64,000 nt of DNA, from contig JASLXV010000058.1 in the NCBI GenBank assembly GCA_030740155.1, positions 22,407-86,406 of the forward strand, given 5' to 3'. The position numbers were made by a program, and so were the translations under genes. The notes beneath the pieces are model-generated. The model had not been told where the DNA came from, did no database searches, and was given only the letters and a program-made list of their open reading frames with translations. How positions within the stretch are numbered: position 1 is the first letter of the stretch; the number at the start of each line of letters is the position of its first letter. Positions 1 through 64,000 of this stretch are shown one piece after another. The DNA comes from Dehalococcoidia bacterium (lineage in GTDB: Bacteria > Chloroflexota > Dehalococcoidia > Lucifugimonadales > UBA3495).

Positions 1-785
1 TGGAACAGTTCGGTGGCCGCCACGTCGAGGGCGACGTAGACGTCCTGGCCCGGCGAATACCCGGCCGCCTCGATAGCCCGCACCACCATCTCGAGGGCGT
101 CCCGGTTGGAGGGAAGGGTAGGGGCGAAGCCCCCTTCGTCACCCACGTTCAGGTTGTGCCCGCCGGCGCGGAGCAGCGCCCGCAGTTCGTGATAGATCTC
201 CGACCCGGTGCGTAACGCCTCTGAGAAAGTGGGGGCGCCCACCGGTACCACCATGAACTCCTGAATGTCCGTGGAGCTGGAGGCGTGCTGCCCGCCGTTC
301 AAGATGTTGAACATCGGCACCGGCAGGCTGACATCTCCACCCTGGGACAGATAGCTCCAGAGCGAGGCGCCGGCGCCGGGCCCGGAGCCTGGTAGAGAAG
401 CGGCCGCCTTGGCCGCCGCCATGGACACCGCCAGGATGGCGTTGGCCCCCAGGTTGCTCTTGTCCGCGGTGCCGTCCAGCTCGATCAGCCTTTCGTCAAT
501 GGCGGCCTGGTCTAACGGGGAGCGGCCGGCCAAGGAGGGCCCGATCACGTCGTTCACGTTGGCCACCGCTTTCAGCACCCCGCGGCCGTGGTAGCGCTCC
601 CGGTCCCCGTCCCGGAGTTCCAGGGCCTCGTGGCTGCCGGTGCTGGCGCCCGAAGGCACTGCCGCGTGGACGAGCACGCCGTTGGAGAGGCAGACCTCGG
701 CCTCAACCGTGGGATTCCCCCGGGAGTCGAGAACCTCCCGGCCCCGAACGCCGGTGATGGTCACCTGATCGGCCGGATGTCCCAC
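1..785 (-). CDS. eno: Enolase (phosphopyruvate hydratase), N-terminal ~261 codons; the 3' end runs off the window
   Basis: Absent from the ORF track because it is open to the window edge. Manual reverse-complement translation from GTG at 785 gives [31 protein letters not shown]...[19 protein letters not shown]...[37 protein letters not shown]...[20 protein letters not shown], a canonical enolase N-terminal/barrel sequence. Confidence 0.9.
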
Positions 786-786
786 G

Positions 787-1299
787 CTAGAGTTTCCCTG
801 CGATTCTTTCGGATTTGTCTCTGGCGGCGGCGGCGGCCAACGCCCTCTCCACCGCGTCCACCGGATCGGATGCCTGGATAATCGCTCCGTCGACGGGCCG
901 GCCTTCCCCGCTGTGAGTAAGGGGCCAGGTGTTCAGGCCCACGACGGGAATCCCGTCGCCCAGAGCGTGGCCGATCTCCGACAGCGTGCCGAAGGAGCCC
1001 CCGACGGCGATGACCGCTCGCCCGCTGTGGACCACGATGACGTTCCGCGAGTACCCCATGCGGGTGATGATGGGTATGTCCACGTAGGAATTGGCCTCCG
1101 ATGGGGAGCCGCCGGGCAGGATGCCGATGGTGAGCCCTCCCTCCAGCTTGGCGCCGCGGCAGACCGCTTCCATCACCCCCGAAAGTCCGCCGCAGACCAC
1201 CGTGGCCCCTCGTTTGGCCAACTCCCGGCCCACGGCCTCGGCCAGGACTTTGAGTTCCTCGGTCGCCCCTTCACTACTTCCAATAACCGATATGATCAT
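787..1299 (-). CDS. TIGR00725/LOG-like (SLOG Rossmann-fold) family protein
   Basis: 170-aa ORF with [12 protein letters not shown] and [11 protein letters not shown] glycine-rich motifs typical of the LOG/TIGR00725 fold. Its stop codon (787-789) abuts the eno GTG at 785. Confidence 0.7.
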
Positions 1300-1410
1300 C
1301 TAACGAAACACCTCGGTACTGTACGAAATAACCCGAGTATGGGACTGGGCATTATAGCAGCTTGCCCCTATATCCTGCCGCCAACACCCGCGGAGTTCGG
1401 AGGTTGCGGA

Positions 1411-1510
1411 GCCACAGAGGCACAGAGGCACAGAGATACGGAAATAAGGACGGTGTCACGGAGTCACAAAGAAAAACCTCTGTGTCTCTGTGTCTCCGTG
1501 CCTCTGTGGC
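1411..1510. repeat. Palindromic intergenic element, 'CACAGAGGCACAGAG' family, copy 1
   Basis: Left arm gccacagaggcacagaggcacagagatacgg is the inverted complement of right arm cctctgtgtctctgtgtctccgtgcctctgtggc. Related copies lie at 3040-3104 and 22626-22697. Confidence 0.8.
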
Positions 1511-1521
1511 TAACCCTCGTT

Positions 1522-3024
1522 CTAGGTTCCCGGCAAAATAGCCCGGCTCGCCGCCTCGATAGGATCGAGAATCGGGGCCGGGTAAACCCCGATCCAGACC
1601 ATCGCTACCACCCCGATGGCCAGCACCGCCAACAGCAACACCGGGGGCTTCCCGGCCAGGCCGGTCAGGCCCTGGGAAACCTCGTCCGCCTCGGGCTCCG
1701 GGCCGGCTTCGATGTACATCTGCCGTATCACCTGGAGGTAGTAGTAGAGGGAAATCAGGCTGGTGAAGATGGCGAGGCCGGCCAGCCAGAGGAACCCATC
1801 GTTGGCCACGGCGGTAAACAGGTAGAACTTGATGGCGAACCCGGCGAAGATGGGAAGGCCGCTCAGGGAAAACAGCCCCATGGCGATGGCGGCGGCCAGG
1901 AAGGGTTGACGGTCGGCCAGACCGGCGAAGTCGGCGATCAGCTCCTTCCCGGTCATGTTGAAGAAAGCGATCAGTCCGGCAAATACCACCAGGTTGGTGA
2001 TCGAATAGCCCACCAGGTAGAGCATGATGCCGTTGGAGGCCAGGGCCGAGTCCGAAGACAGGGCGGCGAAGCCCGCCAGGATGAACCCGGCGTGCCCGAT
2101 GCTGGAGTAGGCCATCATCCGCTTGATGTTCTTCTGGGCCAGGGCCACCAGGTTGCCCACGAGCATTGTCACCGCCGACAGCACCGCCAGGATAATCTGC
2201 CACTGGTCCCAGCGGTCGGTTGCGGGTACGAACCCCTCGGCGGTCAGGCGCAGCACCAGGGCAAATGCCGCCGCCTTGGACCCGATGGTCAGATAGGCGG
2301 TGACGGGGTAGGGCGCGCCCTCGTACACGTCAGGGGCCCACATGTGGAAGGGTACCGCTCCCACTTTGAAGCCCAGCCCCACCACGATCAGCGCCACGCC
2401 GACCCACAACGCCGGGCTAACCTCGGTGGCGGCTCCCAGGGCGATGCTGATGTCTTCAAACCGGGTTACCCCGAGGGTGCTGTACACCATGCTGATGCCG
2501 TACAGCATGATGGCCGAGGAGAAGGCGCCGATTATGATGTACTTGAGGCCGGCCTCGTTGGACTTGGCGTTGCCTCGGGCATAGGAGGCCAGCACGTACA
2601 GGCTGAAGCTGAGCAGCTCCAGAGAGATGTAAGCAGTCAAAAGCTCCCGGGACTGGGCCATCAGGTTCATGCCCAGGATCGAGAAGAGGAGCAGCCCGTA
2701 AAACTCTCCGGGGTTGTCGAGGAATTTCCTCACGTGCTCGATGGAGCTGAGTATGATGAAAACGCCCATGGCCAGGAAGAAGACCTTGAAGAACAAGGAG
2801 TAGTCGTCGATGGCCAGCAGCCCGCCGTAGAGCGATTCATCCTCGCCCCACAGCATCACCACCGAAACGCCGATCACGCCCAGAAGCCCGGCGATGGACA
2901 GCCAGGCCAGCAACTCTTTGCGATCGTCCGGCAGCACCAGATCGATGGCGAAGACCGCGAAAGCCAGGGCCGCCAACACGAACTCCGGCGTCAGCAGGTG
3001 CAGATTTTCGGTCAGGTCAGGCAT
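1522..3024 (-). CDS. nuoN: NADH-quinone oxidoreductase subunit N (antiporter-like)
   Basis: 500-aa polytopic membrane ORF with an Mrp/Nuo antiporter-like signature (AYSSIGHAGFIL). It is the last gene of the collinear nuoA-N array. Confidence 0.85.
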   Translation of the reverse strand: MPDLTENLHLLTPEFVLAALAFAVFAIDLVLPDDRKELLAWLSIAGLLGVIGVSVVMLWGEDESLYGGLLAIDDYSLFFKVFFLAMGVFIILSSIEHVRKFLDNPGEFYGLLLFSILGMNLMAQSRELLTAYISLELLSFSLYVLASYARGNAKSNEAGLKYIIIGAFSSAIMLYGISMVYSTLGVTRFEDISIALGAATEVSPALWVGVALIVVGLGFKVGAVPFHMWAPDVYEGAPYPVTAYLTIGSKAAAFALVLRLTAEGFVPATDRWDQWQIILAVLSAVTMLVGNLVALAQKNIKRMMAYSSIGHAGFILAGFAALSSDSALASNGIMLYLVGYSITNLVVFAGLIAFFNMTGKELIADFAGLADRQPFLAAAIAMGLFSLSGLPIFAGFAIKFYLFTAVANDGFLWLAGLAIFTSLISLYYYLQVIRQMYIEAGPEPEADEVSQGLTGLAGKPPVLLLAVLAIGVVAMVWIGVYPAPILDPIEAASRAILPGT

Positions 3025-3039
3025 TGGTTCTCGCTAGTT

Positions 3040-3104
3040 GACACAGAGGCATAGAGGACACAGAGAACAAACATAAGTCTCTGTGTCCTCAGTGTCTCCG
3101 TGGC
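3040..3104. repeat. Palindromic intergenic element, 'CACAGAG' family, copy 2 (between nuoM and nuoN)
   Basis: gacacagaggcatagaggacacagagaac ... gtctctgtgtcctcagtgtctccgtggc. Same arm sequence family as 1411-1510. Confidence 0.75.
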
Positions 3105-3114
3105 TAATCAAACT

Positions 3115-4626
3115 CTACGCTCCAAGTATCTCGTTCACGCCGACGTTGATTACCCGCATCAACGGCTCGGGCCACAGGCCCACGAATATCAAGATCATCA
3201 CGAAAGCCCCGCCCACCGCCTTTTCCACGGGGCTGGCGTCGGTGAGATGCTCCCATTGGGTGTCTCCCTCTCCGAAGAAGGCCCGGGCCAGCAGCCGCAG
3301 GATGTAGACGGCGGTGAGGGCGGCGCCGATCACCGCCAGCACCGCCAGGGGCAGGTAGGTACGGAACGCCCCGGTGAACACCATGAACTCGGCGATAAAG
3401 CCGCTCAGTCCCGGCAGCCCCAGCGACGCCAATCCGGCGATGGCGAAGAAGAAGCTGGTGACCTTCATCCGGCCGAAGAGGCCGTTCAAGACCCGGATGT
3501 CGCGAACGTGTGTCCGGTCATAAATCGTCCCGACGAGCAGGAACATGAGGGCCGTCATGATTCCGTGAGAGAACATCTGCAGGACGGCGCCGCCCACCCC
3601 GATCCGGTCCAGGGTGGCGACGCCCATCAGCACGTATCCCATGTGGCTGACGCTGGAATAGCCGATCACGTACTTCAGGTCGGTCTGGGACATGGCGGAG
3701 ACGGCGCCGTAGAGCACGTTGACGGTCCCCAGGCTGATCAACACCGGCATCCAGTTCTCGGCGCCCTCCGGGAGTAGGACCATGCCGACTCGGATAATGC
3801 CGTAGGCCCCCAGCTTCATCAAGACCCCGGCGTGCAACATACTCACCGCCGTGGGCGCGGCGACGTGGCCGTCGGGGGACCAGGTGTGAAACGGCCACAA
3901 GCCGGCCAGCACGCCGAAGCCGACCATGAACAGGGGGAACACCCAATTCTGGAAATTTTCGCTGAGCAGGCCCTCTTCGGCCAGTGAGCCCAGGGCCGGC
4001 ATGGAGAAGGTTGGGGACCCGGCTTCCCCCGCCTCCACGTAGACCGCCAGTATCCCGATCCAGACCAGCACGCTGCCGGCGACCAGGTACAGGAACAGCT
4101 TCATCGCCCCGTACTCTTTGGTGCGGAGGAAGGTGCCGAAGTCGGTGCTGCTGCCCCAGACGCCGATCAGAAGGTACATGGGCAGGACCGCCAGTTCGTA
4201 GAAGAAGAACAGGAAGAACAGGTCCCGCACCGCGAACACCCCGTAGACGCCCGCGCTCAGGGCCAGCAACAGAACGAAAAAATCGCGCGGCCGGTGGCGG
4301 ATGTTCTGGGAGATGAGCACCCCGCCGAACAGGACTATGCCGTTCAGCAAGATCAGTGGCGCGGAGATGCCGTCGATGCCCAGGGAGAAGTCGATGTTGA
4401 GCGGCGCGTCCAACCATTCGAAGGAGCGCTCGAACTGGAAGCCGCCCACCCCATAGTCGTAGCGGGCGAAGATGACCAGGGACAGCACCAGCGACAGAAA
4501 CGCGACGAAGACCGCGAAACGCCACACCTCCTTGGGCCGGTCGCGGGGCATGAACATAGCCAAGACGGCCCCCAGCGACGGCAGGAGGATAATCAGGACC
4601 AGCGACATCTCGTCGAAGTTGCTCAT
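3115..4626 (-). CDS. nuoM: NADH-quinone oxidoreductase subunit M
   Basis: 503-aa membrane ORF with GYSSVSHMGYVLMG and WLPDGHVAAPT-like (WSPDGHVAAPTAVS) motifs of NuoM/ND4. Confidence 0.85.
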   Translation of the reverse strand: MSNFDEMSLVLIILLPSLGAVLAMFMPRDRPKEVWRFAVFVAFLSLVLSLVIFARYDYGVGGFQFERSFEWLDAPLNIDFSLGIDGISAPLILLNGIVLFGGVLISQNIRHRPRDFFVLLLALSAGVYGVFAVRDLFFLFFFYELAVLPMYLLIGVWGSSTDFGTFLRTKEYGAMKLFLYLVAGSVLVWIGILAVYVEAGEAGSPTFSMPALGSLAEEGLLSENFQNWVFPLFMVGFGVLAGLWPFHTWSPDGHVAAPTAVSMLHAGVLMKLGAYGIIRVGMVLLPEGAENWMPVLISLGTVNVLYGAVSAMSQTDLKYVIGYSSVSHMGYVLMGVATLDRIGVGGAVLQMFSHGIMTALMFLLVGTIYDRTHVRDIRVLNGLFGRMKVTSFFFAIAGLASLGLPGLSGFIAEFMVFTGAFRTYLPLAVLAVIGAALTAVYILRLLARAFFGEGDTQWEHLTDASPVEKAVGGAFVMILIFVGLWPEPLMRVINVGVNEILGA

Positions 4627-4636
4627 TCCCCGCCCA

Positions 4637-6556
4637 TCAGGTGGACCTTACCCACCACAGTATGGCCAGCCCCATGGTCCCCAACACCATGGCCAGCATG
4701 TAGCTGTACACGTGGCCGGTCACGTGAAGCCGCAGGGCGTACCCCAGGCGCCAGACGGAGTTGGCTGGTCCGTTGACCGCCACGTCGTTGATGACTGCCC
4801 GGTCAAAAAGGGCGACGAAGCCAGAGAAGACCAGCACCACCCGGTCCACCACCCACTGGTACACCTCGTCGAAGTAGTACTTGTTCTCCACCACCCGGAG
4901 CACCGGGGCGAACCGGGACCGCACACCGTCCAGGGAAATGCTTCCCTTCACGTAGACCAGGGAGGCGAACCAGAAGGCCCCCACGGCGAGAACGATGGAG
5001 ACGATGCCAAGCCACCAGTTGAACTCAAAACCGTGCTTCTTTCCGAAGAAGACGAATCCGGCGAAGCCGTCGTAGCTTCCCGGCCAGTTGAAGCTCAAGA
5101 ACCCGAACCCCACCGCCAGAACGGCCAGCACCAGCATCGGCACAGCCATCGGCCACGGGGCATCGTGAACGTGTTGAAGCTCTCGCCGCAACCGGCCAAA
5201 GAAGGGTACGAACATGGCCCGGGCCATGTAGAGGGCGCTCATGAACGCCGTAACCAGGGCCAGGACGATAAAGGCCGGGTTTCGGCCCTCCTCGACGGCG
5301 GCCAGTATCTCGTCCTTGCTCCAGAACCCGGCCAGTACGGGTATCCCGCCGAGGGACAGTGCCCCAATGGAGAAGACCAGGGCGGTCAGCGGCATCACCC
5401 GCCGCAGCCCTCCCATATTCCTCATGTCCTGGTGATCGGTGCTGTGCATCACGCTGCCGGCCCCCAGGAACAGGAGGGCCTTGGCGAAGCCGTGGGCCAG
5501 CAGGTGGAAAATGGCGGCAGTATAGCCAAAGGCGCCCAACGACAGCATCATCAGTCCCAGGTGGCTGATGGTGGAGTAGGCCAGCATCAGCTTCAGGTCC
5601 GTGGCCACCAGGGCGATGGTTGAAGCCATCAGCGCGGTGGTCAGGCCGACGATGGCCACCACCAGCAGGGCATCGCCATCGTACGCTTCGAAGAGGGGGA
5701 AGGCCCGGGCCACCAGGTAGACCCCGGCGACCACCATGGTGGCGGCGTGGATCAGGGCGCTGACCGGAGATGGGCCCTCCATGGCGTCAGGCAGCCAAAC
5801 GTGGAACGGCACTTGGGCCGACTTGCCCATGGCGCCCAAGAAGAGCAGCAAGGCCGCCACGGTGGCGGTTCCTTGGCTCATGGCCCCGGTGCGCACCGCC
5901 TCGAAGGTATCCGCCATGCTGAAGCTGCCCACCTCCCGCCATAGAACCAGAATCCCAATCAGCAACCCTACGTCGCCGATTCGGGTGACGACGAAGGCCT
6001 TCTTGGCCGCCTCCCGGGCCGATGGCTTCTCGTGCCAGAAGCCGATGAGCAGGTAGGAGCACATCCCCACCAGCTCCCAAGCCACGTAGAGCAGCAGGAA
6101 GTTGTCGGCCAGCACCAGGGTCAGCATGGCCGCCGCGAACAAAGAATGGACAGCGAAGTACCAGCCAAAGCGCGGGTCGCCCTTCATGTAACCCCAGGAG
6201 TAGATCTGCACCATCAGGGCGACGAAGGTGACCAGCCCCAGCATGGACACCGTCAGAGGATCGATGAGCATACCCCATTTGAGCTGTACGCTGTCGCCCA
6301 CGCCGGGCAGACCGGCATTGAACCAGGTCCGCTCGTACTGGCAGGTAAGGGCACCCGTGTCCTCGCTGGTAGAACAGTGCTCGGTGGCCGGCCCGGCATC
6401 CAGGAAGCTGCCGAATACCACCCAGAAGACGGCGAAACCGGCGGCGATGGCGAGGATGGCCAGGATAGCGCCCTTGCCGGGCAAGTACCTGCCGAATGCG
6501 ACAATAATCGGCGCGGCAACCAAGCTGAAGACCGGTATGAGCCAGGCCCATTCCAT
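4637..6556 (-). CDS. nuoL: NADH-quinone oxidoreductase subunit L
   Basis: 639-aa membrane ORF with WLPDAMEGPSPVSALIHAATMV and AYSTISHLGLMM motifs and a long C-terminal extension typical of NuoL/ND5. Confidence 0.9.
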   Translation of the reverse strand: MEWAWLIPVFSLVAAPIIVAFGRYLPGKGAILAILAIAAGFAVFWVVFGSFLDAGPATEHCSTSEDTGALTCQYERTWFNAGLPGVGDSVQLKWGMLIDPLTVSMLGLVTFVALMVQIYSWGYMKGDPRFGWYFAVHSLFAAAMLTLVLADNFLLLYVAWELVGMCSYLLIGFWHEKPSAREAAKKAFVVTRIGDVGLLIGILVLWREVGSFSMADTFEAVRTGAMSQGTATVAALLLFLGAMGKSAQVPFHVWLPDAMEGPSPVSALIHAATMVVAGVYLVARAFPLFEAYDGDALLVVAIVGLTTALMASTIALVATDLKLMLAYSTISHLGLMMLSLGAFGYTAAIFHLLAHGFAKALLFLGAGSVMHSTDHQDMRNMGGLRRVMPLTALVFSIGALSLGGIPVLAGFWSKDEILAAVEEGRNPAFIVLALVTAFMSALYMARAMFVPFFGRLRRELQHVHDAPWPMAVPMLVLAVLAVGFGFLSFNWPGSYDGFAGFVFFGKKHGFEFNWWLGIVSIVLAVGAFWFASLVYVKGSISLDGVRSRFAPVLRVVENKYYFDEVYQWVVDRVVLVFSGFVALFDRAVINDVAVNGPANSVWRLGYALRLHVTGHVYSYMLAMVLGTMGLAILWWVRST

Positions 6557-6639
6557 CGGCTAGCAGTCTCTCGCCGGCGGCTGATAGCCGATAGCTGATA
6601 GCTGATCGCTGTGGGTTGATCTGCGTATCACTTGCGTGA

Positions 6640-6960
6640 TCACCACCTCATCAGGTCTATTTCGTCTACGTTCACCGTGGAACGGTTCCGGTGCATGCGC
6701 AGGATGATGGCCAGCGCGAGGCCAACCTCGGCGGCGGCCACGGTGATCACGAAGATCGCGATGATCTGGCCGTCGAAGTGGACGAATTTGCCGGTGCCGT
6801 TGAGGTGGGACGCGGCGGCGATCAGGTTGATGTTCACCGCGTTCAGCATCAATTCGATTGACATAACGATCAGGACAGCGCTCCGCCGGGCCAGCACACC
6901 GTAGAGCCCGATGGCGAACAACCCGGCGCTCAGCAACTGAAATGCCACCAGAGGGACCAT
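6640..6960 (-). CDS. nuoK: NADH-quinone oxidoreductase subunit K
   Basis: 106-aa, three-helix ORF. MSIELMLNAVNINL is characteristic of NuoK/ND4L, and the position between nuoJ and nuoL fits. Confidence 0.9.
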   Translation of the reverse strand: MVPLVAFQLLSAGLFAIGLYGVLARRSAVLIVMSIELMLNAVNINLIAAASHLNGTGKFVHFDGQIIAIFVITVAAAEVGLALAIILRMHRNRSTVNVDEIDLMRW

Positions 6961-6963
6961 AAG

Positions 6964-7500
6964 TTACCTTTCGTCCCTCCTGGTGCGGGCTATGAGTATC
7001 GCCCCGATGAGGGCCACCAGCAGCACCAGCGACGCTACCTCAAAGGGGATTGCCCACCGGGTGAACAGGGAGTTGGCCAGCTCGGTGAACACCGGGCTCT
7101 GCGGCTCGGTGTCTTCCACCCGCCGGATCCAGAAAGACGGAATCAACACCCCCAGCAGGCCCAGGGCGGCCACCGCCGCCAGGGGCCACTGCCGGTTATC
7201 GGAAATCCGCGGGTATTCAGCGGTACGGGTAAGCATGATGGCGAACAGAAGCACGATGATGATCGCGCCTCCGTAGATGAGCACCTGAACCAGAGCTAGG
7301 AACTCGGTGAACAGGATGAGGTAAACGCCGGCCACCGCGGCCAGAGAAACCAGCAGTGCCAGGGCGGCATGGACCACGTTCCGGGTCACCACGACGCCCA
7401 AAGCCCCGCCAAGGGTCAATACAGCCAGCAAAATGAATAAAAACCAAGACACGGCTACCGGCCCCAACCAAATAATGAGCCACCGTGACGGCGGCTCCAA
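6964..7500 (-). CDS. nuoJ: NADH-quinone oxidoreductase subunit J (start uncertain)
   Basis: 178-aa hydrophobic ORF (VTRNVVHAALALLVSL..., IYGGAIIIVLLFAIML) immediately upstream of nuoK. The true start may lie a few codons downstream of 7500. Confidence 0.8.
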   Translation of the reverse strand: MEPPSRWLIIWLGPVAVSWFLFILLAVLTLGGALGVVVTRNVVHAALALLVSLAAVAGVYLILFTEFLALVQVLIYGGAIIIVLLFAIMLTRTAEYPRISDNRQWPLAAVAALGLLGVLIPSFWIRRVEDTEPQSPVFTELANSLFTRWAIPFEVASLVLLVALIGAILIARTRRDER

Positions 7501-7547
7501 CGGGAATCAGTTCCACACAGCGTATCCTTACGGATACCCATCGATTC

Positions 7548-7715
7548 TCACCGCCTCCCGAATATCCTCCTCAAGAATCCTCCGATGCCTCGCGTTTCAT
7601 GCCTGGGTCCAATCCGTTTCTTTCTCAAGAACCGCTCGGTGCAATCAACGCAGGTACAGGCCGGAGGGTGCCCTCCGGTCATGTTCCGAACCCGTTCGTC
7701 TTCCCGTCTCGGCAT
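7548..7715 (-). CDS. Possible 55-aa small ORF in the nuoI-nuoJ gap (hypothetical)
   Basis: Below the ORF-track size cutoff. Manual translation gives MPRREDERVRNMTGGHPPACTCVDCTERFLRKKRIGPRHETRGIGGFLRRIFGRR. It is on the same strand as the operon and has a C-x-C-x2-C motif. No clear Shine-Dalgarno sequence is present. Confidence 0.2.
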   Translation of the reverse strand: MPRREDERVRNMTGGHPPACTCVDCTERFLRKKRIGPRHETRGIGGFLRRIFGRR

Positions 7716-7800
7716 GTCCGATACATCATCGACGGCTGCGACGCCCGAAGGACTCGCAAGCCGCCCCTATTCTGCACCACGTCGCAGCCATGGCCCCGGG

Positions 7801-8382
7801 CTAATCTTCAGCCGCCGCGACCGCCGCGGGGACTTCGCCCTTGGGCTCGGCGGCGGCCGCACTCTCTTTCTTCCGTTTGGCCAGCACCGTGGGAGCAATC
7901 CAGTCTGTCTCCCGCTGGAACTTTTTCCCGGTCTCCAACAGGGCCGGCAAGTCCACCCGGTCACCGTTTCGTTGGCAGGTACTCATCTCGTGCTCGTGGC
8001 TCATCACGATGGCGTCAAAGTTACATACCTCAACGCAAATCCCGCATATTATACACCGGTTCAGGTTGATTTCGAAACTGTCGATGATCTTGCGCCGGTG
8101 GCTCCGGCCGTCTTCCTGGAGCGGGTTGTTTTTCATGTTCGCCGACATGCACCGGGTGGGACAGTTTCGGATACAGACCATGCAGCCGGTGCAGTAGGGC
8201 TCGCCAACCTGGTCATCCCAGGTCAACGCGGGAAAACCCATGAACCGGGGTTGCACCGGTGTCGGGACGCCGGTCCTTTTCCAGAAACGGCCGGTCTCGG
8301 GGTACTGGCGCGTCACAGGCTCCCGCAACCCGTGCAGCGTGGATAGGAGGGTCACCCAGAGACCTTTAATGCTGTATTTCAT
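7801..8382 (-). CDS. nuoI: NADH-quinone oxidoreductase subunit I (2x[4Fe-4S] ferredoxin)
   Basis: 193-aa ORF with two CxxCxxCxxxCP-type motifs, CTGCMVCIRNCP and CIICGICVEVCN. Carries an Ala/Glu-rich C-terminal tail. Confidence 0.85.
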   Translation of the reverse strand: MKYSIKGLWVTLLSTLHGLREPVTRQYPETGRFWKRTGVPTPVQPRFMGFPALTWDDQVGEPYCTGCMVCIRNCPTRCMSANMKNNPLQEDGRSHRRKIIDSFEINLNRCIICGICVEVCNFDAIVMSHEHEMSTCQRNGDRVDLPALLETGKKFQRETDWIAPTVLAKRKKESAAAAEPKGEVPAAVAAAED

Positions 8383-8424
8383 CGGCCAATCACTGATCTA
8401 AACTCGAATTGATGATTCCGGCTC

Positions 8425-9645
8425 TTACCCGGAGTCCAGCCCGGTCCGGCCTTGCGGGGCCGCACCCTCGGTCTCACCCAATCCAGCCCCCCGAGCTTGA
8501 CTCACCCCACGTCCGGAGGTTTGAAGCACTTTTTGGCGGGCCCGCACCTCGGCCACCCGGTGGGCCGGGGCCACCAGGCTGCGGTAAATCAGGTAGGCCA
8601 CCAACAGCAGGCCCCCCAGCGACATCAGGGTCAAAGACCAGGCCGGCCAGCCGTAGAACTGGTAAACCGCGGTCATGACAATGGTCAGGAACGAGAGGGG
8701 CACCAGCACCTTCCAGGCGAAGCCCATGAGCTGATCGACCCGCAGCCTGGGGAAGGTGCCCCGCACCCAGAAAATCACCAGGACGACGGCGTAGGTTTTC
8801 AAGAGGAACCAGACGATGCCGGGCAGGACCGGTCCCAACCAGCCACCCAGGAACAGCAAGGTGGTCAGCGCGCCGACGGCGAAGGTGTTGATGTACTCGG
8901 CCAGGAAGAACACTGCCCAGTGGGCGCCGCTGTACTCCACGAAAGGGCCGCCCACGATTTCCGACTCGGCGTGGTAGATGTCGAAGGGAGTGCGCCCAAC
9001 CTCGGCCAGCCCGGCGATGAAGAAAACGACCAGGCCCAGAGGCTGGATCAAAACATAGGGATAACTGCTCTGCCCCGCGTTCAGCGCCGAACCGGCGACT
9101 ATCTCCCGCAAATCCAAGGATTGGGCCAGCATGGCCACCACGATGACCACCATGATGACGGGGATCTCGTAGCTGATTAGCTGGGCCGCCGCCCTCAGTC
9201 CCCCCAGAGTCCCGTACTTGTTAGCGGAGCCCCATCCGGCCAGAACCAGGCCGAGAATCCCGATGACGGTGAACGCGACGATGTAGAATAGTCCCAGGTC
9301 CAGGTTTCTCAACACCGCGTCTTCAGACCCCGGAATGGTGACCCAGATCATGAAAGCGGCCAGCATCACAATGACCGGCGCCGCCCAAAAGATGGCTTTC
9401 TCTGAGGAAGACGGAATGATGTCTTCCTTCGCAATCAGCTTGATCGCGTCGGCGATGGGCTGCATCAAGCCCATGGGACCGGTGCGGGTTGGGCCCAGCC
9501 GGCGCTGCAACCGGCCCAGCACCTTGCGCTCCAGCCAGGTCAGCGAGAGTACCACCACTGCCAACGCAACGAACATGGCCAGCAACCCCACCACAATCCA
9601 TCCGGAGGTTGCCAGGCTGACGGCAAGTATTGGTACGGCCGGCAT
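8425..9645 (-). CDS. nuoH: NADH-quinone oxidoreductase subunit H
   Basis: 406-aa membrane ORF with LERKVLGRLQRRLGPTRTGPMGLMQPIADAIKL and GRTPFDIYHAESEIVGG motifs of NuoH/ND1. Its ATG overlaps the nuoD TGA (ATGA at 9643-9647). Has a C-terminal hydrophilic extension. Confidence 0.9.
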   Translation of the reverse strand: MPAVPILAVSLATSGWIVVGLLAMFVALAVVVLSLTWLERKVLGRLQRRLGPTRTGPMGLMQPIADAIKLIAKEDIIPSSSEKAIFWAAPVIVMLAAFMIWVTIPGSEDAVLRNLDLGLFYIVAFTVIGILGLVLAGWGSANKYGTLGGLRAAAQLISYEIPVIMVVIVVAMLAQSLDLREIVAGSALNAGQSSYPYVLIQPLGLVVFFIAGLAEVGRTPFDIYHAESEIVGGPFVEYSGAHWAVFFLAEYINTFAVGALTTLLFLGGWLGPVLPGIVWFLLKTYAVVLVIFWVRGTFPRLRVDQLMGFAWKVLVPLSFLTIVMTAVYQFYGWPAWSLTLMSLGGLLLVAYLIYRSLVAPAHRVAEVRARQKVLQTSGRGVSQARGAGLGETEGAAPQGRTGLDSG

Positions 9646-10775
9646 CAGCGGTCCACCTCGCCCAGCACGATGTCCAGCGACCCTAGGATCACCACGGAGT
9701 CGGCCAGCCAGACGCCATTCAGCATGTGCTTGATGGCGGAGAGGTTGCAGAAAGAGGGAGGCCTGATCTTAACCCGGTAGGGCTTGTCGGTGCCGTCGCA
9801 GACTAGGTAAACGCCCAGTTCACCCCGAGGGTTTTCCGTTCGTACGAAGATCTCCCCTTTCGGCGGGCGGATTAGCCGCCGCCCCAGAGAAGAGGCGACG
9901 TTCCCTCCGGGCATCTGCTCCACCGCCTGACGAACGATCTTCAATGACTCGTACATCTCCTGGACCCGTATGTAGTAGCGATCCCAACAATCGCCGTCCA
10001 GCCCGATCGGCACGTCGAAGTCGAAGCGGTCGTAAACCCCATAGGGCTCAGCCTTGCGCAGGTCGTAGGACACCCCGCAGGCCCTGAGGCAAGGGCCGGT
10101 GAAACCGTAATCGATGGCGTCTTCTACGGAGATGGCCCCAACCTCCTTGAGCCGCGCCAGGAATATCTCGTTGAAAGTTAAGAGCCGGTCCACCTCCGCC
10201 ACGTCCTCGTGGATTACCGGCAGAAGTGTGGCGATCTGCTCATCGAAGTCTTCCGGCAGGTCCTCCTTCAGACCTCCGATGAGGAAATAGTTGTGCATAA
10301 TCCTGGCGCCGGAGACGGCCTCGAAGAGCGCCTGGATGCGCTCTCTCCCCCGGAAGCAGATCATGGATGGCGTCATGGCCCCGGCATCCAGGCCCATGGT
10401 GGCCACGAACAGCAGATGGCTCGCGATGCGGTTCAGCTCACACAGTATGACCCGAATGTATTCGACCCGCTCGGGCACTTTGAGCCCCATCAGCTTTTCC
10501 ACGGCCATGCAATAGGCCTGCTCGTTGTTGAAGTTGGCGATGTAATCCATCCGGTCGAAGAGGGTAATAACCTGGTGGAACTGCTCCCCTTCGCACAACT
10601 TCTCTGAGCCCCGATGGAGATAGCCGATATGGGGCTCCAGGTCCACGATCTTTTCGCCATCAACCCATAGCAATAGGCGAAACACCCCGTGGGTGGACGG
10701 GTGTTGTGGGCCCATGTTGAGCAGCATCTCCAGGGGTTCGCCGCTCGGTTTTGGTTGGCTGCGAATTTCTGCCAT
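9645..10775 (-). CDS. nuoD: NADH-quinone oxidoreductase subunit D
   Basis: 376-aa ORF with the LNMGPQHPSTHGVFRL signature. It ends in SLDIVLGEVDR, typical of NuoD/49-kDa subunits. Confidence 0.95.
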   Translation of the reverse strand: MAEIRSQPKPSGEPLEMLLNMGPQHPSTHGVFRLLLWVDGEKIVDLEPHIGYLHRGSEKLCEGEQFHQVITLFDRMDYIANFNNEQAYCMAVEKLMGLKVPERVEYIRVILCELNRIASHLLFVATMGLDAGAMTPSMICFRGRERIQALFEAVSGARIMHNYFLIGGLKEDLPEDFDEQIATLLPVIHEDVAEVDRLLTFNEIFLARLKEVGAISVEDAIDYGFTGPCLRACGVSYDLRKAEPYGVYDRFDFDVPIGLDGDCWDRYYIRVQEMYESLKIVRQAVEQMPGGNVASSLGRRLIRPPKGEIFVRTENPRGELGVYLVCDGTDKPYRVKIRPPSFCNLSAIKHMLNGVWLADSVVILGSLDIVLGEVDR

Positions 10776-10891
10776 ATCGAAGAGTTTACTCGGCGCGTTG
10801 AGCGCCAGCTAGGGCCATTCAGGCCCCGATTTTCGATCCAACCGGCGGCTGACCGCCGGGGTGGGCCCCATCAGCCTGGAGTCCGGCCGGG

Positions 10892-11137
10892 CTACTCCAC
10901 GAATTCCAATTGCAACTCCGTATCCTCTTCCACCCCGACAAATCCGGCTTGAGCCAGAGCCTGTTCCAGGCCATCCTGCCCGTCGTGGGTCTCGATCCAG
11001 CCTCGCATGACGTGGACCAGTTGGTCCTGTGCTTCCCTCACCGTATCCCCCGAGCCCTTCAACGGCAGTTGGTCCACGCTGGCCACGAAGCTGTCGTTCT
11101 CCCAGACCACCCGGGCGGTCAAGACCAACCGTTCCAT
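10892..11137 (-). CDS. HicB-like / UPF0150-family small protein inserted between nuoC and nuoD
   Basis: 81-82 aa: MERLVLTARVVWENDSFVASVDQLPLKGSGDTVREAQDQLVHVMRGWIETH.... The pattern (strand-strand, then 'G-x-T-x-x-E-A' and a helix) resembles HicB N-terminal/UPF0150 domains. It starts 6 nt after the nuoC stop. Confidence 0.45.
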   Translation of the reverse strand: MERLVLTARVVWENDSFVASVDQLPLKGSGDTVREAQDQLVHVMRGWIETHDGQDGLEQALAQAGFVGVEEDTELQLEFVE

Positions 11138-11143
11138 CACCCG

Positions 11144-11632
11144 CTAGAACTCCTGATAGTCGTGGAATGGATACTCTCTCCGGCCGGGAAACCCGTCAAA
11201 CCCTTCGTACAGCAAGAGAGGAGTCAAGCCGGGGTGGCCGTCAAACTGCACGCCATAGAGTTCGTGGGCCTCGCGCTCGTACCACTCCGCAGCCCTCCAG
11301 ACCGGGGCCACCGACGGCACGCGGGGATCATCACTGGGTACATTGGTCTTGACAACCAGAATCCTTTCCGGCTCGAAGGAACGCAGGAAGTAGACGAGTT
11401 GGAAATACTCCTCGTAGTCCACGCAGGCCAGGCACAGCAGCTGATGCAATGCCAGCCTGGAGTCCTCCTTGGCCAACCGGCACACCATCGCGGTGTTCCC
11501 AGGTTCGATGGTTATCTGCGGGAGGTCGTGGAGGACGCCGGGCTTCGGATGGAATTCTTTTAACACGTCTTCGGAAACTGCCAGCAGCTTCCGGTTGGAC
11601 TGGCTCAGGCTCTGGAATTCAGCCTGAGCCAT
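11144..11632 (-). CDS. nuoC: NADH-quinone oxidoreductase subunit C
   Basis: Conserved AEWYEREAHELYGVQFDGHPGL motif. Start set at the internal ATG (MAQAEF...), which avoids overlap with nuoB; the ORF-track start at 11752 lies inside nuoB. Confidence 0.85.
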   Translation of the reverse strand: MAQAEFQSLSQSNRKLLAVSEDVLKEFHPKPGVLHDLPQITIEPGNTAMVCRLAKEDSRLALHQLLCLACVDYEEYFQLVYFLRSFEPERILVVKTNVPSDDPRVPSVAPVWRAAEWYEREAHELYGVQFDGHPGLTPLLLYEGFDGFPGRREYPFHDYQEF

Positions 11633-11651
11633 ATCCGATGGCTGGGTGTTA

Positions 11652-12176
11652 CTATTTTCCGCCACTCTCTCTGGCGTCCTGCATGATTTTTTCCTGGAGC
11701 TTGAGGATACCGTACAGCAGTGCCTCTGGGCGAGGAGGACAGCCCGGGACATACACGTCCACGGGAATAACGTGGTCTACCCCCATTACCACCGAGTAGG
11801 ACCGGTAGTAGGGCCCTCCGTTGGTGGCGCAACTGCCCATGGCGATAACCCATTTCGGCTCGGGCATCTGCTCGTAGAGAAGCCGGATCGGGTCCGCCAT
11901 CTTCTTGACCACCGTCCCCGCGACTATCATCACGTCCGACTGGCGGGGCGAGGGCCACGTTACCACGCCGAACCGGTCGAAGTCGTAATGGGCCATATAG
12001 GTGGACATCATCTCAATGGCACAGCAAGCCAGCCCAAAGCTCAGCATCCAGAGGGAGGACTTCCGGGCCATGGCAAACAACTGATCCGTGGTGGTGGTGA
12101 TTACGCCGGGTACCTTTCCGGCCAATACCTGATTCAACAGGGTCGGAGCGGGACGATTTCCCTGTCCCGGAGTCAC
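11652..12176 (-). CDS. nuoB: NADH-quinone oxidoreductase subunit B
   Basis: [20 protein letters not shown] and [10 protein letters not shown] cluster-N2 ligand motifs. GTG at 12176 overlaps the nuoA TGA (GTGA); the 255-aa ORF-track version over-extends into nuoA. Confidence 0.9.
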
Positions 12177-12577
12177 CTCTGCCACTCGAGGGACCCCTTC
12201 TTCCAGGCGTAAACTATCGCGAAGGAGAGCACGCCCAGGAACAGCATCATGGCGTAGAAAGGGACCGAGTTCGCTTCGGTGATTTTTTGTTCCAAGAAGA
12301 TGACGGCCCAGGGGAACAGGAATACGGCTTCCACGTCGAAGATCAGAAAGAGAATGGCGAAGATGTAAAACCGGACGTGGATGTTGGACCATACGTACTT
12401 GGCGGCGGGGATGCCGCATTCGTAGGAGGTAAGCTTCAACTCGGACCGCCGCCGGGATGACATAACCCGCGACGCCCCGAACATACCACCGATGGCCGCC
12501 ACCGCGATGGCCGCGGCGAAAGCAACCGCAGTCCAGTTCTCGGCGAACAGGTCTGCATTGAAAGCTAGGAGGATCAT
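12173..12577 (-). CDS. nuoA: NADH-quinone oxidoreductase subunit A
   Basis: SYECGI and [15 protein letters not shown] motifs. Start set at ATG 12577 (MILLAFN...), about 70 nt downstream of a near-consensus promoter. Confidence 0.9.
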
Positions 12578-12654
12578 ACTGGGGTGAAGTGCCACACCTT
12601 CGGGGTTGGGTACCCGGCAGTCAACAGGAAATCCGGGGCCGAGACCTTGGAACA

Positions 12655-12683
12655 AATATACATCGGCTGGGGTTTAGTGTCAA
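12655..12683 (-). promoter_or_regulatory. Candidate sigma-70-type promoter of the nuo operon
   Basis: The minus strand reads TTGACA-ctaaaccccagccgatg(17 nt)-TATATT. It sits between the stop of the upstream gene (12721) and the nuoA ATG (12577). Confidence 0.55.
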
Positions 12684-12720
12684 TTCAAAATGCCCGGCAT
12701 CCACGCTCGCCACGGCCCGG

Positions 12721-13851
12721 TCAAGCCCTGGAACGCAGGGCAGTGGAAGAGATGTCCGCCCGGAACCGGGATTCTGGGATGCCCTGGAAAAGGGGGCCGA
12801 AAACCGAGGGGATCCCCACGTCTTCCAGGGTGCGAAAAGCGCCGCCCTCCTCCCGGCCAGCCACCAGAAAGCGGCACCCGGCAACCGATATCCGGGCCAG
12901 CGCCAGAAGCATTTCAGACGCGTCTCCGCCGTAATATCGGGGCGCCACCAGCCGTACCGCCGTATCCCAGCCGATGACGAAGGTGCACCCCGGAAACAGG
13001 TCGGCCTTCTTCCGAAAAATCTCTGCCCGGGTCAGCACAACCCTCTCCCCGCCGGTAAATTGCTTCAGCCGCCGCCTGACTTCGGCCTCGGCGAGGGGCG
13101 GTTTGTCCACGTTGGTGACCGACAGCTCGAAGGCCACGTCGGCGCCCAGGATTTCGGCGGCGGTGCGAGCCAACTCCCGATGGCCCCGGTGCAACGGCCC
13201 GAAGGACCCCGACAGCACGGCCGCGGGAGCTGCTCCGTCAACGGTTATCCGGCCGTCGGGTTCCAGGGTCACGGTATCGGCTTCGCCGGACAGCAGACGC
13301 TTCAGGGGATCGGGGTGGCCCGCGTGGCGGTGGGTGAGGTCGTCGGCGTCGCTCAAGCCCGGGAGGCCCGATTCGACCCCGCAGGCCTCCGCCAGAGCGT
13401 GGATCAGCAGTTGGCTCACCAGTTCTTCCTCGCCGGTCCGGTCCCGGTGGCTCTTGGCCAGGCGGAGGTTGTAGGAAGCCGCTCCGGATTCGTCCCAGGT
13501 GGCGATATAGCAGCGGTGGGCGCCCCGTTTCGGCCGGTCGGTGGCGATGGTGGCGGTGCAGGCCAGGCCAATAACCGGAGGATCACCTTCCCTGAGGCGC
13601 ATCCCACGCCGGAAGGCGGCTCGGGCCATGGCTCGGGCGGCTTCCGGGGACACGAATTGGTCCGGCTCACCCCCGAGAAGGTCGATCATCGAAAGCCGCC
13701 CGTAGGGCACCACCACCTCCAGGACGGTGCGGGATGCTCCGGCAACGCCCAAGAGCCAGGCAACCGCCTGGCTGCCCGCGCCGGAGACGGCTAGTACCGC
13801 CTGCCCCGGCGAATCATGGATCCTGCGGATCACGTCTTCGACGGCACTCAT
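12721..13851 (-). CDS. Fusion protein: degenerate CinA/PncC-like N-terminal domain plus NadD/NMNAT-type nucleotidyltransferase C-terminal domain
   Basis: The C-terminal half carries GSFGPLHRGH, the (H/T)xGH nucleotidyltransferase motif, and a terminal ISSTALR (ISSTxxR motif). The N-terminal half (AVSGAGSQAVAWLLGVAGASRTVLEVVVPYG...IGLACTATIATDRPKRG) resembles the CinA C-terminal fold. Start set at ATG 13851 (MSAVEDV...), because the upstream part of the ORF-track version overlaps the neighbouring gene. Confidence 0.55.
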   Translation of the reverse strand: MSAVEDVIRRIHDSPGQAVLAVSGAGSQAVAWLLGVAGASRTVLEVVVPYGRLSMIDLLGGEPDQFVSPEAARAMARAAFRRGMRLREGDPPVIGLACTATIATDRPKRGAHRCYIATWDESGAASYNLRLAKSHRDRTGEEELVSQLLIHALAEACGVESGLPGLSDADDLTHRHAGHPDPLKRLLSGEADTVTLEPDGRITVDGAAPAAVLSGSFGPLHRGHRELARTAAEILGADVAFELSVTNVDKPPLAEAEVRRRLKQFTGGERVVLTRAEIFRKKADLFPGCTFVIGWDTAVRLVAPRYYGGDASEMLLALARISVAGCRFLVAGREEGGAFRTLEDVGIPSVFGPLFQGIPESRFRADISSTALRSRA

Positions 13852-13954
13852 CTCCGAACGTGCTCCGATGGCCGGAGCGCCGGGCCGGCGATTGAGCCGG
13901 AGGCTGGCGGGCGCACGGAGAGTAAGGGTCGAACTGGGCGTGGTTTCGCGGCAA

Positions 13955-14545
13955 TCAATGGGGCTGGCCGCCCGGCTGCCAGGGGGTGTAATCAATCTCG
14001 CCCATCCGGGACATGGAGTGCTGCATCTCTTTGCCAATCTTCAGCATCCAGGCCGCCATCACCTGAGGAGGCAACCGGCGGGCCGCGTCTCGCCACCATA
14101 GGGGCTCGCCCTCGGTGACGGTGTCGCCCTCGATCACCTCACCCAGGAAACAGGTCATGTCGCCGGCGTCCATGGCGTTGACCACCCGGCAGTCCAGATA
14201 CCCCCAGCAGTCCTGGAGGACCGGGCTGCCCGATGATTTCAGATCGTACGCCACCTTGGATAGCTTGTCCTGGTCCCGGCCCGATACCAGACCAAATCCG
14301 GTGATCAGATCGAGTTGGTCCTGGCGGAGAAAGTTCACCGCGAAGGCCCCGCTGCCGCAGATCAGGCCGTGGCTGTAGTTCCGTTTGTATATCTGCACGA
14401 TCACCCGGGGCATGCTGGGCACGATGGACGCGGCGCCGATGGCCACCGCGATCTGGCCGTTGGGTTTCCCCTGCCACTGGCTGGTCACCACGGCAATGGG
14501 AGACCACAGGTGGCCCATCAGGCGTGTAATGCGGCTATGGTCCAT
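13955..14545 (-). CDS. Flavin reductase family protein (FMN-binding split barrel)
   Basis: 196-aa ORF. SPIAVVTSQWQGKPNGQIAVAIGAASIVP...FAVNFL matches the flavin reductase-like domain pattern. Confidence 0.7.
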   Translation of the reverse strand: MDHSRITRLMGHLWSPIAVVTSQWQGKPNGQIAVAIGAASIVPSMPRVIVQIYKRNYSHGLICGSGAFAVNFLRQDQLDLITGFGLVSGRDQDKLSKVAYDLKSSGSPVLQDCWGYLDCRVVNAMDAGDMTCFLGEVIEGDTVTEGEPLWWRDAARRLPPQVMAAWMLKIGKEMQHSMSRMGEIDYTPWQPGGQPH

Positions 14546-14806
14546 GGGATGCCTTCACGGTTTCCGTCTCTGTAGCGCCGCTGGAGCGCTCCTTCCCTGC
14601 CACGCTCCCGGCCTTGCTTCTCCGGAGTTTAACACCGCCGGTGGCGGAGGGTCTACCGCCCACTCGGTGCCTGTTCGTTCCTGCCCGGGTACCGCTTCCG
14701 GGGGTAAGCGGGCACGGAATCTACTGGGGGCATTCCAAGGGAAGGCCGTGCGCCTCGGCAGAATCAAGTGGGCGAGTAGGACCGCTGGTGAGTGAATGTT
14801 AGTCAA

Positions 14807-15050
14807 GTGTCTCGAAGATGGATTGATACCTGTTCTGTCATCCCGGCGATGGCTGGGACCCAGCCTCGGCTTCTCTGGTTTCCGGCTTTCGCCGGAATGA
14901 CGACGGTAGGAAACGGCGTCCCACCCGTCGTTCCGGCGCAGGCCGGAACCCAGGAAGGCAGGCTCTCATGCGGCTCTCGCCCCAGTGGCGGATGATGCGC
15001 CTGGATTCCAGCTTTCGCCGGAACGACGAACTTAAGAGGGAAAGCCGCAC
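14807..15050. repeat. Cluster of four short GC-rich hairpin units (TTCCGGC-N4-GCCGGAA type) with a 23-nt terminal sequence
   Basis: Hairpin units lie at 14841-14858, 14880-14897 (perfect), 14931-14948 (perfect) and 15006-15023. The leading 23-mer gtgtctcgaagatggattgatac recurs inverted at 52918-52939. Confidence 0.75.
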
Positions 15051-15112
15051 AATTTCGCCGTGGCGCCGGCCCTTGCTGGCCAGGTAGCTTCGTGGATGAC
15101 GGCAGGCCCGAG

Positions 15113-16138
15113 CTACCAGTCCGGTGAATGGTCCTCGGAAGTGTTGTTGGTGAGCCGGCGTTGTTGGCTGCCATCGGCGTTCATCACGAAGATTTCCCCG
15201 GCGCCGTACAGATGGGACACGAACGCGATCCCTTTGCCGTCCGGAGACCAGACCGGGGTCAGGTCGTCCGCCCCGTTGCTGGTCAGGCGGCGCTGTTTGG
15301 ACCCATCGCTCGGCATGGAATATATCTCGGCGTTGCCGTCCTGGTAAGAGACGAAAGCGATGGTTTTGCCGTCGGGAGACCAGACCGGCGAGACATCGTT
15401 CTCCTGGTGCGAGGTCAAACGTTCCACTTCGGGTTGGTCTTGCCAGGAGCCGTTCTTCGGTTTGCGGGCGATCCAGATATCGGCCGACCCGTCAACGGTC
15501 CGCATGAAAGCGATCTCCCGGCCGTTGGCCGACCAGGCGGGGTCCGAGTCCTCCTCGAAGGTCAGGTGAACCAGGTTCACTCCATCTGGGTTGCGCAGCC
15601 ACAGCCCCTTCTCCGGGTCGTCCGGTTTCCGGAAGAAGACCAGCCACTGGCCGTCGGGCGACCAGTCTCCCAGACGGTCTTCGGCGGTGTTCGACGTTAC
15701 CCGGGTCAGATTGCCGCCCTCGGAGTTCATCAGGTAGACTTCCGGGTTGTCATCCCGTTGGGAGACGAAGGCGAGCCGGTCGCCGCTCGGGGACCAACGT
15801 GGGGAGCGCTCATCGCCGACGCTATGGGTCAGCCGGGTGAGGGTCTCCCCTTCCCGGTCCACCAGGTTGACTTCCAAATCACCGGCCTGGTCGGACAGAT
15901 AGACGATGTTCTTGCCGTCGGGAGACCAACGCGGACCGAAGTCGCGGCCCCGGTTGTCGGTCAGCGGGGTACTCTCGCCCGACTCGGCGTCCAGTGAGTA
16001 GATCTCCTCGTCACCGTCCACCACGGAGACGAAAACGATCATGCTGCCGGAGGACGACCCACAGGCGGAAACGGCCAAGGCCGCAACCAAAGCCAGAAGC
16101 AATATCAACTTCCGCACGCTGCTAAATCCGTCCATCAC
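15113..16138 (-). CDS. TolB-like beta-propeller lipoprotein (PD40/WD40-like repeats)
   Basis: Signal peptide with lipobox (LAVSAC), followed by six or more repeats of the 'sPxWSPDGkxiaFvS' PD40 motif (RWSPDGKNIVYLS, RWSPSGDRLAFVS, VWSPDGKTIAFVS, VWSPDGKGIAFVS). Confidence 0.75.
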   Translation of the reverse strand: MMDGFSSVRKLILLLALVAALAVSACGSSSGSMIVFVSVVDGDEEIYSLDAESGESTPLTDNRGRDFGPRWSPDGKNIVYLSDQAGDLEVNLVDREGETLTRLTHSVGDERSPRWSPSGDRLAFVSQRDDNPEVYLMNSEGGNLTRVTSNTAEDRLGDWSPDGQWLVFFRKPDDPEKGLWLRNPDGVNLVHLTFEEDSDPAWSANGREIAFMRTVDGSADIWIARKPKNGSWQDQPEVERLTSHQENDVSPVWSPDGKTIAFVSYQDGNAEIYSMPSDGSKQRRLTSNGADDLTPVWSPDGKGIAFVSHLYGAGEIFVMNADGSQQRRLTNNTSEDHSPDW

Positions 16139-16405
16139 ACACCCCTGGAGTGGCTAACGCGGGTCGCGGCGGGCGCTCTTCGCGGGGCCCTGTTCATTCC
16201 CGGCCGCTTAAGTTGATTATAGCCAAAAGCCTTCCAATTCATCCCCTTCGTTTCGACCGGGTTTGAATCAGAATCCCTTAACCGCTCTCCCCCTATTGTA
16301 AACGAGCCGGCGGAGGAATTACCGCCGGTTCGGGCCAATCCTGTTGAAAAGAGACGGGGCCGGCAGTCCCGTATTGGTGACGGCTATCGCGAAACCCAAG
16401 GTTAG

Positions 16406-16726
16406 ATCGCCGTTGGGGGAGCCCGCCGGGCCGGGGCAATTGAGAGTCCCGGCGTCAAAGACGTGTATACCTTTACGGCGGAGGCCGGACAGGTGGTGTT
16501 CTTCGATTTGCAGGACGTGTCGGGGCTGAGTGGTGTTGACTGGAAAGCCGTGGACCAGGACGGGACGGTGATCTTTGAAACCTGCATGAGGTGCGGGAGC
16601 CCGGGTGACCGGTTGTTGGAACGGGGCGGGGCCTACACCATTACGGTTGGGGAGAGCGGATCGGATGCCACCGGCAGCTACCGGCTCCAGGTGTGGGACG
16701 GGGCATCCCCGGCGAGTTCCCCCTAG
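16406..16726 (+). pseudogene. Remnant of a PPC/pre-peptidase-C-terminal-like beta-sandwich domain lacking a credible start
   Basis: The frame opens directly after a TAG at 16403. It reads ...GAIESPGVKDVYTFTAEAGQVVFFDLQDV...GGAYTITVGESGSDATGSYRLQVW. The only start codon (GTG 16463) lies inside the domain. An upstream frame (16344-) could join it by a frameshift. Confidence 0.3.
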
Positions 16727-16954
16727 CCGCCGGCGACGTTGCGGGCGGTGAAGATCCGGGCCGTGTACGGCTCTCTCCCGGAAGCGTCCACCGGGGATAG
16801 GCGCTGGCAGCGAGTGCGGATGTCGGCCCGGCTTGACAAGGGAGGCGCGCTTGATTAGCATCACAACGTTCCTCAGTCAATCCTGCCCCTGACACACCCC
16901 GGCGGAGCCATATCAGCAGGGCTGTTTGACGAAATGCGGCGCAGGAGGTGTCTC

Positions 16955-18211
16955 ATGCAAGCGTTAGTCGGAGCCAACCTCATTGATGGAACCGGAGGGC
17001 CGGTGGTCAACGACGCCACGGTGCTCATCGATGGTGAACGCATCAAAGCTGTCGGGCCGCGAGGGGCCGTGATCCTGCCTCCGAACACCGGCGTCGTGGA
17101 CCTATCCGGGCTGACCCTGCTGCCCGGCCTCATCGACTGTCACGACCACCTGGCCTCCCGGAACTACGACTTGGCCAGCCGCTGGGGCCTCAGCGAGCCG
17201 GCCTCCCTGCGGCATCTGCGGGTAGCCAAGACCCTGGAGCAGACCCTGGCCTCCGGATACACCTGCGTGCGCGATGCCGCCTGGCTGGACGCCGGCTTCA
17301 AGCAGGCGGTGGAAGAGGGGCTGTATCCGGGGCCCCGGCTGGTCCTTTCTGTGGTAATAATCTCCCCCACCGGCGGCCTCGGCGATCACATTTGCCCCGC
17401 GGGTCACCGCCGCCCCTTCCATACCGATCCCCTGCTGCCCTCCGGCGTTGCCGACGGCGTGGACGCGGTTCGGGCCAAGGTGAGGGAGATGGTCCGCGTG
17501 GGGGCCGACGTTATCAAGTTCGGGACCACCGGCGGGGCCAGCTCCCGGCGGGGCCACGGCCCCAGGGACATCGCCTTCGGGCCGGATGAGGTCAAAGCCC
17601 TGGTGGATGAAGCCGCCGCCCTGGGCCGCAAGACCATGTGCCACGCCCTAGCGGGGCCCGGGCTGCGCATGGCTGTCGAGGCCGGCGCCGGGTCGATCGA
17701 CCACGGGTGTTACCTGGCGGAGGAGCCGGACCTGCTCAAGATGATGGCGGACAAGGGTATCTTCTTCGTGCCCACCCTTGAAGTGTACGAGTTTCACTCC
17801 ACGGTCAGCGCGCCCCACGTCCAGGAGCGGGCCAAAGCCCTGTTGCAGATTCACCGGGAGAGCATTCAGCAGGCGCTGGCCGCCGGGGTCAAGGTGGTGG
17901 CCGGCACCGACGCCGGCGGGTACGTCCACGGCGATAACGCCCACGAAATCCAGCTCCTGGTGGATCGGGGGCTGTCGCCCATGCAGGGCATCCAGGCCGC
18001 CACCGGCTGGGCCGCTGAGTGCGTGGGACTGGAGAAAGAGATCGGCACCCTGGAGGCGGGCAAGCTGGCCGACCTTTTGGTGGTCGACGGGGACCCGTTA
18101 CGGGACGTCGGAGTGCTGCGTGACCATAGTCGCATCAAGCTGGTGATGAAAGGTGGCGAGGCATTCGTTAACCGGTTGCCTTCTTCGGTGCCCGAGCCGG
18201 TGGGCGGGTAG
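16955..18211 (+). CDS. Amidohydrolase family metal-dependent hydrolase
   Basis: LIDGTGGPVVNDATVLIDGERIKAVG...LPGLIDCHDHL N-terminal signature and GTDAG/HGD motifs. Start set at ATG 16955, preceded by AGGAGG. Confidence 0.8.
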   Translation: MQALVGANLIDGTGGPVVNDATVLIDGERIKAVGPRGAVILPPNTGVVDLSGLTLLPGLIDCHDHLASRNYDLASRWGLSEPASLRHLRVAKTLEQTLASGYTCVRDAAWLDAGFKQAVEEGLYPGPRLVLSVVIISPTGGLGDHICPAGHRRPFHTDPLLPSGVADGVDAVRAKVREMVRVGADVIKFGTTGGASSRRGHGPRDIAFGPDEVKALVDEAAALGRKTMCHALAGPGLRMAVEAGAGSIDHGCYLAEEPDLLKMMADKGIFFVPTLEVYEFHSTVSAPHVQERAKALLQIHRESIQQALAAGVKVVAGTDAGGYVHGDNAHEIQLLVDRGLSPMQGIQAATGWAAECVGLEKEIGTLEAGKLADLLVVDGDPLRDVGVLRDHSRIKLVMKGGEAFVNRLPSSVPEPVGG

Positions 18212-18276
18212 CTCTGGTATACTGTCAGCCGCCGTCAACCCGGTATCCTGTTGCCGGCGGCTGAGTGTACCAACAA

Positions 18277-19023
18277 ATGCGCTTTCACATCCTCACCCTC
18301 TTCACTGAAGCTTTCGAGGGGCCTTTCCAGCACAGCATGCTTGGCCTGGCGTGCCGGCGGGGCCTGATCTCCATCCAAATCACCGACATCCGTTCCTACA
18401 CCCACGACGCCCACGGCACCGCCGACGACTACCAGTTCGGTGGAGGCCACGGCATGGTCCTCAAGCCGGAGCCCGTCTTCGAGGCGGTGGAAGACGTTCT
18501 GAAGAGGTATCCACCGGAGGAGCAGGGAACCATTCCGTTAGTCTTGCTCACGCCCCAGGGCGAGACGTTCAACCAGAAGATGGTGCAAGAATTGGCCCTG
18601 GCCCCGGCCCTGGTGCTGATCTGTGGCCACTACGCCGGCGAAGACGAGCGGATCCGCCACCCCCTGGCAACCCGCGAGGTCAGCATGGGTGATTTCGTGC
18701 TCACCGGCGGGGAGTTGCCGGCCATGGTGATGGTGGATGCTGTTGCCCGGCTGATTCCCGGCGTGGTGGGCTCCCAGGAGAACGTGGAGGAAGACTCCAT
18801 AACCTCAGGCCTGCTGCAGCACCCGCTGTACACCCGTCCGGCCGAGTACCGGGGCCTGGCCGTTCCGGAAGTCCTGCGCTCCGGGCACCACGCCGAGATC
18901 GCCCGTTGGCGCCGCCGGGAGTCTTTGAGGCGCACCCTGGAGCGGCGCCCCGACCTCTTGGAATTCGCCGATTTGACCGCCGAGGACCTGGAATTTCTCC
19001 GGTCTCTGGGCTATCAGCGATGA
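18277..19023 (+). CDS. trmD: tRNA (guanine37-N1)-methyltransferase
   Basis: MRFHILTLFTEAFEGPFQHSMLGLA...DDYQFGGGHGMVLKPEP...LICGHYAGEDERI, the typical TrmD SPOUT sequence. Confidence 0.9.
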   Translation: MRFHILTLFTEAFEGPFQHSMLGLACRRGLISIQITDIRSYTHDAHGTADDYQFGGGHGMVLKPEPVFEAVEDVLKRYPPEEQGTIPLVLLTPQGETFNQKMVQELALAPALVLICGHYAGEDERIRHPLATREVSMGDFVLTGGELPAMVMVDAVARLIPGVVGSQENVEEDSITSGLLQHPLYTRPAEYRGLAVPEVLRSGHHAEIARWRRRESLRRTLERRPDLLEFADLTAEDLEFLRSLGYQR

Positions 19024-19138
19024 AGGCTCCTTGCGAACCAATGACCGCGAGCTGACTTTTGTTGGAATGCACACCGGTGGAATGCGCCCCGGCCGCTTGA
19101 TCCGGCCAGAGCAGCCGTCAGCCACAGGACGATAATCA

Positions 19139-19618
19139 ATGGCCAAAGCCGAATACAAGTTCCGAACGCAACTTCGAGTACGCTGGGGGGAGTGCGACGC
19201 TCAGGGGATCGCTTTTAACGGGTCCTATATGAGCTACCTGGAAGAGGGGCAGGCGGCGTACTTCCGAAACCTGGGGTTCAGCATCTACCGGATCGCCCGG
19301 CGGGGCTACTTCGACAGCGCGGTGGTCAGAACCGTCCTGGAATTCAAGGCCCCGGCTCGCGTCGAAGACATTTTGGACCTCTACGTCCGCGTGAGCCACA
19401 TCGGCAACACCAGCCTGCACCTGGATATCGAGGTATATCCCGAGGACTCCGACCGGCTGACGAGCACGTTGCAGGCGGTGTACGTGGGCTTCCACGCGGA
19501 GACGGTTACCACCCGCCCGGTGCCCGGCGAAATTCGTGAGTTGGTGAACCATTTCGAGGCGACCGGCGAGGTGCTGCCTTTGGAACGCTTTCCCCAACTG
19601 GCCGAAGCGGCCCGTTAA
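19139..19618 (+). CDS. Acyl-CoA thioesterase (4HBT/YbgC-like hotdog fold)
   Basis: 159-aa ORF. LRVRWGECDAQGIAFNGSYMSYLEEG matches the 4HBT thioesterase N-terminal motif. Confidence 0.75.
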   Translation: MAKAEYKFRTQLRVRWGECDAQGIAFNGSYMSYLEEGQAAYFRNLGFSIYRIARRGYFDSAVVRTVLEFKAPARVEDILDLYVRVSHIGNTSLHLDIEVYPEDSDRLTSTLQAVYVGFHAETVTTRPVPGEIRELVNHFEATGEVLPLERFPQLAEAAR

Positions 19619-19672
19619 CGCCGGATTCGAGGTTCACTGGGCCGGGGAAATAGCGGGCCGCCGGGCCCTCGG

Positions 19673-19701
19673 TTGCCTGTACCCGGCTTTCCCCTTATTA
19701 T
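19673..19701 (+). promoter_or_regulatory. Candidate promoter upstream of the tandem crotonase genes
   Basis: TTGCCT-gtacccggctttcccct(17 nt)-TATTAT, about 105 nt upstream of ATG 19807. Confidence 0.35.
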
Positions 19702-19806
19702 AGTACCGGCGAGCCGCCCCTCACTTTGACGGGGCAGGTCCGGACGAATGCGTACGATCTCCTCTGGGTCGGCCCAGAAGAGGAAAACATCACGGAGGTT
19801 CAGTAG

Positions 19807-20667
19807 ATGGAATACAAACATGTTCTGTACGAAAAGGATGGCCCGGTCGTCAGGATCACGATGAACCGGCCGGAAAAACTGAACGTAATAGACTTCCCCG
19901 GCCAGGGCGGCATCCTCGACAATTTCTACGCCGCCCTTGGGGAGGCCGAGGAAGATGACGAAGTAAAAGTGGTGGTGATTCGAGGCGCCGGCCGGTCCTT
20001 CTGCGCGGGGCATGACCTGGAGGTCGTGGGTTTCATCTATGGCATCGGCACCGGCCAGCCTAACGAGCGCCGGGCCAGCCAGCGCATCCGCCTCAAGGTG
20101 GACCGGAAGTGGATGGAGAACCACCTGAAGCTGCTCACCTTCCCCAAGATCACCATCGCCCAGGTCCAGGGCCACTGCATCGGCGAGGGCGCGCTCATGA
20201 TGGAGTTTTGCGACCTTGCCGTGGTCGCCGAAGACGCCCAGATCGCCCATGCCGAGCAGCGTCTTGGCTTCTCCGGTAGCGGGTTGAACCTGCTTCCCCT
20301 GTACCTCACCGTTGGGTACAAGCGGGCCAGGGAGCTGCTGCTCCGGGGCCGCGCCATCAGCGGCACGGAGGCCGTCGCCATGGGCCTGGCCAACCGGGCC
20401 GTTCCCCTGGACCAGTTGGAAGCAACGGTGCAGGAGTATATCGACGATATGGCCCGGCTTCCGTTGGACGGCATCGCCATCGGCAAGGCCACCAACCACT
20501 GGATCCTCGACACGTTGGGCGCCACTTCCGGGCTGATCCAGGGCTACATCAGCCACACCATGTTCACCAACCTGCGCTTCGAGCCGGGGGAGTACAACTT
20601 CTTCCGGGAGCGGCGCGGCGCCGGCACCCGCGAAGCCTTCCACGCCCGCGACGACCGGTACGAGTAG
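19807..20667 (+). CDS. Enoyl-CoA hydratase/isomerase (crotonase) family protein, paralog 1
   Basis: 286 aa. ITMNRPEKLNV...VVVIRGAGRSFCAGHDL is the crotonase oxyanion-hole region. Confidence 0.85.
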   Translation: MEYKHVLYEKDGPVVRITMNRPEKLNVIDFPGQGGILDNFYAALGEAEEDDEVKVVVIRGAGRSFCAGHDLEVVGFIYGIGTGQPNERRASQRIRLKVDRKWMENHLKLLTFPKITIAQVQGHCIGEGALMMEFCDLAVVAEDAQIAHAEQRLGFSGSGLNLLPLYLTVGYKRARELLLRGRAISGTEAVAMGLANRAVPLDQLEATVQEYIDDMARLPLDGIAIGKATNHWILDTLGATSGLIQGYISHTMFTNLRFEPGEYNFFRERRGAGTREAFHARDDRYE

Positions 20668-20798
20668 GCGATCAGCCGCCGCCATCGGGCTGGTGGCCGC
20701 GGCGCCGTGTGCCTGTCCGGAATGGAGGCTCGGTAAATGGCGAATACCCTCCCTCGGCATGGGCTAAGGGAGAGAAAATCTATGGAGGTTACCGGGTA

Positions 20799-21659
20799 AT
20801 GGACTACAAATACGTGTTGTACGAAAAAGAAGGCCAGGCTGTCAGGATAACCTTGAACCGGCCGGAAAAACTGAACGTAATAGACTTCCCCGGCCAGGGC
20901 GGCATCCTGGACAATTTCTACGACGCACTGTCCGAGGCCGAGGATGACGACGATGTGAAAGTGGTGGTGATTCGAGGCGCAGGCCGGTCCTTCTGCGCCG
21001 GGCACGACCTGGAAGGCGTGGGCTTTATCTACGGCTTCGGCACCGGCCAACCCGGTGAGCGCCGGGCCAGCCAGCGGATCCGCCTCAAGGTGGACCGGAG
21101 GTGGATGGAGCTACACCTCAAGCTTCTCACCTTTCCCAAGATCACGATCTGCCAGGTACACGGCCACTGCATCGGCGAGGGCACCCTCATGATGGAGTAT
21201 TGCGACCTGGCCATCGTCGCCGAGGATGCCCAGATCTCCCACTCGGAGCAGCGGCTGGGTTTCTCCGGCAGCGGAAGCAACCTGCTGCCGTTATACCTCA
21301 CCGTTGGGTACAAGCGGGCCAGGGAGCTGCTGCTCCGGGGCCGCGCCATCAGCGGGACCGAAGCCGCCGCCATGGGCCTGGCCAATCGGGCCGTTCCCCT
21401 GGAGCGGTTGGAGGCCGCGGTGCAGGAATATGTCGATGACATGGTCCGGCTTCCGCTTGATGGCATCTCCATCGGCAAGGCTACCAACCACTGGATCCTG
21501 GACATCCTGGGCGCTACGACCGGTATGATCCAGGGATACCAGACCCACACCCTGTTTACCAACATTCGTTTCGAGCCGGGGGAATTCAGCTTCTTCCGGG
21601 AGCGGCGCAACCAAGGCGCCCGCGCCGCTTTCCACGCCCGCGACGACCGGTACACCTAG
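20799..21659 (+). CDS. Enoyl-CoA hydratase/isomerase (crotonase) family protein, paralog 2 (tandem duplicate)
   Basis: 286 aa from ATG 20799, preceded by GGAGG. It aligns without gaps to paralog 1, with 44 differences in 286 positions by manual alignment. Confidence 0.85.
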   Translation: MDYKYVLYEKEGQAVRITLNRPEKLNVIDFPGQGGILDNFYDALSEAEDDDDVKVVVIRGAGRSFCAGHDLEGVGFIYGFGTGQPGERRASQRIRLKVDRRWMELHLKLLTFPKITICQVHGHCIGEGTLMMEYCDLAIVAEDAQISHSEQRLGFSGSGSNLLPLYLTVGYKRARELLLRGRAISGTEAAAMGLANRAVPLERLEAAVQEYVDDMVRLPLDGISIGKATNHWILDILGATTGMIQGYQTHTLFTNIRFEPGEFSFFRERRNQGARAAFHARDDRYT

Positions 21660-21674
21660 GAGTTGCGCAACCGT

Positions 21675-21717
21675 CAATCAGCCGCCAGCCTTCTAGGCGA
21701 TGGCTGGCGGCTGATTG
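21675..21717 (+). terminator. Perfect 16-bp inverted repeat (hairpin) after crotonase paralog 2; no T-tract
   Basis: caatcagccgccagcc-ttctaggcgat-ggctggcggctgattg. Lies between the stop at 21659 and the next ATG at 21728. Confidence 0.35.
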
Positions 21718-21727
21718 CGAGCGGCAG

Positions 21728-22588
21728 ATGAATCAAAACAGCCCAGACGTATACCATATAAACCCGGCCGGCGGCCTGGCCTTGGCCTGGGTCAACAGCT
21801 ACTCCGGCACGGTGATCAAGACCCCCGGCGCCACGCTGCTCTTCGATCCGGTGAGCCTTGCAGTGCCGGAGGACATCTGCCTGGACCTGATCGCCATCAG
21901 CCACGGGCACACCGACCACTGGGACCCGCCGCTGGTCACCGCCCTCCACCAACGCACCCGGGCGGTGGTGGCGACCTCGCATTTCCTGGCCTCTCGAGTG
22001 CCTGCCATACCTCCTCAATCCGTTGAAACAGCTCCCACCTCGGCTGGGCAAGGCAGCTTTGGAAGCACCCCCCACCCGGGCACGCATCCGGACCCGGGGG
22101 CCACTTGCAGTGCGGAGAATCCGCCTCCGGGTAGCGTAGTAGCCCTCGAGCCGGGAGAGTGGGTGCGGGTCGGAGACGTAACCGTCGCCGCCCTTCGCTG
22201 CGACCACGCCGCCGAGGAGCCGCTGTCCTTCTTGGTGCGGACCGACGACAACCTGGTGGTGTATCTTCCGGGGGACAGCACTCCCTTTCCGACCATGACC
22301 CGGCTCCCACACGTGCCTATACCAGGCTCCTCATCTTCGAACATGGACGGGCGGCAGGCGGAGATGCATGTGGATATCCTGCTCTGGATGGGCACAGCCC
22401 TGGAAGATGGAGCGCGAATCGCCCGGCTGGTGCAGCCGAAGGTTCTGGTGTCCTATGCCATCACGCCGCCGGCCGCGGGTGTCCGGGCCATGGGCCTGCT
22501 GACCCGTCTCACCCCAGAGATCCCGGTCTACACCCTGGAGCGCAACCAGGTGTTCATGTATCCCCCTGAGCCCGGACCGGCCCCCTGA
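21728..22588 (+). CDS. MBL-fold metallo-hydrolase with a Pro/Gly-rich insertion
   Basis: LIAISHGHTDHWD (HxHxDH motif). A low-complexity insertion (PQSVETAPTSAGQGSFGSTPHPGTHPDPGAT) splits the fold. Confidence 0.6.
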   Translation: MNQNSPDVYHINPAGGLALAWVNSYSGTVIKTPGATLLFDPVSLAVPEDICLDLIAISHGHTDHWDPPLVTALHQRTRAVVATSHFLASRVPAIPPQSVETAPTSAGQGSFGSTPHPGTHPDPGATCSAENPPPGSVVALEPGEWVRVGDVTVAALRCDHAAEEPLSFLVRTDDNLVVYLPGDSTPFPTMTRLPHVPIPGSSSSNMDGRQAEMHVDILLWMGTALEDGARIARLVQPKVLVSYAITPPAAGVRAMGLLTRLTPEIPVYTLERNQVFMYPPEPGPAP

Positions 22589-22625
22589 ACCACCGGCAAA
22601 GCTGCTGGGGAGCTACGTGGGGTTA

Positions 22626-22697
22626 GCCACGGAGGCACAGAGAACACAGAGATATAAAAAGGACGTATTAACTCGGTGTCCTCTGTGCCCCTGTGGC
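22626..22697. repeat. Palindromic intergenic element, 'CACAGAG' family, copy 3
   Basis: gccacggaggcacagagaacacagagat ... ggtgtcctctgtgcccctgtggc. Same termini as the copies at 1411 and 3040. Confidence 0.75.
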
Positions 22698-22751
22698 CAT
22701 TCCCCGTAAATCACTCCTGATGCAAAACCCCAACGACGGGCCGCCCGGCGA

Positions 22752-23165
22752 TTACCTGGCCACGCCGAAAGCGGTCCCGACGACCACCGGCTCGCCGCGC
22801 TGGTTTTCACACCAGACTCGGAGATCCACGCGCTTTCCGGCCTCCGTCGACTCCTGCTTCTCCACGGTCCCCTTCGGAGTTATGATGTCGCCTGGCTCGA
22901 CGGCTCGGGTGAAGGCCACCTTTATCCCGCCGTTTCCCAGCCAGTCCGCTCCGAAGTAGTCGATCATCAACTCCGTCAGGTAGGTCTGAAACATCGTTCC
23001 GGAGGCGATGGGTCCGGACAGGCCGCAGGCCTTGGCATACTCCACGTCCGTGTGGATGTTCTTGACCGGCCACCCGGAGAACCCGCGCATCCGCTCCAGC
23101 GTCACCGTCTTGGGTTTGCCGGAGAAAGTGTGACCCTCGGTAGTATTCCGTGCCGTGGTACTCAT
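22752..23165 (-). CDS. MaoC-like (R)-specific dehydratase, hotdog fold (probable catalytic subunit)
   Basis: 137 aa. VKNIHTDVEYAKACGLSGPIASG resembles the hydratase-2 region (xNPIHxDxxxAxxxGxxxxIAxG). Confidence 0.7.
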   Translation of the reverse strand: MSTTARNTTEGHTFSGKPKTVTLERMRGFSGWPVKNIHTDVEYAKACGLSGPIASGTMFQTYLTELMIDYFGADWLGNGGIKVAFTRAVEPGDIITPKGTVEKQESTEAGKRVDLRVWCENQRGEPVVVGTAFGVAR

Positions 23166-23169
23166 GAGT

Positions 23170-23598
23170 CTACTTCCTCCTGCTACTGGTTGTGGTCATT
23201 TTCTTGCGCATGATTGTGACCCCATCCTCGTCGACGACAACGCAATCGATCACCCTGAATACCCGGCCTCGTCTCTCATAACAGTCGGCAACTTTCCAGT
23301 TCGCCTGGAAGGTCTTGCCCACCCTGCCCGGAGCGAGAAACTCCACCTCATCCTTGGCATGGATGCCGGCCACGCCTTCCGGGAGGAAGTAGGATGGGCT
23401 CCTGGTCGAGTTGGTCTGATTGAGAAAAAGACCGGGATGGACCACCGGTCCGCCGCCGTATCCTCCTTCGGTGTATCGGGGGTCGTGGTCTTCAACCGCG
23501 TCAATGAAGCGCTGATTGAACTCCGGGGTAACTTTGAACACGAAGGGCTCCAGTTCCTCGCCCACTTCATAATCGTCCAACGATTTGCGTGTTGTCAT
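23170..23598 (-). CDS. MaoC-N-terminal-like hotdog protein (probable non-catalytic partner), copy 1
   Basis: 142 aa, ending 4 nt upstream of the MaoC gene. Paralog of 23841-24269, with 28 differences in 142 positions by manual alignment. Confidence 0.65.
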   Translation of the reverse strand: MTTRKSLDDYEVGEELEPFVFKVTPEFNQRFIDAVEDHDPRYTEGGYGGGPVVHPGLFLNQTNSTRSPSYFLPEGVAGIHAKDEVEFLAPGRVGKTFQANWKVADCYERRGRVFRVIDCVVVDEDGVTIMRKKMTTTSSRRK

Positions 23599-23736
23599 CG
23601 CTCTCGCCTCGGGGCCGTCATGGCCCTGTCTTGCCGGTCCGGGATGCTGTTTCGCGGCGACCCTACCTCAAAGGCGACCGGCCAAGCTAAACCGAGCCGC
23701 CACGACTCATGAAAGGCCCTATCCGGATTGATTGGA

Positions 23737-23765
23737 ATTGTAGTGACAGTGCCGAACGTCGTCAA
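23737..23765 (-). promoter_or_regulatory. Candidate promoter of hotdog copy 1 (duplicated with the gene)
   Basis: The minus strand reads TTGACG-acgttcggcactgtcac(17 nt)-TACAAT, about 130 nt upstream of ATG 23598. Confidence 0.55.
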
Positions 23766-23840
23766 CTCCAACGTCAACGTATCGGGTTAGCCTGAGAAGT
23801 TGTGGCCCTCGGAAATATTCGGTGATGTAGTGCTCGCGGC

Positions 23841-24269
23841 CTACGTCCTCTTGGTATAGGTTGTGGTCAACTTCTTGCGCATGATCGTGACCCCATTCTC
23901 ATCGACGACAACGCAATCGATGAACCGGAATATCCGGCCTCGCTTCTCGTAATTGCCGGCCATCTTCCAGGTCACCCGGAAGGTCTGGCCCACCCGGCCC
24001 GGGGCGAGAAACTCCACCTCATCCCTGGCATGGATGCCGGCCACGCCCTCCGGAAGAAAGTACGAAGGGCTCCTGGTCGAGTTGGTCTGGTTGAGGAAAA
24101 GGCCGGGATGTACCAGCGGTCCGCCGCCGTCTCCCCCTTCGACGTACCGGGGGTCGTCGTCTTCAACCGCGTCGATGAAGCGCTGGTTGAATTCCGGGGT
24201 AACCGTGAACTCGAAGGGCTCGAACTCCTCGCCGATCTCATACTGGTCCACCGTCTTGCGTGTTGTCAT
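23841..24269 (-). CDS. MaoC-N-terminal-like hotdog protein, copy 2
   Basis: 142 aa: MTTRKTVDQYEIGEEFEPFEFTVTPEFNQRFIDAVEDDDPRY.... Tandem paralog of 23170-23598. Confidence 0.65.
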   Translation of the reverse strand: MTTRKTVDQYEIGEEFEPFEFTVTPEFNQRFIDAVEDDDPRYVEGGDGGGPLVHPGLFLNQTNSTRSPSYFLPEGVAGIHARDEVEFLAPGRVGQTFRVTWKMAGNYEKRGRIFRFIDCVVVDENGVTIMRKKLTTTYTKRT

Positions 24270-24406
24270 TGCTTTCGCCTCCGGGCGGTCATGGCCCTGT
24301 CTTGCTGCTCCAAGATGCTTGTTCGCGGCGGCCTTTCGCCGGGGTGTCCGGGCTACCTATTTCGAGTCGCCCGGATTCAAGAAAGGCACTGCCCGCGCTG
24401 ATTGGA

Positions 24407-24435
24407 ATTGTAGTGACACCACCGAACGTCGTCAA
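24407..24435 (-). promoter_or_regulatory. Candidate promoter of hotdog copy 2
   Basis: The minus strand reads TTGACG-acgttcggtggtgtcac(17 nt)-TACAAT. Hexamers and spacing are the same as at 23737-23765. Confidence 0.55.
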
Positions 24436-24645
24436 CCAACGCGTCCTGGCTTCATGGTCATTTGGCTTTTTCAAAGGAAGATCGCAATAGGTGAGAGGGA
24501 TGGAGCTACAATGATAAGGCCCCCAAGACACCGCCCCATTGACGATAATCGCCACGCCCGATAGACTAACGTGGGTTCGTGCGGCGGCGGCAGGGGGTGG
24601 TGCGCCCTCTCATGACCCGAGACATCCTTACTGAATCAATGGAGA

Positions 24646-25371
24646 ATGGCTTGCTGCCCTATGGCTAAACTGTTTGACCTACACATACACACCACCAAGG
24701 GTAGCAGCGACAGCAGCTTGACCCCCGAAGAACTGGTGCTGGAGGCGGAAGGGCTTGGGCTCTTTGGCCTCTGCCTCACCGAGCACGCCGGCCCCTGGGA
24801 GCGCCACGAGTTCGAGCGCTTCGCCGCCCGCCACAACGTTGTCTTGGTGCGGGCCATGGAAGTTGAGACCGACATGGGCCACATGCTGGCCTTCGGTATG
24901 GACCAATACCAGGGCGGCTTCAACAAAGCCTCCGGGCTGCGCAAAGCCGCCGACCTGGAGGGCGGGTTCGTGGTGTCGGCCCACCCCTTCCGCGGGGTAT
25001 TCAGCCAGGGGAAGGCAGGCTCCCTCCTGTACAAAGCGTTGCCCGACCCGCTGCCCACAGTACCGGAGGACGCCATCGGGCACCCGGTATTCAAGCTGGC
25101 CCACGCTGTTGAGGTCGCCAACGGGGGCACGATTGACGAGGAAAACGACTTTGCAATGCGGGTGGCCGGCCTTCTGGGTCTGCCGGTGACCGGCGGCAGC
25201 GACGCCCATTCAGCCCACGGCCTGGGCCGCTTCGTAACCGACTTCGACGACGAGATCAACAACGAGCAGGAGTTTCTGGCCGCTCTCCACTCGGGGAGAT
25301 ACCACGCCGCCGTGGGGCTCCGCTTCGGGCGCCTCCGCCCGTACACGTTGCAGGCGGCAGCCGGCCGATAG
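24646..25371 (+). CDS. PHP (polymerase/histidinol phosphatase) domain metal-dependent phosphoesterase
   Basis: FDLHIHTTKGSSDS...CLTEH...GGSDAHS motifs. The start could be ATG 24646 or ATG 24661. Confidence 0.7.
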   Translation: MACCPMAKLFDLHIHTTKGSSDSSLTPEELVLEAEGLGLFGLCLTEHAGPWERHEFERFAARHNVVLVRAMEVETDMGHMLAFGMDQYQGGFNKASGLRKAADLEGGFVVSAHPFRGVFSQGKAGSLLYKALPDPLPTVPEDAIGHPVFKLAHAVEVANGGTIDEENDFAMRVAGLLGLPVTGGSDAHSAHGLGRFVTDFDDEINNEQEFLAALHSGRYHAAVGLRFGRLRPYTLQAAAGR

Positions 25372-25411
25372 CCGACAGCTCTTATCCCACCGCATCATTG
25401 GTTTACCAGCA

Positions 25412-28252
25412 ATGTTTTTGCACCTACCGACGCCCTCTCCCTTCGAGTCGATCCATGTTGCTCTCGACCTGGAAACCACCGGGTTGGAGTCGAGCCGTGA
25501 CGCCATCATCGAGGTGGGGGCGGTAAAGTTCCAGGGAGACACGATTCTCGACACCTTCGACACTTTCGTGAATCCGGGGCGCGCCATCCCCGAGTTCATC
25601 CAACGCCTGACCCACATCACCCCGGCCCACGTCAAACGCGCCCCCTACTTCAACTCCGTCCTCGGCCCGCTGGAAGACTTCATCGAGGAACATCCGGTCA
25701 TCGGCCACAATGTGGCCTTCGACGTTGGGTTCCTGGCCGTTAACGGGCTGCCGCTGAACAATCCCACCTACGATACCTGGGACCTGGCTTCGGTGCTGCT
25801 GCCCCGAGTCGGGCAGTATGCCCTGGGCCGGCTGTCCGATCTCTTCGGGGTCGGCCACAACAACCCCCACCGGGCGCTGTCTGACGCCAAGGCTACTCAG
25901 GGGATCTTTCTGGAGTTCCTGCGCCGGGCGGAGGCCCTGGACAGCGGCCTTCTGGCCTATCTTGTCCACCTGGCCACCCGCAGCCGGTGGTCTATCGCGC
26001 CTCTCTTGGCCGGGCTACAAGGCGACACTCCCCAGGGCGGCGAGCCTGCGATGTTCGGGCTGACCGGCCTGGACATGGACAACCTGGCCACCCGGCTCGG
26101 GCGTCCTGAAAAGCGGCGGTCGGACCCAAGCCTCAGCTCCCTGGACGAAGACAAGATATGCGCCCTCCTCGGCGCTCAAGGCCCCTTCTCCCGGACCTTC
26201 TCCGGGTTCGAATACCGCCCGGAGCAAGAGGAGATGCTGAAGGGTGTGACCCGGGCCATCTACCAGAGCCGGCACCTGGTTGTGGAAGGAGGCACCGGCG
26301 TCGGCAAGTCGATGGCCTACCTGCTGCCCGCCCTCATTTTTGCCGTCTCTCAGGGCCAGCGGGTGGTGGTCTCCACTAACACCATCAACCTCCAGGAGCA
26401 GCTCCTGCGCAAGGACATCCCCGCGTTGTTCAGGGTGCTGGCGGAGGCGGGATTGGTGGAAGAGGGTGTCGCGAAGGCGGCCCTCCTCAAGGGACGCAAC
26501 AACTACCTGTGCCTGCACCGCTGGAACTTCCTGGCCAGGGCCGAAACCCCTACGATTGAGGATGCCCGGCTGCTGAGCAAGACCGCCGTCTGGCTTCAGG
26601 ACACGGTGGCCGGAGACCGTGGCGAGATCAACCTCGCCGGGCGGGACGGTTTCACCTGGAACCGGATTTCCGCGGGCGAAAAGTCGTGGTGCCCCGGTCT
26701 GCGCGATGGCGGGCCGTGCTTCTTGCGCAGCGCCAGAGAACGGGCCGAACAGGCCCACATCGTGGTGGTGAACCACGCCCTGTTGCTGTCGGACCTGGTC
26801 CGGGGCGGCAGCTTGATCCCCGATTACCAACACCTGGTCATCGATGAGGCCCACAACCTGGAAAATGAAGCCACCAGGCAGCTGGGCTTTCAAGTGTCCT
26901 CGGAGCGTCTGGAGGAGGCGTCGGAGCCCCAGAGCCGCCTCGTTACAGGGGTCCGGATGGCGCTGGCGGCCGAAATCATGGCATCGCCGGTGCGCGAGCA
27001 GGGAGAGCAGGCGGTGGCCGGAGTCGAAACCCAGGCCGCCGCGGTCCGGGACAACTGGGCCCGTTTATGGGCGGCGTCGGACCGGTTCCTGGCCGCCTGC
27101 CGCCAGGCCACCTCGGAGGAGCAGAACCAGGTGATGCTCACCGAGCAGATCCGGGGCCAGCAGGTCTGGTCCGACCTGGCCCTGGCGTGGGAGAATCTGG
27201 ATGTGCGGATGCAGGAGGCGGTCAAAGCACTCTCGTTGTTGCAGCGGTTCTTGGAAACCACCACTCTGTCCGCGGCCGGCGATCAACCCGCCCTGGCCAT
27301 GGAAGCGGCCAATGTCCAGGACAACCTGGAGCTGCTGCGGGGCCAGCTGGGATCGATCCTGGATGCCCCGGACGACGAAAACATTCATTGGATGAACCGC
27401 GATTCATTCAAGGGCGAAATCACCTTTCACTCGGCCCCCCTGGACGTCGGCGCCACCCTGGCCGAGCAGCTTTACGCCCGGAAAGAGTGCGTGGTGATGA
27501 CCAGCGCCACCCTCAGTACCGAGGGCAACTTCGAATACTTCAAGAGGCGGACCGGGGTGGCCGATGACTGTGACGAACAGCTCGTCGGGTCGCCCTTCGA
27601 CTACCAGAAGGCCGCGCTGCTGCTCATTCCGGAAGACATGCCGCCCCCCAACGCGGCCGCCTACCTGGACTCCCTCGCCCTGGTCATTTCCGGCCTGGGC
27701 AAGTCCCTGGGCGGCAGGACCATGGCCCTGTTCACCTCTTACGCGGCCCTCCGGGCGGTGGCCAGCCGGGTGCGAGCCACCCTGATGGCCGAGGGTATAC
27801 AGGTGCTGGCCCAGAGTGTGGACGGCCCCCCGCAACAGCTCATCAACCGCTTCACCGATGACCCGCGCAGTGTTCTCCTGGGGACCAGCAGCTTCTGGGA
27901 AGGGGTGGACCTGCCCGGCGGCGTGCTTAAGGCGCTGGTCTTGACCAGATTGCCCTTCCATGTGCCCACCGATCCGGTGGTGAGGGCCCGGTCGGACCAG
28001 TACGAAGACGCCTTCAAGCAGTATTCCATCCCCCAGGCGGTGCTACGCTTCCGGCAGGGGATCGGGCGGCTGATCCGCAGCAAGGGAGATAAGGGGGCCA
28101 TCGTGGTGCTGGACCGGCGAATTACCGGGCGCTCCTACGGCCATTCTTTCTTGCGTTCCATTCCGCCCTGTACTTTGCAGCCCAGTAGCCTGGCAACCGT
28201 GGGCAACCTGGCGGCCCGGTGGGTGGATGAGAGCCGTGGAGCTAAACACTGA
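25412..28252 (+). CDS. dinG: DinG-family ATP-dependent helicase fused to an N-terminal DnaQ-like 3'-5' exonuclease
   Basis: 946 aa. Exo I motif VALDLETTGL, Walker A VEGGTGVGKS, DEAH box VIDEAHNLE, and C-terminal helicase motifs (SFWEGVDLPG, RQGIGRLIR). Confidence 0.85.
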   Translation: MFLHLPTPSPFESIHVALDLETTGLESSRDAIIEVGAVKFQGDTILDTFDTFVNPGRAIPEFIQRLTHITPAHVKRAPYFNSVLGPLEDFIEEHPVIGHNVAFDVGFLAVNGLPLNNPTYDTWDLASVLLPRVGQYALGRLSDLFGVGHNNPHRALSDAKATQGIFLEFLRRAEALDSGLLAYLVHLATRSRWSIAPLLAGLQGDTPQGGEPAMFGLTGLDMDNLATRLGRPEKRRSDPSLSSLDEDKICALLGAQGPFSRTFSGFEYRPEQEEMLKGVTRAIYQSRHLVVEGGTGVGKSMAYLLPALIFAVSQGQRVVVSTNTINLQEQLLRKDIPALFRVLAEAGLVEEGVAKAALLKGRNNYLCLHRWNFLARAETPTIEDARLLSKTAVWLQDTVAGDRGEINLAGRDGFTWNRISAGEKSWCPGLRDGGPCFLRSARERAEQAHIVVVNHALLLSDLVRGGSLIPDYQHLVIDEAHNLENEATRQLGFQVSSERLEEASEPQSRLVTGVRMALAAEIMASPVREQGEQAVAGVETQAAAVRDNWARLWAASDRFLAACRQATSEEQNQVMLTEQIRGQQVWSDLALAWENLDVRMQEAVKALSLLQRFLETTTLSAAGDQPALAMEAANVQDNLELLRGQLGSILDAPDDENIHWMNRDSFKGEITFHSAPLDVGATLAEQLYARKECVVMTSATLSTEGNFEYFKRRTGVADDCDEQLVGSPFDYQKAALLLIPEDMPPPNAAAYLDSLALVISGLGKSLGGRTMALFTSYAALRAVASRVRATLMAEGIQVLAQSVDGPPQQLINRFTDDPRSVLLGTSSFWEGVDLPGGVLKALVLTRLPFHVPTDPVVRARSDQYEDAFKQYSIPQAVLRFRQGIGRLIRSKGDKGAIVVLDRRITGRSYGHSFLRSIPPCTLQPSSLATVGNLAARWVDESRGAKH

Positions 28253-29114
28253 AGGGCCCTTCGACCTAGCCGCCAGCCTGGAAAGCGGCCAAGCCCACCG
28301 CTGGGAGCGGGAAGGGCAATGGTACTACGGCGTCGTCCGGGGCAGCGTCATCAAGCTCTGCCAAACCGCCGGCCGCATCGAGTTTCGCGGCGGCCCCTAC
28401 TCCGATGCCTCCCTCCTTCCCCTGCTCAACAGCTACTTCCGTCTGGACGACGACATCAGCGCCATCTACGCGGAGATCGGCCGGGACCAGAAGGTGGCGG
28501 ACATGATCGCCCGGTTTCCCGGCCTGCGCCTGCTGCGGATAGAGCCCTGGGAATGCGTCGTCTCGTTCATCCTTTCCGCCAACTCCAACCTCCGCCGCAT
28601 CCACCAGTCGATGGAGAACCTGGCGGAAGGCTACGGGACTGCCATCCGGTTCGAAGGCCGGGTGTGGCACGCCTTCCCCACGCCCGCGGAACTGGCCGAG
28701 GCGGGAGAGGAGGGATTGCGCCGGTTGGGACTGGGTTTCCGCGCTCCCTACGTGGCCAAGGCAACACGGATGGCGCTTGAGGGCAGGCTAGACCTGGCCG
28801 CCCTAGCCCGGCTGCCCTACGCGGAGGCCAGGGCCGGCCTGATGGAATGTCCCGGCATCGGGCCCAAGGTCGCCGATTGCATCTGCCTCTTTTCGTTGGA
28901 CAAGACGGAGGCCTTTCCCGTGGACGTGTGGGTACGCCGAGCCCTGGCCGAGTGGTACTTCCCGGGCCGGAAAGTGCTGCCCGACCGGGAGCTGCGCCAG
29001 TGGGCGCAGAACCACTTCGGCCGCTTCGGCGGCTACTCTCAGCAGTACCTGTTCTACGGGCGGAGGCTGGAGCGGCAATCTGCTGAAGCCGCTCCCGGTA
29101 CCGTTCCCAAGTAG
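28227..29114 (+). CDS. ogg: 8-oxoguanine DNA glycosylase/AP lyase, OGG1 type (HhH-GPD)
   Basis: CPGIGPKVADCICLFSLDKTEAFPVDVWV reproduces the OGG1 HhH-GPD catalytic Lys/Asp region. The ORF-track ATG overlaps the dinG 3' end by 26 nt. Confidence 0.85.
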   Translation: MRAVELNTEGPFDLAASLESGQAHRWEREGQWYYGVVRGSVIKLCQTAGRIEFRGGPYSDASLLPLLNSYFRLDDDISAIYAEIGRDQKVADMIARFPGLRLLRIEPWECVVSFILSANSNLRRIHQSMENLAEGYGTAIRFEGRVWHAFPTPAELAEAGEEGLRRLGLGFRAPYVAKATRMALEGRLDLAALARLPYAEARAGLMECPGIGPKVADCICLFSLDKTEAFPVDVWVRRALAEWYFPGRKVLPDRELRQWAQNHFGRFGGYSQQYLFYGRRLERQSAEAAPGTVPK

Positions 29115-29404
29115 GCTAGACGCCTGGCCCGAGACCCCCAACCTGGCCTTCTCCCGTCGCAAGAGAGAAGGAACCGCCTCTACCTCCTCGCGAAGCTATG
29201 CATTACCCACGAACTCCGGCAAACTTACGGGTAGCGTATGCCTTATCAAGGGGGAGGTTGAGAGAGGGTCACCCCGCATTCACCAGCTTCAAATTCAAGA
29301 GGTATTGGCTCTGTTATACTGGTCGCGCACTCCCGTGAGCCATCCCGGCGGGTGCGCGCTTCGGTACACCCGCCGATCAATCTAGCACTGAAGGAGAGGA
29401 GAAA

Positions 29405-30256
29405 ATGGGACCGAACCTGGTAGATTACCTCCTGTACGAACCCGAGGACTCCGGCATTCTCTGGATCAAGTTCAATCGCCCGGAGCGCATGAACGCCCTG
29501 GCCGGGTCCTCCCACGAAACCGGCACGGTGGCGAAGGTTGGGGAATACATGCGGGCCGGCGACGACGACCCGAACATCCGGGTCATCGTCCTCACCGGCG
29601 TGGGCCGTGGGTTCTGCTCGGGCGCCGACATGAGGCGAGATACCGGGGACCTACTCCAGGGAGCGGATAACTTTGTGGGGGACCGGGGATCGGTGGAAGG
29701 CCCCGATTTCTCCAGAGAGCACTTCTTCCATGGTTTCACCAAGCTCCACCGAGACATCTCGCAAATCCGGAAGCCAACCATCGCCATGGTGAACGGGCCC
29801 GCCGTCGGGTCCGGCATGGACATGGCCTTGCACTGCGACATCCGGGTGGGTTGCGAGAACACCCGGTTTATCGGCTATCAGCAGTTGGGGCAGATCATGG
29901 AGAACGGGGGCAGCTACTACATGCCGAAGATGGTCGGCCTGGGCCGGGCGTTGGAGTTTGTCTACACGGGGCAACTGGATGCCCAGAGAGCCTACGAGTG
30001 GGGCTTGTTGAACCATCTGGTCGCCGCCGACAAGCTGGAGGAGACCACCAGAGAGTTGTGCGCCAGGATCATGAGGGTCCCTCCGCTGGTCCAATGGGTA
30101 AGCAAGCGGATCATGCGCACCGCCCTTGACGGCTCGTTGGAGTCCACGATGGTGTTGACCTCGAACGCCGGCGGCATCCTCAGCGGGTCGGAAGACGCTC
30201 AGGAGGCGAGGGCGGCGTTCTTGGAGAAGCGGGCTCCCACGTTTAAAGCTCGCTAG
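29405..30256 (+). CDS. Enoyl-CoA hydratase/isomerase (crotonase) family protein
   Basis: 283 aa. WIKFNRPERMNAL...VIVLTGVGRGFCSGADM...MVNGPAVGSGMDMALHCD. Preceded by GGAGAGGAG. Confidence 0.8.
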   Translation: MGPNLVDYLLYEPEDSGILWIKFNRPERMNALAGSSHETGTVAKVGEYMRAGDDDPNIRVIVLTGVGRGFCSGADMRRDTGDLLQGADNFVGDRGSVEGPDFSREHFFHGFTKLHRDISQIRKPTIAMVNGPAVGSGMDMALHCDIRVGCENTRFIGYQQLGQIMENGGSYYMPKMVGLGRALEFVYTGQLDAQRAYEWGLLNHLVAADKLEETTRELCARIMRVPPLVQWVSKRIMRTALDGSLESTMVLTSNAGGILSGSEDAQEARAAFLEKRAPTFKAR

Positions 30257-30421
30257 CCGATCTAGGGTCAACCACTCGAGGGAAGGCAAACGCCCTCCCT
30301 CGGGCAGAGCTTGGGGGAGATAAACCCAGTCCTGGACAACTCGACATATCGCTGCCTTTTCTTGCGAGTGATAATATTCAGGCGGCGTTGATTTTCAATC
30401 GTCTTTGGTGGGTGACCAGCT

Positions 30422-32026
30422 ATGGTGACCGCATTCGAGCTTGTTCCGAAAGGGTACTTCCCAAGAGAGCTTCCCCCTCCATTCACAACCAAACCGTTCG
30501 GCAATTTAACTAAACAATGGCGAGGCCAGACGCCACCAGGATTCGCATTAGATTTCCGTAGACCAATAATCACTAGACATGCAATTCATAATCTGACCAG
30601 ATTTGGATTAGTGAGACGCCAGCTTTCGATTCCAAACCCCGTGAACTTCTATCACATTGCATCTTTATTGGAAATGAATTGGAGTGGATTGCTGCCCAAT
30701 TGGAACAGCTCGAAGATATCATTGAGCAAACCGAGCGTTGATCCAGCAGCGGCTCGTGCGGTCATTCCTAGCCATCCGTGGAGCAGCCACCCGCTACATC
30801 GAGCGGCCTTAAGAGCGACATCAAAATATATCCTGAAATCAGATATTGATGGGTTCTACCCGTCTGTATATACCCACAGCATCCCTTGGGCTATTCATAC
30901 CAAACCCGCTGCTAAAGCAAATAGGAAACCTAATGCTCTTTTGGGTAATCAAATCGATCGTTGCCTCCAATACGCGCAAGATCAACAAACCAAGGGCATC
31001 CCAATTAGCCCCGATACATCACTTGTTATTGCGGAGATCCTCCTTGGAAGAGCTGACGTGGAGCTTGCCAAACTTATCCAGGTCATCGGATTTAGATCTT
31101 ACGATGACTATGAACTCGGATTTAGATCCCACGCTGATGCAGAAAACGGTCTTGCCGCCCTCCAAGGAGTGCTAGCGGAATACGAGTTGCAGATCAATAC
31201 CTCCAAGACTAAGATCATCGAACTCCCAGCATATCTTGATCCGCCATGGGGAACTGAACTCGGAGCACTCTCTATCGGCACGCGGTCACAATATCGCGAC
31301 CTTTTACGCTATGTCGATAGAGCATTTGAACTATTTCGCCAGCATCCCGGAGCTGATGTGTTGAAATATTCTATTAGCCGACTGAATTCGATAGTAATTG
31401 CAAGTTCTGAATGGGGGTTCTTTCAGGATTTCTTATTTCAATGTTCCATGGTTGAGCCTGCTACGTTGCATTTGGTCATCGATCATCTACATAGATACGA
31501 AGCAGCGGGCTATCCAATTGATAAGGTCAAGCTAGAAACGGTATTGAACACCCTGATGAGTTCCCGTGGCCCTTTGGGTTGTGGTAATGAAGTCGCCTGG
31601 GCCTTATGGGGCGCCATCCTTTTCAATATACCTGTTGACCAAATGTCCGCTAAAGTTCTCGAGAAGATGATTGACCCGGTGGTAGCCTTGCTTGCATTAG
31701 ACGCGAAGAATAAGAATCTGATCTCCAATCAAGTTACGTTCAGTCAATGGCTTGCCAACATGAGCCAAGCCGAGCTTGAAGGAAATCAGTGGCTATTCGC
31801 ATACGAAGTTAATGTTAAGGGCTGGTTGCCCCTGCCTGGTGGTACCGACTATGTGTTAGCCGATCCCCGGTTTGCTTTGCTAAAACAAAACGGTGTTCAT
31901 TTCTACGATGATTCACTTGTGTCTGCCCACGGGCCGACCAATCCAATATCGGTGAGAATCCCACGAAACCAGCCGCAAAACATTGACGATAGTCTTGTCC
32001 CGTCTTGGGACTCCAATTATTATTGA
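30422..32026 (+). CDS. Reverse transcriptase of the Abi/UG (defence-associated RT, AbiK/Abi-P2-like) type with a helical C-terminal domain
   Basis: 534 aa. RT motifs by eye: RRQLSIPNPVNFY (motifs 1/2, aa 65-77); ILKSDIDGFYPSVYTHSIPW (motif A, aa 137-156); KGIPISPDTSLVIAEILL (motif B, aa 191-208); FRSYDDYELG (motif C, YDD at nt 31100-31108); ELQINTSKTKI (motif E). About 260 aa of helical repeat-like sequence follows. G+C is far below the flanks: hand counts of 45% and 35% on two 60-nt lines, against 73% on a line of the neighbouring gene. Confidence 0.8.
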   Translation: MVTAFELVPKGYFPRELPPPFTTKPFGNLTKQWRGQTPPGFALDFRRPIITRHAIHNLTRFGLVRRQLSIPNPVNFYHIASLLEMNWSGLLPNWNSSKISLSKPSVDPAAARAVIPSHPWSSHPLHRAALRATSKYILKSDIDGFYPSVYTHSIPWAIHTKPAAKANRKPNALLGNQIDRCLQYAQDQQTKGIPISPDTSLVIAEILLGRADVELAKLIQVIGFRSYDDYELGFRSHADAENGLAALQGVLAEYELQINTSKTKIIELPAYLDPPWGTELGALSIGTRSQYRDLLRYVDRAFELFRQHPGADVLKYSISRLNSIVIASSEWGFFQDFLFQCSMVEPATLHLVIDHLHRYEAAGYPIDKVKLETVLNTLMSSRGPLGCGNEVAWALWGAILFNIPVDQMSAKVLEKMIDPVVALLALDAKNKNLISNQVTFSQWLANMSQAELEGNQWLFAYEVNVKGWLPLPGGTDYVLADPRFALLKQNGVHFYDDSLVSAHGPTNPISVRIPRNQPQNIDDSLVPSWDSNYY

Positions 32027-32066
32027 GCCATACGGACCGAGATACCACTGCGTAACAAATTCGACT

Positions 32067-33104
32067 TTACGGCTTTAACACCAGCTTGCCGAAGAAGTTG
32101 GTCTCTTCCATGGCGCGGTGGGCGGCGGCGGCCTCTGCCAGAGGGAAGGTCCGGTCGACGACGGGTCGGATGGCCCCTCGGTTCAGCATCGCCACGATCT
32201 CCCGCATGTCCTCCTTGGTGCCCATGAAGACCCCGTGCACTTCCACCTGCCGGCTGAACAGCAGGCCCAGGTGCAATTCGGCGCGCAGACCGGTGGTGGC
32301 GCCACAGGTACCGTAGCGTCCTCCCGCGCGCAGCGACCCGAAAGCCTTGGAGAAAAAGTCGGCCCCCACGTGGTCCACTACCGCGTCCACTCCGGTCCCG
32401 CCGGTCAGGGCCTTGGCCCGTTCGGTGATGTCCTCTTCGTTGTAGTTGATCACCTCGTCGGCCCCCAACTCCAAGGCCTTGGCCGCCTTCTCGGCGGTGC
32501 TGGTGGTGGCGATAACCCTGGCGCCGATGATGTTCTTGGCCACCTGGATCGCCGCGGTGCCGACACCGGCGGAGGCGGAGAGGACTAACACCGTCTCCCA
32601 TGGCTTCAGCCGGAGGCGGCGCACAAGCATGTTCCAGACGGGCAGGAAGGTGGTGGGCACGGCGGCGGCTTCCTCGTAGGAGACCGAGTCGGCAATTATG
32701 TGGGCGTTGGCCGCCGGCACGGCTACCAACTCGGCGTAGCTGCCGTCCATGGCGCTGCCCATGAAGCGAGGCCTGGGGCACAGGTCATCCTGGCCGGCCA
32801 GGCAAGCCGGGCATTGCTGGCAGCTAAAGCGGGGGTTCACCACCACCCGGTCACCGGGCTTGAGCCCGCTCACCCCGCTGCCGGCCTCCACCACGTCGCC
32901 CGCGCAGTCGCCTCCCAGTATCAGCGGCGGCGGAAACTCGCGGCGAAGCCCCCGGCCACCCTCCCGGGTGTAGAGGTCCAGCCGGTTCAACGCGGTTGCC
33001 CGGACTCGTATCTTTACCTGGTGGGCCTCGATTGCCGGGTCGGGACGCTCGCCGTAGGTCAAGACGTCTGGGCCGCCGTGGGCTTCGATGTAGACTGCCT
33101 GCAT
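32067..33104 (-). CDS. Zinc-binding alcohol dehydrogenase / quinone oxidoreductase (MDR superfamily)
   Basis: 345 aa. GGDCAGDVVEAG, CQQCPACLAGQDDLC (structural Zn loop) and the SASAGVGTAAIQVAK nucleotide-binding motif. Confidence 0.8.
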   Translation of the reverse strand: MQAVYIEAHGGPDVLTYGERPDPAIEAHQVKIRVRATALNRLDLYTREGGRGLRREFPPPLILGGDCAGDVVEAGSGVSGLKPGDRVVVNPRFSCQQCPACLAGQDDLCPRPRFMGSAMDGSYAELVAVPAANAHIIADSVSYEEAAAVPTTFLPVWNMLVRRLRLKPWETVLVLSASAGVGTAAIQVAKNIIGARVIATTSTAEKAAKALELGADEVINYNEEDITERAKALTGGTGVDAVVDHVGADFFSKAFGSLRAGGRYGTCGATTGLRAELHLGLLFSRQVEVHGVFMGTKEDMREIVAMLNRGAIRPVVDRTFPLAEAAAAHRAMEETNFFGKLVLKP

Positions 33105-33313
33105 AGCAACTGCCTCCGTGTGTTTGAGCTATCAGCCGTCAGCTTTCTGCCGGCCGACGGCCAAGGGTATTCGTTAGGCGGCACGGGAGCCGCTCGTCGA
33201 TCGTATTGCTCACTGCCGATCATGCTGAGACCGCAAAGGTTGAACGATCTGGGCGGAATTCTCAGCGCACTCTGCGTCTCTGCGGTATTGAGTTGGCCGC
33301 CCGTGCCCCGCCG

Positions 33314-33529
33314 CTAGGGCCTGCGCCCGAAGTAGCAATCGTTGCACAGAAAGACGATGGCCAGGGCCTCTTCGTGGCTGCCGATGCGCCCGCAAGAGGG
33401 GATGTCGCTGTCCTGGCTCCACGGTTGGTGGAACTCCCCGCCGCACATTTGGCACGTGGTCTGGTGCACCCCGTCCAGTACCGCTCCACAGATGACGCAG
33501 GACTCTTCTTCTAGCTCTTCATCCACCAC
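33314..33529 (-). CDS. Small Cys-rich (zinc-ribbon-like) protein translationally coupled to cca
   Basis: 71 aa with CVIC...CQMC...C...CNDC spacing. Its GTG start lies 3 nt after the cca TAG and is preceded by GAGGTG. Confidence 0.45.
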   Translation of the reverse strand: MVDEELEEESCVICGAVLDGVHQTTCQMCGGEFHQPWSQDSDIPSCGRIGSHEEALAIVFLCNDCYFGRRP

Positions 33530-33532
33530 GGC

Positions 33533-34783
33533 CTAGCCATCACCTCGGCCAAGGATATCCTGCGCCAGCCGCCGCTCTTGCGCTTCGGTCGATACCTTCC
33601 GGTCCAGCTTGGCTTCCCGGAGACGCCGCAGGATTCGGCCCACCATCGGGCCGTCGGGCACGCCCATCGCCAGAAGGTCCCGGCCGCTCAAGGTGGGCGC
33701 CACGAACTGTAGCTCGTTCAAGTATTCCGCCAGCCGGCCGGCTACCCTGGGTGACCCGGCAACCCGGGAAACCGCCATCACCGCTTCCGGACACGAGCCC
33801 TCCACCAGTGAGAACAGCCGGGAACGCGGTAGGGAAGGGCCGGCAAGCTCCGCCTCCCGTTGCCGCAGCGCAGCTGTATCCCGGACCACCTGCGCCCAGG
33901 GCTTGGGCATGTTCAGCCGGTGAATCACCGTTTCCGCATCCTCCGGAGAGAGGGGGTACGTCAAGCCCGCGAGGTAGACCAGGGGGATGGTATCGCCGGT
34001 CCGATCCTCTCGGGTCCCTACGTCTTCGGCGGAGTTCAAATCCGCGGCTGCCGAGAGCCCCGCCGGGGCTTTCCCGCTTCCCAGGGCAGGATGGATAGCA
34101 GCCATTATACCCAGGTCCCAGGCCCGGGTCAGCGCCGGTCCCGGCCGGTCTTCCCGGAAGATCATCTCCAACTCGTGCCGGAAGCGGTCGGCGCCAAGGG
34201 CCGCCAGATATCCATCGGCGATGGCGCCCTCGAGCCGGGCCAGGGTTTGGGGCTCGATTCGAAACCCCAGCCGTTGTTCGTACCGGACGGCTCGAAGGAT
34301 CCGGGTGGGGTCATCCACGAAGCTGTTAGGGTGCAAGGTGCGGATAAGGCCACGGCGGAGGTCGCCCACTCCTCCATGTTGGTCCAGAACCTTCGGCCGG
34401 GTCTCTCTGAGGGGCAGGGCCAGCGCGTTCACGGCGAAATCGCGACGGGCCAGGTCGTCTTCAATAGTACCTGGGAAGACCTGTGGCAGGGCCGCCGGAT
34501 GAGGGTAGACCTCTTTGCGGGCGGAGACCATGTCGACGCGGCAGCCGGTCAGGGCCACCGTTGCCGTTCCGAACCGGGGGTGGGTCAATACCCGTCCTCC
34601 CAGGTCCTCCGCTAGTTGGCGAGCCACCTCCGGCCCGTCGCCGTCCACCACGAAATCCAGGTCCCGGACCGGCGCACCCAACAGAGCGTCGCGCACCGGC
34701 CCGCCCACCAGGAATATCGCCGGTGATCGCTCCAAGGCTCGGCGGCGGAGGGCCGTCAGTACGGACAGGTTCTCTCCGCCCAA
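33533..34783 (-). CDS. cca: CCA-adding tRNA nucleotidyltransferase / poly(A) polymerase family
   Basis: IFLVGGPVRDALLGAPVRDLDFVVDGD head-domain motif, followed by RDFAVNALA and a helical body. Confidence 0.75.
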   Translation of the reverse strand: MGGENLSVLTALRRRALERSPAIFLVGGPVRDALLGAPVRDLDFVVDGDGPEVARQLAEDLGGRVLTHPRFGTATVALTGCRVDMVSARKEVYPHPAALPQVFPGTIEDDLARRDFAVNALALPLRETRPKVLDQHGGVGDLRRGLIRTLHPNSFVDDPTRILRAVRYEQRLGFRIEPQTLARLEGAIADGYLAALGADRFRHELEMIFREDRPGPALTRAWDLGIMAAIHPALGSGKAPAGLSAAADLNSAEDVGTREDRTGDTIPLVYLAGLTYPLSPEDAETVIHRLNMPKPWAQVVRDTAALRQREAELAGPSLPRSRLFSLVEGSCPEAVMAVSRVAGSPRVAGRLAEYLNELQFVAPTLSGRDLLAMGVPDGPMVGRILRRLREAKLDRKVSTEAQERRLAQDILGRGDG

Positions 34784-34981
34784 ACTGCCTTCAAGGGCGT
34801 CCAGGAGAGCGTTAATATGCTGGAATCGCGGCGTGAAAGGCCTCCTGTCGAGGGTATTATAGCATAGGGATGGCGCGTTTCCGGCGATCTCCGGGGCGGT
34901 ACCGCCGACCCCTGGAGCTATGGCGGAGGGTCACCGGGTCAACCCCGGGCCGGGCCGCGGCGGACAGGCCCGGCGGTCTTT

Positions 34982-35009
34982 TTGACAACCCTTTCCCGCA
35001 TGGTACAAT
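34982..35009 (+). promoter_or_regulatory. Near-consensus promoter with extended -10, upstream of the DsbA-like gene
   Basis: TTGACA-(16 nt)-TGgTACAAT. GGAGG follows 8 nt before ATG 35040. Confidence 0.6.
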
Positions 35010-35039
35010 CCAAATACGAAGCCGTCCGGAGGCGATATC

Positions 35040-35672
35040 ATGGCTGAAAGTGCGATAACCACCTACTACGATTTTCGTTGACCCTTCGTGTACAATGCCG
35101 CCATGTGGCTGGCAAAGGTGGAGAAAGGCTCCGGAGAGGCCATCGAGGTGGACTGGCAACCGTTCTCGCTGGCCCAGGTTAACAGGAAAGATGAGTCAAA
35201 CCTGAAGTACTGGGAGCAGCCTGAGGTGCTGGACGGCTCCGACAATACCTTGTTGGCTCACCGGGCCGGACTGGCGGCCAAACGCCAGGGCAAGGAGGCG
35301 TTCAAGTCGTTCTTCATCGCCTTGCTCCGGGCACGCCACGAGGATAAGAAGGACCTGACCGATCGGGCGGTGATGGAAGAAGCGGCGGGAACGGCCGGGA
35401 TCGACCTGGCCCGGCTCCGGGAAGACATGGCGGACCCCGATCTACTGCGGGAGTTGGGCGAAAGTCATACCAGGGCCGTGGAAGAGTTCGGCGCCTTCGG
35501 AGTGCCCACCTTCGTTTTCCCCGGAGGCAAGACGGCGTTCCTCAAGATGTTTATCCCTCCCGACGATGAGGCGGTGGAAATGTACGACTCGCTTATGAAG
35601 GTCATGAGCGAGTTTGCCTACGTTGGGGAGATCAAGCGTCCCCAGCCGCCCTGGCCGCACAGTGTCATCTAG
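35040..35672 (+). CDS. DsbA-family thioredoxin-fold oxidoreductase with in-frame TGA (35079-35081) at the active-site Cys position; candidate selenoprotein
   Basis: ATG 35040 has its own promoter and Shine-Dalgarno sequence. It reads MAESAITTYYDFR-TGA-PFVYNAAMWLAKVEKG, continuing in frame into the ORF-track ORF (35088-35672). That ORF holds the remainder of a DsbA-like fold (FGVPTFVF cis-Pro loop) but lacks the beta1-alpha1 CxxC segment. Confidence 0.6.
35097..35113 (+). promoter_or_regulatory. SECIS-like hairpin 15 nt downstream of the TGA
   Basis: GCCGCC-AUGU-GGC(U)GGC: 6-bp stem with one bulged U and a GU-containing tetraloop. Confidence 0.35.
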
Positions 35673-35681
35673 GAGGGATTA

Positions 35682-36407
35682 GTGGCGGCCGAGGAACTGG
35701 AATCCGCTCTGGGTTTGACGTTCCGGAACCGGCAACTGCTTGAGCAGGCCCTGGTCCACCGGTCCTCTGTCAACGAGCAAGGATGGTCGCCCACCGACTC
35801 CTACGAGCGTATGGAGTACCTGGGCGACGCCGTGCTGGAGTTGGTGGTTTCCGAAGACCTCTACGGGCGCTTCCCCGACTTGAGCGAAGGGGCTTTGACC
35901 AAAGTCCGTTCCGGTCTGGTGTGCCGTGAGAGCCTGGCCCAGGTCGCCCGCCGGCTCAACCTGGGGGACCGCCTCCTGATGGGAAAGGGCGAGGAGGCCA
36001 CCGGTGGCCGTCTCCGGGAATCCACCCTGGCCGCGGCCTTCGAGGCGTTGGTGGCGGCGGTGTACCTAGACCGAGACTACGCCGAGGCCCGCCGGTTCGT
36101 CCTTCGGGTGATGGCCGAAGAGCTTGAAGGGTCCTATCGACTGGGCAGGTTGCCCGAGAACCCCAAGTCCAGCCTCCAAGAATACGTGCAGGGCCAGGGC
36201 CTGCCGGCCCCTGTCTACCGGGTGATATCCAGCGAAGGCCCCGATCACGATCCAGTCTTCACCGTCGAGGTCCTGGTCGTCGGCGAGGTGATAGGCGTGG
36301 GCCACGGCGGCAATAAAGCGGGCGCCGAGCGGACGGCGGCCGTGATCGCCCTGCAGCAGTTGACCTCGGAGTCCGGTACCGGCTCGTCCGCCGAGGATCC
36401 GAAGTAA
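35682..36407 (+). CDS. rnc: Ribonuclease III
   Basis: ERMEYLGDAVLELVVSE (RNase III signature ExLEFLGD-type), plus a C-terminal dsRBD (PKSSLQEYVQGQGLPAPVY...GHGGNKAGAERTAA). GTG start. Confidence 0.9.
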   Translation: MAAEELESALGLTFRNRQLLEQALVHRSSVNEQGWSPTDSYERMEYLGDAVLELVVSEDLYGRFPDLSEGALTKVRSGLVCRESLAQVARRLNLGDRLLMGKGEEATGGRLRESTLAAAFEALVAAVYLDRDYAEARRFVLRVMAEELEGSYRLGRLPENPKSSLQEYVQGQGLPAPVYRVISSEGPDHDPVFTVEVLVVGEVIGVGHGGNKAGAERTAAVIALQQLTSESGTGSSAEDPK

Positions 36408-36479
36408 GCCCGCCGGCGCTGAAGCCTTTCGCCATGCCGCACTGCAATCCGGTCATCGAAACCTTCGGGAAATCAAGTT

Positions 36480-36797
36480 GAGAGCGGATAGCAAAACTCC
36501 CACCAGGTCATTCCGAGTTGTCATGCCCCGGTGGGGCGCCTCCGGCAGCTTCAGACACTTGATGCCCCCCTCTCCCACCGGGAGAGGGGCCGGGGGTGAG
36601 GGGCTATTTTCAGAGCGGGAGCGAAGCCGCGAGGAATCTCAGCGTAACCACGAGATTCTTCGCTTTGCTCAGAATGACGAAGTGGCCAGAACAACGGCTT
36701 CCAGTCTTGTTACCTGCTCCAAGAATAGTCATCGCTCCTCGTTTTCCGTGAAGGGTTTTGCCGGACAGCCAGACAGCCAGACAGCCAGCTAGAAAGT
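36480..36797. repeat. Composite intergenic block of short GC-rich repeat motifs
   Basis: Contains ccctctcccaccgggagaggggccgggggtgagggg (about 36566-36604; relatives at about 56596-56635 and 56690-56724). Also contains gattcttcgctttgctcagaatgacg and 3 x cagacagc (about 36771-36797). ORF-track ORF 36478-36792 is built only of these motifs. Confidence 0.65.
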
Positions 36798-36810
36798 TTG
36801 AGGGTCATTG

Positions 36811-37767
36811 ATGCTCAGGTTTTTCAAACGCAACAAGGAAGAAACCAAGAAACGCACGGATGCGGCAGTCAAGCCCAGCCGCGATCGCTGGTTCGGGCGC
36901 ATCCTCGGCGTGCTACGATCTTCGCGACTGGACGACTCGGTGTGGGCAGAGCTGGAGGAGATCCTGATCTCTGCCGATGTCGGCGTTGAGACCTCCCTGC
37001 GGCTCGTTGAGGACCTGCGGTCCAGGGTTAAGGACAACCGGCTGGAGGACGCGGACCAGGTGTTCGAGGACCTGAAGCGATCCCTGGTCCAAGACCTGGA
37101 CCTCGAAAGCCCGGATTCCGGGGGGCTCGAGATCGGCGACTCGGATACCCCCTACGTCATCCTGATGGTGGGGGTCAACGGAGTTGGCAAGACCACCAGC
37201 ATTGCCAAGCTGGCCCACCACTTTCTGCAGATGGACAAGAAGGTGGTCCTGGGCGCGGCGGATACCTTCCGGGCGGCCGCCGCCGAGCAGTTGGAAATCC
37301 TCGGAGAGCGGGTGGGCGTAGAAGTAATTAGCCATCGCTCCGGGGCCGACCCGGGAGCGGTGGCCTACGATGCCTATCGGGCCAGCAAGGCCCGGCACGC
37401 CGACGTGTTGATCGTCGACACCGCCGGACGGTTGCACACCAAATCCAACCTGATGGAGGAGCTACGGAAGATAAACCGGGTCCTGAAACGGTTGGATCCG
37501 GCGGCGCCGCATCAGGTCATCCTGACCCTGGACGCGACCACCGGCCACAACGGCCTGGCCCAGGCCAAGGCCTTCAAAGAGGCGGTGAACTGCACCGGTA
37601 TATTCCTGGCCAAGCTCGACGGCACGGCCCGAGGAGGAATTGCCCTTGCCATCAAACAGGAGTTGCAGGTGCCGATCCTCTTCATTGGCACGGGGGAAGG
37701 CATCGACGATCTGGCGCCCTTCGACTCCAGGGAGTTCGTCGAGTCGTTACTTGCTCCCGTATCGTGA
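36811..37767 (+). CDS. ftsY: Signal recognition particle receptor FtsY
   Basis: N/G domain: [36 protein letters not shown]. Short basic N-terminus. Confidence 0.9.
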
Positions 37768-37845
37768 CTTCAAACTCTCCGCCGTCGGATACCCGCGAGT
37801 GGGCGCCGGTTGACGGCCGATGGCTGATCGCACTCGGGTCGAGCA

Positions 37846-40275
37846 GTGGTTGACGCGCTAACCTGGCTCCTGGCCATCGAGCTTCTGGGTCTCTTGGCCT
37901 TCCCCTTGGCCTTTGTCCTCTTCCAGAGGTTGCCCGACCGGGGGTTCACGCTGGCCAAGCCCCTGGCCCTGGTGGTTTTCTCCTACGTGCTGTGGGTCGC
38001 CGGCCTGACCCAGTTGATCCCCAACACCCGCGTTACCATCATCGTGATCCTCGTCCTGGGCGCGGCCGCCAGCGGCCTGGTGTTCCGGGCCACGGCCGGC
38101 CGGGTCAAGGTGTTCCTCCGGGAAGAATGGCGGACCTTGGTGGTCGCCGAGGCCGTGTTCCTGGCCTTCTTCTTGCTGTGGCTGGGCATAACTTCGGAGT
38201 CGCCGGCCATCAGCCACACCGAGAAGCCGATGGACTTCGGCTTCATGAACGCCGTGTTGCAGAGCAGGTTCTTCCCTCCGGAAGACCCTTGGCTGGCAGG
38301 CCACTCCATCAGTTACTACTACTTCGGCCACTTCATGATGGCCTTTCTGGTCAAGCTGACCGGCATACCGTCCAGCGTGGGTTACAACCTGGCCGTATCC
38401 CTGGTGCCCGCGTTGGTGGGAATAGGCGCCTTCGGCCTGGTGTACAACCTGGTGCGGCTGTCGCGCGGCAGCCGGGCGGCGGCCCTGGGCTTCGGCCTGG
38501 CGGCGCCGGCCCTGGTCTTGCTGATCGGCAACCTTGAAGGGGCGATGGAGTTCCTCCACGCCCAAGGTTGGGGCGGTGACGGCTTCTGGGAGTGGGTCGG
38601 CATCAAAGGCCTGGAAGGGGGCTCCGCCAGCTCGGGTGGCTTTCCCGACCAAACTTGGTGGTGGTGGCGCGCTACCCGGGTCATCGATACTTTGGCGGAC
38701 GGCGGAAGTCTGGACTACACCATCACCGAGTTCCCCATGTTCAGCTTCCTGCTGGGCGACCTGCATCCCCACGTCATGAGCCTCCCGTTCGTGGTCCTTG
38801 GCCTGTCCCTGGGACTCAACCTGCTCCTGTCACCCGCCAGGCTGGGGCCCGGCTGGCTGCTCCGCCACCCGCTGGAGTCCCTCGCCATCGCCCTGTTCGT
38901 CGGGTCCCTGGCGTTCATCAACACTTGGGACCTGCCCCTGATGGCAGGGATCCTGGGGATCGTGGTCCTGGTTAAGAGCTATGGTGACCATCGGGGAGAC
39001 CTGTCGCGGGCGGCGCTCAACGGGGCCGCTGTGTTGGTTCCCATCCTGATCGTGGCGGTGGTCCTGTTCCTGCCTTTCTACTTGACCCTGAGCAGCCAGG
39101 CCTCGGGGATACTGCCGTCGCGTGACGTGAGCACGCGGCCGTTCCTATTCTTTCTGACCATGGGCCTCTTTTCCATGCTGGCGGTCTCGTTTGTCCTGCG
39201 GCAGCTGTCCGGCCTGGCCCGGCCCAGCCAGGACGAGGCGCCCGCCGCCAGCCTGATACTGGTGGTGGTCCTGTTGCCCCTGGTGGTCTGGGCCATGATT
39301 GTCCTGTTCCTGACCATCGTCGACGACGGGGCCGCTGCCGCCATCAGGAAAGTCGGAGGCCGGGCCCTGTGGGTCCTGCCGGGTCTCGCCATCGTATCGG
39401 TTGCCGCGTTCAGCGCGGCTCAGCGGGTGCGGCTGGGCCGGGAGCCCGCGGCCGCGTTCACCCTGCTGTTGCTGGCGATGGCCTTTTATCTGCTGGTGGG
39501 AGCCGAGTTGTTCTACGTCGTCGACTCTTTCGGCGGCGGCCTCCGGCGGATGAACACGGTTTTCAAGATCTACTATCAGGCTTGGCTGCTTCTGGCCCTG
39601 GCCGGGGCCTACGGGCTGTATTTCTGGCGCTCCCACCGGCCTCGGGTCGGGCCCGGCCCGGATGGACACACCGGTCTCGGCCGTTGGGCCCTTCGCCTGG
39701 GTGATTACGCCTGGATCGCGGCCGTAGCGCTGCTGCTGGTGGCCTCGGCCTACTATCCGGTGGGAGCGGTCCTGGACCGGACGGGCCTACTGCGCCCGGG
39801 CCACACGCTGGAGGACAACACGCTGGACGGCCTGCGGTTCATCCAGGCTGGGAACCCCGGGGAGTACGCGGCCATCCGGTGGCTGCGGGATGAGGCCTCC
39901 TGGGGCCGGATCGTCGAGGCGGTGGGTGACGACTACTCTGACTACGGGAGGATCTCCGCCGCCACCGGCCTGCCGACCGTCCTGGGCTGGAAGGGCCACG
40001 AACTTCAGTGGCGAGGAAGCAGCCGGTCCTTCGAAGGCCGGGAGGAAGACGTGGCTCGAATCTACGAAAGCGACGACGCCGAGGAGGTGCGCCAACTGCT
40101 GGAATGGTATGATGTCCGGTACGTTTACCTGGGCCGCCGGGAGCGGGCTGAATACGGCGGCGCGCACCTGGCGGGCTTCGGTAGCTTCTTGAAAACCGCC
40201 AATGAGTGGGAGGGCGTAGTAATCTACGAACTAACTGATGGAGTTGGCCAGGTTGGCTCAGCCGGCTATGACTAG
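37846..40275 (+). CDS. Chlor_Arch_YYY (TIGR03662/DUF2298-like) large polytopic membrane protein
   Basis: 809 aa and very hydrophobic. Contains the diagnostic YYYxG motif (HSISYYYFGHF). Confidence 0.7.
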   Translation: MVDALTWLLAIELLGLLAFPLAFVLFQRLPDRGFTLAKPLALVVFSYVLWVAGLTQLIPNTRVTIIVILVLGAAASGLVFRATAGRVKVFLREEWRTLVVAEAVFLAFFLLWLGITSESPAISHTEKPMDFGFMNAVLQSRFFPPEDPWLAGHSISYYYFGHFMMAFLVKLTGIPSSVGYNLAVSLVPALVGIGAFGLVYNLVRLSRGSRAAALGFGLAAPALVLLIGNLEGAMEFLHAQGWGGDGFWEWVGIKGLEGGSASSGGFPDQTWWWWRATRVIDTLADGGSLDYTITEFPMFSFLLGDLHPHVMSLPFVVLGLSLGLNLLLSPARLGPGWLLRHPLESLAIALFVGSLAFINTWDLPLMAGILGIVVLVKSYGDHRGDLSRAALNGAAVLVPILIVAVVLFLPFYLTLSSQASGILPSRDVSTRPFLFFLTMGLFSMLAVSFVLRQLSGLARPSQDEAPAASLILVVVLLPLVVWAMIVLFLTIVDDGAAAAIRKVGGRALWVLPGLAIVSVAAFSAAQRVRLGREPAAAFTLLLLAMAFYLLVGAELFYVVDSFGGGLRRMNTVFKIYYQAWLLLALAGAYGLYFWRSHRPRVGPGPDGHTGLGRWALRLGDYAWIAAVALLLVASAYYPVGAVLDRTGLLRPGHTLEDNTLDGLRFIQAGNPGEYAAIRWLRDEASWGRIVEAVGDDYSDYGRISAATGLPTVLGWKGHELQWRGSSRSFEGREEDVARIYESDDAEEVRQLLEWYDVRYVYLGRRERAEYGGAHLAGFGSFLKTANEWEGVVIYELTDGVGQVGSAGYD

Positions 40276-42928
40276 AACTGGGGTAGGCGGGGTCCGAAGG
40301 TTGCCCCGCCGGGCCCTCGGATTTTGGCACGACCGGACTTTCGGCTGGCTGGAGGCGGGCGTCCTGGCCGTGGTGCTCCTGGCCTTGGGCATGCGCCTGT
40401 GGGAGTTGGACGGGCGGGCCATGCACTACGATGAGGGTATCCACGTCCACTACGCCTGGCGCCTGTTCAACAGCGACGGCGCGTTGTGGGGCTGGCCCTG
40501 GGTGTTCGGCACCGACTTCATCCACTCCCCCTGGATGCACGGTCCCCTCCAGTTCGAGCTTACCGCCCTGGTTTTTCGCCTGCTCGGAGATAGCGATTTC
40601 ACCGCCCGGCTGACCTATGTGATCTTCGGCGTGGCTCTGGTGGGACTGCCCTATTTTCTCCGGGACTACCTGGGCCGGGCCGGAGCCCTGCTGGCGGCGG
40701 TAATGCTTGCCTTTTCACCCACGCTGCTCTACTTCAGCCGTTTCGGACGCAACGATATTCTGATGGCCTTCTGGGCGGCGGCGATCCTGGTCTTGATGTG
40801 GCGCTTTATTCACGAGGGCAAACACCGCTACCTGTATTTGGCGTCGGCCGTGCTGGCTTTCATGTTCGCCACCAAGGAGACCGCGTACATCGTGGTCCTG
40901 ATCTTTGGGGCGATGATGTTTCTACCGGCGTTGCAGGACTTGGTCCCCTGGGCTTTGGGCCGGACCAAGTTTACCGAGATGGCCGGCCCGGCCGGGTTTC
41001 TGCTGCTGCTGGTTACTCTGACGCTACCCCAGTGGGCGCCCATGGCGTGCCTGGCTCAGGACGCGGTGGGCCTGACTCTGTGCAACGCGGAAGGGGTTAC
41101 CGGTGGCCTGGTGGGTGCCCCCGACTGGGGCGGGTCCTTTGTGGCCTTGCCGGTCTACGCCGCCCCGTGGTGGTTCCATGGGCTGGCCGTCGCGTTACTG
41201 GCGGGTACCCTGACCTGGATGAGCACCAGGACTGGGAGGGGCTCCAATGGCCCCCGGTTGACGCCGCGCCGTCTGGTGACGGGAGTTGCCGTTCCCCTGG
41301 CGATGGTGGCGGCCACTCTGGTGGTGGTGTTTCGCCCGATCGACCAGGTCTGGTCTTTGGCTGAGGTCCCGGTATTGGACTTTATCGTCACCGGTGTGGT
41401 GGCCGGCTTTGCCGTAGGCACCTTGGCCGTGGCCAGGCACCCTTGGAGGCAGGCGGCGCTGCTGATAATCTTGCCGGCCCTGGCCGCCGTGGCCTACGCG
41501 TTCTGGTTTACCGGCGTGGTGAACGTGGATTCCATTGTCAACGGCGTGCTCCCCGGCGGTATCAACGTGGACGCCAGCGCCAACGCGGTGCCGGTGAACT
41601 TCCTGGTGGCGGGCGGGCTCTTGCTGGCTGCCATCGCCCTCTCCGTCTACTTTGGGGTGCTCTGGCTGGGTGGAAGGTGGTTGACCTGCGCCGGGATCTT
41701 CTACGCCATCTGGCTCACTCTGTACACGACCCTGTTCACCAACCTGGCCGGGGCTTTCAGCGGCGTGTGGCAAGGGATGGGGTACTGGTACGCCCAGCAG
41801 GATGTCGGCCGAGGGAACCAGCCCTGGTACTACTACTTCGTGGGCCTCTCGGTGTACGAGCTGCTGCCGGTAGTCTTCGGCGTGGCGGCGGCGGTGTACT
41901 TCGTGAAAAAGGGGGACGTATTGGGCCTGGCCCTGGCGTTCTGGGCGAGCTTGACCTTTATCGCCTACACCGTGGCCAGCGAAAAGATGCCCTGGCTTCT
42001 GGTCAACGTCTCTTTGCCCCTCATCTGGCTCTCCGCCAAATACCTGGGCGAGTTGGCCGAGCGGGTCCGGTGGTGGAACGCCCTGCGACGGGGACATGGG
42101 GTCTTGCTGATCCTGCCTCCCCTGGCGATGGTGGCGATGGTGTACCTGCTCTACAGCTATACCGACCCGGGAGAGCGGTTCTCGACTCCCCACTGGGCAC
42201 TGGTGGCCAGCACTGCCCTGCTGGCATTGGCGGCGGCGTACCTGGTGAGGTTGGCCCAACCGGGCCGGGGGACGGCCCTGGCTGGCCTGGGACTGGCGGG
42301 CCTGCTGCTGGGTTTCGGCGCCATCGGCGCGGTGCGCGCCACCTACACCTACGACGACTCCAACCTGGAGTTGCTGGTCTACGCCCAGGGCAGCAAGGAC
42401 CTTCGGGATACTTTCCAGGACCTCGACAGCCGGGCCTTCGCCAACCAGCCTACGCCGGGGGCCGTCAAGGTCGATTACGATCTCTGGTATCCCTTGCAGT
42501 GGTACGTCCGCCAGGAGGCGAAAGACGACACCTTGAGATACTTTAGTTTCCCCAAGAAGGAGGATAACAAGGACAAACCCCTCTGCGACGCCTTGCCGGA
42601 TGAGCCCAACACGCCGATAGTGCTCCTCAGCGACGATCACGCCAACCACAACTGCGACGCCTACGCCGATTACGAGAAGGTCGGACCTTCCACGAACCTC
42701 CTGTGGTTCTACGAAGAGGCCTACCGCAGGCCGGGAGAGAACCGGCAAGCAGAAGGGCATCTATTTGGCCGGATTCCTGGCAAAGATCAAGTCACCAAAG
42801 ACTTCCGGTACTTCAAGTCGGTCGCCGTCGACCGGGAGGCCTGGTTCGGCGCCCTGGACTACGTGATCTTCCGCAATCTCGACAACAACTGGTACGATTC
42901 CAAATACTACAGCTTCTTGCCTCCGTAG
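40268..42928 (+). CDS. TIGR03663-like membrane protein with GT39/PMT-ArnT-like N-terminus
   Basis: About 886 aa, polytopic. The N-terminal region (MHYDEGIHVHYAW...SPTLLYFSRFGRNDILMAF) resembles GT-C glycosyltransferase loop 1. ATG 40268 overlaps the end of the preceding gene. Confidence 0.6.
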   Translation: MTRTGVGGVRRLPRRALGFWHDRTFGWLEAGVLAVVLLALGMRLWELDGRAMHYDEGIHVHYAWRLFNSDGALWGWPWVFGTDFIHSPWMHGPLQFELTALVFRLLGDSDFTARLTYVIFGVALVGLPYFLRDYLGRAGALLAAVMLAFSPTLLYFSRFGRNDILMAFWAAAILVLMWRFIHEGKHRYLYLASAVLAFMFATKETAYIVVLIFGAMMFLPALQDLVPWALGRTKFTEMAGPAGFLLLLVTLTLPQWAPMACLAQDAVGLTLCNAEGVTGGLVGAPDWGGSFVALPVYAAPWWFHGLAVALLAGTLTWMSTRTGRGSNGPRLTPRRLVTGVAVPLAMVAATLVVVFRPIDQVWSLAEVPVLDFIVTGVVAGFAVGTLAVARHPWRQAALLIILPALAAVAYAFWFTGVVNVDSIVNGVLPGGINVDASANAVPVNFLVAGGLLLAAIALSVYFGVLWLGGRWLTCAGIFYAIWLTLYTTLFTNLAGAFSGVWQGMGYWYAQQDVGRGNQPWYYYFVGLSVYELLPVVFGVAAAVYFVKKGDVLGLALAFWASLTFIAYTVASEKMPWLLVNVSLPLIWLSAKYLGELAERVRWWNALRRGHGVLLILPPLAMVAMVYLLYSYTDPGERFSTPHWALVASTALLALAAAYLVRLAQPGRGTALAGLGLAGLLLGFGAIGAVRATYTYDDSNLELLVYAQGSKDLRDTFQDLDSRAFANQPTPGAVKVDYDLWYPLQWYVRQEAKDDTLRYFSFPKKEDNKDKPLCDALPDEPNTPIVLLSDDHANHNCDAYADYEKVGPSTNLLWFYEEAYRRPGENRQAEGHLFGRIPGKDQVTKDFRYFKSVAVDREAWFGALDYVIFRNLDNNWYDSKYYSFLPP

Positions 42929-43158
42929 CCGGAAACGCCTTCTTCACATGCCGCTCCAGGTCTCACCAACCCGGTTCTCCGACGCTTCGGGACTCTCGCT
43001 CAGGCCTGCCACGGGGCCGGTACGCCGGCAAACGTTTCCCCGTGACGGCGCGAGCATCTGGGATGACCGCCCGGTTGCTGGATGGCGTCCTCACCCTCGT
43101 TCCCGCTCCCTGGTGCATTATCAGGAGACTTCTTCGGAACTTTGGCGGGCACCATCAT

Positions 43159-43186
43159 GTAGGGGCGCAATATATTGCGCCCCTAC
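43159..43186. repeat. Perfect 28-nt palindrome within a repeat-rich intergenic region
   Basis: gtaggggcgcaata|tattgcgcccctac. The surrounding 42929-43267 has no coding signal and contains further GC-rich repeat-like motifs. Confidence 0.6.
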
Positions 43187-43441
43187 TGACATCCATCCAG
43201 AAGCGGAGTCGCTGAACGTCTCTCCTGAAACTGTACTGGGGAGAGGGATGCCCTGGCGCAGCTTGGGTTGGGCGAGGGTAAAGGGCTCCGCGTCTGCCCG
43301 CATTTGCCTTGTGGAAGCCCGGCGGGCTCTCGTATACTGGAATCCCGGCTCCGGTACCGCGGCACCCTTCCGCGAAGGCGCCGGGAGGGGCTCCGAGCAG
43401 ACACTCAGGTCTTCCCTCACCTTAACGCAGGATTTGGCACA

Positions 43442-44563
43442 TTGCTGACCCGTAACTGGCAACTCTGGATCGGGCTGGGCGTGAGCATCGCCCTCTTGCT
43501 GGTCCTCGTCCTCCAGGTGGACCTGGGGGAGATGGCCGACTCCTTGGCCGACGCCAACTACGTCTACGTGATTCCGGCGATCGCACTGTATTTCGTGGCG
43601 GTCTATTTCCGGGCTCTACGTTGGCGGTTCCTGCTCTCCCCATTGCGCCTGTTTCCGGTTGGGCGGCTTTACCCGGTGGTGGTCATCGGCTACATGGCCA
43701 ACAACCTGTTGCCGGCCCGGTTGGGGGAGTTGGTTCGCTCCTATTACCTGGCCCGGCGGGAACGGGTCAGCACCAGCTTCGCGCTGGCCACCGTGGCGGT
43801 GGAGCGGGTCTACGACGGGCTGACGCTCCTCGCCTTCGCCGCCTTGGCGGGTCCGGTACTCCTGCTGATGGGGGAGTTCGACGGTACCAGCGATACCTCT
43901 CGCGCCACCTGGATAGTCCTGGCCGGTCTCATCGTGGCCTTGTTTACCGGGGCCCTGGTCTTTCTCACGCTGCTGGCGACAACACCCCGGTTCATCGAAT
44001 TCTTCTACCGGACACTGATCATCGTCCCGGCCCGGTTCCGGCCCAAGGTCCGGGCCCTGGTGGGCACCTTTGTCGACGGCCTGAGCGTCCTCAGTTCTCC
44101 CCGGAAGCACCTGGAGCTGTTCTTCCTCTCCCTGCCCATATGGCTCCTTGAGGGGACCATGTACTTCCTGATCGCCTATTCCTTCGGAATCGACGAGTAC
44201 CTGGGCTCGGTGGGGGCGTTGATTCTTGCGATAGTCTTTCTCACGGCGACATCGAACCTGGTCACTGCCCTCCCCACCGCCATCGGCGGCATCGGCCCCT
44301 TCGAACTGGTAGCCCAGCAGACGTTGATGGCGATGGGGGTAGGAGCGTCAGTTGCCGGGGTCTACGCCGCCTTCGTGCATTTGGTGGCCCTGTGGCTTCC
44401 GGTCAACCTGGTGGGCCTGGCCATCCTGTGGAGGCAGAACATCTCGTTGAAAGGGCTGACCGGCCCGCCTCAGGAAGGGCCCACTGACCCGGAAACGGCG
44501 GCCAGGCACCCAGCAGGGGCCGGGCAATTCTCCACCCAGCCCGCGAAGGAAGACTTGACATGA
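43442..44563 (+). CDS. Flippase-like / lysylphosphatidylglycerol-synthase-TM-region (UPF0104) membrane protein; start uncertain
   Basis: FRALRWRFLL...GYMANNLLPARLGELVRSYYLARRE motif. TTG 43442 lies just before the first TM helix; the ORF-track TTG at 43268 would add 58 repeat-derived residues. Confidence 0.65.
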   Translation: MLTRNWQLWIGLGVSIALLLVLVLQVDLGEMADSLADANYVYVIPAIALYFVAVYFRALRWRFLLSPLRLFPVGRLYPVVVIGYMANNLLPARLGELVRSYYLARRERVSTSFALATVAVERVYDGLTLLAFAALAGPVLLLMGEFDGTSDTSRATWIVLAGLIVALFTGALVFLTLLATTPRFIEFFYRTLIIVPARFRPKVRALVGTFVDGLSVLSSPRKHLELFFLSLPIWLLEGTMYFLIAYSFGIDEYLGSVGALILAIVFLTATSNLVTALPTAIGGIGPFELVAQQTLMAMGVGASVAGVYAAFVHLVALWLPVNLVGLAILWRQNISLKGLTGPPQEGPTDPETAARHPAGAGQFSTQPAKEDLT

Positions 44564-45885
44564 GAGTCGGTATCATCGGTGGGGGCGCGGCCGGGCTGGC
44601 CGCGGCCTACGAACTGACCAAGCAGGGCCACTATGCCGAGGTGTTCGAGCAGGCCCCGTTTCTGGGCGGGCAGGCCTCCACCTTCGACGTCGGCGGCGGG
44701 CGGCTGGAGAAGGGCTACCACCACCTGTTTGTCAGCGACGTGGATATGACCGGCCTGATCCACGAGCTGGGGCTGGGAGAGAAGCTGGCCTGGTTGGAGT
44801 CTCAGGTGGGGCTGTACCACGACGGCAAGATCTGGAGCTTCAGTACCCCCACGGACCTGCTCCGGTTCAAGCCCTTATCTCTATTCCAGCGGCTTCGGGT
44901 GGGCTTCTGGACCTTTGTCCTGCAGAAGACCAAGAACTGGCGCAAATTCGAGGGTATCACCGCCGGAGACTGGATCGCCGGCCACATGGGGCGGCGGGCC
45001 TACGAGGTCATCTGGGAGCCGCTGTTGCGGGGCAAGTTCGGTGAATACCACGACCAGGTGAGCATGACCTGGCTATGGGGCAAGATCTACCTGCGGGTGG
45101 CATCCCGGGGCAAGGGACTGCAGAAGGAGCGCCTGGGCTATCCCATGGGCAGCTTTGGCGAGGTCATCGACACCCTGGGGGAACGGATCGTGGAGCAGGG
45201 TGGCGACGTCCACATCTCCGCCGGCGTGAAGCGGGTGGCCGTGGCGGACGGTGCCGCCGCCGGGCTGGAAGTGGTGCTGCCGGGCCAGGAGCCGGAGATC
45301 CGGGAATATGACGCCGTGATCGCCACTACCCCCTCCTACATCTTCACCCGGCTGGTGCCTCCCCTGCCGGACGACTACCGGGAAAAGCTGGAAGGCGTCA
45401 AGTACCTGTCGGCGGTTTTGATGGTGCTGGTGCTGGACCGGCAGCTATCTCCCAAGTACTGGATGAACATCGCCGACACCAGCGTGCCCTTTGTGGCCGT
45501 CATCGAGCACACCAACATCATCGACAAGTTGCTGTACGGGGGAAATCACATCGTCTATTTGAGCAACTACCCCAACCGGGACAGCGAACTCTACCGGAAG
45601 AGCGCCGAGGAGCTTCTGGAGGATTTTATCCCCCACCTGCGGAGGATCAACCCGGACTTTGACCGAACTTGGATACTGGAGTACCACCACCACCGTCTGG
45701 ACGGCGCCCAGCCGATCATCGGGGTCAACTACGGCGAGCGCATTCCGGACCATCGGACGCCGTTCAAGAACCTGTACCTGGCGAACACCACCCAGATCTA
45801 CCCGGAGGACCGGGGCACCAACTACTCGGTGCGCCTCGGCCGCCGGGTGGCCAGGATGGTCTTGGAGGACGCGGGGCAGGTTTAG
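44560..45885 (+). CDS. FAD/NAD(P)-binding oxidoreductase (amine oxidase / phytoene desaturase-like)
   Basis: MRVGIIGGGAAGLAAAYEL...FEQAPFLGGQA dinucleotide-binding motif. ATGA overlap with the upstream flippase-like gene. Confidence 0.75.
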   Translation: MRVGIIGGGAAGLAAAYELTKQGHYAEVFEQAPFLGGQASTFDVGGGRLEKGYHHLFVSDVDMTGLIHELGLGEKLAWLESQVGLYHDGKIWSFSTPTDLLRFKPLSLFQRLRVGFWTFVLQKTKNWRKFEGITAGDWIAGHMGRRAYEVIWEPLLRGKFGEYHDQVSMTWLWGKIYLRVASRGKGLQKERLGYPMGSFGEVIDTLGERIVEQGGDVHISAGVKRVAVADGAAAGLEVVLPGQEPEIREYDAVIATTPSYIFTRLVPPLPDDYREKLEGVKYLSAVLMVLVLDRQLSPKYWMNIADTSVPFVAVIEHTNIIDKLLYGGNHIVYLSNYPNRDSELYRKSAEELLEDFIPHLRRINPDFDRTWILEYHHHRLDGAQPIIGVNYGERIPDHRTPFKNLYLANTTQIYPEDRGTNYSVRLGRRVARMVLEDAGQV

Positions 45886-46065
45886 CTGAATATCTACCTT
45901 GCTCTTGCAAAATCTGAGCCAGGGAGTAAAATCAGTTCGCGGCCATGAGGGTGCGACGCCAAGCATCCACCGGAACCGAGAGATTAACGATGAGCTACCG
46001 GGACGCGGCGCCCGAATGGGAATAACCCGCGGCCCGGTGACTCCGCGAAAAACAAACCCCAGGAG

Positions 46066-46302
46066 TTGAGCGTGCCGAAAGAGAACGCCGGATCGACCAA
46101 CGCCCGTGAATCGCGCCGGAACTTCCTGACCAAGTTGGGACTGGGCGCGGCCGCCTTGGCCGCCGTAACGACGCCCCTCGCTTGGATGGGACGCCGCAAG
46201 AACGACGCCCCTGCCGAGATGACCATGGCGTTTCCGGGCGAAGATTCCATCTTTCACCCGGCCAGCGACCCCCGTCTGGATCCTCGCCGCCGGCAGGGCT
46301 AA
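46066..46302 (+). CDS. Small twin-arginine (Tat) signal-bearing protein, 78 aa
   Basis: SRRNFLTKLGLGAAALAAV is a canonical Tat motif plus h-region. GTG start, preceded by AGGAG at 8 nt. Confidence 0.55.
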   Translation: MSVPKENAGSTNARESRRNFLTKLGLGAAALAAVTTPLAWMGRRKNDAPAEMTMAFPGEDSIFHPASDPRLDPRRRQG

Positions 46303-46506
46303 GTAAGGCCTCGCCCGGTCCGGGGGCACTCGCCATCCGGGCCGAGGTTCAACAGGACATCCCCTCCCTTCCAGTCCGCTCCGCGCACCGTGGAACGGCT
46401 GATCCGGCCTAGGGGGTGGGACTGGATATAGCTCCAAGAAGGCTGCTCCGTGATTCCGGGGAAGAACCTTTCTCGGCGTAGGCCCGTGGATGGAAGGTGT
46501 TGGAGC

Positions 46507-47424
46507 ATGCCACAAACCAGGCTTTCAGTTGGAAATGTTGATATCCTGGTCCTGCACGATGCCAAGTTGGCTTTGCCCCTGAACCAGACCCTTCCCCACG
46601 TTCCCCCTGAAGCATGGACCCCCTACCAGCATCAATACCCCGAAGGATTCGACGGGACCGACAGCCTGCGCGTTCATTTCGAGTGCTACCTGATCCGCTC
46701 CCAGGGCCGCACTATTCTGGTAGACACGGGTCTCGGCAGCAACGCTTCCAACCCGGGTACGGTCACTTCCCTCGCCGGTGGCCAGGACGGCCGCTTGATG
46801 GAGGAGTTTGGCTCCGCCGGGCTGCGGGCTGAGGACGTGGACACCGTGTTCCTCACCCGCCTGCACCCCGACCACGTGGGCTGGAACCTGACTCCCGGAA
46901 GCCCTGCTCCCGCCGCGACGTTTCCCAGGGCCCGGTACGTCGCCCACCAGGCCGATTGGGACATGTTCAAATCGCCCCAAGATGAGGAAATCTTCGGGTT
47001 CAAGTTTTGGGAAGAGACGATCGGCCCCCTGGAGGAATTAGGTGTCCTCGACCTCCTGACGGGAGAACACCCCCTGACCGGCGAGGTCACGGCCATCTCA
47101 ACTCCCGGCCACACGCCGGGCTCCATGAGTTTGGCCATCGTTTCGGGAGGTGAGCGTGCCCTGATCATGGGCGACGTGTTCCACAGCCCGGCCCAGGTTA
47201 CCGAAACCGATTGGGTTTTCAGTTTCGACTCGGACCCCGCCCTCGCTGTTCAGACCAGGGCGCGCCTGGTGGACCGGGCGGAGGCCGAGAATGCCGTGAT
47301 GGCCATCTGCCACCACAGTGGGTTCGGACGAGTGGTGCGAGCCGAGGGGCGCCGGTACTGGCAGGTACTCTATCCTCCCGCCGCTAGCGCCGGCCGAACT
47401 CCCGGTCCATCTGGTAAGAGCTGA
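46507..47424 (+). CDS. MBL-fold metallo-hydrolase (lactonase-like)
   Basis: ILVDTGLG...LTRLHPDHVGWN...TPGHTPGS...CHH motifs. Start set at ATG 46507 (MPQTRLSVGN). Confidence 0.7.
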   Translation: MPQTRLSVGNVDILVLHDAKLALPLNQTLPHVPPEAWTPYQHQYPEGFDGTDSLRVHFECYLIRSQGRTILVDTGLGSNASNPGTVTSLAGGQDGRLMEEFGSAGLRAEDVDTVFLTRLHPDHVGWNLTPGSPAPAATFPRARYVAHQADWDMFKSPQDEEIFGFKFWEETIGPLEELGVLDLLTGEHPLTGEVTAISTPGHTPGSMSLAIVSGGERALIMGDVFHSPAQVTETDWVFSFDSDPALAVQTRARLVDRAEAENAVMAICHHSGFGRVVRAEGRRYWQVLYPPAASAGRTPGPSGKS

Positions 47425-49117
47425 AGTGGAGCATGGTGGGGCGGCCGTGGGGGCAGGTGTGAGGGTTGTCGCTTGCCTCCAGCTGTTCCAACAGGGCGCC
47501 CATCTCGGCCTCGGTCAAAGACTTCCCGGCGCGAATGGCGCTGTGGCAGGCTATCGAGGCGGCCAGGACATCCTCCTGCTGGCGTAGCAGCCCCTCGAAG
47601 GCCACCATGTCCAGGACATTGACCAGCGATTGGGCCGGGTCCTGGCCGGTCAAGACGCTGGGCACGGACCGCAGCAGGTAGGCATTCTCCCCGAAGGACT
47701 CCACATCGAACCCGTACGACGCTAGGAACTCGGCGTTGCTCTTGAACACCCCGGCCTGCCCGGCCGTCAGCTCCACCGTCACGGGCTCCAGCAGCGGTTG
47801 CGACTGGGCGGTGCGCTCCGAGGCCCGCCTCCGAATCTGGTCGAACAACACCCGCTCGTGGGCGGCGTGCTGGTCCACCAGGAACATCCCCTCGGGTCCT
47901 TCGGCCACGATGTAGGTCAGTTTGACCTGGCCCACAACCTTGAGGGCCGGCAAGTCTTGCCGGGGCACAGCAGCGCCCGGGGGAGCGGGGTAGTCTTGCT
48001 GTTGGCCGGTAAAGGCGCCGCGGGGATAAAACGAGCCCATCCGCTCGGTTGAACCTGGCGAAGCCGGCCAAGGCGGCGCCAGGCCCGGCGGCCGGCCCGT
48101 GGGAGGGAATATTTGAGGGACGGGGGAGTCGGCCACCAGAGCGGCCCGTACCGCTCGCTGGAGCGTCGAGAATACCTTGCCTTCCCGGTGGAACCGGACC
48201 TCCCGCTTGGACGGGTGGGAGTTCACGTCCACCTCGGCATAGGGGATGTCCAGGTTGAGGGCCGCCAGGGGATAACGCCGGTCGGGCAGGAGCCCATGGT
48301 AGGCTTCCTCGATGGCGTAGGACAGCATGCGGCTGTTGATCCAACGCCGGTTGACGAAGAGGGTCATGTAGGTGCGATTGGCCCGGTGCAGGCTCGGTGG
48401 GCTGGCGAATCCTTCCACCCGGTAGCCGGTCTCCGGGTCTTCACCACTCACCTCCAGCATGGCTTCCGCCACCTCGGCGCCGTACAGCGCCAGCAAGGTC
48501 TCCCGGGGCCGGCCGTTGCCCGGAGTGGCCAGCGTCGAGCGGCCGTCTACGATCAACTGGAAGCGGATGGTGGGAAAGGCCAGGGCGTAGCGGGCGACCA
48601 ACTCTTGGACCCTGGAAGTCTCGGTGGAGTTGGTCTTGAGGAATTTGCGCCGGGCCGGCATATTCCCGAAAAGATCGGAAACCTCGACCGAGGTGCCGGG
48701 CGGACACCCTTGAGTGCCGGACCGGACCTCCCGGCCCCACCGCAGCTCGACGTGGCGGCCCGCTTGGGCCTGCTGGGGGCGGGTGGTCATGGTCAAGCGG
48801 GATACGGCGGCGATACTGGGTAGGGCTTCACCCCGGAAGCCTAGCGTGGCCACGGCCTCCAGTTGCTCGACGGTATCCAGCTTGCTGGTGGCGTGCCGCT
48901 CGAAGGCTAGTTCCACCTCTGAGGCGTCGATGCCGTTGCCGTCATCGGTGACCCGGACCAACTCCACTCCGCCGGACTTGATCTCCACGATGATCTGGGA
49001 GGCCCCGGCGTCGATGGAGTTTTCCAGCAACTCCTTGACCACCGAAGCCGGCCGCTCCACAACCTCTCCGGCGGCGATCTTGATGGCCAGTTCCGGCGGC
49101 AGCACTTTGATGGGCAT
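47384..49117 (-). CDS. mutL: DNA mismatch repair protein MutL
   Basis: MPIKVLPPELAIKIAAGEVVERPASVVKELLENSIDAGA (GHKL ATPase) and a C-terminal dimerisation domain. Confidence 0.9.
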   Translation of the reverse strand: MPIKVLPPELAIKIAAGEVVERPASVVKELLENSIDAGASQIIVEIKSGGVELVRVTDDGNGIDASEVELAFERHATSKLDTVEQLEAVATLGFRGEALPSIAAVSRLTMTTRPQQAQAGRHVELRWGREVRSGTQGCPPGTSVEVSDLFGNMPARRKFLKTNSTETSRVQELVARYALAFPTIRFQLIVDGRSTLATPGNGRPRETLLALYGAEVAEAMLEVSGEDPETGYRVEGFASPPSLHRANRTYMTLFVNRRWINSRMLSYAIEEAYHGLLPDRRYPLAALNLDIPYAEVDVNSHPSKREVRFHREGKVFSTLQRAVRAALVADSPVPQIFPPTGRPPGLAPPWPASPGSTERMGSFYPRGAFTGQQQDYPAPPGAAVPRQDLPALKVVGQVKLTYIVAEGPEGMFLVDQHAAHERVLFDQIRRRASERTAQSQPLLEPVTVELTAGQAGVFKSNAEFLASYGFDVESFGENAYLLRSVPSVLTGQDPAQSLVNVLDMVAFEGLLRQQEDVLAASIACHSAIRAGKSLTEAEMGALLEQLEASDNPHTCPHGRPTMLHFSSYQMDREFGRR

Positions 49118-49125
49118 GGTAGAGC

Positions 49126-49563
49126 CTAGATCAGGGGGACGGTGGTGCCCTTCGCCCGGTATTGGCGTTCCTCGGAAGTGCCGGTTTGAATAAAGTCGCA
49201 GACGATCTTGTAGACCCGGTCCATTTCTTCATCGAAGTTGCGTTTGAAGAAGTAGGGCGGCACCCAGACTCCTCCAAAGGCGCCAACCACTTCAGGGTAA
49301 TCGTCGATCACGAACTCCGGCTCGAAGGGGACCTTCAGTTCCGCCAGCCGCTCGTGAAAATGGTGGGTGGGCTTTTCATAAACACCGCTGGTAAATGGGC
49401 CCAGTTCGTGTTTCTCCACCACCTCCCAGCGCTCCCCCATGCCGGACCAGATGTATATCTCGTGGCCATCGCTTATCAGCTTTTCAAAGTTCTCTTTGGT
49501 ACCGGGCCGGAGGCTGTCGTCCAGCCCCAGAATCGTGTAATCCACATCGAAAAAGATCTTCAT
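49126..49563 (-). CDS. HAD-superfamily hydrolase-like protein
   Basis: MKIFFDVDYTILG (DxDxT motif I) and ...IYIWSG...IDD. Start set at ATG 49563; the ORF-track start adds 33 implausible residues. G+C is lower than the backbone (50% on one hand-counted line). Confidence 0.5.
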   Translation of the reverse strand: MKIFFDVDYTILGLDDSLRPGTKENFEKLISDGHEIYIWSGMGERWEVVEKHELGPFTSGVYEKPTHHFHERLAELKVPFEPEFVIDDYPEVVGAFGGVWVPPYFFKRNFDEEMDRVYKIVCDFIQTGTSEERQYRAKGTTVPLI

Positions 49564-49719
49564 ATATGGGTATCTGCCTTCTTTCCTCGAAAAACGATTT
49601 GCAAATCCGTGGGTGATTATAACGCATAATCGCCGCCGATTACAGCATGAATAATTATGCACGAATCAACGGTTAAATTCCCCAGCCAAGCGCACCGGTT
49701 GGAATGGAGGGGCGCCGGG

Positions 49720-50079
49720 TCATCCGGTACCCTCCAGTGCGGCCTCGATTGACCTCAGGTTCGCTCCCACCACCAACCGCCCGCCGATGCGGGCCAGGGG
49801 CCGGCGGACCAACCGGGGCTCCTCGAGAATCAGCGCGAGCATCTCCTCCTCGGACAGCTCCCGGCCTGCCATGCCCTTCTGCTTCAAGCTGGGGCTGCGC
49901 CAGGCGAATAGCTGAGAGAAACCCACTTCAGAGGCCAGCTCCCGGACCTCACCCTCGGTGAACGGTTCCTTGAAGAAGTCCCGCTCGTCCAGCTCCAGGC
50001 CTTTTTGTAAGAGCAACTCTCTCACTTTGCGGCAGGACGATCAACGGGGCCACCAGTAGAACGCTACTTTATTACTCAA
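49720..50079 (-). CDS. ArsC/Spx-family thioredoxin-fold protein with in-frame TGA (50041-50043) in a U-x-x-C motif; candidate selenoprotein
   Basis: From TTG 50079 (GAGG 6 nt upstream) it reads M/L-SNKVAFYWWPR-TGA-SSCRKVRELLLQKGLELDERDFF.... ArsC/Spx proteins carry 'xxYxxPxCxxCRKAxxxL' at exactly this position. The ORF-track ORF starts after the TGA and lacks this motif. Confidence 0.6.
50007..50025 (-). promoter_or_regulatory. SECIS-like hairpin 15 nt downstream of the TGA
   Basis: The mRNA reads GUGAGAG-AGUUG-CUCUUAC: 7-bp stem (one G-U pair) with a 5-nt loop containing GU. Confidence 0.4.
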
Positions 50080-50177
50080 GAGGTACCTCGCACGAACATT
50101 TTAGGCTAACCGTGTGCATGTAAACGGTCCCTTTCCGTTGTTGGCAAACTAATTTACCGCTGTCAGGCTCGGGAGTT

Positions 50178-50206
50178 TCGACACCCATTTTCTTGTTGGC
50201 TATAAT
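50178..50206 (+). promoter_or_regulatory. Near-consensus promoter of the SieB-like gene
   Basis: TCGACA-cccattttcttgttggc(17 nt)-TATAAT. The -10 hexamer ends 6 nt before GTG 50213, which implies a leaderless or very short-leader mRNA. Confidence 0.55.
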
Positions 50207-50212
50207 GGCGTT

Positions 50213-50731
50213 GTGTTGAGAATGCTGTTTGGGCGCATCGGGTATCCCATTCGAATCCACCTTACCGTATCGTTCGTGACGGCCAGCGCTTTGTTGTTTC
50301 TCGTGTTCGCTTCGGACAACACGTTGGACGATTTGGGGATGATGGATAACCGGACCGTCTATACACTGGGCTTCGGCCTTGGTCTGGTCTTCTCAAGCGC
50401 CGCCATTATTATTCGGTTCGGAGTTCATGCTATCCACTGGGGATTGATCGCTCACAGCCGAAGTACCGTCATCACTACCCGCCAAGAGGGCCTCCATCAC
50501 CTAACTGAACCGCAAAAGGCAATCCTGAGACGCTTTATCATGATCGAATCGAAAACTCAAACCCTGCCATCGGGTGATGGTGCCGTTAAAGGGTTGAGAT
50601 TCGCTCGAATCATTTATCGTTCCGCCGATGCCGTACCGAGCGACACCGTGGACCAAAGTTCTCCCATGTTTGACTATATCATCCATGATTGGGCTTGGGA
50701 TTACATCAACAAACACCCTGAGATTCTGTAA
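50213..50731 (+). CDS. SieB-like (superinfection exclusion protein B family) two-TM membrane protein
   Basis: Two N-terminal TM helices, followed by LTEPQKAILRRFI...TLPSGDGAVKGLRFARIIYRS...FDYIIHDWAWDYINKHPEIL. This matches my recollection of the SieB-family C-terminal pattern (LSxxExxIL...G.v..L....IIy....f.y.i..WAw.yl.knPell). G+C is lower than the backbone (48-55% on three hand-counted lines). The start may be GTG 50213 or ATG 50222. Confidence 0.5.
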   Translation: MLRMLFGRIGYPIRIHLTVSFVTASALLFLVFASDNTLDDLGMMDNRTVYTLGFGLGLVFSSAAIIIRFGVHAIHWGLIAHSRSTVITTRQEGLHHLTEPQKAILRRFIMIESKTQTLPSGDGAVKGLRFARIIYRSADAVPSDTVDQSSPMFDYIIHDWAWDYINKHPEIL

Positions 50732-50978
50732 TGGGCGTCTGCCAGGCACAATCTCTTTGATGCGTCGAGGTGCAAGAGGGCATCCAGCCCCGCCAGGCGC
50801 CCCTCCCCTCGGTCCCCTCCTTGGTATGGAAGGGAAGCTGACGTTCCAGGACCTGGGCGGAAACTTGCGGCACACCTTGCCGCTTGGGCGTGTGCTGACC
50901 GCTGAGCGCTGACGGCTTACGATTTCTTGTGCGGCGCTGGAACCGGGTGGTAGAATTGTCCCGGTTAGGGGGCGTGTT

Positions 50979-51881
50979 GTGGACATAAGAAAAGCCGTCA
51001 TTCCCGCCGCGGGTCTGGGTACCCGGTTCCTGCCCGTCACCAAGTCGGTCCCCAAAGAGCTTCTGCCCATCCTGGAAAAGCCGATGCTTCAGTACGTGGT
51101 GGAGGAAGCGGCAGAGGCTGGAATCGAGCAGGTCATAGTCGTCACTTCACCGGGCAAGGAATCCGTGGCCAGCTACTTCCACCCGGAGCCCGAGCTGGAA
51201 CACCACCTGGCCGCCTCCGGCGCCGTCGACCTGCTGGAAGGGGTGCGCCACGCCACCAGCCTGGTCCAGGTGTCCTTCGTCATCCAGGAGAAACCCCTGG
51301 GACTGGGCCATGCGGTGTTGATGGCGCGTGAAGCGGTGGCCGGGGAGCCCTTCGTGGTCATCCTGCCCGACGACATTGTCGTCCATAGCCCCGGCGTGGT
51401 TGCCCAGATGAAAGCGGTGGCCCAGAAGACCAGCGCCGGCGTGGTCGCCGTGGAAGAGATGCCCAGAGAAGTCATCGACAAGTATGGGGTGGTGGATGCC
51501 ACCGAGGTGGAGGAACGGGTGTTTCGTATCCACGGGATGGTGGAGAAACCTCCTCGAGACGAGGCCCCTTCCAACCTGGCCGTCGTGGGCCGCTACGTGT
51601 TGACCCCCGAGATTTTTGACTGCCTGGAGCGCACCCCGCCGGGCGCCAAGGGCGAGATTCAGTTGACCGACGGGCTGCTTCTGCTGCTGGAGAGCCAGGA
51701 GCTATACGCCTACGAGTTCCTGGGACGCCGCTACGATGGAGGCAGCCCCCTGGGGCTGTTGCGGGCGTCCCTGGAGTTCGCCCTGGCCCGGGAGGACACC
51801 CGCGAGGCGGCCCGGACCCTGGTGCAGGATGTCCTGGAGCAAGCCCCTCCGGCGGTCCGGAAATCAGCAGAACGCAGCTAG
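50979..51881 (+). CDS. galU: UTP--glucose-1-phosphate uridylyltransferase
   Basis: KAVIPAAGLGTRFLPVTKSVPKELLPI signature, VEKP motif, and GEIQLTD. Confidence 0.85.
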   Translation: MDIRKAVIPAAGLGTRFLPVTKSVPKELLPILEKPMLQYVVEEAAEAGIEQVIVVTSPGKESVASYFHPEPELEHHLAASGAVDLLEGVRHATSLVQVSFVIQEKPLGLGHAVLMAREAVAGEPFVVILPDDIVVHSPGVVAQMKAVAQKTSAGVVAVEEMPREVIDKYGVVDATEVEERVFRIHGMVEKPPRDEAPSNLAVVGRYVLTPEIFDCLERTPPGAKGEIQLTDGLLLLLESQELYAYEFLGRRYDGGSPLGLLRASLEFALAREDTREAARTLVQDVLEQAPPAVRKSAERS

Positions 51882-51887
51882 GCAGGC

Positions 51888-52385
51888 GTGAATTTGACGA
51901 CCCGAATAGATGAACACCTGGAAAACTTTCGCACCATCGAGTCCCAGATTCTCCAACTCCTCGACGGCATGGACTATTGCCTCGACTGGAAGCCCGATTC
52001 TTCCGCCTGGTCGGCTCGGCAAGTGGTGTACCATTTGCTGGAAACCCCTGAAGGCGGCCTACACCAGGTCCTTTGGGGCATGCTGTCCGGAGAGATGGCG
52101 GAATTTGACATTTGGGCCGACCTGGACAACCTGACCCCGGACCGGCTGGCCTACGACACCGAACAGTTGCGCGAGGATATCGGCGAGTTTTTCCGGGGGA
52201 TGGCGGAAGTCCTCGGGACCGCCACCGACGACGACCTTGACACCAAGGCGATCCTGGCCCGGCATAGGGTGCGGGGCCGGGAAAATGAGCGCACCCTACA
52301 GGACTTGCTGGACGGGATCTTTGCCCATCACTGGGGGAGCCACCTGGACCAGATCAGGGAACTTCGAACCTCGCTTGGGATGTAG
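51888..52385 (+). CDS. DinB-family (four-helix-bundle) protein
   Basis: 165 aa. W..RQVVYHLLETPEGG and a C-terminal HWGSHLDQI His-containing motif are consistent with DinB_2. Confidence 0.55.
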   Translation: MNLTTRIDEHLENFRTIESQILQLLDGMDYCLDWKPDSSAWSARQVVYHLLETPEGGLHQVLWGMLSGEMAEFDIWADLDNLTPDRLAYDTEQLREDIGEFFRGMAEVLGTATDDDLDTKAILARHRVRGRENERTLQDLLDGIFAHHWGSHLDQIRELRTSLGM

Positions 52386-52613
52386 CCGCCTGCAACTTGC
52401 CTTTGGCACTCCCGGGACGCCGGTGATCAAAATACCGGTCCGGCCGGCTCAACGCGCCTGCTTATGGCGTTCATGCCAGTAGGCTTGAGCGAACTGTTTG
52501 GTGTATGATAAGAGGTGACCGTCTCGTAGGGCGGTCTCAAATAGCCGAGAAAGCCTGGGAGGGCGCTCCCGCGGGAAGCAAGCTCCTTCCGGTCCAGCAA
52601 ACAAGGGGGGACC

Positions 52614-52739
52614 ATGGCCGAGAGCAAGCCCAAGCGGGCGAAGCGAGAAGAGACGACCGAGGAATTCGTCAAGCGCATGAACCAGCAAGTGGTTGTGCGT
52701 AACGGGCTGAAGAAGCAACTTAAAGGGGCCCGCCGGTAA
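52614..52739 (+). CDS. Possible 41-aa basic small protein (hypothetical)
   Basis: Below the ORF-track cutoff. AAGGGGGG lies 3 nt before the ATG. Sequence: MAESKPKRAKREETTEEFVKRMNQQVVVRNGLKKQLKGARR. Confidence 0.3.
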   Translation: MAESKPKRAKREETTEEFVKRMNQQVVVRNGLKKQLKGARR

Positions 52740-52849
52740 CCTCCATGGCGCTTGACCGTTGTCGGCGCCTTGGAACTCCTCCTCTACCCCCCCCCCGAAA
52801 CAGTCTCCGCTTAGACTGCCCGCCCGTTCCAGGGCTAACGCACCGTCTT

Positions 52850-52939
52850 GCCAATAGCTTTGCATCGGCGAAAGTGTGCGACATTCCCGCCCACCTTCGC
52901 CGGGATGACGAACCGGGCATCAATCCATCTACGAGACAC
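52850..52939. repeat. Inverted copy of the 14807-type repeat terminus plus one hairpin unit
   Basis: The reverse complement of 52918-52939 (gtgtctcgtagatggattgatg) matches 14807-14828 with 2 mismatches in 22 (one internal, one at the last base). It is preceded by attcccgcccaccttcgccgggatgacg. Confidence 0.65.
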
Positions 52940-53048
52940 TAGCCTGGCCTGCTGTCCGGCGATATTCCCCCGTAGATGCTGGCCACACTGCCGCGCCCCA
53001 ATGCCCCGAAACACGTCTCCGAAACCTCGCTCTGGCCACCGTTTAGCA

Positions 53049-54065
53049 TCAAGCTTCTATGCGGTATACACGAGCGGCGGTGTCGTGGAACATGGCGGCG
53101 CGCTCCGTGGCCGAGTAGCCCTTCGACAGCCGTTTGAAGGCGTTGAATACCACGTTGTATGAGTAAGCCACTTTGTCGACCGGGAAGTTGCTTTCGAACA
53201 TACACCGGTCGGGCCCGAACTGTTCGATGCAGTAGTTCAGGAGCGGCGACATCGTTCCGGCCAGCTCCTCCGACCCCACGGGGACCTCCCGCTTAGTCCA
53301 GTCGAAGCCGTACCGGGCTTGGCCAATGCCGCCCACCTTCATGACGATGTTGGGGCATTTGGCCACGGCGGCCACGCCCCGTCTCCACTCGGGAAACACC
53401 TCGTCGTCGCGGTTGGCGTAGGGGCCTATCCGGTGCAGTCCGCCGCTATGGTTCAGCACGATGGTGAGTTCGGGTATGGCGTTGGCGAAATCGGCCAACT
53501 CGCCCAGTTGGGGGAAATACATGAAGCCTTCCAGCAGGAACCCCATCTCCGCCAAGACCCGCGCGCCGGCCCGGTAGCCATCGGTGGCCAGGACGCCCTG
53601 TATTTCCCGGTCCGGCACCTCTGGGCTCGGGTCCCAGCCCGTCGAGTGGCGGATGCCGCGAAACCGATTGGGGCTGGCAGCCTGGAGTGCCTCAAGGACC
53701 GGGCGCACTCCGTCGCCCAGCTTCAAGTCGGCCCTGCCAATGATGGCGACGGCGGCGCGGGCCGGTCCGTGAGCCCCGGTGGCGAATTCATCGGCCAGTT
53801 TCTGCACGAACTCCACCTCGCCCACCGAGTGCAACTCCTCGGGGCCATCGATGCGGTACTCGGACCGGGCCTCGATGAATACGGTGGAACGGACGTTATG
53901 GCCGCTGTTGATGTCGGCCGCCAGCTCCGCCGGCAGGTATTGCTGATAGGCCGCCGGCTCGGGCCGGTGCACCCAGAAGTGGTGATGGGGGTCGCAGATC
54001 GGAATCTCCGGCTCCAGGGTGGGCTCTTGGGTTAGAGCCAGCCAGTCATTGCCTACGAGTGGCAT
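53049..54065 (-). CDS. Amidohydrolase-2 (TIM-barrel metal-dependent hydrolase) family protein
   Basis: 338 aa. ICDPHHHFW N-terminal metal motif, IVLNHSGG, and a C-terminal FESNFPVDK. Confidence 0.75.
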   Translation of the reverse strand: MPLVGNDWLALTQEPTLEPEIPICDPHHHFWVHRPEPAAYQQYLPAELAADINSGHNVRSTVFIEARSEYRIDGPEELHSVGEVEFVQKLADEFATGAHGPARAAVAIIGRADLKLGDGVRPVLEALQAASPNRFRGIRHSTGWDPSPEVPDREIQGVLATDGYRAGARVLAEMGFLLEGFMYFPQLGELADFANAIPELTIVLNHSGGLHRIGPYANRDDEVFPEWRRGVAAVAKCPNIVMKVGGIGQARYGFDWTKREVPVGSEELAGTMSPLLNYCIEQFGPDRCMFESNFPVDKVAYSYNVVFNAFKRLSKGYSATERAAMFHDTAARVYRIEA

Positions 54066-54176
54066 GGTGGCGCCTCCGCTACAGTATTTGGCGGTCGGAT
54101 CATATCACAACCCAGGCGCGCTCCCGAGCCTCCGCTCCTGTTGCAGGAGCAGGTGGCAGTTGCGGCGATGGCCGGT

Positions 54177-56318
54177 CTAGCGGCCGGGACTGGCCTTCAG
54201 GGACAGGGAGATTCGCTTTCGGCCCAGATCCACCTCCAGCACGGTGACGTCGACCGGCTGCTGCAGCTGGACTATCTCCGACGGGTCGCGAACGAAACGG
54301 TCAGCGAGTTGGCTGATGTGAATGAGCCCGTCCTGGTGTACTCCAACGTCGACAAAGGCCCCGAAGGCGGTGATGTTGGTGACAATCCCGGGCAATCGCA
54401 TACCCGGCGTGAGGTCCTCGATGCGCTGCACGCCTTGGTCGAAGCTGAAGGGCGCGAACTCCTGGCGCGGATCCCGGCCGGGCCGAGCCAGCTCATCCAT
54501 AATGTCCGCCAGGGTCGGCATACCTACCTCTTCGCTGACATATTTCTTTGGATCGATCTTCTCCCGCAGTGAGGCGTCCCGCAGCAGGCTTTCCACCGAG
54601 CAGTTGGCGTCGCGAGACATGGCCTCGACGATGTGATAGCTCTCCGGGTGTACCGCGCTGGCGTCCAGGGGGTGTTCTCCCTCTCGGATGCGCAGAAAGC
54701 CCGCCGCTTGCTCGAAGGCTTTGGGTCCAAGGCGCGGGACCTTCTTGAGGGTTTCCCTCGACTTGAAGGGTCCGTTTTCGTCCCGGTACTTCACTATGGC
54801 CTGGGCCAAGCCGGGGCCCAGGCCCGACACATAGGCCAAGAGCTGCATGCTGGCGGTGTTCACCGCTACTCCCACGCGGTTGACGCAGCCCACGGCCACG
54901 TCGTCCAGACGGCCCCTCAAGGCTTTCTGGTCCACGTCGTGCTGGTATTGCCCTACGCCGATGGATTTGGGGTCGATCTTCACCAACTCGGCCAGGGGAG
55001 CCATGAGGCGGCGGCCAATGGACACCGCACCGCGAACCGTCAGGTCTTCATCCGGAAACTCGGCCCGGGCGACTTCTGAGGCCGAGTATATCGATGCACC
55101 GCTTTCGTTCACCATCACCACTGGAATCTGCGGCCCCAGCTCGATCGACCGCAGGAAAGCCTCCGTCTCTCTGCCGCCGGTGCCGTTGCCCACGGCGATG
55201 GCCTCTATCTCGAATTTCCAGCACAGGTCCTTGACAGTTTGCCCCGCTTGTTCCGCCCGCTGCTGGGCCAGCAGCGGGTAAATGGTCTCCCGGTGCAGCA
55301 GCTTTCCCTGCCGGTCCAGGCAGACCAGCTTGCAGCCCGTGCGGAAACCCGGGTCCAGGGCCAGCACGTTTTTTTCACCCAGTGGCGGCGCCAGCAACAA
55401 CTGACGAAGATTGCTGGCAAACACCTGAATCGCCGTCTCGTCGGCTCGCTGCTTGATGACTTTGCGGGTCTCGGTCTCCATAGAGGGGGAAAGCAGCCGT
55501 TTGTAGCCGTCGTGGACCGCCAGCCTCATCTGCTGTGAAGACGGGCCGTCGCCTTTGACGAACCGGGCTTCCAGGCCGAGCAGGGCTTCTTCCTCCTCCG
55601 GCTGAACGCGGACCGTGAGCATCGACTCCCGCTCGCCACGGAGCATGGCCAGCAGCCGGTGGGACGTTACCGCGGCCACGGGCTCCCGCCAATCGTAATA
55701 GTCCCGGTACTTGATGGCTTGGTCCGGCGGACCGTCGGTTACCTTGGACACAATGATCCCTCGGGTAAGGAAGCGTTGCCGCATAGTAGCCCGCGCGGTG
55801 GTGTCCTCGCTGACCCACTCCGCCATGATGTCTCTGGCCCCGGTCAGGGCATCCCCGGCCGTTTCGACGCCCTTCGCCGGGTCGACATAACCGGCGGCCG
55901 CCCGCGGCGGGTCGGTCTCGTCCTGACGCCACAAGATTTCCGCCAGCGGCTCAAGACCCTTCTCCCGGGCAATGGTGGCCCGGGTGCGCCGCTTGGGACG
56001 GTAGGGCAGGTAAATGTCCTCCAGGACGGCCATGGTCTGGGCCGCGTTGATCCTTGCCGCCAGTTCCGGAGTGAGAAGCTCTCTCTCCTCCAGCGAGGCC
56101 AGAATGGCTTCCCGGCGCTGGTCCAGATCGCGGAGCTGTTCCAGGCGGTCCCGCACCTGGGTGACCTCCACCTCATCCAGGCTGTCGGTCGCCTCCTTGC
56201 GGTATCGGGCGATGAACGGCACGGTGGCGCCGCCATCCAGGAGGTTGGCGGCGGCCGCGATCCGCCGGGCAGCCACCCTCAATTCACCGGATATCTTCTC
56301 AACGTGGGTTTGCAGCAT
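54177..56318 (-). CDS. tex: Tex-like transcription accessory protein (YqgF/HhH/S1 domains)
   Basis: 713 aa. GATVPFIARYRKEATDSLDEV N-terminus, a YqgF-like core, HhH repeats, and a C-terminal S1 domain (PGIVTNITAFGAFVDVGVHQDGLIHISQL). Confidence 0.85.
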   Translation of the reverse strand: MLQTHVEKISGELRVAARRIAAAANLLDGGATVPFIARYRKEATDSLDEVEVTQVRDRLEQLRDLDQRREAILASLEERELLTPELAARINAAQTMAVLEDIYLPYRPKRRTRATIAREKGLEPLAEILWRQDETDPPRAAAGYVDPAKGVETAGDALTGARDIMAEWVSEDTTARATMRQRFLTRGIIVSKVTDGPPDQAIKYRDYYDWREPVAAVTSHRLLAMLRGERESMLTVRVQPEEEEALLGLEARFVKGDGPSSQQMRLAVHDGYKRLLSPSMETETRKVIKQRADETAIQVFASNLRQLLLAPPLGEKNVLALDPGFRTGCKLVCLDRQGKLLHRETIYPLLAQQRAEQAGQTVKDLCWKFEIEAIAVGNGTGGRETEAFLRSIELGPQIPVVMVNESGASIYSASEVARAEFPDEDLTVRGAVSIGRRLMAPLAELVKIDPKSIGVGQYQHDVDQKALRGRLDDVAVGCVNRVGVAVNTASMQLLAYVSGLGPGLAQAIVKYRDENGPFKSRETLKKVPRLGPKAFEQAAGFLRIREGEHPLDASAVHPESYHIVEAMSRDANCSVESLLRDASLREKIDPKKYVSEEVGMPTLADIMDELARPGRDPRQEFAPFSFDQGVQRIEDLTPGMRLPGIVTNITAFGAFVDVGVHQDGLIHISQLADRFVRDPSEIVQLQQPVDVTVLEVDLGRKRISLSLKASPGR

Positions 56319-56595
56319 GTTCGTGTCGTTGGTCCCTTTTGGGTGGATTCCAGTTTGCCGGCTCGGGGCCTACCCGATGCTCCGTCGTCGTTCTACTAAC
56401 TCTATTCTAACGCTGATTCAAAATCTCCTGCCTTGAGGAGACGGATGTTGGAAATCAGGGCATTGTCTCGAACCGGTCCCTCTAGTGTCCCCGCCGGTGC
56501 TTCGAGAATGGACGGGGCTTACCCGGCTTGGTCACCCTCACCGCTGATGGTTGCCTGGAATGCCAGGTCGACACGGGTAAGGCGGACGTGCTTTT

Positions 56596-56724
56596 CACCC
56601 TCATCCTAACCTTCTCCCGTCCGGGGAGAAGGAACGCGTGTCCTCCTCGCGGCGAGTGTTACCCATGTGCCCGGTTTGGACCGCTCGGCCTCCTCTCCCT
56701 CAGGGAGAGGATTGAGGTGAGGGC
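56596..56724. repeat. Two copies of the 'ctctccc..gggagag..ttgaggtgaggg' GC-rich palindromic motif
   Basis: caccctcatcctaaccttctcccgtccggggagaagg (inverted orientation) and cctcctctccctcagggagaggattgaggtgagggc. Related to about 36566-36604. Confidence 0.6.
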
Positions 56725-56848
56725 GGCGCGGGAATCGATGCCGGGTCTTTTCAACCTTCTCCGTGCCGCAACCAAGATGCCGGTTCCCAACATTGACAGA
56801 AAAATCGCGGGTCGGTAGGCTGGGAGCACCCGGCAAAGGAGGGCAGCC

Positions 56849-58510
56849 ATGTTTACCCTGGAAGTACTCAATCCCGTCGCTCAGAGCGAGGGCGAAATCA
56901 AGGTGAGCGGAACCGCGCGCCGGCCCCGCTCCCTGGACGGCCTGACCCTGGGCCTGCTGTGGAACTCGAAGCGCGGTGGTGAAATTGCGCTGGTGAAGGC
57001 CGGCGAGCTGATCAGCAACCGGTTCAAAGACGTCAAGGTGATTCGCTACGACGGCTCCATGCCCTGCGATAAGGAACTGATGGAGAGAGCCAAGCAGGAG
57101 TGCGATGTATTCATCGGCTCCACCGGAGATTGAGGCTCTTGCACGTCGTGGATTGTCCACGACCTGGTCGTCATGGAGAAGGCGGGCAAGCCCAGCGTCG
57201 GCATCGTTTCCGTCGGCTTCGAGCGGGACGCCATGGCCACCGCCCGTGCCTTCGGCCTGCCCCAGTTCCGCTATGCGTTGTTCCCGGAGGTCCTCACCGG
57301 ACTGACTCCCGAACGGATCAAGCGGGACACGGCCGACGCGGTGGACCGGATGGTGGAAGTCCTCACCACCGACGCCGGCGGCAACGGCAACACCACCGCG
57401 GCGAAGCCCAAGGCCACCGACCGGCTGAAGATAGACGCAACGGATTCCTACGATGCCTTCGAGAAGATGAACCGGCAGTTCCTGGAGCTTGAGTGGAGCG
57501 ACGGCTTCCCCATCATACCCGCCACGCCGGAGAAGGTGGAGCGGATGCTGAAAGGCGCCACCCGAAGCGCCGAAGACGTGGTAACGGTGCTGGAGCCCGG
57601 GAACGGCCTGGCGACCGTGGAAAAGATCGCCATCAACGCGGTGATGGCCGGCTGTGAACCCGCCCACCTGCCGATTCTCATCGCCGCCTGCGAAGCTTAT
57701 ACAGGTCTGGGCGACCGGGTCCGAGCCATGGCCATGTCCACCAGTACCCACGCGCCGCTCATGGTCATCAACGGGCCCATCGGGAGGGAGATAGGCATCA
57801 ATTCCAAGCGCTGTGCCATGGGGCCGGGCGCCCAGTCACGCCACAACATAGTCCTGGGCCGGGCGCTGCGGCTCATCATGATGAACGTTGGACACTGCTA
57901 CCCCGGACACATGGACCTGGATACTATTGGGACGGCCCGCAAGTTCGGAATGTGTGTCGCGGAAAATGAGGAGGAGACCCCTTGGCAGCCTCTCCACGTG
58001 GAGAAGGGGTTTGATCAGGAAGAAAGCACCGTAACCCTCTTCGCCACCAGGGATGAGATAGATGTAAACGACCTGGATAACTGGACGCCGGAGGGAGTGC
58101 TCAACAGCATGGCTTTCTTCAGCGCCATCCCCGGTGGTGAATATCTGGACCAGGGTCACCCCGGATGGGACCCGTATTACAGGCTCTTGCTCATGTTCGG
58201 CCCGGAGCACGCCAACATTTGCGGCACGGCCGGTTGGTCGAAGAACGCGGTGCGGGAGTACGTCTACAACCGTTGCCGGACCAGCGCCCGGCGGCTGCTA
58301 AACAAGGTGCTTTGCACTCCGGATAAGATCAGGCCGCAGTGGGAATGGCTATTGAAGCTGTCAGAGTGGGAGCAGGACCAGATAATGTTGCCGGTAATGG
58401 GAAGCGCCAGTAACATTGAGATGGTTGTCGTGGGCGGCCCCGCCGGGAAGAACCTGATCTACCGGTGTATCGCGCCTCCCTCCACCGCCATCATAAAGGA
58501 CCGGGCGTAG
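56849..58510 (+). CDS. 'UGSC'-motif protein with in-frame TGA (57131-57133) fused to a ~400-aa uncharacterised domain; candidate selenoprotein
   Basis: ORF-track ORFs 56849-57133 and 57173-58510 are in the same frame, separated only by the TGA and 13 sense codons: ...DVFIGSTGD-TGA-GSCTSWIVHDLVVMEKAGKPSVGIV.... AAGGAGGG precedes ATG 56849, whereas no Shine-Dalgarno sequence precedes ATG 57173. The U/C-G-S-C motif matches my recollection of the RefSeq 'UGSC family (seleno)protein'. Confidence 0.55.
57145..57163 (+). promoter_or_regulatory. SECIS-like hairpin 11 nt downstream of the TGA
   Basis: GUCGUGGA-UUG-UCCACGAC: perfect 8-bp stem (or 7 bp with an AUUGU loop). The loop contains GU. Confidence 0.45.
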
Positions 58511-58782
58511 GCCCGGAGGGAGCGTTTCAGACGCCTGGGAGGCCGTTGGATGGCCTGGCCGGGCCGATCACAACCCAAGTTGGGAGAGGCCCCGCCGGTC
58601 CGTGTTTTCCATCTGACCACTCCCTCAAGACTTGGAGCGGCCTCGAAAACTGAGCCCTTCAGACCTAGCCTGCCGCGACGGGGGTATGCGCGATTCCCAG
58701 AAGAAAGGTACCTTGGCCCTACAGCGTTCGCCGGAGCACGAGGGCCAAAAGGGTCACTCTGAAACTCTCAAGGACAACTGGA

Positions 58783-59391
58783 TTGGAGGTTGTCGTTCCC
58801 TTGGGATTCGACGAGGCGCGGATACCCGAGATTCTCGAATCAAAGGCTGGATGGATATCCAAACACCTGGGAAAGACCCCTACCGTAGAGAAGTTGCAGC
58901 GGCCCGAGTCGATCGATCTGAAATCCATTCAAGAGTGCTGGAAGGTTGAATACCTGGCGACTTCTGGAGGCGGCTTGACGGTCTATGAGGGCGGCGACGG
59001 CACTCTGGCGGTTGAGGGCGCCGTCGATGACCCACTCCGAGTTGCCGGAGCCCTGAACGAATGGCTGCAAGCAAAGGCCGGGAAGGTATTAGTTCCCTGG
59101 CTTCAAGAACTCAGCCGGGATTTGTCCATCCCTTTTGCCCGGGTCACCATCCGAAGGCAGAAGACCAGGTGGGGTAGTTGCTCGAAACAACGCTCCATCA
59201 ACCTGAATCGAAATCTCCTGTTCTTTCCCCCGCAACTCGTTCGCTACGTCTTGGTGCACGAACTTTGCCACACCAAGCAGCTTGACCACTCCGAGAAGTT
59301 CTGGAGCCTCGTCGAAGGGTATGAGCCGGATGCCAGAAGGCGGCGCCGGGAAATTGAGACGGCAAGTGGCGAAATACCCCCCTGGGCTTAG
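58783..59391 (+). CDS. YgjP-like (DUF45/M48-type, HExxH) metal-dependent hydrolase; N-terminus probably extends upstream
   Basis: TRWGSCSKQRSINLNRNLLFFPPQLVRYVLVHELCHTKQLDHSEKFW is the family signature. Family-like sequence (IPRRKVPWPYSVRRSTRAKRVTLKLSRTTG) continues in frame upstream to about 58693, but there is no ATG/GTG/TTG there. Confidence 0.7.
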   Translation: MEVVVPLGFDEARIPEILESKAGWISKHLGKTPTVEKLQRPESIDLKSIQECWKVEYLATSGGGLTVYEGGDGTLAVEGAVDDPLRVAGALNEWLQAKAGKVLVPWLQELSRDLSIPFARVTIRRQKTRWGSCSKQRSINLNRNLLFFPPQLVRYVLVHELCHTKQLDHSEKFWSLVEGYEPDARRRRREIETASGEIPPWA

Positions 59392-59496
59392 GCCCTGCGA
59401 CCGGCCTCGCCAACTCCCGATCTGACGTGAAACGTAGCGAGTGAGCCGCGTGCGGGCCGTAAGAGCGAGTGGACAGTCGATCACCCGTGGCGGGCA

Positions 59497-61344
59497 TCAA
59501 TCTTCGGCGTTGAGCTTAAGAAGCGACAGGAACGCCTCTTGGGGTATCTCCACCCGGCCCACCATCTTCAGCCGCTTCTTGCCTTCTTTCTGTTTCTCCA
59601 GCAGCTTGCGCTTGCGGGTGATGTCGCCGCCGTAGCACTTGGCCAGCACGTCCTTGCGCATGGCGCGCACCGTCTCCCGGGCGATTATGCGGCCGCCGAT
59701 GGCCGCCTGAATCGGAACCTCGAAGAGCTGCCGGGGGATGGCCGACCGTAGTTTCTCGACCGCTGCCCGGCCTTGGCGGGCCGCCTGGCCGCGGTGCAAG
59801 ATCATCGACAGCGCCTCCACCGGCACCTGGTTGATCAGGATATCCATCTTTACCAGGGGGGCGGCCTGGTAGCCTTTCAACGTGTAGTCCAAGGAGGCGT
59901 AGCCCTGGGTTCGCGACTTTAGCTGGTTGTAGAAATCGGCCAGCAACTCCACCAAGGGCATGGTGTATTCCATCACCACCCGCCCTTGATCCGGGCCGGT
60001 GATTTCTCCTTCCCCCGGTCCCTGTTGCCCCTGAATGTACTCCATCCGCTGGTATTCGGACCGGCGGGAGTGCATCAACTCCATGATGACTCCCACGTGC
60101 CGGTTGGGGGCGACGATGGTCAAATTCAGGATCGGCTCCCGGATCTCCTGTACTTCGGTGGGTGGCGGGAGTTTAGCCGGGCTGTCCACCAGGATGGTCT
60201 CCCCGTTGGTGAGCACCACCTGGTAGGCCACTCCGGGGGCGGTCAGGACCAGGTCCAGGTCGTACTCCCGTTCCAGTCTCTCCTGGACGATTTCCAGGTG
60301 CATCAGCCCCAGAAACCCGCAGCGAAAGCCGAAACCCAGGGCGACACTGCTCTCCGGTTCCATGGTCAGGGAGGCGTCGTTTAGCTGAAGCTTCTCCAAC
60401 GCCGACCGCAGGTGGCCGTAGTCCTCGCCATCCGAGGGATAGAGCCCGGCAAAGACCATGGATTTAAGCTGTACGTAGCCGGGGAGGGATTCGCTGGCGG
60501 GCCGGCGGACTCCGGTTAGGGTATCGCCGACGCTGCACTCCCGGACATCCTTGAAGCCGGTGGCGATGTACCCCACCTGCCCGGTGTACAGCGTGTCCAC
60601 CGGTGAAGGGAACGGGGCGAACACGCCCGTCTCCACTACCTCTGTCACGTTCCCCGAGGACATGACCTGAATCCGTTCGTTCTTCGATACTGAGCCGTCT
60701 GTCACGCGGATGTGGGCGATGATGCCCTTGTAGGGGTTGTAGACGGAGTCGAACACCAGGGCCCGCAGGGGCTGGTCTGTTTCGCCCTGGGGCGGCGGGA
60801 TTCGGTCCACAACCGCGTCCAGGATATCTCTGGCGCCGGTGCCCTTTTTGGCCGAGACGAAGAGGACCTCATCTTCCTTGAACCCGAACACCTGGCGTAG
60901 CTCGGCGGCCACCCTCTGGGGCTCGGCCTGGGGAAGGTCCACCTTGTTGATGACCGGCACCAGGTCCAGGTCGTATTCCATGGCCAACAGGGTGTTGGCG
61001 ATGGTCTGGGCTTCGATACCCTGGCTGGCATCCACCACCAGCAGGGCGCCCTCGCAGGCGGCCAGGGCCCGGGATACCTCATAGCTGAAGTCCACGTGGC
61101 CGGGGGTGTCGATGAGGTTGAGCTGGTACGTCTGCCCATCGGGGGCCCGATGGGACATGGTTACCGCCTTGCCCTTTATGGTGATGCCCCGTTCCCGCTC
61201 CAACTCCATCTGGTCCATGAACTGGGCCTTCATGTCCTGAGGGCGGACGGTGCCGGTGATTTCAAGGAAGCGGTCGGCTAGGGTCGACTTTCCGTGGTCG
61301 ATATGGGCGATGATACAGAAATTGCGTATTTGCGATGGGTCCAT
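59497..61344 (-). CDS. lepA: Elongation factor 4 (translational GTPase LepA)
   Basis: [32 protein letters not shown], and the LepA-specific C-terminal domain (...[24 protein letters not shown]). Confidence 0.95.
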
Positions 61345-61353
61345 GGCGGAGTG

Positions 61354-62397
61354 TTAGACCGGCCCGGAACCTTCCGTCCGGATACAAGCGGCCCAGTGGT
61401 CGGGCCGTACCTGCCGTAGCTCCGGCAGCACCTGGGAACACTCATCCGTTGCAACGGGACAGCGGGGGTGGAACACGCATCCACTGGGAGGGTTCAAGGG
61501 GCTGGGGACCTCACCGGTCAACAGGACCCTTTCCCTCTTCGAGTCGGCTATCGGGTCCGGAATGGGCACCGCGGAGAGCAGGGCCTTGGTGTAAGGGTGG
61601 GCAGGGTCGCGGTAAATGTCGTTCCTTCCCGCCAGTTCCACAATATGGCCCAGGTACATGACGCCCACGCGGTCGCTGATATGACGGACCACCGAAAGGT
61701 CGTGGGCAATGAACAGGTAGGTAAGGTTGAACCTTTCCTGCAAGTCCTCCAGCAGGTTGATGATCTGGGCTTGGATGGATACGTCCAGCGCCGACACGGG
61801 TTCGTCAGCTACGATGAAGTTGGGGCTCACCGAGAGGGCCCGCGCCACTCCGATACGCTGGCGTTGGCCGCCGCTAAACTCGTGGGGGAACCGGTCGGCC
61901 ATGTAGGGGTTCAAGCCGACGTTTTGCAACAGGTCCGCCACCTTCTCCCGGTACTCGGCCTTGTTGCTCACCATCCGGTGTACCACCAGGGGTTCGCCGA
62001 TTATGTTCCCGGCGGTCATGCGCGGGTTCAGGGAGCTGTAGGGGTCTTGGAAGATGACCTGCATCCGGCGCCGCATGCTTCGCAATTGCCGGCTGGAAAG
62101 CTCGGTCAACTCTTGGCCTTCGAAAAAGATCTGGCCCGCGGTGGGCCGGTACAGTTGGAGAATGCAACGGCCGGTAGTCGTCTTGCCGCAGCCGCTTTCT
62201 CCAACCAGCCCCAAGGTCTCACCACGATGGACGGCGAAGGAGATGTCGTCCACCGCCTTGATGTAGGCCGTGGATCTCTGGAACAGCATTCCCGACGAGA
62301 CGGGGAAGTACATCTTGATGTTCTTGACATCGACGAGAACCTCACCGGTCGCGGTTGGTGACTGTTCGCTGGCTTGTGTGCCTGACAATGTGGTCAT
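61354..62397 (-). CDS. Oligopeptide/dipeptide ABC transporter ATP-binding protein (OppF/DppF type)
   Basis: Walker [10 protein letters not shown], signature FSGGQRQR, Walker B IVADEP, and the C-terminal oligo_HPY region ([12 protein letters not shown]). Confidence 0.85.
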
Positions 62398-62453
62398 TGT
62401 TCACCGCTCTCCGTTTCCTGGTTGTCCGGTGGCGCGTTGGAGCAGGAAGCCGG

Positions 62454-63488
62454 CTAGGTGCCGTCGCCGTTGCTGGAAGGTTCCGCGCTGACGCCGGATA
62501 GCACGGCTTCAGTGCCCAACTCCTCGGGAACCCAGCAGGCGGAGACGTGGCCGTCGTTCACCTGCATCAACTCGGGGGGTTCCGTGGCGCATTTGTCGAT
62601 GGCCCAACGGCACCGTTCCCGGAAGGAGCATCCCGGCGGCAGATTTATCAGGTCTGGAGGCTGGCCTTCAATTGGGTCCAGCCTGGCCCGGCGAGGCTGG
62701 TCCAGGCGGGGCACCGACCGGAGCAGCCCGACGGTGTAGGGGTGCCGCGGGTTGGAATAAATCTCCATCGCCGAACCCCGTTCGATGATCTTGCCCGCGT
62801 ACATGATGTTCACCCGGTCGGCGTAGCGGGCCACCACGCCCAGGTTGTGGGTGATGACGATCAGGGCCACCCCGAACTCGGTGGTCAACGACTTCATCAA
62901 CTCCAGGATCTGGGCCTGAATGGTCACGTCCAGGGCGGTGGTCGGCTCGTCGGCGATGATCAAGCGGGGGTTGCAGCTTAGGGCCATGGCGATCATTACC
63001 CGTTGCCGCATCCCGCCACTGAACTGGTGGGGATATTGTTTGACCCGCTTGTCCGGGTCGGGGATACCCACCCTGGCCAACAGGTTGACGCTCTCCTTTC
63101 GAGACTCCTCCCGGCTCATTCCCTTATGGAGTTGGAGTGTCTCGGTGAGCTGCTTTTCTATAGTAAGCACCGGGTTCAGCGAGGTCATGGGCTCCTGGAA
63201 AACCATAGACATCTTGCCGCCCCGGATACGGCGCATATCGTCCATTTCGATCTTGAGGATGTCCTCACCTTCGAACAGAACCTCGCCGTTCAAAATCTTA
63301 CCCGGGGGATCGGGAATCAAACGCATCAGTGAGAGGGCGCTGACACTCTTGCCGCAACCGCTCTCTCCGACCAGGCCCAGGGTCTCGCCCTGCTCCAACT
63401 CGTAGGAAATCCCATCCACCGCCTTCACGACGCCTTCATAGGTGAAGAAGTAAGTCTTGAGGTCTTTCACATCTAGTAAAGTTACCAA
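62454..63488 (-). CDS. Oligopeptide/dipeptide ABC transporter ATP-binding protein (OppD/DppD type)
   Basis: GESGCGKSV, FSGGMRQR, IIADEPTTALD and HPYTVGLLRSVP. Start set at TTG 63488, 3 nt after AAGGAGGT. Confidence 0.85.
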   Translation of the reverse strand: MVTLLDVKDLKTYFFTYEGVVKAVDGISYELEQGETLGLVGESGCGKSVSALSLMRLIPDPPGKILNGEVLFEGEDILKIEMDDMRRIRGGKMSMVFQEPMTSLNPVLTIEKQLTETLQLHKGMSREESRKESVNLLARVGIPDPDKRVKQYPHQFSGGMRQRVMIAMALSCNPRLIIADEPTTALDVTIQAQILELMKSLTTEFGVALIVITHNLGVVARYADRVNIMYAGKIIERGSAMEIYSNPRHPYTVGLLRSVPRLDQPRRARLDPIEGQPPDLINLPPGCSFRERCRWAIDKCATEPPELMQVNDGHVSACWVPEELGTEAVLSGVSAEPSSNGDGT

Positions 63489-64000
63489 CCTACCTCCTTG
63501 GCTGATGGAATCAATCCTCAATCTACCTGCCCAAAATCGGGCCCATGTTCCCAGCGCATCTCAACCCGAAACTCCGGCGCCAGGTATCCTGGTGGGCAGC
63601 GGGAAACTCGAAATCCCGCGCCTGTTATCACTGTTGTCAGATGATTCGAAGTCCTGTGCCGGCCGATTGCCTGTGTATTCTATCGTACTTGTTGAAACGA
63701 AGATACCCCGTCGAGTGGCGGAGATCATACCACACTGCCCCAAGCGTTTCTCCCCGATACGGTCAAAACTGCGGACAGTATAAACTATGTGCCAGCTAGG
63801 GCCAAGTCCATTGTGGTAGTTCAGAGATAATGACACCGGGTAACAGTTCAGTGAAGATGTCACCCCATGAGAAGGGAGATAGTTTCATTCAATGCGAGGG
63901 AGCAATAGCGAGCGATGGTGTCGAGCCGGGTAGAAGGAGATTTGACGGGAAGGGGCGGTCCGGCGAATACATCTTCGGGGAACGGTAGTGGCGGACGGCG

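Follow-up and report, generated by a model that had tools for sequence, protein, structure and literature searches.

Between an enoyl-CoA hydratase (crotonase) gene and a convergent Zn-dependent dehydrogenase (ADH) gene, the window (the whole 64-kb stretch of DNA analysed here) carries a 1.8-kb islet with one long ORF only, 30422-32026 on the plus strand, encoding a 534-aa reverse transcriptase (RT). The genes and parts of the islet are listed below, where L003, L086 and L090 are the closest genomes, all without the RT, and L001 is an RT-bearing relative.

29405..30256, plus strand: enoyl-CoA hydratase (crotonase) gene, a flank outside the system (Pfam ECH_1, E=2.5e-41)
30270..30372, plus strand: window-specific spacer at the insert's left edge, including a GC-rich hairpin; no match to L003, L086, L090 or L001
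30373..30421, plus strand: conserved upstream cassette block; homology with L001 begins at 30373 and continues into the ORF
30422..32026, plus strand: DRT6/UG12-type RT gene, 534 aa, stop codon included; RT fingers/palm and C-terminal alpha-repeat (alphaRep) domain
30422..31276, plus strand: RT (fingers/palm) domain, ~residues 1-285; RVT_1 match, invariant columns, mixed beta/alpha in the model
30842-30844, plus strand: codon of motif A Asp141, within the RT domain
31103-31108, plus strand: codons of D228-D229 of motif C (R-S-Y-D-D), within the RT domain
31289..31921, plus strand: all-helical alphaRep domain in place of a thumb, ~residues 290-500; AF2 helices, superposition on DRT6, DRT4 and AbiK
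31922..32023, plus strand: predicted disordered C-terminal tail, ~residues 501-534, ending ...WDSNYY; drop in pLDDT
32027..32066, no strand assigned: 40-nt spacer from the RT stop to the ADH stop, the insert's right edge; homology with RT-less genomes resumes at 32067 (L086) and 32082 (L003)
32067..33104, minus strand: Zn-dependent dehydrogenase gene, convergent with the RT, a flank outside the system (Pfam ADH_N and ADH_zinc_N)

Measured against the RT-less relatives, the inserted segment extends from ~30255-30270 to ~32066-32081. The conserved upstream block contains the palindrome GTTGATTTTCAAT, and we infer that it probably supplies the ribosome-binding site and part of the promoter; a simple scan of 30373-30421 for a consensus sigma-70 site on the plus strand found none. 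The initial annotation had placed a terminator-like hairpin at 30282-30309. The hairpin is present, with its span corrected to 30275-30304, and it lacks a U-tract on the plus strand, so the terminator-like label is only loosely justified. The same annotation had described a single 534-aa ORF accompanied by no integrase, transposase, direct repeats or second ORF, and this description holds, with no other long ORF in the interval and none of these elements in the islet; no meaningful direct or inverted repeats flank the islet. Scanning the locus for tRNA genes and for consensus promoters and terminators gave nothing meaningful, Rfam returned no match there, including no intron or retron RNA, and no TR/VR-like repeats were found at the locus.

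The abrupt change in composition described earlier is confirmed, with GC3 near 0.46 in the RT gene and near 0.85 in both flanks. The RT gene has 47.2% G+C (GC3 0.464), compared with 62.4% for the crotonase gene (GC3 0.845), 67.2% for the ADH gene (GC3 0.858) and 62.5% for the whole window, in which the islet is the sole stretch longer than 1 kb under 54% G+C.

The 64-kb window holds no classical defence island, and PADLOC gave no match for a SieB-like ORF 18 kb away, the ORF at 49129-49662, a 713-aa ORF or a 71-aa ORF, nor for the ParE-like ORF of L086 and the TIR-domain protein of L001. Across the homologous loci examined no neighbour is conserved, and the neighbours differ in every locus, in support of the single-gene system proposed earlier. 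Three of six homologues in other contexts lie beside defence or mobile genes, the others being solitary islets; contexts encountered were a CBASS/integrase island, a Tn7-like element with type I R-M, and an R-M and HepT/MNT island. Stand-alone status, as judged in silico, is reflected in the lack of a partner gene and in intergenic lengths and Rfam results that leave no room for an ncRNA. Nearby genes in the window for DNA repair are an OGG glycosylase and a DinG-like exonuclease-helicase.

Family assignment and predicted structure

The islet protein is a member of the UG12/DRT6 family, a class 1 UG/Abi RT comprising an RT and an alpha-repeat domain; the family is known, and the protein represents no new kind of system. 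The PADLOC Drt6 profile PDLC03748 matches residues 5-499 of 534 (profile positions 5-481 of 511) with E=7.6e-159 and 527.8 bits. In phmmer searches against the PDB, the DRT6 chain 9wy8 was matched over residues 6-499 with E=6.2e-73, compared with 1.5e-26 for DRT4, 2.6e-17 for Abi-P2 and 2.3e-11 for AbiK. PADLOC matches to AbiK and AbiP2 are partial, covering residues ~57-269 and 135-266 (E=1e-34 and 3e-32), the match to Drt3a (E=1.6e-7) is confined to the RT core, and neither Drt2 nor Drt9 is represented among the best 25 PADLOC matches listed. Pfam RVT_1 covers residues 126-266 with 28.6 bits, just under its gathering cutoff of 29.6.

The AF2 monomer model has a pLDDT of 92.9 and a pTM of 0.92. 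Residues 290-500 are all-helical in the model, with helices from H290-307 to H482-489 at pLDDT >90, and the pLDDT over the last three 10-residue blocks is 57, 48 and 33. The model superposes over its full length on DRT6, DRT4 and AbiK. Foldseek alignment to 9wy8_A, 'hexameric DRT6', yielded TM-scores of 0.86 (query) and 0.92 (target) with an rmsd of 2.5 A over 508 columns. Values for DRT4/UG15 were 0.75-0.81, the rmsd being 4.5 A at 0.81; AbiK and Abi-P2 ranged from 0.53 to 0.70, with AbiK at 0.68 or less, and DRT9 reached at most 0.35. The initial annotation had called the protein an Abi/UG-type RT with a helical C-terminal half, distinct from group II intron, retron and DGR RTs, and two of the checks that it proposed agree with that reading: the PADLOC search gives UG12/Drt6 as the best match, near full length (528 bits), and the structure prediction reveals an alphaRep domain in a fold with a TM-score of 0.92 to DRT6. 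The earlier reading is thus supported, with the protein placed squarely in the already characterised UG12/DRT6 family.

Derivation from a mobile retroelement, the protein being an intact or remnant RT of a group II intron, retron or DGR, would fit the weak RVT_1-level similarity shared by all RTs and the E=5e-7 match to the NCBIfam group II intron model. The scores are, however, far under the cutoffs for both the group II model (29.1 bits, cutoff 300) and the retron St85 model (15.5 bits, cutoff 235), and the query-normalised TM-scores to group II, retron and DGR RTs are <=0.36, against 0.86/0.92 to DRT6. Intron, msr/msd and TR/VR RNA or repeats were not found at the locus, and an alphaRep domain at the C terminus is what class 1 UG/Abi RTs typically have. 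Such an origin is refuted at the level of the tools used and retains next to no probability.

The sequence motifs quoted in the initial annotation are real and fall on family-conserved columns. The islet RT keeps the conserved columns R65/R66 and N72/P73; D141, Y146, S148, Y150-T151-H152 and P155-W156 of motif A; G192, D198, S200 and E205; R225 and D228-D229 of motif C; and N259 and K262-T263. Invariant columns in the RT domain are D141, Y150, H152, W156, R225, D228, N259 and K262. The RT active site is intact, with D141, D228 and D229 on invariant or near-invariant columns. Motif C reads R-S-Y-D-D in place of the majority form R-Y-[LIV]-D-D; the RSYDD form occurs in 5 of 119 homologues, and the position is variable, with I, N, H and F also found. 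In the alphaRep domain, W393, W396, W457, Y461, W468 and F494-Y495 are conserved residues. Deviations from family-conserved residues are Q183 for R, G281 for R, V298 for F and E330 for N.

The DRT6 (UG12) protein of Sphingopyxis sp. (PHR10625.1; cryo-EM 9wy8) is the best match by profile, by PDB sequence and by structure, and it resembles the islet protein in its RT and alphaRep domains, its length class and its stand-alone gene. Both proteins share the motif A context D-I-x-x-F-[FY]-P-S-[IV]-Y-T-H-[ST]-I-P-W. Identity between them is only 31%, motif C is RSYDD in the islet RT and RYVDD in the reference, and Y12 and Y146 of the islet RT are Phe in the reference. The hosts also differ, an uncultured marine SAR202 Chloroflexota in one case and a proteobacterium in the other.

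DRT4 (UG15) of E. coli (WP_031606642.1; PDB 9vdo, 9vdv, 9l9s and 21ou) is alike in domain organisation and in being a single gene, and shares with the islet RT R66 (R75 in DRT4, where it contacts dNTP/DNA and has been mutated), Y461 (Y475 in DRT4) and the catalytic Asp residues. It is the best-understood mechanistic model, at an identity of ~24-26%. Assignment to DRT4 (UG15) in place of DRT6 (UG12) draws on this fold similarity (TM 0.75-0.81) and on PADLOC's own Drt4 models PDLC02177 and PDLC02179, whose 514 and 500 bits are close to the 528 of Drt6. The assignment is very unlikely, given that the NCBIfam Drt4 equivalog NF041749.1 scores 223.4 bits under a cutoff of 450, and that the PADLOC UG15/Drt4 profile PDLC03752, which carries a 'DRT' description like the Drt6 model, reaches only 252 bits. 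The PDB comparison (E=6e-73 to DRT6 against 1.5e-26 to DRT4) and the fold comparison (TM 0.92 and 2.5 A against 0.81 and 4.5 A) point the same way, and the absolutely conserved Tyr125 of DRT4 (PMC12783706) is absent from the islet RT. The distinction between DRT4 and DRT6 hardly alters the predicted mechanism.

AbiK of Lactococcus (7r06) and Abi-P2 (7r08) are likewise class 1 UG/Abi RTs with an alphaRep domain and template-independent, Tyr-primed synthesis. Their sequence similarity to the islet RT is confined to the RT core (~residues 60-270), where the motif A/C region is alignable. Both are plasmid- or prophage-borne, whereas the islet gene is chromosomal and has no mobile-element genes. 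Phage and plasmid collections contained no close relative of the islet RT; the nearest were Abi-P2-type RT cores at 27-30% identity from P2-like phages, together with full-length matches at ~30% on Bacillus megaplasmids.

Selection and horizontal acquisition

The RT gene is under purifying selection. Compared with the 75%-identical copy in L001, dN/dS is 0.145 over 534 codons, similar to the 0.10-0.18 of the housekeeping flanks. The gene has no frameshifts or stops, and its 99%- and 75%-identical copies are intact. These data bear on the proposal that a DRT6-family gene has lost its defensive role, either because it is inactive and decaying or because the host has recruited it for another purpose, for example tolerance of DNA damage. 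The non-canonical RSYDD motif C and the deviating Q183, G281, V298 and E330 would suit that proposal, as would the position among housekeeping genes outside any defence island, near the OGG glycosylase and exonuclease-helicase genes of DNA repair. Against it stand the purifying selection and intact copies just described, the retention of all catalytic Asp residues and invariant columns, and the recurrence of RSYDD in five homologues at a variable position. The patchy presence in close relatives fits an accessory defence gene and not a core function; moreover, the crotonase gene lies between the RT and OGG genes in the window, so the two do not form one operon. Loss or change of function is accordingly improbable, and a defensive DRT6-family gene is the reading preferred here.

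Horizontal acquisition, together with a comparison of close relatives at the crotonase/ADH junction, had been put forward in the initial annotation, and the comparison favours it: the islet is missing from L003, L086 and L090. The flanks of L003 are 85-94% identical to those of the window, with a crotonase-to-ADH spacer of ~125 nt. At synonymous sites that differ as G/C versus A/T, the RT copies of the window and L001 are balanced (62 versus 61), whereas all four flanking genes carry a host-specific bias of ~3:1. The RT thus shows no drift in G+C towards the host composition. Together with the low GC3 of the RT gene (0.46 against 0.85 in the flanks), the evidence supports horizontal arrival of the gene, accompanied by only ~50 nt on its upstream side and ~40 nt on its downstream side. 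Long vertical residence was suggested by the RT dS of 1.02 between the window and L001, which equals that of the adjacent ADH gene, and was rejected because dS is near saturation, because the RT lacks the host-specific compositional drift of all four flanks, and because many independent losses would be needed.

The crotonase gene served poorly as a junction anchor in genomes, since 78 of 80 loci have an orthologue in an unrelated context (81-86% identity, 78 genomes). ADH, which adjoins the junction in all compared loci and is a conserved anchor, was then used in metagenomes; no RT was present at any of the ~56 scorable OGG|ADH or crotonase|ADH junctions from metagenomes. OGG and ADH are directly adjacent in most relatives, which, with the unrelated contexts of its orthologues, marks the crotonase as itself an earlier insertion at the ancestral OGG|ADH junction. 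In a neighbour-joining tree, the RT of another relative, L085 (P0016), falls in a sister subclade, with members from unrelated sites lying between it and the window RT. Common descent of the junction RTs was considered and rejected: the window RT and P0016 grouped tightly in only 2% of bootstraps. Two different DRT6-type alleles were thus acquired separately at the OGG|ADH junction.

Cargo at this junction in relatives is mostly metabolic or regulatory (crotonase, CoA-transferase, a two-component system, a monooxygenase with an MFS transporter), alongside the two distinct DRT6 alleles and the ParE-like toxin ORF of L086, which argues for a general variable spot and not a dedicated defence island. 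Core-gene-flanked defence hotspots resemble OGG|ADH in offering a conserved junction with differing cargo in related genomes, but here integrase and repeats are lacking and the cargo is mostly non-defence.

Proposed mechanism and significance

By analogy with the characterised family members, the islet protein is likely to be a stand-alone anti-phage RT of the UG12/DRT6 family with a DRT6/DRT4-like mechanism. DRT4 is a hexamer performing protein-primed, template-independent synthesis of random ssDNA, its product is degraded by SbcB/ExoI, and its toxicity is triggered by the T5 protein ORF55 (PMC12783706). DRT6 carries out the same untemplated, covalently attached synthesis and acts by abortive infection; ORF55 is its trigger, and it is toxic to sbcB-knockout cells (PMC12783706). 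UG12 confers protection from T5 and ZL-19 that depends on its RT active site (PMC9226505). On this model and the 9wy8 structure, the islet protein would assemble into a hexamer (PMC12783706) and would constitutively make random-sequence ssDNA without a template, primed from a hydroxyl side chain of its own, so that protein and DNA would be covalently linked. In the absence of infection, the product would be trimmed back by the host's 3'-5' ssDNA exonucleases; during infection, a phage ssDNA-binding protein would shield the 3' end, ssDNA would accumulate, and arrest or death before completion of the phage cycle would constitute abortive infection. With only 31% identity to the DRT6 that was tested, the islet protein may depart from it in biochemical detail.

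A protein-only mechanism had also been favoured in the initial annotation, and gains support from the experimental demonstration that DRT6 and DRT4 work without RNA (PMC12783706) and from the 83-nt upstream region of L001, whose downstream intergenic region is 29 nt. The competing idea is an ncRNA-dependent, class 2-like defence RT of the DRT2, DRT9 or DRT10 kind, in which the scaffold and template would be a structured RNA encoded by the 165-nt leader or by sequence that overlaps the ORF. Folding of the leader is modestly stronger than that of shuffled controls, with a hairpin in the MFE fold and a whole-UTR z-score of only -2.3, and L001 shares the ~49 nt that precede the ATG. Most of this signal is due to the hairpin that follows the crotonase stop, however, in sequence that L001 does not share; the 83 nt of L001 are its whole upstream region, the L085 leader has no similarity to that of the window, and Rfam is empty. 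With the best profiles and folds all being class 1 alphaRep RTs and DRT9 at a TM-score of no more than 0.35, RNA dependence is highly improbable beside the RNA-free DRT6-like mechanism.

These results extend DRT6/UG12, an experimentally characterised single-gene defence family, to SAR202, an abundant uncultured deep-ocean Chloroflexota; in the collection of papers searched, none connected SAR202 with phage defence or RT systems. The locus provides a clean natural example of a defence gene moving as a minimal 1.7-1.8-kb cassette into a core-gene junction. The current picture of defence RTs is unchanged, the value lying in annotation and in a divergent homologue (31% identity) for comparative enzymology.

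The priming residue of DRT4 is not conserved family-wide, which raises the question of which residue primes DRT6 synthesis. Tyr125, in a palm loop, is invariant in 174 DRT4 proteins (PMC12783706), whereas it has no counterpart in the islet RT or in two thirds of its family: it aligns with S117, the stretch from R112 to R131 in the islet RT is free of Tyr, and a Tyr occurs in the equivalent stretch of only 86 of 251 family members. AbiK and Abi-P2 prime from a Tyr of an N-terminal fingers loop (Y44 and Y61), and their oligomeric geometry differs (PMC12783706). Conserved hydroxyl candidates for priming in the islet RT are T23, S100, S102, Y150, Y461, Y495 and the tail Tyr residues. Tails are variable; a tail Tyr is present in 207 of 251 homologues (82%), within the last three residues in 114. 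From this conservation, a Tyr of the disordered tail (...SNYY) or the conserved S100 or T23 may be the alternative primer.

A joint reading, in which the SAR202 DRT6-like subclade primes from a non-DRT4-type residue (tail Tyr or Ser/Thr), selection maintains AT-rich coding, and the OGG|ADH site repeatedly captures DRT6 cassettes without a dedicated recombinase, is conceivable and, as a whole, rather unlikely. RT coding is uniformly AT-rich, at 45-52% G+C in hosts of 56-63%, and selection may keep this composition, for instance to hold down the expression of a polymerase that is always active and potentially toxic; recent transfer would then not be the sole explanation.

Islet architecture and family assignment

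The islet is occupied by a single reverse transcriptase (RT) gene, confirming the initial annotation of one 534-aa ORF between a crotonase gene and a convergent dehydrogenase gene.

29405-30256, + strand: enoyl-CoA hydratase (crotonase) gene, left flank
30275-30304: hairpin downstream of the crotonase stop, no U-tract on the + strand
30422-32026, + strand: RT gene, sole ORF of the islet, 534 aa
31922-32023: C-terminal tail of the RT (residues ~501-534), disordered, ending ...SNYY
32067-33104, - strand: Zn-dependent dehydrogenase (ADH) gene, right flank, convergent with the RT gene

The RT gene has a G+C content of 47.2% and a GC3 of 0.464, against 62.5% G+C for the whole window and GC3 values of 0.845 and 0.858 in the flanking crotonase and ADH genes, which bears out the abrupt drop first noted by hand. 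Its stretch is the sole segment above 1 kb with less than 54% G+C within the 64-kb window. The reported lack of a second ORF, integrase, transposase and direct repeats at the islet also holds, the only repeats being short and resembling chance matches; no Rfam family matched the islet and no tRNA genes were found in it. The terminator-like hairpin placed at 30282-30309 is real, but its coordinates are 30275-30304 and it lacks a U-tract on the + strand.

The PADLOC Drt6 (UG12) profile gives the best match among the UG/Abi profiles, near full length over residues 5-499 (E=7.6e-159, 528 bits). Two PADLOC models named Drt4, PDLC02177 and PDLC02179, are also near full length and score slightly lower (514 and 500 bits), while a third Drt4 model, PDLC03752, which shares the 'DRT' description of the Drt6 model, reaches only 252 bits; because of this pattern, automated annotation could call the gene DRT4 or DRT6 by tie-breaking. 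AbiK, Abi-P2, Drt3b and other PADLOC models match the RT core alone. The NCBIfam Drt4 equivalog scores 223 bits, under its cutoff of 450, the NCBIfam models for group II introns and retrons give 29 and 15 bits, and Pfam RVT_1 scores 28.6 bits, slightly under its threshold of 29.6. In the PDB sequence search, the top match is chain 9wy8_A, an MBP fusion of the Sphingopyxis DRT6 (E=6.2e-73, residues 6-499), followed by DRT4/UG15 (1.5e-26), Abi-P2 (2.6e-17) and AbiK (2.3e-11).

The DRT6 family comprises 1,037 clusters at 50% identity (E<=1e-30). The motifs quoted earlier as those of an apparently active RT occupy columns that are invariant, or nearly so, in the family alignment; in this protein they include R66, N72-P73, D141, Y146, S148, Y150, H152, W156, G192, D198, S200, E205, R225, D228-D229, N259, and K262. 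A confident AlphaFold2 model built from 110 homologues (pLDDT 92.9, pTM 0.92) shows an RT domain of mixed alpha/beta structure, an all-helical domain at ~residues 290-500, in agreement with the proposed helical C-terminal half, and a disordered tail. The top-ranked structure in Foldseek is 9wy8, 'Cryo-EM structure of the hexameric DRT6' (TMq 0.86/TMt 0.92, rmsd 2.5 A), with 31% identity to this tested DRT6 against ~24-26% to DRT4. TM values are 0.75-0.81 for DRT4/UG15, <=0.70 for AbiK, 0.51-0.63 for Abi-P2 and ~0.4 for AbiA, and query-normalised values for group II intron, retron, DGR, and DRT9 RTs are <=0.36. Taken together, the PADLOC, NCBIfam, Pfam, PDB-sequence and structural results place the protein almost certainly in the UG12/DRT6 family of class 1 UG/Abi RTs; the earlier distinction from group II intron, retron and DGR enzymes agrees with the profile scores.

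Insertion history at the OGG|ADH junction

The flanking genes place the host in SAR202/Dehalococcoidia (Chloroflexota). L002, a JGI contig of essentially the same strain, shows the same arrangement. In the more distant locus L001, with flanks 59-84% identical to the window, the order is helicase-OGG (glycosylase)-RT-ADH without crotonase, and the RT is 75% identical. At this OGG|ADH junction L085 likewise has a family member, with 49% identity. Within the collection of species representatives, L003 is the nearest genome, its flanks being 77-94% identical; it has no RT, and its order is helicase-OGG-crotonase-ADH, with a crotonase-ADH spacing of only ~125 nt. The metagenomic sample comprised 80 ADH-anchored loci, ~56 of them with a scorable junction, and none of these ~56 carries an RT. 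Most have an OGG-ADH gap of 6-60 nt, and adjacency of OGG and ADH is taken as the ancestral state. In the rest, the junction is filled by 0.15-5.4 kb of different cargo. Encoded on the larger inserts are a crotonase, a family III CoA-transferase, a two-component system together with an RskA-like repeat protein, and a flavin monooxygenase with an MFS transporter. The junction is thus a general gene-gain hotspot without defence specificity.

L086 is the nearest of the metagenomic relatives, its ADH and crotonase each matching those of the window at 95% identity. Its crotonase|ADH gap measures 958 nt and includes a ParE-like toxin ORF, so the same junction holds differing small accessory cargo.

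L086:1341-1592, - strand: ParE-like toxin ORF, 83 aa (PF24732; 24.8 bits, barely over the cutoff of 24.4)

The G+C of this gap is 0.57 against 0.635. In other lineages (L100, L101, L119, L135, L109, L121, and L147), the junction downstream of ADH holds 0.65-5.4 kb of varied cargo, comprising a family III CoA-transferase, a histidine kinase and response regulator with an RskA-like Met/Ser/Glu-repeat protein, and an FMO-like monooxygenase with an MFS transporter. The crotonase gene (29405-30256) is itself inserted at the ancestral OGG|ADH junction; its orthologues (81-86% identity; loci L004-L082) lie in a wholly different context in 78 of 80 SAR202/Dehalococcoidia genomes, and it stands beside ADH only in the window, L002, L003, L086, and L090.

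Homology with RT-less relatives stops at 30254-30269 and restarts at 32067-32082, and the cassette common to the window and L001 begins at 30373, 49 nt upstream of the ATG. The RT dS between the window and L001 is 1.02, equal to that of the adjacent ADH, as co-divergence of the RT with its flanks would give; GC3, synonymous counts, and the neighbour-joining (NJ) tree speak against this reading. Both RT copies have a GC3 of ~0.47, against 0.85 and 0.70 in their hosts. Counting synonymous third positions that differ as G/C versus A/T, all four flanks show a ~3:1 G/C excess in the window copy (ADH 62:20, OGG 41:16, helicase 166:55, DsbA 32:12), whereas the RT is symmetric at 62:61, so the two RT copies did not diverge within these two genomes. 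The NJ tree puts the L085 RT in a sister subclade to the window RT, and the members between them are found at unrelated sites: a CBASS/integrase island, an HTH...DUF433 locus, an MgtE-YCII spot, and an R-M/HepT-MNT island. From GC3, synonymous counts and the tree, at least two separate captures occurred at this one junction, and probably three. The subclade members examined are all 45-52% G+C, in hosts whose own G+C is 56-63%. Together with the RT-less relatives, these data support the proposed horizontal acquisition. Entry without a recombinase would be most simply explained by homologous recombination through the conserved flanks. Because its dN/dS is 0.145 between the window and L001 (flanks 0.10-0.18), the RT gene is judged functional by evolutionary criteria.

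Candidate priming residues and proposed mechanism

UG12 received the name DRT type 6 once it had been found to protect E. coli from T5 and ZL-19 in a manner that depends on the RT active site (PMC9226505). DRT4 assembles as a dimer of trimers, a hexamer that constitutively makes random ssDNA without template or primer, beginning at Tyr125, and its product is cleared by the host 3'-5' exonuclease ExoI/SbcB (PMC12783706). The Sphingopyxis DRT6 is oligomeric, performs template-independent synthesis of DNA covalently bound to protein, and acts by abortive infection; it is toxic with co-expressed ORF55 and also in sbcB-knockout cells (PMC12783706). The DRT6 cryo-EM paper is given in PMC13314766 as Wang et al. 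2025, BBRC 791:152955.

Motif C of this RT reads R-S-Y-D-D, whereas the majority form is R-Y-[LIV]-D-D; RSYDD is common to 5 of 119 homologues, and the first position may also be I, N, H, or F. A 22-nt imperfect direct repeat within the gene (31086-31107 and 31116-31137; 86% identity, 30 nt apart) encodes a duplicated peptide G-F-R-S flanking the catalytic YDD (IGFRSYDDYELGFRSH), and the family consensus is similar (GF..DDYEFGF). The DRT4 priming residue Tyr125 aligns with S117. This RT has no Tyr in the stretch from R112 to R131, and in the family such a Tyr is present in just 86 of 251 members, so the priming site of DRT4 is not characteristic of the family. The hydroxyl residues kept in >=90% of the family are T23, S100, S102, Y146 (which we take to be the steric-gate position of motif A), S148, Y150, T151, T190, S200, T263, Y461, and Y495. 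A tail Tyr occurs in 207 of 251 homologues, and within the last three residues in 114; in the set of 119 homologues, 54 have one this close to the end. The C-terminal tail may serve in priming or bind a partner through its tip. Throughout the family the tails are disordered and variable; many are acidic or rich in Gly, and an aromatic residue is common at the very end (for instance EEEY, EGEY, TGGY, NYY, DYY).

Around the L001 RT the intergenic regions are only 83 and 29 nt long; the leader in L085 shows no sequence similarity to that of the window. The 165-nt window leader has a modest fold signal (z = -2.3), mostly from the post-crotonase hairpin in window-specific sequence. DRT6 and DRT4 work without an RNA partner (PMC12783706), and with the short L001 regions and the empty Rfam search this favours the protein-only mechanism suggested at the outset; the RT, on this comparative evidence, is considered to lack an RNA partner.

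By homology, the RT would form a hexamer that constitutively makes protein-primed, untemplated ssDNA, which host ssDNA exonucleases would clear; a phage ssDNA-binding protein would stabilise the ssDNA, leading to abortive infection. The gene encodes a DRT6-family RT with a C-terminal alpha-repeat domain (RT-alphaRep), keeps an intact active site, evolves under purifying selection, and sits by itself on a cassette gained by horizontal transfer; taken with the mechanism above, the whole account is likely. The original view of a horizontally acquired, single-gene anti-phage RT is thereby supported in both observation and interpretation. Since this family has been defined before, with phage tests, biochemical assays and a solved structure, the RT is a further member of it. 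Its points of interest are the SAR202 host, recurrent capture at a core-gene junction without mobility genes, the lack of a G+C amelioration signal in the RT, and the priming residue as a question for the family.

Other atypical genes

A 172-aa SieB-like ORF (50213-50728, + strand; GC3 0.60) matches almost the entire Pfam profile of SieB, superinfection exclusion protein B (E=3.2e-19), with no PADLOC or PHROG match, and lies within the window's second, weaker low-GC patch (49901-50800, ~50.5% G+C). Located 18 kb from the RT, it is a possible second phage-related gene. A 713-aa ORF (913-3051, + strand) has an atypically low GC3 of 0.60 against ~0.8 in its neighbours and no Pfam or PADLOC match; it may be no real gene, or another foreign one. 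In L001, a 497-aa TIR_2 and NosD/beta-helix protein with no PADLOC match (L001:15918-17411, + strand) lies between the RNase III and FtsY genes, a position without a called gene in L002, and may represent another defence-type insertion at a second junction.

Follow-up and report, generated by a model that had tools for sequence, protein, structure and literature searches.

A DsbA-like gene interrupted by TGA

The window analysed here, a 64,000-nt stretch of Dehalococcoidia DNA, carries a DsbA-like gene located between rnc and a divergent gene of the CCA-adding enzyme family (Table 1). Direct reading and translation gave one frame of 210 codons that runs from ATG 35040 to TAG 35670–35672 and contains a single TGA, at codon 14, with the flanks YYDFR-[TGA]-PFVYNAAMWL. 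This agrees with an earlier, sequence-only reading of the locus, which had followed the frame from ATG 35040 through the TGA into a 194-aa ORF. ORF calling with translation table 11 returns only that ORF, from GTG 35088 to 35672. The same reading had placed a GVPTF cis-Pro loop in the 194-aa ORF and had remarked that this ORF lacks an active-site segment of its own; the GVPT was located (Table 1), and the active site is residue 14, which precedes GTG 35088. Standard gene calling halts at the TGA and yields a protein of 189–194 aa without its active site. Throughout the 210-residue protein, translation and alignment showed neither a second Cys nor a second Sec, and the motif at the TGA is U-P-F-V.

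The sequences upstream point to the same start codon. The predicted promoter, with TTGACA starting at 34982 and TACAAT ending at 35009, matches the consensus at 11 of 12 positions and has a TG before the −10 element; the promoter search returned 2 sites, compared with 0.2 ± 0.5 expected from shuffled sequences. Thus the near-consensus promoter TTGACA-16-TGgTACAAT described earlier is borne out, as is the assignment of GGAGG to ATG 35040, whereas direct reading found no Shine-Dalgarno sequence upstream of GTG 35088. Because the promoter and the ribosome-binding site serve ATG 35040 and not GTG 35088, they support the read-through frame.

Downstream, rnc starts 9 nt after the stop codon of the DsbA-like gene, and no terminator was found between the two genes in the window, which suggests co-transcription and says nothing on function. 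In the neighbourhoods of 32 loci, an rnc homologue is present downstream in 22, cca upstream in 15 and ftsY in 10, and the gene belongs to a conserved dsbA-like/rnc cluster. These recurring neighbours are all housekeeping genes, and the gene neighbourhoods of the 32 loci gave no functional clue.

Table 1. Positions of the genes and sequence elements at the locus, in window coordinates
Feature	Position	Strand	Basis
CCA-adding enzyme / PolyA_pol family gene, divergent, upstream	33533..34783	-	ORF list; PolyA_pol in syntenic locus
Predicted sigma-70-type promoter, TTGACA, 16-nt spacer, TG-extended TACAAT	34982..35009	+	Consensus match only
Shine-Dalgarno sequence GGAGG, 7 nt upstream of ATG 35040	35028..35032	+	Direct reading
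Full CDS, predicted DsbA-like selenoprotein, 210 residues	35040..35672	+	Translation; Pfam; full-length alignment to 210-aa Cys homologues; AlphaFold2
TGA, assigned as selenocysteine codon, residue 14, beta1/alpha1 junction, D-F-R-U-P-F-V	35079..35081	+	TGA/TGC/TGT column in orthologues; AlphaFold2
Peptide beyond the tryptic cleavage site at R13, spanning residue 14: U-PFVYNAAMWLAK			
Candidate bacterial SECIS hairpin, UGCCGCC-AUGU-GGC(U)GGCA	35096..35114	+	RNAfold, -9.5 kcal/mol; pair counting in 36 Sec orthologues
G-V-P-T cis-proline loop of the thioredoxin fold, residues 154-157	35499..35510	+	Invariant in alignment; directly before strand 157-160
rnc (RNase III), probable operon partner	35682..36407	+	ORF list; Ribonuclease_3 and dsrm domains in syntenic Cys-form locus

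Orthologues have TGA or a Cys codon at the same position

We compared the protein with its homologues in databases and in genomes of the same class. Among the best 120 database matches, 107 are 187–195 aa long and 13 are full length at 206–210 aa. Twelve of these 13 read YDFRCPFVYNA, with Cys exactly at the TGA column, and the alignment of U with the catalytic Cys of homologues, proposed earlier as a check, was thus obtained. The thirteenth, P0014 (147 member sequences), has W in this column; its DNA has TGA, on a contig of 1.5 kb, which was read as Trp by the gene caller (‘with_TGA=W’). By their source names, the homologues of 67–71% identity come from the SAR202 cluster and Dehalococcoidia. 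One Cys form, P0031, is a true orthologue, since its gene order is that of the window: a gene for a CCA-adding enzyme on the other strand, followed by those for the DsbA-like protein, RNase III and FtsY.

When 301 genomes of the class were searched in six frames, 48 of them gave a total of 49 matches; of these matches, 43 have exactly one in-frame TGA, 5 have none, and 1 has a TAG outside the aligned core. Across 52 extracted loci, with identity down to about 37%, TGA stands at the residue-14 column in 44 and TGC or TGT in the other 8; within the class, the family usually has Sec, and Cys is the less common state. The D and the U-P of D-x-x-U-P are conserved in all Sec orthologues (here D11-F-R-U14-P15). 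Upstream of U, 12–13 codons are kept as protein with the beta-strand motif h-x-V/I-Y/F-x-D-Y/F-x-U-P, and a Met or start codon is found at a constant distance, about 12–13 codons before U. The earlier reading had asked whether homologues lack this N-terminal segment; they do not, and in all of them the sequence upstream of the TGA is conserved as protein.

These comparisons bear on two simpler accounts of the TGA. It might stem from an error of sequencing or assembly, or from a recent mutation of TGC or TGT that inactivated the gene and left a pseudogene, and TGA is indeed one substitution away from either codon. But 44 independent genomes or contigs, of 37–97% identity, have TGA at this column, and the remaining frame is intact and conserved. 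Hence, with the same TGA/Cys column in 44 + 8 orthologues, a miscall or a private pseudogene is excluded, and we regard this account as vanishingly improbable. Alternatively, TGA 35079 might be a true stop codon. The product would then be a DsbA-like domain with no active site, 194 aa long if translation starts at GTG 35088 (or 189 aa long), and the upstream 13 codons would be a short leader or untranslated. Gene calling with table 11 gives this result, and the 187–195-aa length of most of the best matches agrees with it. However, the 13 upstream codons are protein-conserved in the 44 orthologues and align to beta1 and the active site of the Cys homologues, GTG 35088 lacks the ribosome-binding site that ATG 35040 has, a thioredoxin fold deprived of beta1 and of its nucleophile would be neither stable nor functional, and the genome has a complete Sec machinery (see below). 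A true stop codon is thus very improbable.

In an unrooted maximum-likelihood tree of the 52 proteins, Sec forms are present throughout and Cys forms are nested in Sec clades at no fewer than four places. On this tree the distribution requires five changes between Sec and Cys, of which no fewer than four are dictated by branches with good support. Such a pattern is consistent with Sec as the ancestral state and with Cys having replaced it several times, the direction of change being one that an unrooted tree cannot prove.

The genome encodes the selenocysteine machinery

The sequence-only reading had supposed that the organism uses Sec, and had proposed a search of the full genome for selA, selB, selD and tRNA-Sec. 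In the genome (3.6 Mb, 108 contigs, 93.7% complete), profile matches to all four were above the curated cut-offs (selA 549 bits, selB 350 bits, selD 377 bits and tRNA-Sec 69 bits), and ARAGORN reported a tRNA-SeC with the anticodon TCA; Sec use by the organism is thus borne out by a complete machinery. Moreover, selD carries an in-frame TGA of its own, with Sec in CAGUAAK. A gathering scan with Rfam and an ARAGORN run on the 64-kb window returned nothing, and the tRNA-Sec gene sits on another contig.

Components of the machinery were found in all five TGA-form genomes that were tested, with selA in four of them; the fifth (G107) has a tRNA-Sec of 73 bits and a Sec-containing selD. In the Cys-form genome G029, which is 97% complete, no selA, selD or tRNA-Sec was found above cut-off. 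Two Cys-form genomes of one genus have selA, which means that Cys forms also occur in Sec-using organisms.

A different genetic code, code 4 or 25, could also explain an in-frame TGA, which would then simply stand for Trp or Gly. The W deposited at this position for the P0014 cluster would suit such a code, but it is the choice of a gene caller on a short contig, and the in-frame TGAs that were seen fall at Cys-equivalent redox positions (in the DsbA-like gene, in selD and in an ArsC-like gene). Moreover, TGA is the stop codon of 986 of the 2463 long open frames in the genome, which excludes a code with TGA as a sense codon; we give this account practically no credence.

It is almost certain that the in-frame TGA is a codon for selenocysteine, and that this Sec is the active-site residue of a cytoplasmic, DsbA-like redox protein of 210 residues. 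The decoding proposed earlier, with a single Sec and no resolving Cys, is supported by the Cys/Sec column together with the machinery, and we hold with high confidence that the gene is a real selenoprotein gene.

A candidate SECIS hairpin downstream of the TGA

A hairpin GCCGCC-AUGU-GGC(U)GGC had been described as beginning 15 nt past the TGA. RNAfold confirmed it and added one U–A pair, which brings the stem to 7 pairs; the apical loop AUGU lies at 35103–35106, 21 nt after the TGA. Pairing was then counted in an alignment of 36 distinct Sec forms in gap-free codon register. The helix columns 17–24 and 29–36 (counted from the U of UGA) are paired in 73.6% of cells, as against 24–58% in slid controls, and their covariation score of 0.191 was reached in none of 500 shuffles, nor by the slid controls, which score 0.135 at most. 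Five core pairs are present in 28–36 of the 36 Sec sequences. Double changes from G-C to A-U were seen, in which one side of the stem turns an Ala codon into one for Thr and the other makes the silent exchange of the Leu codon CUG for UUG. Overall, the covariation lends the helix moderate support. In lineages without the Trp codon, or with a shifted stem, a hairpin is still found at the same place, and in most orthologues its loop starts 20–21 nt after the UGA.

The bSECIS model describes a loop of 3–9 nt on a stem of at least 4 bp (i), a G in the first two loop positions (ii), a distance from UGA to loop of 16–37 nt (iii) and a minimum free energy of −7.5 kcal/mol or lower (iv) (PMC13188914). 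Application of this model, which the earlier reading had proposed, gave a divided answer: the hairpin in the window, with a 4-nt loop on 7 pairs, a distance of 21 nt and −9.5 kcal/mol, agrees with constraints i, iii and iv and departs from constraint ii, because AUGU has its G in the third loop position. The loops of close relatives are GUGU or AGUUUG. In our own implementation, 34 of 41 Sec forms pass all four constraints, but so do 5 of 8 Cys forms, so that this implementation is unspecific and too permissive in sequence of 63% GC.

Other comparisons were less favourable to the hairpin. Sec and Cys forms could not be told apart by the energy of the best positioned hairpin (p = 0.086 in a Mann-Whitney test, for sequences that are related to one another), and this comparison was set aside as evidence. 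RNAalifold returned no consensus structure for the 36-sequence alignment. Against synonymous recodings, the folding energy of the region gave z = −2.18 (p = 0.023) in the window and a mean z of −0.27 in the orthologues; on account of this orthologue mean, the folding energy of the region was rejected as a general argument. Moreover, the hairpin overlaps the conserved A-A-x-W-L codons, so that part of its conservation comes from coding constraint. As evidence for Sec, the hairpin is therefore weaker than the sequence-only reading implied, given that Cys forms pass the model too, while its conserved position and its compensatory pairs stand. It is a plausible SECIS element, which supports the comparative evidence and cannot carry the case alone.

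Fold and closest structures

With Cys in place of Sec, the protein matches Pfam DSBA (PF01323) over residues 6–166 (E = 3.9e-19, 69.6 bits against a cut-off of 25.6) and the Rv2466c-like family (PF22234) over residues 14–200 (E = 1.7e-10, 41.8 bits against a gathering score of 27). Among NCBIfam models, none matches the DsbA-like selenoprotein family. An AlphaFold2 model (pLDDT 86.9, pTM 0.83) has strand beta1 at residues 6–10, helix alpha1 at 15–31 with residue 14 at its N-terminus, a helical insert at ∼44–150, and GVPT at 154–157 followed by a strand at 157–160. The model, and the matches to the DsbA family that Foldseek found with it, contain a thioredoxin fold with helical insertion and a cis-Pro loop. 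As modelled, the fold is of the DsbA-type thioredoxin kind, with the TGA exactly at the position of the nucleophile. With a strand beta1 that starts at residue 6, and residue 14 as its active site, the protein has no room for a signal peptide and is predicted to be cytoplasmic.

Foldseek against the PDB placed DR2335 of Deinococcus radiodurans (7DK9/7DKA) first (TM 0.76, 33% identity, E about 1e-12) and Rv2466c second (TM 0.70), followed by classical DsbAs, FrnE, kappa GSTs and HCCA isomerases. With phmmer, DR2335 aligned end to end (E = 2.1e-24, residues 8–203 of the query on 24–229 of the chain), and U14 fell on Cys24, the residue that is mutated in 7DKA (C24S). The motifs RHEDKKDL and ESHT, strongly conserved in the orthologues, are common to DR2335. 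The earlier reading had named the ‘DxxCPWC’ context of Rv2466c-type proteins; the relationship holds, in that PF22234 is matched and Rv2466c is second by fold, but the nearest type is the single-Cys DR2335.

Relation to known DsbA-like proteins

That DsbA-like selenoproteins have been reported from metagenomes, as the sequence-only reading stated, is borne out by the analysis of the Sargasso Sea metagenome, in which nine sequences with the motif UxxC were described (Zhang, Fomenko and Gladyshev 2005, PMC1088965). By 2016 such proteins were known in 41 organisms (Peng et al. 2016, PMC5029168). The review of Zhang et al. 2026 distinguishes ‘form 1’, with UxxC, from ‘form 2’, with PF01323 and DxxUP, which it credits to PMC5029168, and a published example of form 2 is MDP6049977.1 (PMC13188914). 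Like form 1 (PMC1088965), the protein has a DsbA-like fold, Sec at the N-terminal nucleophile position and a candidate SECIS hairpin just past the UGA; form 1, however, retains a resolving Cys in UxxC, whereas the motif here is U-P-F-V. With form 2 (PMC13188914) it shares the Pfam domain, the Sec motif (D-F-R-U-P here), the single Sec and the lack of a CxxC partner. Judged by the two listed features, PF01323 and DxxUP, the protein fits form 2. As the DxxUP type is already catalogued, the protein adds a solid member to a known kind and does not introduce a new one.

Among solved structures, DR2335 (7DK9/7DKA) is the best match both by sequence and by fold. It is likewise cytoplasmic, has the sequence YFDFLCPYAW with its single conserved Cys at the position of U14, and has HEDK+DL and C-terminal KRP motifs in common with the protein, from which it differs in having Cys in place of Sec. 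In a review of the thiol reductases of Deinococcus, DR_2335 is presented as a DsbA-like protein of the cytoplasm in which one Cys alone is conserved, with no data on function or expression reported (PMC8945050). Rv2466c of Mycobacterium tuberculosis (PF22234; 4NXI, 4ZIL) also has a cytoplasmic DsbA-like fold (TM 0.70), but it is a mycothiol-dependent reductase with a dithiol CPWC, whereas the protein here has UPFV, no resolving Cys and an identity to Rv2466c of about 22%. Classical DsbA, a periplasmic dithiol oxidase, shares the thioredoxin fold and differs by its CxxC and its signal peptide, both of which are absent here.

Proposed mechanism and alternative functions

The evidence supports decoding of UGA 35079–35081 as Sec by the SelA, SelB, SelD and tRNA-Sec of the genome itself, probably directed by the hairpin at 35096–35114. 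The Sec lies at the N-terminus of alpha1, where proteins of the DsbA/thioredoxin fold have their nucleophilic Cys. For the mechanism, we propose that the selenolate attacks an oxidised or electrophilic sulfur substrate, such as a disulfide or an S-thiolated protein, and would so form a selenenylsulfide intermediate. Because U-P-F-V has no resolving Cys, an intramolecular selenenylsulfide cannot form within the motif; the intermediate would be resolved by an external thiol, either a low-molecular-weight thiol or a thioredoxin- or glutaredoxin-like partner. The most economical mechanism would thus be that of a monothiol-type reductase, like that of the cytoplasmic branch of the DsbA superfamily to which Rv2466c and DR2335 belong. 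Taken as a whole, the explanation by a cytoplasmic DsbA-like selenoprotein with UGA decoded as Sec, which would act by such a mechanism, seems to us very likely, the mechanism less surely so than the Sec.

A true selenoprotein need not be a reductase of disulfides or of S-thiolated proteins. It might be similar to kappa-class GSTs or HCCA isomerases, or might transfer sulfur or selenium, as persulfides or as thiocarboxylates on carriers of the ThiS/MoaD type. Foldseek does recover kappa GSTs and HCCA isomerases (TM 0.57–0.61), but they match far less well than DR2335 and Rv2466c do. The conserved RHEDKKDL and ESHT, common to DR2335, suggest a specific ligand site, which would suit a transferase or a relay. 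A sulfur relay in particular draws support from the lineage of genomes G037 and G068, in which a ThiS-like domain with GG at its end precedes the Sec-containing DsbA-like domain in an in-frame fusion, and a ThiF-family gene adjoins. This fusion, however, was found in one family of the class only, the neighbours of the gene in the window and at 22 of 32 loci are the housekeeping genes rnc, cca and ftsY, and a Sec or Cys nucleophile at the N-terminus of alpha1 is the hallmark of redox-active thioredoxin-fold proteins. A transferase, isomerase or relay function is thus unlikely, although it retains some weight. Among the long frames upstream of orthologues, those at loci L038 and L039 are ThiS-like; those at L026 and L029 were considered as fused domains and proved to be non-coding read-through. 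A fusion with a crotonase, which would link the family to the name of the example in the 2026 review, was sought among the orthologues examined, and none was found.

The in-frame fusion of ThiS(GG) with DsbA(Sec) beside ThiF in one lineage also suggests a more specific proposal. A family of the DR2335 type, consisting mostly of selenoproteins in the Dehalococcoidia/SAR202-type class, with Sec ancestral and at least four replacements by Cys, might service sulfur carriers of the ThiS/MoaD type by reducing or transferring a persulfide, thiocarboxylate or acyl-disulfide. We consider this proposal, in all its parts, a long shot. If it were true, a role with sulfur carriers would give a specific function to a family that is currently without one.

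Returning to the reading that we prefer, a cytoplasmic DsbA-like selenoprotein, the gene adds a well-supported case from Chloroflexota to the DxxUP form of DsbA-like selenoproteins. The gene and about nine tenths of its close homologues (107 of the best 120) are deposited without their catalytic residue, and as a result the redox repertoire of abundant marine and subsurface Chloroflexota is under-read. The finding is of value for correcting this annotation and for the view it gives of a family that is dominated by Sec throughout the class.

Conserved and variable features of the DsbA-like family

Two motifs, RHEDKKDL (residues 99-106) and ESHT (residues 141-144), are invariant throughout the DsbA-like family, and both are common to the protein encoded at 35040-35672 of the window and DR2335, the single-Cys DsbA-like protein of Deinococcus radiodurans, where the first takes the form HHEDKRDL. 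From their sequence conservation, these residues are candidates for substrate or cofactor binding. One sub-clade (loci L067-L071, L073 and L065, from genomes G208, G222, G090, G144, G193, G275 and G109) carries the motif D-C-[VT]-U-P-H-V. This places a Cys two residues ahead of Sec (CxU), so that, as judged from the motif, these proteins could form a selenenylsulfide within the molecule, whereas no such bond would form in the protein of the window. The gene is also duplicated in genome G083, and both paralogues contain the TGA. Adjacency to rnc is kept in 22 of the 32 orthologous loci surveyed, which come from several families of the class.

Coordinates of the features discussed (L, extracted loci; C, contigs)
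Feature	Location	Strand	Description
cca (-), DsbA-like, rnc, ftsY	window 33533-37767		gene order
ArsC/Spx-like ORF	window 49720-50079	-	in-frame TGA within WWPR-U-SSC (UxxC motif), frame re-read
selD	L013 (G000:C32:19124-20044)		own in-frame TGA, motif CAGUAAK
DsbA-like paralogues of G083	C1:2385161-2385754 and 1706738-1707346 (L033, L059)		TGA in both
P0014 gene	L074 313-945		Trp in database entry
ThiS-like/Sec-DsbA-like fusion	L038 1204-2109, L039 (G037:C46, G068:C220)		no stop between domains
ThiF-family gene	L038 517-1173		directly upstream of fusion

Annotation, other selenoproteins and a domain fusion

The protein cluster P0014 (147 members) has Trp at the Sec position since gene calling on a short contig from a metagenome used a code in which TGA=Trp; such calling is a second type of misannotation of the DsbA-like selenoprotein gene, besides truncation. 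Elsewhere in the genome of the window, the ArsC/Spx-like ORF agrees with a type of selenoprotein already catalogued as 'arsenate reductase-like UxxC', and the TGA in selD makes SelD itself a selenoprotein.

In one family of the class, and only there, the Sec-DsbA-like domain is fused in frame to one that resembles ThiS (24.2 bits against the Pfam ThiS model) and has the C-terminal end ...VVPFIRGG. Together with the adjoining ThiF-family gene, this fusion may hint at the function of the DsbA-like family.

Follow-up and report, generated by a model that had tools for sequence, protein, structure and literature searches.

UxxS 'arsenate reductase' selenoproteins were described from the Sargasso Sea in 2005 (PMC1088965) and 'ArsC-like' selenoproteins in 2006 (PMC1794560). 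The Global Ocean Sampling (GOS) selenoproteome then listed 42 sequences of 'Arsenate reductase 2', a UxxC family placed in cd03032 (ArsC_Spx) (Zhang and Gladyshev, 2008; PMC2398784), which a 2026 review equates with the NCBIfam model NF041106, ArsC_rel_Se_1, 'ArsC family (seleno)protein' (PMC13188914). An initial annotation of the locus analyzed here had stated that UxxC ArsC-like selenoproteins were already known from metagenomes, and the GOS study confirms this.

The locus lies on the minus strand of the window, by which we mean the whole 64,000-nucleotide stretch of DNA analyzed. Comparison with its homologues indicates that it very probably encodes one protein of 119 residues with the thioredoxin-like fold of the ArsC/Spx family, in which the UGA at codon 13 is translated as selenocysteine (Sec, U). 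Of the published sequences, the UxxC selenoprotein read JCVI_READ_1318105 shares 42% identity with the window protein (E 2e-34), with the U residues aligned.

Reading frame and start codon

The predicted coding sequence (49720–50079, minus strand) is a 119-aa frame that runs from TTG 50079 to the stop codon at 49722–49720 and contains a single internal in-frame TGA, at 50041–50043. This assignment draws on the translation with TGA read as U, on a match to the Pfam family PF03960 and on an AF2 model. The TGA is codon 13 and occupies the first position of a U-S-S-C motif, at a column that holds TGA or Cys in the homologues. Read through the TGA, the product starts (M)SNKVAFYWWPR-U-SSCRKVRELLLQKGLE... 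or, in a longer reading of the N-terminal part, (M)SNKVAFYWWPR-U-SSCRKVRELLLQ..., for a total of 119 residues; the N-terminal peptide spanning the predicted Sec13 is MSNKVAFYWWPR-U-SSCR. The last position of the motif is Cys16 (TGC, 50032–50034), presumably the resolving cysteine of the U-x-x-C. It is nearly invariant in the family alignment and aligns with Cys13 of Spx.

The TTG at 50077–50079 is the sole ATG, GTG or TTG codon between the upstream in-frame TAA and the internal TGA, and hence the only possible start. It is preceded at a distance of 6 nt by a Shine-Dalgarno-like GAGG (50086–50089). Three relatives with 90% identity (L062–L064) carry ATG where TTG stands here, behind the same GAGG, and the motif GCGAGGTACC ahead of the ATG start is also found in 90%-identical relatives from other assemblies. 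In the alignment, the TTG column corresponds to the initiating Met of two further relatives, which start 'MAKQITLYWW' (L025) and 'MAQQAELYWW' (L027).

Under translation table 11, the gene is instead listed as an ORF of 101 aa at 49720–50025, starting from GTG 50025. This ORF is a 5'-truncated artefact. Its product would start in the middle of helix 1, without the redox motif. The initial annotation had observed that the frame stays open upstream of this ORF save for the TGA at 50043–50041, had chosen TTG 50079 with GAGG 6 nt before it as the start, and had argued that the 101-aa version would lack its active site. All of its coordinates are correct: the GAGG is read at 50089–50086 and precedes an ATG in the 90%-identical relatives, and both strand 1 and the whole redox motif are missing from the truncated product.

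Evidence for selenocysteine at the in-frame TGA

Homologues were sought by a six-frame search, with stops read through, of 301 genomes of the same class. This was more productive than a single-protein search of the genome contigs, which returned 1 locus only. A homologue was present in 81 of the 301 genomes; the frame has exactly one in-frame TGA in 73 of these and none in the remaining 8. Among 31 extracted loci, 27 have TGA and 4 have a Cys codon in the residue-13 column, and no other frame disruption was seen. The 12 codons before the TGA are conserved at the protein level across these 31 loci, with Tyr8 invariant. The Cys form P0005 is 67% identical to the window protein. The nucleotide string CCCCGT-TGA-TCGTCC-TGC recurs in assemblies made independently and deposited by ENA, Tara and NCBI; the same TGA is seen in five independent assemblies. 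An assembly error as the source of the TGA is therefore excluded.

The host genome, a MAG of 3.6 Mb (93.7% complete, with an estimated contamination of 7.65%), contains selA (548.6 bits), selB (350 bits) and selD (376.8 bits), all above curated cut-offs, and a tRNA-Sec of 69.4 bits with anticodon TCA, which ARAGORN also calls as tRNA-SeC (tca). All four components that the initial annotation had proposed to look for, selABD and tRNA-Sec, are thus found in the genome, on contigs of the MAG other than the one that carries the ArsC-like gene. The host selD (G000:C32:19124-20044, L013) itself has one in-frame TGA and probably encodes a Sec-containing selenophosphate synthetase; judged by the same feature, so does the selD of another genome of the same order, G107.

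The distribution of the Sec machinery was compared with the form of the gene. In the closed genomes G027 and G087, which have the Cys form, neither selA nor selD scores above the cut-off. Five Sec-form genomes were tested, and selA is present in four of them. The remaining one, G107, combines the Sec form with the TGA-containing selD and a 73-bit tRNA-Sec; no match to selA was obtained in this assembly (96% complete, 60 contigs), where the missing selA is probably an assembly gap. The Cys-form genomes G063, G142 and G261 have selA above the cut-off, so a genome can carry the Cys form without having lost the Sec trait.

A SECIS-type hairpin lies within the coding sequence (50007–50025), assigned on the basis of folding, conservation and covariation. 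The element, GUGAGAG-AGUUG-CUCUUAC (50025–50007), begins 15 nt past the TGA, exactly at the coordinates given in the initial annotation, and consists of a 7-bp stem (50025–50019 paired with 50013–50007) and a 5-nt loop, AGUUG (50018–50014). Taken alone, the hairpin is within chance, with z = -1.87 for the 60-nt fold and an equally good fold in 12 of 200 shuffles. What makes it significant is its conservation and covariation among relatives, not single-sequence folding. Of the 27 Sec forms, 25 have the hairpin in register with that of the window gene. In these 25 sequences, 99.4% of the stem cells are paired, compared with 37–66% when the 3' arm is slid by 1–3 columns. Both sides of the pair have changed at four of the seven stem positions (for example G-C to A-U, A-U to C-G and A-U to G-C), and the covariation score was reached by none of 500 shuffles. 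The G at loop position 2 (G27) is invariant; a conserved G in the apical loop is a criterion for recognition of bacterial SECIS elements (PMC1088965). Because the stem lies in coding sequence, in codons 19–25, its conservation is partly a protein constraint, and the compensatory substitutions show up as paired replacements in the protein, such as Val19/Leu24 here and Ala19/Ser24 in L025. Distant Cys forms do not have the hairpin. A search of Rfam gave nothing at gathering score in the whole window and nothing up to E = 10 in 49900–50150; as Rfam has no model for this SECIS, the result is uninformative.

Two Sec forms, L052 and L055 (from genomes G206 and G191, with the motif WWSS-U-QQC-RV), show no hairpin in the usual register. 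Strong hairpins lie elsewhere in both, one at +10 to +26 and one at +29 to +45 past the UGA, which points to an independently shaped SECIS in this lineage. A separate observation concerns the closest full-length Cys form, P0005 (L059:365-736, on a Logan SRR13378643 contig). This locus has TGC instead of TGA and keeps the whole hairpin, GUAAGGG-AGUUG-CUCUUAC, as a 'fossil' SECIS, which suggests either a very recent change from Sec to Cys or a strain-level Sec/Cys polymorphism.

By analogy with the known bacterial pathway, the hairpin of the window gene, which begins 15 nt past the UGA and has an apical-loop G, would act as the SECIS. It would recruit SelB-GTP, loaded with Sec-tRNA(Sec), to a ribosome that has paused at the UGA, and the charged tRNA would be supplied by SelA, SelD and tRNA-Sec, all encoded in the host genome.

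Two readings of the locus dispense with Sec. In one, the TGA is a true stop, the 18 codons upstream of GTG 50025 are non-coding, and the locus is either a pseudogene or a gene for a genuine 101-aa protein. Gene callers do give the 101-aa ORF, and nearly all of 449 database homologues are recorded at 92–103 aa. These short entries, however, reflect the same calling artefact. A 101-aa product would be missing strand 1 of the ArsC fold together with the entire redox motif, and GTG 50025 has no Shine-Dalgarno sequence and sits inside the hairpin stem. With the codons before the TGA conserved as protein, the TGA itself retained in most of the extracted loci and the frame otherwise undisturbed, we consider this reading very unlikely. 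In the other, the TGA is either leaky or read as an ordinary amino acid (Trp or Gly, following genetic codes 4 or 25). The database entries P0013, P0025 and P0048 do show W at the residue-13 position, but this W is a TGA codon translated with another table. TGA terminates the window gene itself and serves as a stop in the ORFs of the genome, and the alternative codons at the residue-13 column of the homologues are for Cys, never for Trp or Gly. With a full Sec system in the genome and a SECIS-type hairpin in the gene as well, the recoding reading is extremely improbable. The internal TGA thus almost certainly codes for Sec at the active site of an intact gene, as far as can be judged from sequence. 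The initial annotation had proposed a Sec-containing ArsC/Spx-like protein, and the decoding machinery, the column of TGA or Cys free of further frame disruptions, and the conserved hairpin with its compensatory base changes and invariant loop G all favor that proposal.

Fold, predicted activity and gene neighborhood

For the Pfam profile search, U was replaced by Cys. The window protein matches PF03960 (ArsC) with 58.7 bits against a gathering threshold of 24, over residues 8–113 and profile positions 1–78 of 79. The nearest solved proteins by sequence are Spx regulators (E about 1e-10). In the alignment to Spx, U13 corresponds to Cys10, C16 to Cys13, R61 to Arg60 and R92-R93-P94 to the RRP motif; the U13 column also aligns with Cys12 of ArsC. 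The AF2 model, built from 49 sequences, has a mean pLDDT of 88.7 and places residue 13 between a strand (residues 4–9) and a helix (residues 14–25), the classical active-site position of the thioredoxin fold. Foldseek matched the model to structures of Spx, YffB and ArsC with TM scores of 0.7–0.84. The label given in the initial annotation, an ArsC/Spx-family protein with a U-x-x-C motif, therefore holds, with U13-S-S-C16 at the Spx/ArsC active-site position. It can be refined, in that the protein is closer to Spx than to a true arsenate reductase.

A selenol/thiol oxidoreductase that works through a selenenylsulfide is predicted because the U-x-x-C lies at the N-terminus of a helix and its second Cys is nearly invariant. 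Sec13, at the N-terminus of helix 1, and Cys16 would form the redox center. The selenolate would attack an oxidized substrate, which could be a disulfide or mixed disulfide or another electrophile; Cys16 would resolve the intermediate to give an intramolecular selenenylsulfide, and the latter would be re-reduced by a cellular thiol system. The available sequence comparisons make a general thiol/selenol oxidoreductase the most probable identity of the protein; it is probably neither a canonical arsenate reductase nor a Spx regulator of the Firmicutes type.

Both of these more specific functions deserve consideration. A glutaredoxin-coupled arsenate reductase, a true ArsC with Sec as its nucleophile, would agree with the placement of the protein in Pfam ArsC, with the alignment of U13 to the catalytic Cys12 and of R93 to Arg94 of E. 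coli R773 ArsC, and with 'arsenate reductase' as the literature label of such proteins. Yet the score against TIGR00014 is 41.5 bits, where the equivalog cut-off is 106, and the motif is the Spx-like UxxC, whereas ArsC has CxxS. Arg107 of ArsC is replaced by Ala106 and, in the MAFFT alignment, Arg60 by Ala59; R61 is two residues off, in a loop where the alignment is uncertain. The R773 ArsC reference sequence used here is as similar to the query as the PDB ArsC entries are. No ars gene is found beside the gene in the window or among ten neighboring genes in five relatives. We consider an arsenate reductase unlikely. The other function is that of a redox-sensing regulator of the Spx/MgsR type, which would bind the C-terminal domain of the RNA polymerase (RNAP) alpha subunit and be switched by a selenenylsulfide. 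Spx is the best match by both sequence and structure. The CxxC-R-K-A-R motif, Gly53 (Gly52 in Spx), Arg61 (Arg60) and the RRP motif all align, and U13-S-S-C16 falls on Cys10-T-S-Cys13, the N-terminal CxxC redox switch of Spx. Against this, the TIGR01617 score is 58.9 bits where 75.05 is required, the relatives, at 52–73 bits, are all below that cut-off too, and the scores for the Spx equivalog models lie far under theirs. The C-terminal tail, the degradation/adaptor region, is missing, as the protein ends about 12 residues short of the Spx C-terminus, and Gly53 is not family-wide, being P, E or S in many members. Sec, moreover, typically sits in catalytic redox sites. A Spx/MgsR-type regulator is accordingly improbable. 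That the Sec-containing Spx-like branch as a whole consists of RNAP-binding redox regulators with a selenenylsulfide switch, and not of catalytic reductases, seems to us, from its sequences, quite improbable as well; if true, it would represent the first selenoprotein transcription factor, and one widespread in marine Chloroflexota. We retain the general oxidoreductase as the preferred reading of the protein.

The gene neighborhood was analyzed for context. A HAD-like gene of 145 aa (49126–49563, minus strand) follows 156 nt downstream. Its product starts MKIFFDVDYT (DxDxT) and scores 17.6 bits against Pfam Hydrolase_3, below the cut-off; the table-11 listing extends the gene to 178 aa from an upstream GTG. 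In tblastn searches, the HAD-like gene adjoins the ArsC-like gene in L025, L027, L056–L059 and L061, all of them close relatives, with a spacing of 156 nt wherever this could be checked. The second gene downstream of the ArsC-like gene is mutL, and the HAD-like gene and mutL are also found downstream in close relatives; no mutS-sized ORF is present upstream within 7 kb. At distant loci, the neighbors include an aldo/keto reductase, LysR regulators, MFS and SulP transporters, a RibD_C protein and a TIM-barrel protein. With no ars operon, no partner that recurs throughout and neighbors that vary by lineage, the context led us to no functional conclusion.

Two further observations were made among neighboring genes. 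In the window, a divergent ORF of 172 aa (50213–50731, plus strand) matches Pfam SieB (superinfection exclusion protein B, PF14163) with 69.4 bits, and a near-consensus promoter, TCGACA-17-TATAAT (50178–50206), lies directly upstream of it. In genome G300, an ORF of 117 aa (L028:2323-2676, minus strand) lies on the opposite strand, as the second gene downstream of the ArsC-like gene and separated from it by an aldo/keto reductase gene. It matches AhpC/TSA only from profile position 48 on, past the active site, and looks like another 5'-truncated call, possibly of a Sec-containing peroxiredoxin.

Annotation and comparison with known selenoproteins

The product on record, at 101 aa, is without its active site, and the practical value of the analysis lies in correcting the annotation. 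Essentially every one of the 449 database clusters found is truncated in the same way, as is the gene in 73 of the 81 class genomes that bear a homologue. Neither the window protein nor any of nine diverse relatives reaches an NCBIfam cut-off, which plausibly explains the truncated calls in nearly all of the 449 clusters. A dedicated family model would mend hundreds of gene calls and raise the counts of the marine Chloroflexota selenoproteome.

Comparison with described families places the protein in relation to existing models. It shares with NF041106 the fold, the position of Sec in UxxC and the predicted decoding mechanism, but scores 28.4 bits against a cut-off of 85. The nine diverse relatives either score 25–39 bits (maximum 38.6) against the same cut-off of 85 or are not listed, and a search of the whole genome with NF041106 gave nothing above the cut-off (22.1 bits). 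The window protein therefore belongs to a different subfamily, one without a curated model. With Spx of B. subtilis (PDB 1Z3E, 3GFK, 6GHB and 7F75) it shares the fold at TM scores of 0.73–0.81 and an aligned CxxC-RKAR motif, Arg60 and RRP; it differs in having Sec for Cys10, in lacking the C-terminal tail, in falling below the Spx/MgsR cut-offs and in coming from a different phylum. 'Arsenate reductase 1 (UxxS)' and E. coli R773 ArsC (the TIGR00014 type) belong to the same Pfam family and share the position of the nucleophile. These proteins, in contrast, have UxxS or CxxS and no resolving Cys, and the equivalents of their Arg60 and Arg107 are not conserved in the window protein.

The closest described system is the GOS 'Arsenate reductase 2', which has the same ArsC fold with Sec first in UxxC. 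Most of that set differs from the window protein: its majority branch, with GYFRNSUKTCK...GNLRAPT, is 22% identical to it. Three reads in the published list, JCVI_READ_1318105, _1121231 and _1095390070075, belong to the same subfamily as the window protein and have in common with it the signature U-x-x-C-[RK]-K ... ERD[IF]F ... RSPS ... EPRLIRRP. Unlike the GOS reads, the window gene was recovered in a Chloroflexota-type MAG, and no annotation has ever given it at full length; its named relatives are from a 'Chloroflexota bacterium' MAG (L025) and a 'SAR202 cluster bacterium' (P0039). The protein is of a kind of selenoprotein catalogued since 2008, and the result is a correction of its annotation rather than a discovery.

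Follow-up and report, generated by a model that had tools for sequence, protein, structure and literature searches.

The open reading frames (ORFs) at positions 56849-57133 and 57173-58510 of the window, i.e., the whole 64-kb stretch of DNA analysed, almost certainly encode one selenocysteine-containing polypeptide, which is read through an in-frame UGA codon. The protein is a further representative of the already reported UGSC selenoprotein family, and the best reading of its architecture is that of a Sec-x-x-Cys redox module serving an enzyme-like C-terminal domain (C-domain).

Gene Structure and the In-Frame TGA Codon

The coding features of the locus and the evidence used for each were as follows:

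56849..58510, plus strand: predicted complete coding sequence of a 553-residue selenoprotein with Sec as residue 95 (in-frame translation; PF24696 match across the TGA; homologue tblastn alignments; full-length Cys homologues)
56836..56843, plus strand: Shine-Dalgarno sequence AAGGAGGG with a spacer of 5 nt to the true start (read from the sequence)
57131..57133, plus strand: UGA codon predicted to be decoded as selenocysteine, residue 95 (aligned-codon counts; use of TGA as a stop by other genes of the window)
57140..57142, plus strand: codon for Cys98, the second residue of the putative U-x-x-C redox motif (sequence; Cys in nearly all homologues)
57173..57175, plus strand: internal Met109 codon, in all probability wrongly taken as the start of the 445-aa ORF (no Shine-Dalgarno sequence upstream; the family model and homologue alignments extend upstream)
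57368..57445, plus strand: variable interdomain linker, residues 174-199 (poor conservation in alignments A1-A3; a pLDDT dip to 71 in the equivalent block of P0103)

Direct reading of the sequence confirmed the ORF coordinates and the shared frame given in the original prediction. The start codon ATG occupies positions 56849-56851 and the stop codon TAG positions 58508-58510; 13 sense codons (GSCTSWIVHDLVV) separate the TGA at 57131-57133 from the ATG 57173, which lies in the same frame. A Shine-Dalgarno sequence had been claimed for the first ATG and not for the second; inspection of the sequence agreed, with AAGGAGGG located at 56836-56843 and nothing Shine-Dalgarno-like upstream of 57173. 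Public assemblies annotate the gene as a 94-aa ORF and a 445-aa ORF, each of which is matched by PF24696. Such a split at the Sec codon, which affects this gene and thousands alike, conceals the full architecture.

Among 108 distinct homologous genes, the codon aligned to the TGA of the window was TGA in 90, TGC or TGT in 14, and another codon in 4; the anticipated Cys/Sec column is therefore present, with TGA or Cys in 104 of the 108 genes and TGA forms spanning phyla. Met occupies the Sec position in the Oscillospiraceae forms. In about 100 genes, the tblastn alignments continued in frame across the 13 intervening codons. Cys-containing homologues existing as single polypeptides, which the original prediction had proposed to look for, were found as full-length uninterrupted proteins of 553-571 aa (P0082, P0103, P0109, P0114, and P0116). 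Nine of the 25 confident genes of the window end in TGA as an ordinary stop, so the code is not reassigned. The identical ORF was found on at least 22 contigs of public assemblies, which excludes a read error as the source of the TGA.

SECIS Hairpin

The following element was located downstream of the UGA codon:

57145..57163, plus strand: predicted bacterial SECIS hairpin, in which a stem of 8 bp encloses the loop UUG (alternatively, 7 bp enclose AUUGU), within the codons for (T)-S-W-I-V-H-D (MFE; covariation; Sec-specific codons)

The hairpin is composed of the arms GUCGUGGA (57145-57152) and UCCACGAC (57156-57163) and the loop UUG (57153-57155), and it starts 11 nt past the UGA, exactly as described from the sequence beforehand. 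The spacing of the minimal E. coli fdhF SECIS, with which the original prediction had compared the hairpin, is indeed stated as 11 nt in PMC8659212. The 19-nt hairpin alone has an MFE of -11.1 kcal/mol; the fold of the window sequence on its own is no better than chance (z-score of -0.84 for a 66-nt stretch), and the significance of the hairpin comes from the comparison across homologues and not from the single-sequence fold.

In 68 distinct TGA-bearing homologues, the stem was 90.1% paired, compared with 20-47% when the partner was slid, and 15 double-sided changes were counted; this level of covariation was reached in 0 of 500 shuffles. The synonymous-site pair Ser3-His3 was pairable in 67 of 68 Sec genes versus 8 of 13 Cys genes, and TCA was found in the hairpin only together with CAT. 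In the loop, the codon of the Ser following Trp was AGT in all 29 Sec genes and AGC in all four Cys genes. Thus, compensatory change in the Sec genes is accompanied by relaxation in the Cys genes. Acidobacterial homologues do not have the S-W..H-D codons; at the same distance, they form another and longer hairpin, where CUCG/CGAG is replaced by CUCA/UGAG. No comparable hairpin was found in the Met-bearing homologues, and the Rfam scan of the whole window gave no match.

The bSECIS model (PMC13188914, Fig. 2) describes a loop of 3-9 nt, an upper stem of 4-16 bp, a distance from the UGA to the apical loop of 16-37 nt, an MFE of -7.5 kcal/mol or lower, and a G among the first two loop positions. 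In the window hairpin, 8 bp enclose a 3-nt loop (alternatively, 7 bp enclose 5 nt), the distance is 19 nt (57134-57152), and the MFE lies below the required value. The G is the third nucleotide of UUG and the fourth of AUUGU; a G-U-N loop conforming to the model was observed in 29 relatives, and a U-U-G-[U/C] loop is conserved within the window's own subgroup. The hairpin resembles the E. coli fdhF SECIS and the bSECIS model (PMC8659212; PMC13188914) as an intra-coding hairpin 11 nt past the UGA with a small loop containing G-U, and it differs from the fdhF element in having no bulged U. At the level of sequence comparison, these data support the view that the hairpin 57145-57163 behaves as a conserved SECIS.

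The single selenoprotein of about 553 aa suggested by the original prediction is supported by the family models crossing the TGA, the unsplit Cys homologues, the Sec/Cys column, and the conserved SECIS-like hairpin. If the TGA were a genuine stop, two proteins would be made as annotated, a 94-aa fragment and a 445-aa protein from ATG 57173. All public copies are split in this way by gene callers, TGA terminates nine other genes of the window, and Sec machinery was not seen within the 64 kb. However, a genuine stop would cut one Pfam domain (PF24696) in two and leave the second protein with an ATG devoid of a Shine-Dalgarno sequence, and it is at odds with the in-frame homology through the 13 intervening codons, the uninterrupted Cys homologues, and the synonymous-site covariation of the hairpin in TGA forms only; this reading is highly improbable. 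A pseudogene, or an assembly or sequencing error in a true Cys gene, is effectively refuted, since the TGA, although one nucleotide away from TGC or TGT, recurs in independent assemblies (L021-L023 and at least 22 contigs) and in 90 of 108 distinct homologues from several phyla, and the reading frame downstream of it is highly conserved.

UGSC Domain

The N-terminal part of the joined protein corresponds to one domain:

56861..57367, plus strand: UGSC domain, residues 5-173, of alpha/beta type, with U-G-S-C predicted to open a helix (Pfam PF24696; NF041046; AF2 model of P0103; Foldseek)

The PF24696 match runs across the TGA and aligns residues 5-173 with profile positions 1-171 of 172 (120.2 bits versus a cut-off of 25; E value of 1.4e-34). 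It places the UGSC redox module, claimed earlier for roughly the first 190 aa, within residues 5-173. The RefSeq name "UGSC family (seleno)protein", cited in the original prediction, exists as NCBIfam NF041046. The window protein scored 104.1 bits against this model, covering profile positions 2-147 of 147, versus a curated cut-off of 125; judged by this sequence score and the NCBI rule, it is a relative of the NF041046 equivalog, not a member. With the UGSC half as a query, the word-indexed search reached 36 proteins, and the wider set was obtained via a profile search.

The UGSC family was first listed by Zhang and Gladyshev in 2007-2008 (PMC1976440, PMC2398784), and since that listing it has been given no role. 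In aquatic metagenomes, UGSC proteins rank with the most abundant selenoproteins (PMC2398784). The window protein shares with the named family (PF24696, NF041046) the fit of its N-terminal 173 residues to the model, the position of the U-G-S-C motif, the occurrence of Cys in place of Sec in some homologues, and the misannotation caused by an in-frame TGA, as in PMC1976440 and PMC2398784. The fourth residue of the motif is Cys in nearly all homologues. The named members stand alone and measure about 172-230 aa, whereas the UGSC domain of the window is fused to a 360-aa domain.

The full-length AF2 model represents P0103, a Cys homologue with 42% identity to the window protein. In this model, Cys107 follows the strand 99-103 and opens the helix 108-123. 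The start of a helix is the usual place of a redox-active CxxC pair. Foldseek matches of the P0103 N-domain in the PDB were flavodoxin-like, SIS, TIR, or PurE-type, with TM values of about 0.45-0.5 relative to the target, and flavodoxin-like matches of about 150-190 columns appeared only when the N-domain was included. A thioredoxin-like fold was suggested for UGSC in 2008 (PMC2398784); the structural matches of the AF2 model were instead flavodoxin-like alpha/beta proteins, and no thioredoxin-fold protein was present among the best 50 PDB matches of the N-domain model.

C-Terminal Domain

The remainder of the protein contains the following features:

57446..58507, plus strand: conserved enzyme-like C-domain, residues 200-553 (homologue counts; conservation in 266 proteins; AF2)
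57653..57655, plus strand: codon for Cys269 in the motif AVMAGC, 93% conserved in the domain family (conservation count)
57953..57955, plus strand: codon for Cys369 in the motif FxMCxAENE, 85% conserved (conservation count)

The C-domain family comprises more than 6726 homologues forming 4376 clusters at 50% identity, and its stand-alone members are about 340-375 aa long. Among 266 proteins, the near-invariant residues were D218, G219, C269, N308-G-P, N333, R338, D356, K365, C369, E372, W379, and H383. The AF2 model of the domain reached a pLDDT of 93.6 and a pTM of 0.92. The C-domain was matched by no Pfam or NCBIfam model; its family profile gave only a chance match among PDB sequences (E value of 0.9), and Foldseek found no fold relative in the PDB, the best TM being 0.25-0.30. 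A family with neither a Pfam model nor a solved structural relative presents two gaps worth filling.

The best fold matches of the C-domain were class I (Fe-S) fumarate hydratase and Toblerone-fold hydrolases, at a TM of 0.25-0.30 (rmsd of 15 A), compared with the TM above 0.5 taken to indicate a shared fold. An Fe-S hydro-lyase relationship was considered and rejected in view of this low TM and of the cysteines, only two of which are well conserved, whereas a cluster needs three; a sequence match was also lacking. Some Sec-bearing homologues have Ala at position 269 and Val at position 369, which implies that the C-domain cysteines are not obligatory partners. Cys322 was not supported as a Sec-specific partner: it is present in 58% of fused versus 11% of stand-alone forms, but it is replaced by Asn or Gly in many Sec loci.

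Association of the UGSC and C-Terminal Domains

Some C-domains stand alone, and others are joined to UGSC, at either end, or to Redoxin or ferredoxin-thioredoxin-reductase (FTR) modules. In most loci, UGSC is fused N-terminally to the C-domain. The two parts are split into adjacent genes in L010, L015, L018, L061, L100, L102, and L021, and the reverse order, with the C-domain preceding UGSC and the ORF ending at the Sec position, was found in P0238, P0246, and P0273. A C-domain homologue was the adjacent gene in six of seven stand-alone UGSC loci examined. Based on gene order and domain fusions, the C-domain is a regular genomic partner of UGSC proteins, and the window gene would be the fused form of a two-gene system (a UGSC gene and a C-domain gene) extending from haloarchaea to Proteobacteria. 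The pTM of 0.92 for the full-length model of P0103 suggests a fixed arrangement of the predicted domains. It is very likely that UGSC and the C-domain work together.

In P0206 and P0265 the C-domain carries AhpC-TSA/Redoxin, and in P0264 it carries the FTR catalytic chain (FTR beta); these thioredoxin-fold redox modules occupy the place of UGSC, which supports a redox role. The Redoxin and FTR modules have folds different from that of UGSC and no sequence similarity to it; their domain architecture suggests that they may do a job equivalent to that of UGSC. The idea that the fusion would give a functional hint was borne out more strongly than proposed, both by the adjacency of the C-domain to stand-alone UGSC genes and by the fusions to other thiol-redox modules. 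A "UGSC/Unknown_1 fusion" appears in Global Ocean Sampling reads in Fig. S1A of PMC2398784 (2008); like the window protein, it joins UGSC to a conserved uncharacterised domain that also exists alone, and Unknown_1 may correspond to the C-domain.

Among 141 neighbours of the fused genes, no shared operon partner was dominant; transport binding proteins, FAD oxidoreductases, SDRs, and Amidohydro_2 proteins were each found 4-6 times. These neighbours are heterogeneous and point to no particular substrate. Tandem paralogues were observed, many of them beside solute-binding proteins. Since UGSC is nearly always fused or adjacent to one domain of about 350 aa, the functional question has a concrete target, and the Cys-type gene pairs of cultivable organisms, namely L485_17125 with the next gene in Sphingobium baderi LL03 and the pair of Natronorubrum, make genetics and biochemistry feasible.

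Proposed Mechanism and Alternatives

Ribosomes would start at ATG 56849, and at the UGA 57131-57133 the SECIS hairpin 57145-57163 would allow SelB with Sec-tRNA(Sec) to insert Sec at residue 95, so that translation would run on to the TAG ending at 58510 and yield one 553-residue protein. This translational part of the explanation is well supported. Sec95-Gly-Ser-Cys98 would lie at the start of a helix in the alpha/beta UGSC domain, with residues ~200-553 forming the enzyme-like domain. The U-x-x-C pair may cycle between the selenol/thiol and selenenylsulfide states and may give reducing equivalents to, or take them from, the active site of the C-domain; Cys269 and Cys369, where present, would be the likely contact points. 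Taken as a whole, the explanation combining read-through, architecture, and redox mechanism is probably correct; for its specific element, in which the UGSC module is a redox relay for the C-domain, the chances appear evenly divided.

Less probably, Sec95 would itself be the catalytic nucleophile, attacking a substrate held by the C-domain and forming a Se-C or Se-X adduct resolved by Cys98, with no relay to the C-domain cysteines. A Sec adduct resolved by Cys is the mode of action proposed for glycine reductase protein B (GrdB) and for the proline reductase PrdB. Table 2 of PMC2398784 assigns PrdB to the same UxxC motif type, Sec homologues lacking both C-domain cysteines retain U-x-x-C, D218, R338, and E372, and the tandem paralogues beside solute-binding proteins are suggestive of substrate-specific enzymes. 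By analogy, both systems may use a Sec within a UxxC-type motif together with a catalytic part that is separate and substrate-specific, and both may have multiple substrate-specific paralogues. However, the window protein has no detected sequence relationship to GrdB or PrdB, with no similarity to them or to the Gly_reductase families at E values up to 1 (Pfam), the replacement of UGSC by Redoxin or FeThRed_B is a better fit to generic disulfide exchange, and in the Oscillospiraceae forms Met takes the place of Sec. The genes of the window type also differ from GrdB/PrdB in their catabolic and transport gene setting and in their occurrence in Chloroflexota, Acidobacteriota, Proteobacteria, and haloarchaea.

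Still more doubtful is the binding of a metal or metalloid (e.g., Hg, As, or Se) by U-x-x-C with no redox cycling, the C-domain handling or transferring the ligand. Reviews list several selenoprotein families in which a Sec/Cys pair is known to bind metal, and the conserved D218, D356, E372, E374, H383, and H454 of the C-domain could make a metal site; nevertheless, metal-transport or resistance genes were not recurrent among the 141 neighbours, and the alternative fused modules are disulfide-exchange domains.

UGSC and the C-domain might tentatively be regarded as an unrecognised two-component selenoenzyme (a thiol enzyme in the Cys forms) catalysing a new Se-dependent reductive step in small-molecule catabolism. 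If so, it would follow a logic like that of the glycine and proline reductases, while its hosts would be haloarchaea and non-fermentative bacteria of soil, groundwater, and marine habitats. The system is widespread, with tandem paralogues beside solute-uptake genes in Chloroflexota and Acidobacteriota.

Predicted Selenocysteine Decoding in the Source Organism

No selA, selB, selC, or selD gene was found in the 64-kb window. The tRNA scan of the window detected no tRNA, hence no tRNA-Sec, and SelA, SelB, and SelD were sought with Pfam in 20 large ORFs of the window and not found, the products being complex I subunits, a helicase, FtsY, amidohydrolases, and similar proteins. We infer that the source organism decodes Sec. 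A second gene with an in-frame TGA was observed in the window at 49720-50067 on the minus strand; it belongs to the ArsC/Spx family, contains the motif FYWWPR-U-SSC with the TGA at the position of the catalytic Cys, and carries a hairpin that fits the bSECIS model. As judged from its sequence, this gene with its hairpin gives indirect support to Sec decoding in the organism.

Gene Structure and Read-Through of the In-Frame TGA

The two ORFs of the UGSC-family gene (56849-57133 and 57173-58510) were read as one frame with the following features:

56836-56843, plus strand: Shine-Dalgarno sequence AAGGAGGG, upstream of the ATG at 56849
57131-57133, plus strand: TGA at the end of the first ORF, codon 95 of the joined frame
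between this TGA and the ATG at 57173, plus strand: 13 sense codons GSCTSWIVHDLVV, in the frame common to both ORFs
57145-57163, plus strand: hairpin GUCGUGGA/UUG/UCCACGAC, starting 11 nt past the UGA
57173, plus strand: ATG of the second ORF, without a Shine-Dalgarno sequence
58508-58510, plus strand: stop codon TAG, up to which the frame is open

All coordinates of the original prediction, including the common frame and the 13 intervening codons, were confirmed in the sequence, as was the presence of a Shine-Dalgarno sequence before the first ATG only. The identical gene in public assemblies is called as two proteins of 94 and 445 aa, each matching PF24696. For the joined sequence of 553 aa with Cys written at the TGA, PF24696 (Pfam UGSC) matched residues 5-173 with 120 bits (cut-off 25), and NF041046, which carries the RefSeq name 'UGSC family (seleno)protein', matched residues 31-173 with 104 bits, below the curated 125. 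Both matches crossed residue 95 uninterrupted.

A search with the C-terminal part yielded more than 6726 homologues, the majority of about 445 aa and truncated as in the window gene; some homologues of 553-571 aa have Cys at the aligned position (e.g., TADCGACSSW in the full-length protein P0103). The joined protein was aligned to the DNA of 102 loci from genomes and metagenomes, the fetched loci including Dehalococcoidia, other Chloroflexota, Acidobacteriota, Deltaproteobacteria, and Actinomycetota, and the alignments stay in frame across the TGA. The codon aligned with residue 95 was TGA in 90 of 108 distinct gene copies, TGC/TGT in 14, and ATG, GAC or GTG in 4. Since TGA is an ordinary stop in 9 of 25 confident window genes, the genetic code is not reassigned. 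SelB/SECIS-directed insertion of Sec95, which would produce a single 553-aa protein as originally proposed, is well supported by the family models spanning the TGA, the undivided Cys homologues, and the TGA or Cys codon in 104 of the 108 copies.

SECIS Element and Predicted Sec Decoding

The proposed hairpin is present, and its distance from the UGA equals the 11 nt given in the literature for the E. coli fdhF SECIS (PMC8659212). The single-sequence fold of the region was unremarkable (z-score -0.84 over 66 nt). In 68 distinct TGA genes with S/T-W-x-x-H-D codons, the stem was 90.1% paired, against 20-47% in slid controls, with 15 double-sided changes and a covariation value reached by 0 of 500 shuffles. 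Two stem pairs are made solely of synonymous sites. In Sec genes, Ser3-His3 was GC in 52, GU in 10, AU in 5, and mismatched in 1, TCA being found only with CAT, and Thr3-Asp3 was GC in 45, AU in 6, GU in 2, and mismatched in 15; Ser3-His3 was pairable in just 8 of 13 Cys-encoding genes. Codon choice after Trp also differed: the loop Ser codon was AGT in 29/29 Sec genes versus AGC in 4/4 Cys genes, and the loop Leu codon was CTT in 14/18 versus CTG in 5/8, so the loop G-U is retained only in Sec-encoding genes. The acidobacterial homologues (CTKFLVYN) lack the S/T-W-x-x-H-D codons and have another, longer stem at equal distance, with visible compensatory change.

Compared with the published bSECIS model (PMC13188914), the window element conforms in stem and loop size, in UGA-to-loop spacing (19 nt), and in energy (-11.1 kcal/mol), but its loop has no G at the first two positions, whereas the G-U-N loops of many relatives comply. 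Across the TGA genes, the hairpin behaves like a conserved SECIS.

Scans of the 64-kb window found no tRNA, no match to an Rfam family, and no gene of the Sec machinery. In an ArsC/Spx-family gene (~49720-50067, minus strand; annotated length 101 aa), the TGA at 50041-50043 is in frame and falls exactly on the position of the N-terminal catalytic Cys (FYWWPR-U-SSC-RKV). The gene weakly matches TIGR01617 and NF041106 'ArsC family (seleno)protein'. Its downstream hairpin is as follows:

50007-50025, minus strand: hairpin after the ArsC/Spx TGA, loop AGUUG fitting the bSECIS model, z-score -2.3

This gene is probably a second misannotated selenoprotein and would provide indirect, organism-level support for Sec decoding.

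Pairing of UGSC with the C-Terminal Domain

The conserved C-terminal domain (C-domain, residues ~200-553) occurs in Sec-type fusions truncated past the TGA (~445 aa), Cys-type fusions (~550-580 aa), stand-alone proteins (~340-375 aa), and tandem doubles (~710-740 aa). The Cys homologues asked about in the original prediction exist as single polypeptides, and UGSC and the C-domain are also found as split adjacent genes (loci L010, L015, L018, L061, L100, L102, and L021). The order is reversed in P0238, P0246, and P0273, where the ORF stops at profile position 92, the Sec codon. The NCBI-named 'UGSC family (seleno)protein' entries are stand-alone UGSC proteins of 172-213 aa; a C-domain homologue (26-37% identity) adjoins them in 6 of 7 loci, including Natronorubrum, Sphingobium baderi, and Pseudomonadota MAGs, with genes frequently overlapping or 3 nt apart, and the one remaining locus is at the edge of its contig. 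Elsewhere, the C-domain is fused instead to AhpC-TSA/Redoxin (P0206 and P0265) or to a ferredoxin-thioredoxin reductase catalytic chain (P0264). These arrangements suggest that UGSC and the C-domain belong together in a near-obligate pairing, and bear out the view that the fusion gives a functional hint.

The source genome has a second, split system on the same contig ~10 kb past the window 3' end (L021, 19948-21338), in which a C-domain gene (374 aa, without a Pfam match) precedes a separate UGSC gene. Paralogy is strong: two to three copies, often tandem, were observed in L002, L003, L005, L006, L011, L013, L016, L080, L081, and L089, where fused copies are sometimes trailed by a stand-alone C-domain gene, and at least 10 paralogues in one Chloroflexi MAG (HYX92 locus tags). 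The tandem C-domain proteins P0176, P0179, P0190, P0196, P0217, and P0248 (709-741 aa) are without UGSC, and their aligned copy has Val/Leu/Ile for Cys369.

Domain Structure and Proposed Mechanism

The C-domain family forms 4376 clusters at 50% identity (E <= 0.001); no model was found in Pfam or NCBIfam and no PDB relative by sequence search. Confident AF2 models were obtained for the window C-domain (pLDDT 93.6, pTM 0.92) and, at full length, for P0103 (42% identical; pLDDT 92.7, pTM 0.92). Among PDB folds, the top match of the C-domain was the class I fumarate hydratase alpha subunit, at a TM of just 0.25-0.30, with Toblerone-fold hydrolases lower. Near-invariant residues in 266 proteins are D218, G219, T226, C269 (93%), N308-G-P, N333, R338 (100%), D356, K365, C369 (85%), E372 (100%), W379, and H383, a pattern that is enzyme-like at the sequence level. 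The N-terminal domain of the P0103 model matched flavodoxin-like alpha/beta proteins, with the Sec95-equivalent Cys between a strand and a helix start.

The motif lies where a helix begins, known disulfide-exchange modules can take the place of UGSC, and the two parts are tightly coupled in genomes; these findings suggest that the U-x-x-C pair would be a selenol/thiol redox module serving the C-domain active site. Some Sec forms have Ala at 269 and Val at 369, which speaks against Cys269 and Cys369 as the targets of a simple relay. A less likely alternative is that Sec acts on the substrate directly, in the manner of glycine and proline reductases.

At L002 8242-8253, in one of three tandem paralogues of a Chloroflexi MAG, TGA occupies both the Sec and Cys positions (GD-U-G-T-U-TSW); this single observation may reflect a U-x-x-U motif, an error, or decay of the copy. 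A few homologues (L016 6289 and L017 1612, from Oscillospiraceae MAGs, and L049 5277) carry Met (ADMGSC) or Asp (DGSS) at the Sec/Cys position; no comparable hairpin was found downstream of the two Met forms, and the predicted Met/Asp products cannot perform the same redox chemistry.

Relation to Known Families and Gene Neighborhood

UGSC-containing selenoproteins were described as a family in 2007-2008 and still have no assigned function (PMC1976440, PMC2398784, PMC13188914), and a 'UGSC/Unknown_1' fusion whose partner domain also stands alone was reported in 2008 (PMC2398784). Compared by description, this is very probably the architecture of the window gene, and as both are already published, the window finding represents a correct re-annotation of another family member. 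The near-obligate pairing, the alternative redox partners of the C-domain, and the codon-level SECIS evidence were not found in the UGSC literature examined.

In a survey of mechanically chosen ORFs, the neighbors had diverse functions in catabolism and uptake (TctC, SBP_bac_5, TRAP, FAD oxidoreductases, SDRs, and acyl-CoA enzymes). The majority of loci inspected have an Amidohydro_2 (PF04909) or DUF6282 gene no more than a few kb from the UGSC/C-domain genes, directly divergent in L106 and L108:

53049-54065, minus strand: Amidohydro_2/DUF6282 gene of the window; also in L020, L103, L104, L106, L108, and L110

This proximity may indicate a pathway link, but these genomes are rich in the family.

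Elsewhere in the window, a 534-aa ORF (30422-32026, plus strand) weakly matched the reverse transcriptase model RVT_1 (28.6 bits, just below the gathering score of 29.6). ORFs of 381-713 aa without a Pfam match (E <= 1e-5) at 913-3054 (plus strand), 12589-14037 (both strands), and 19615-20760 (minus strand) may be genuine, or may be artefacts produced by the high GC content (62.5%).
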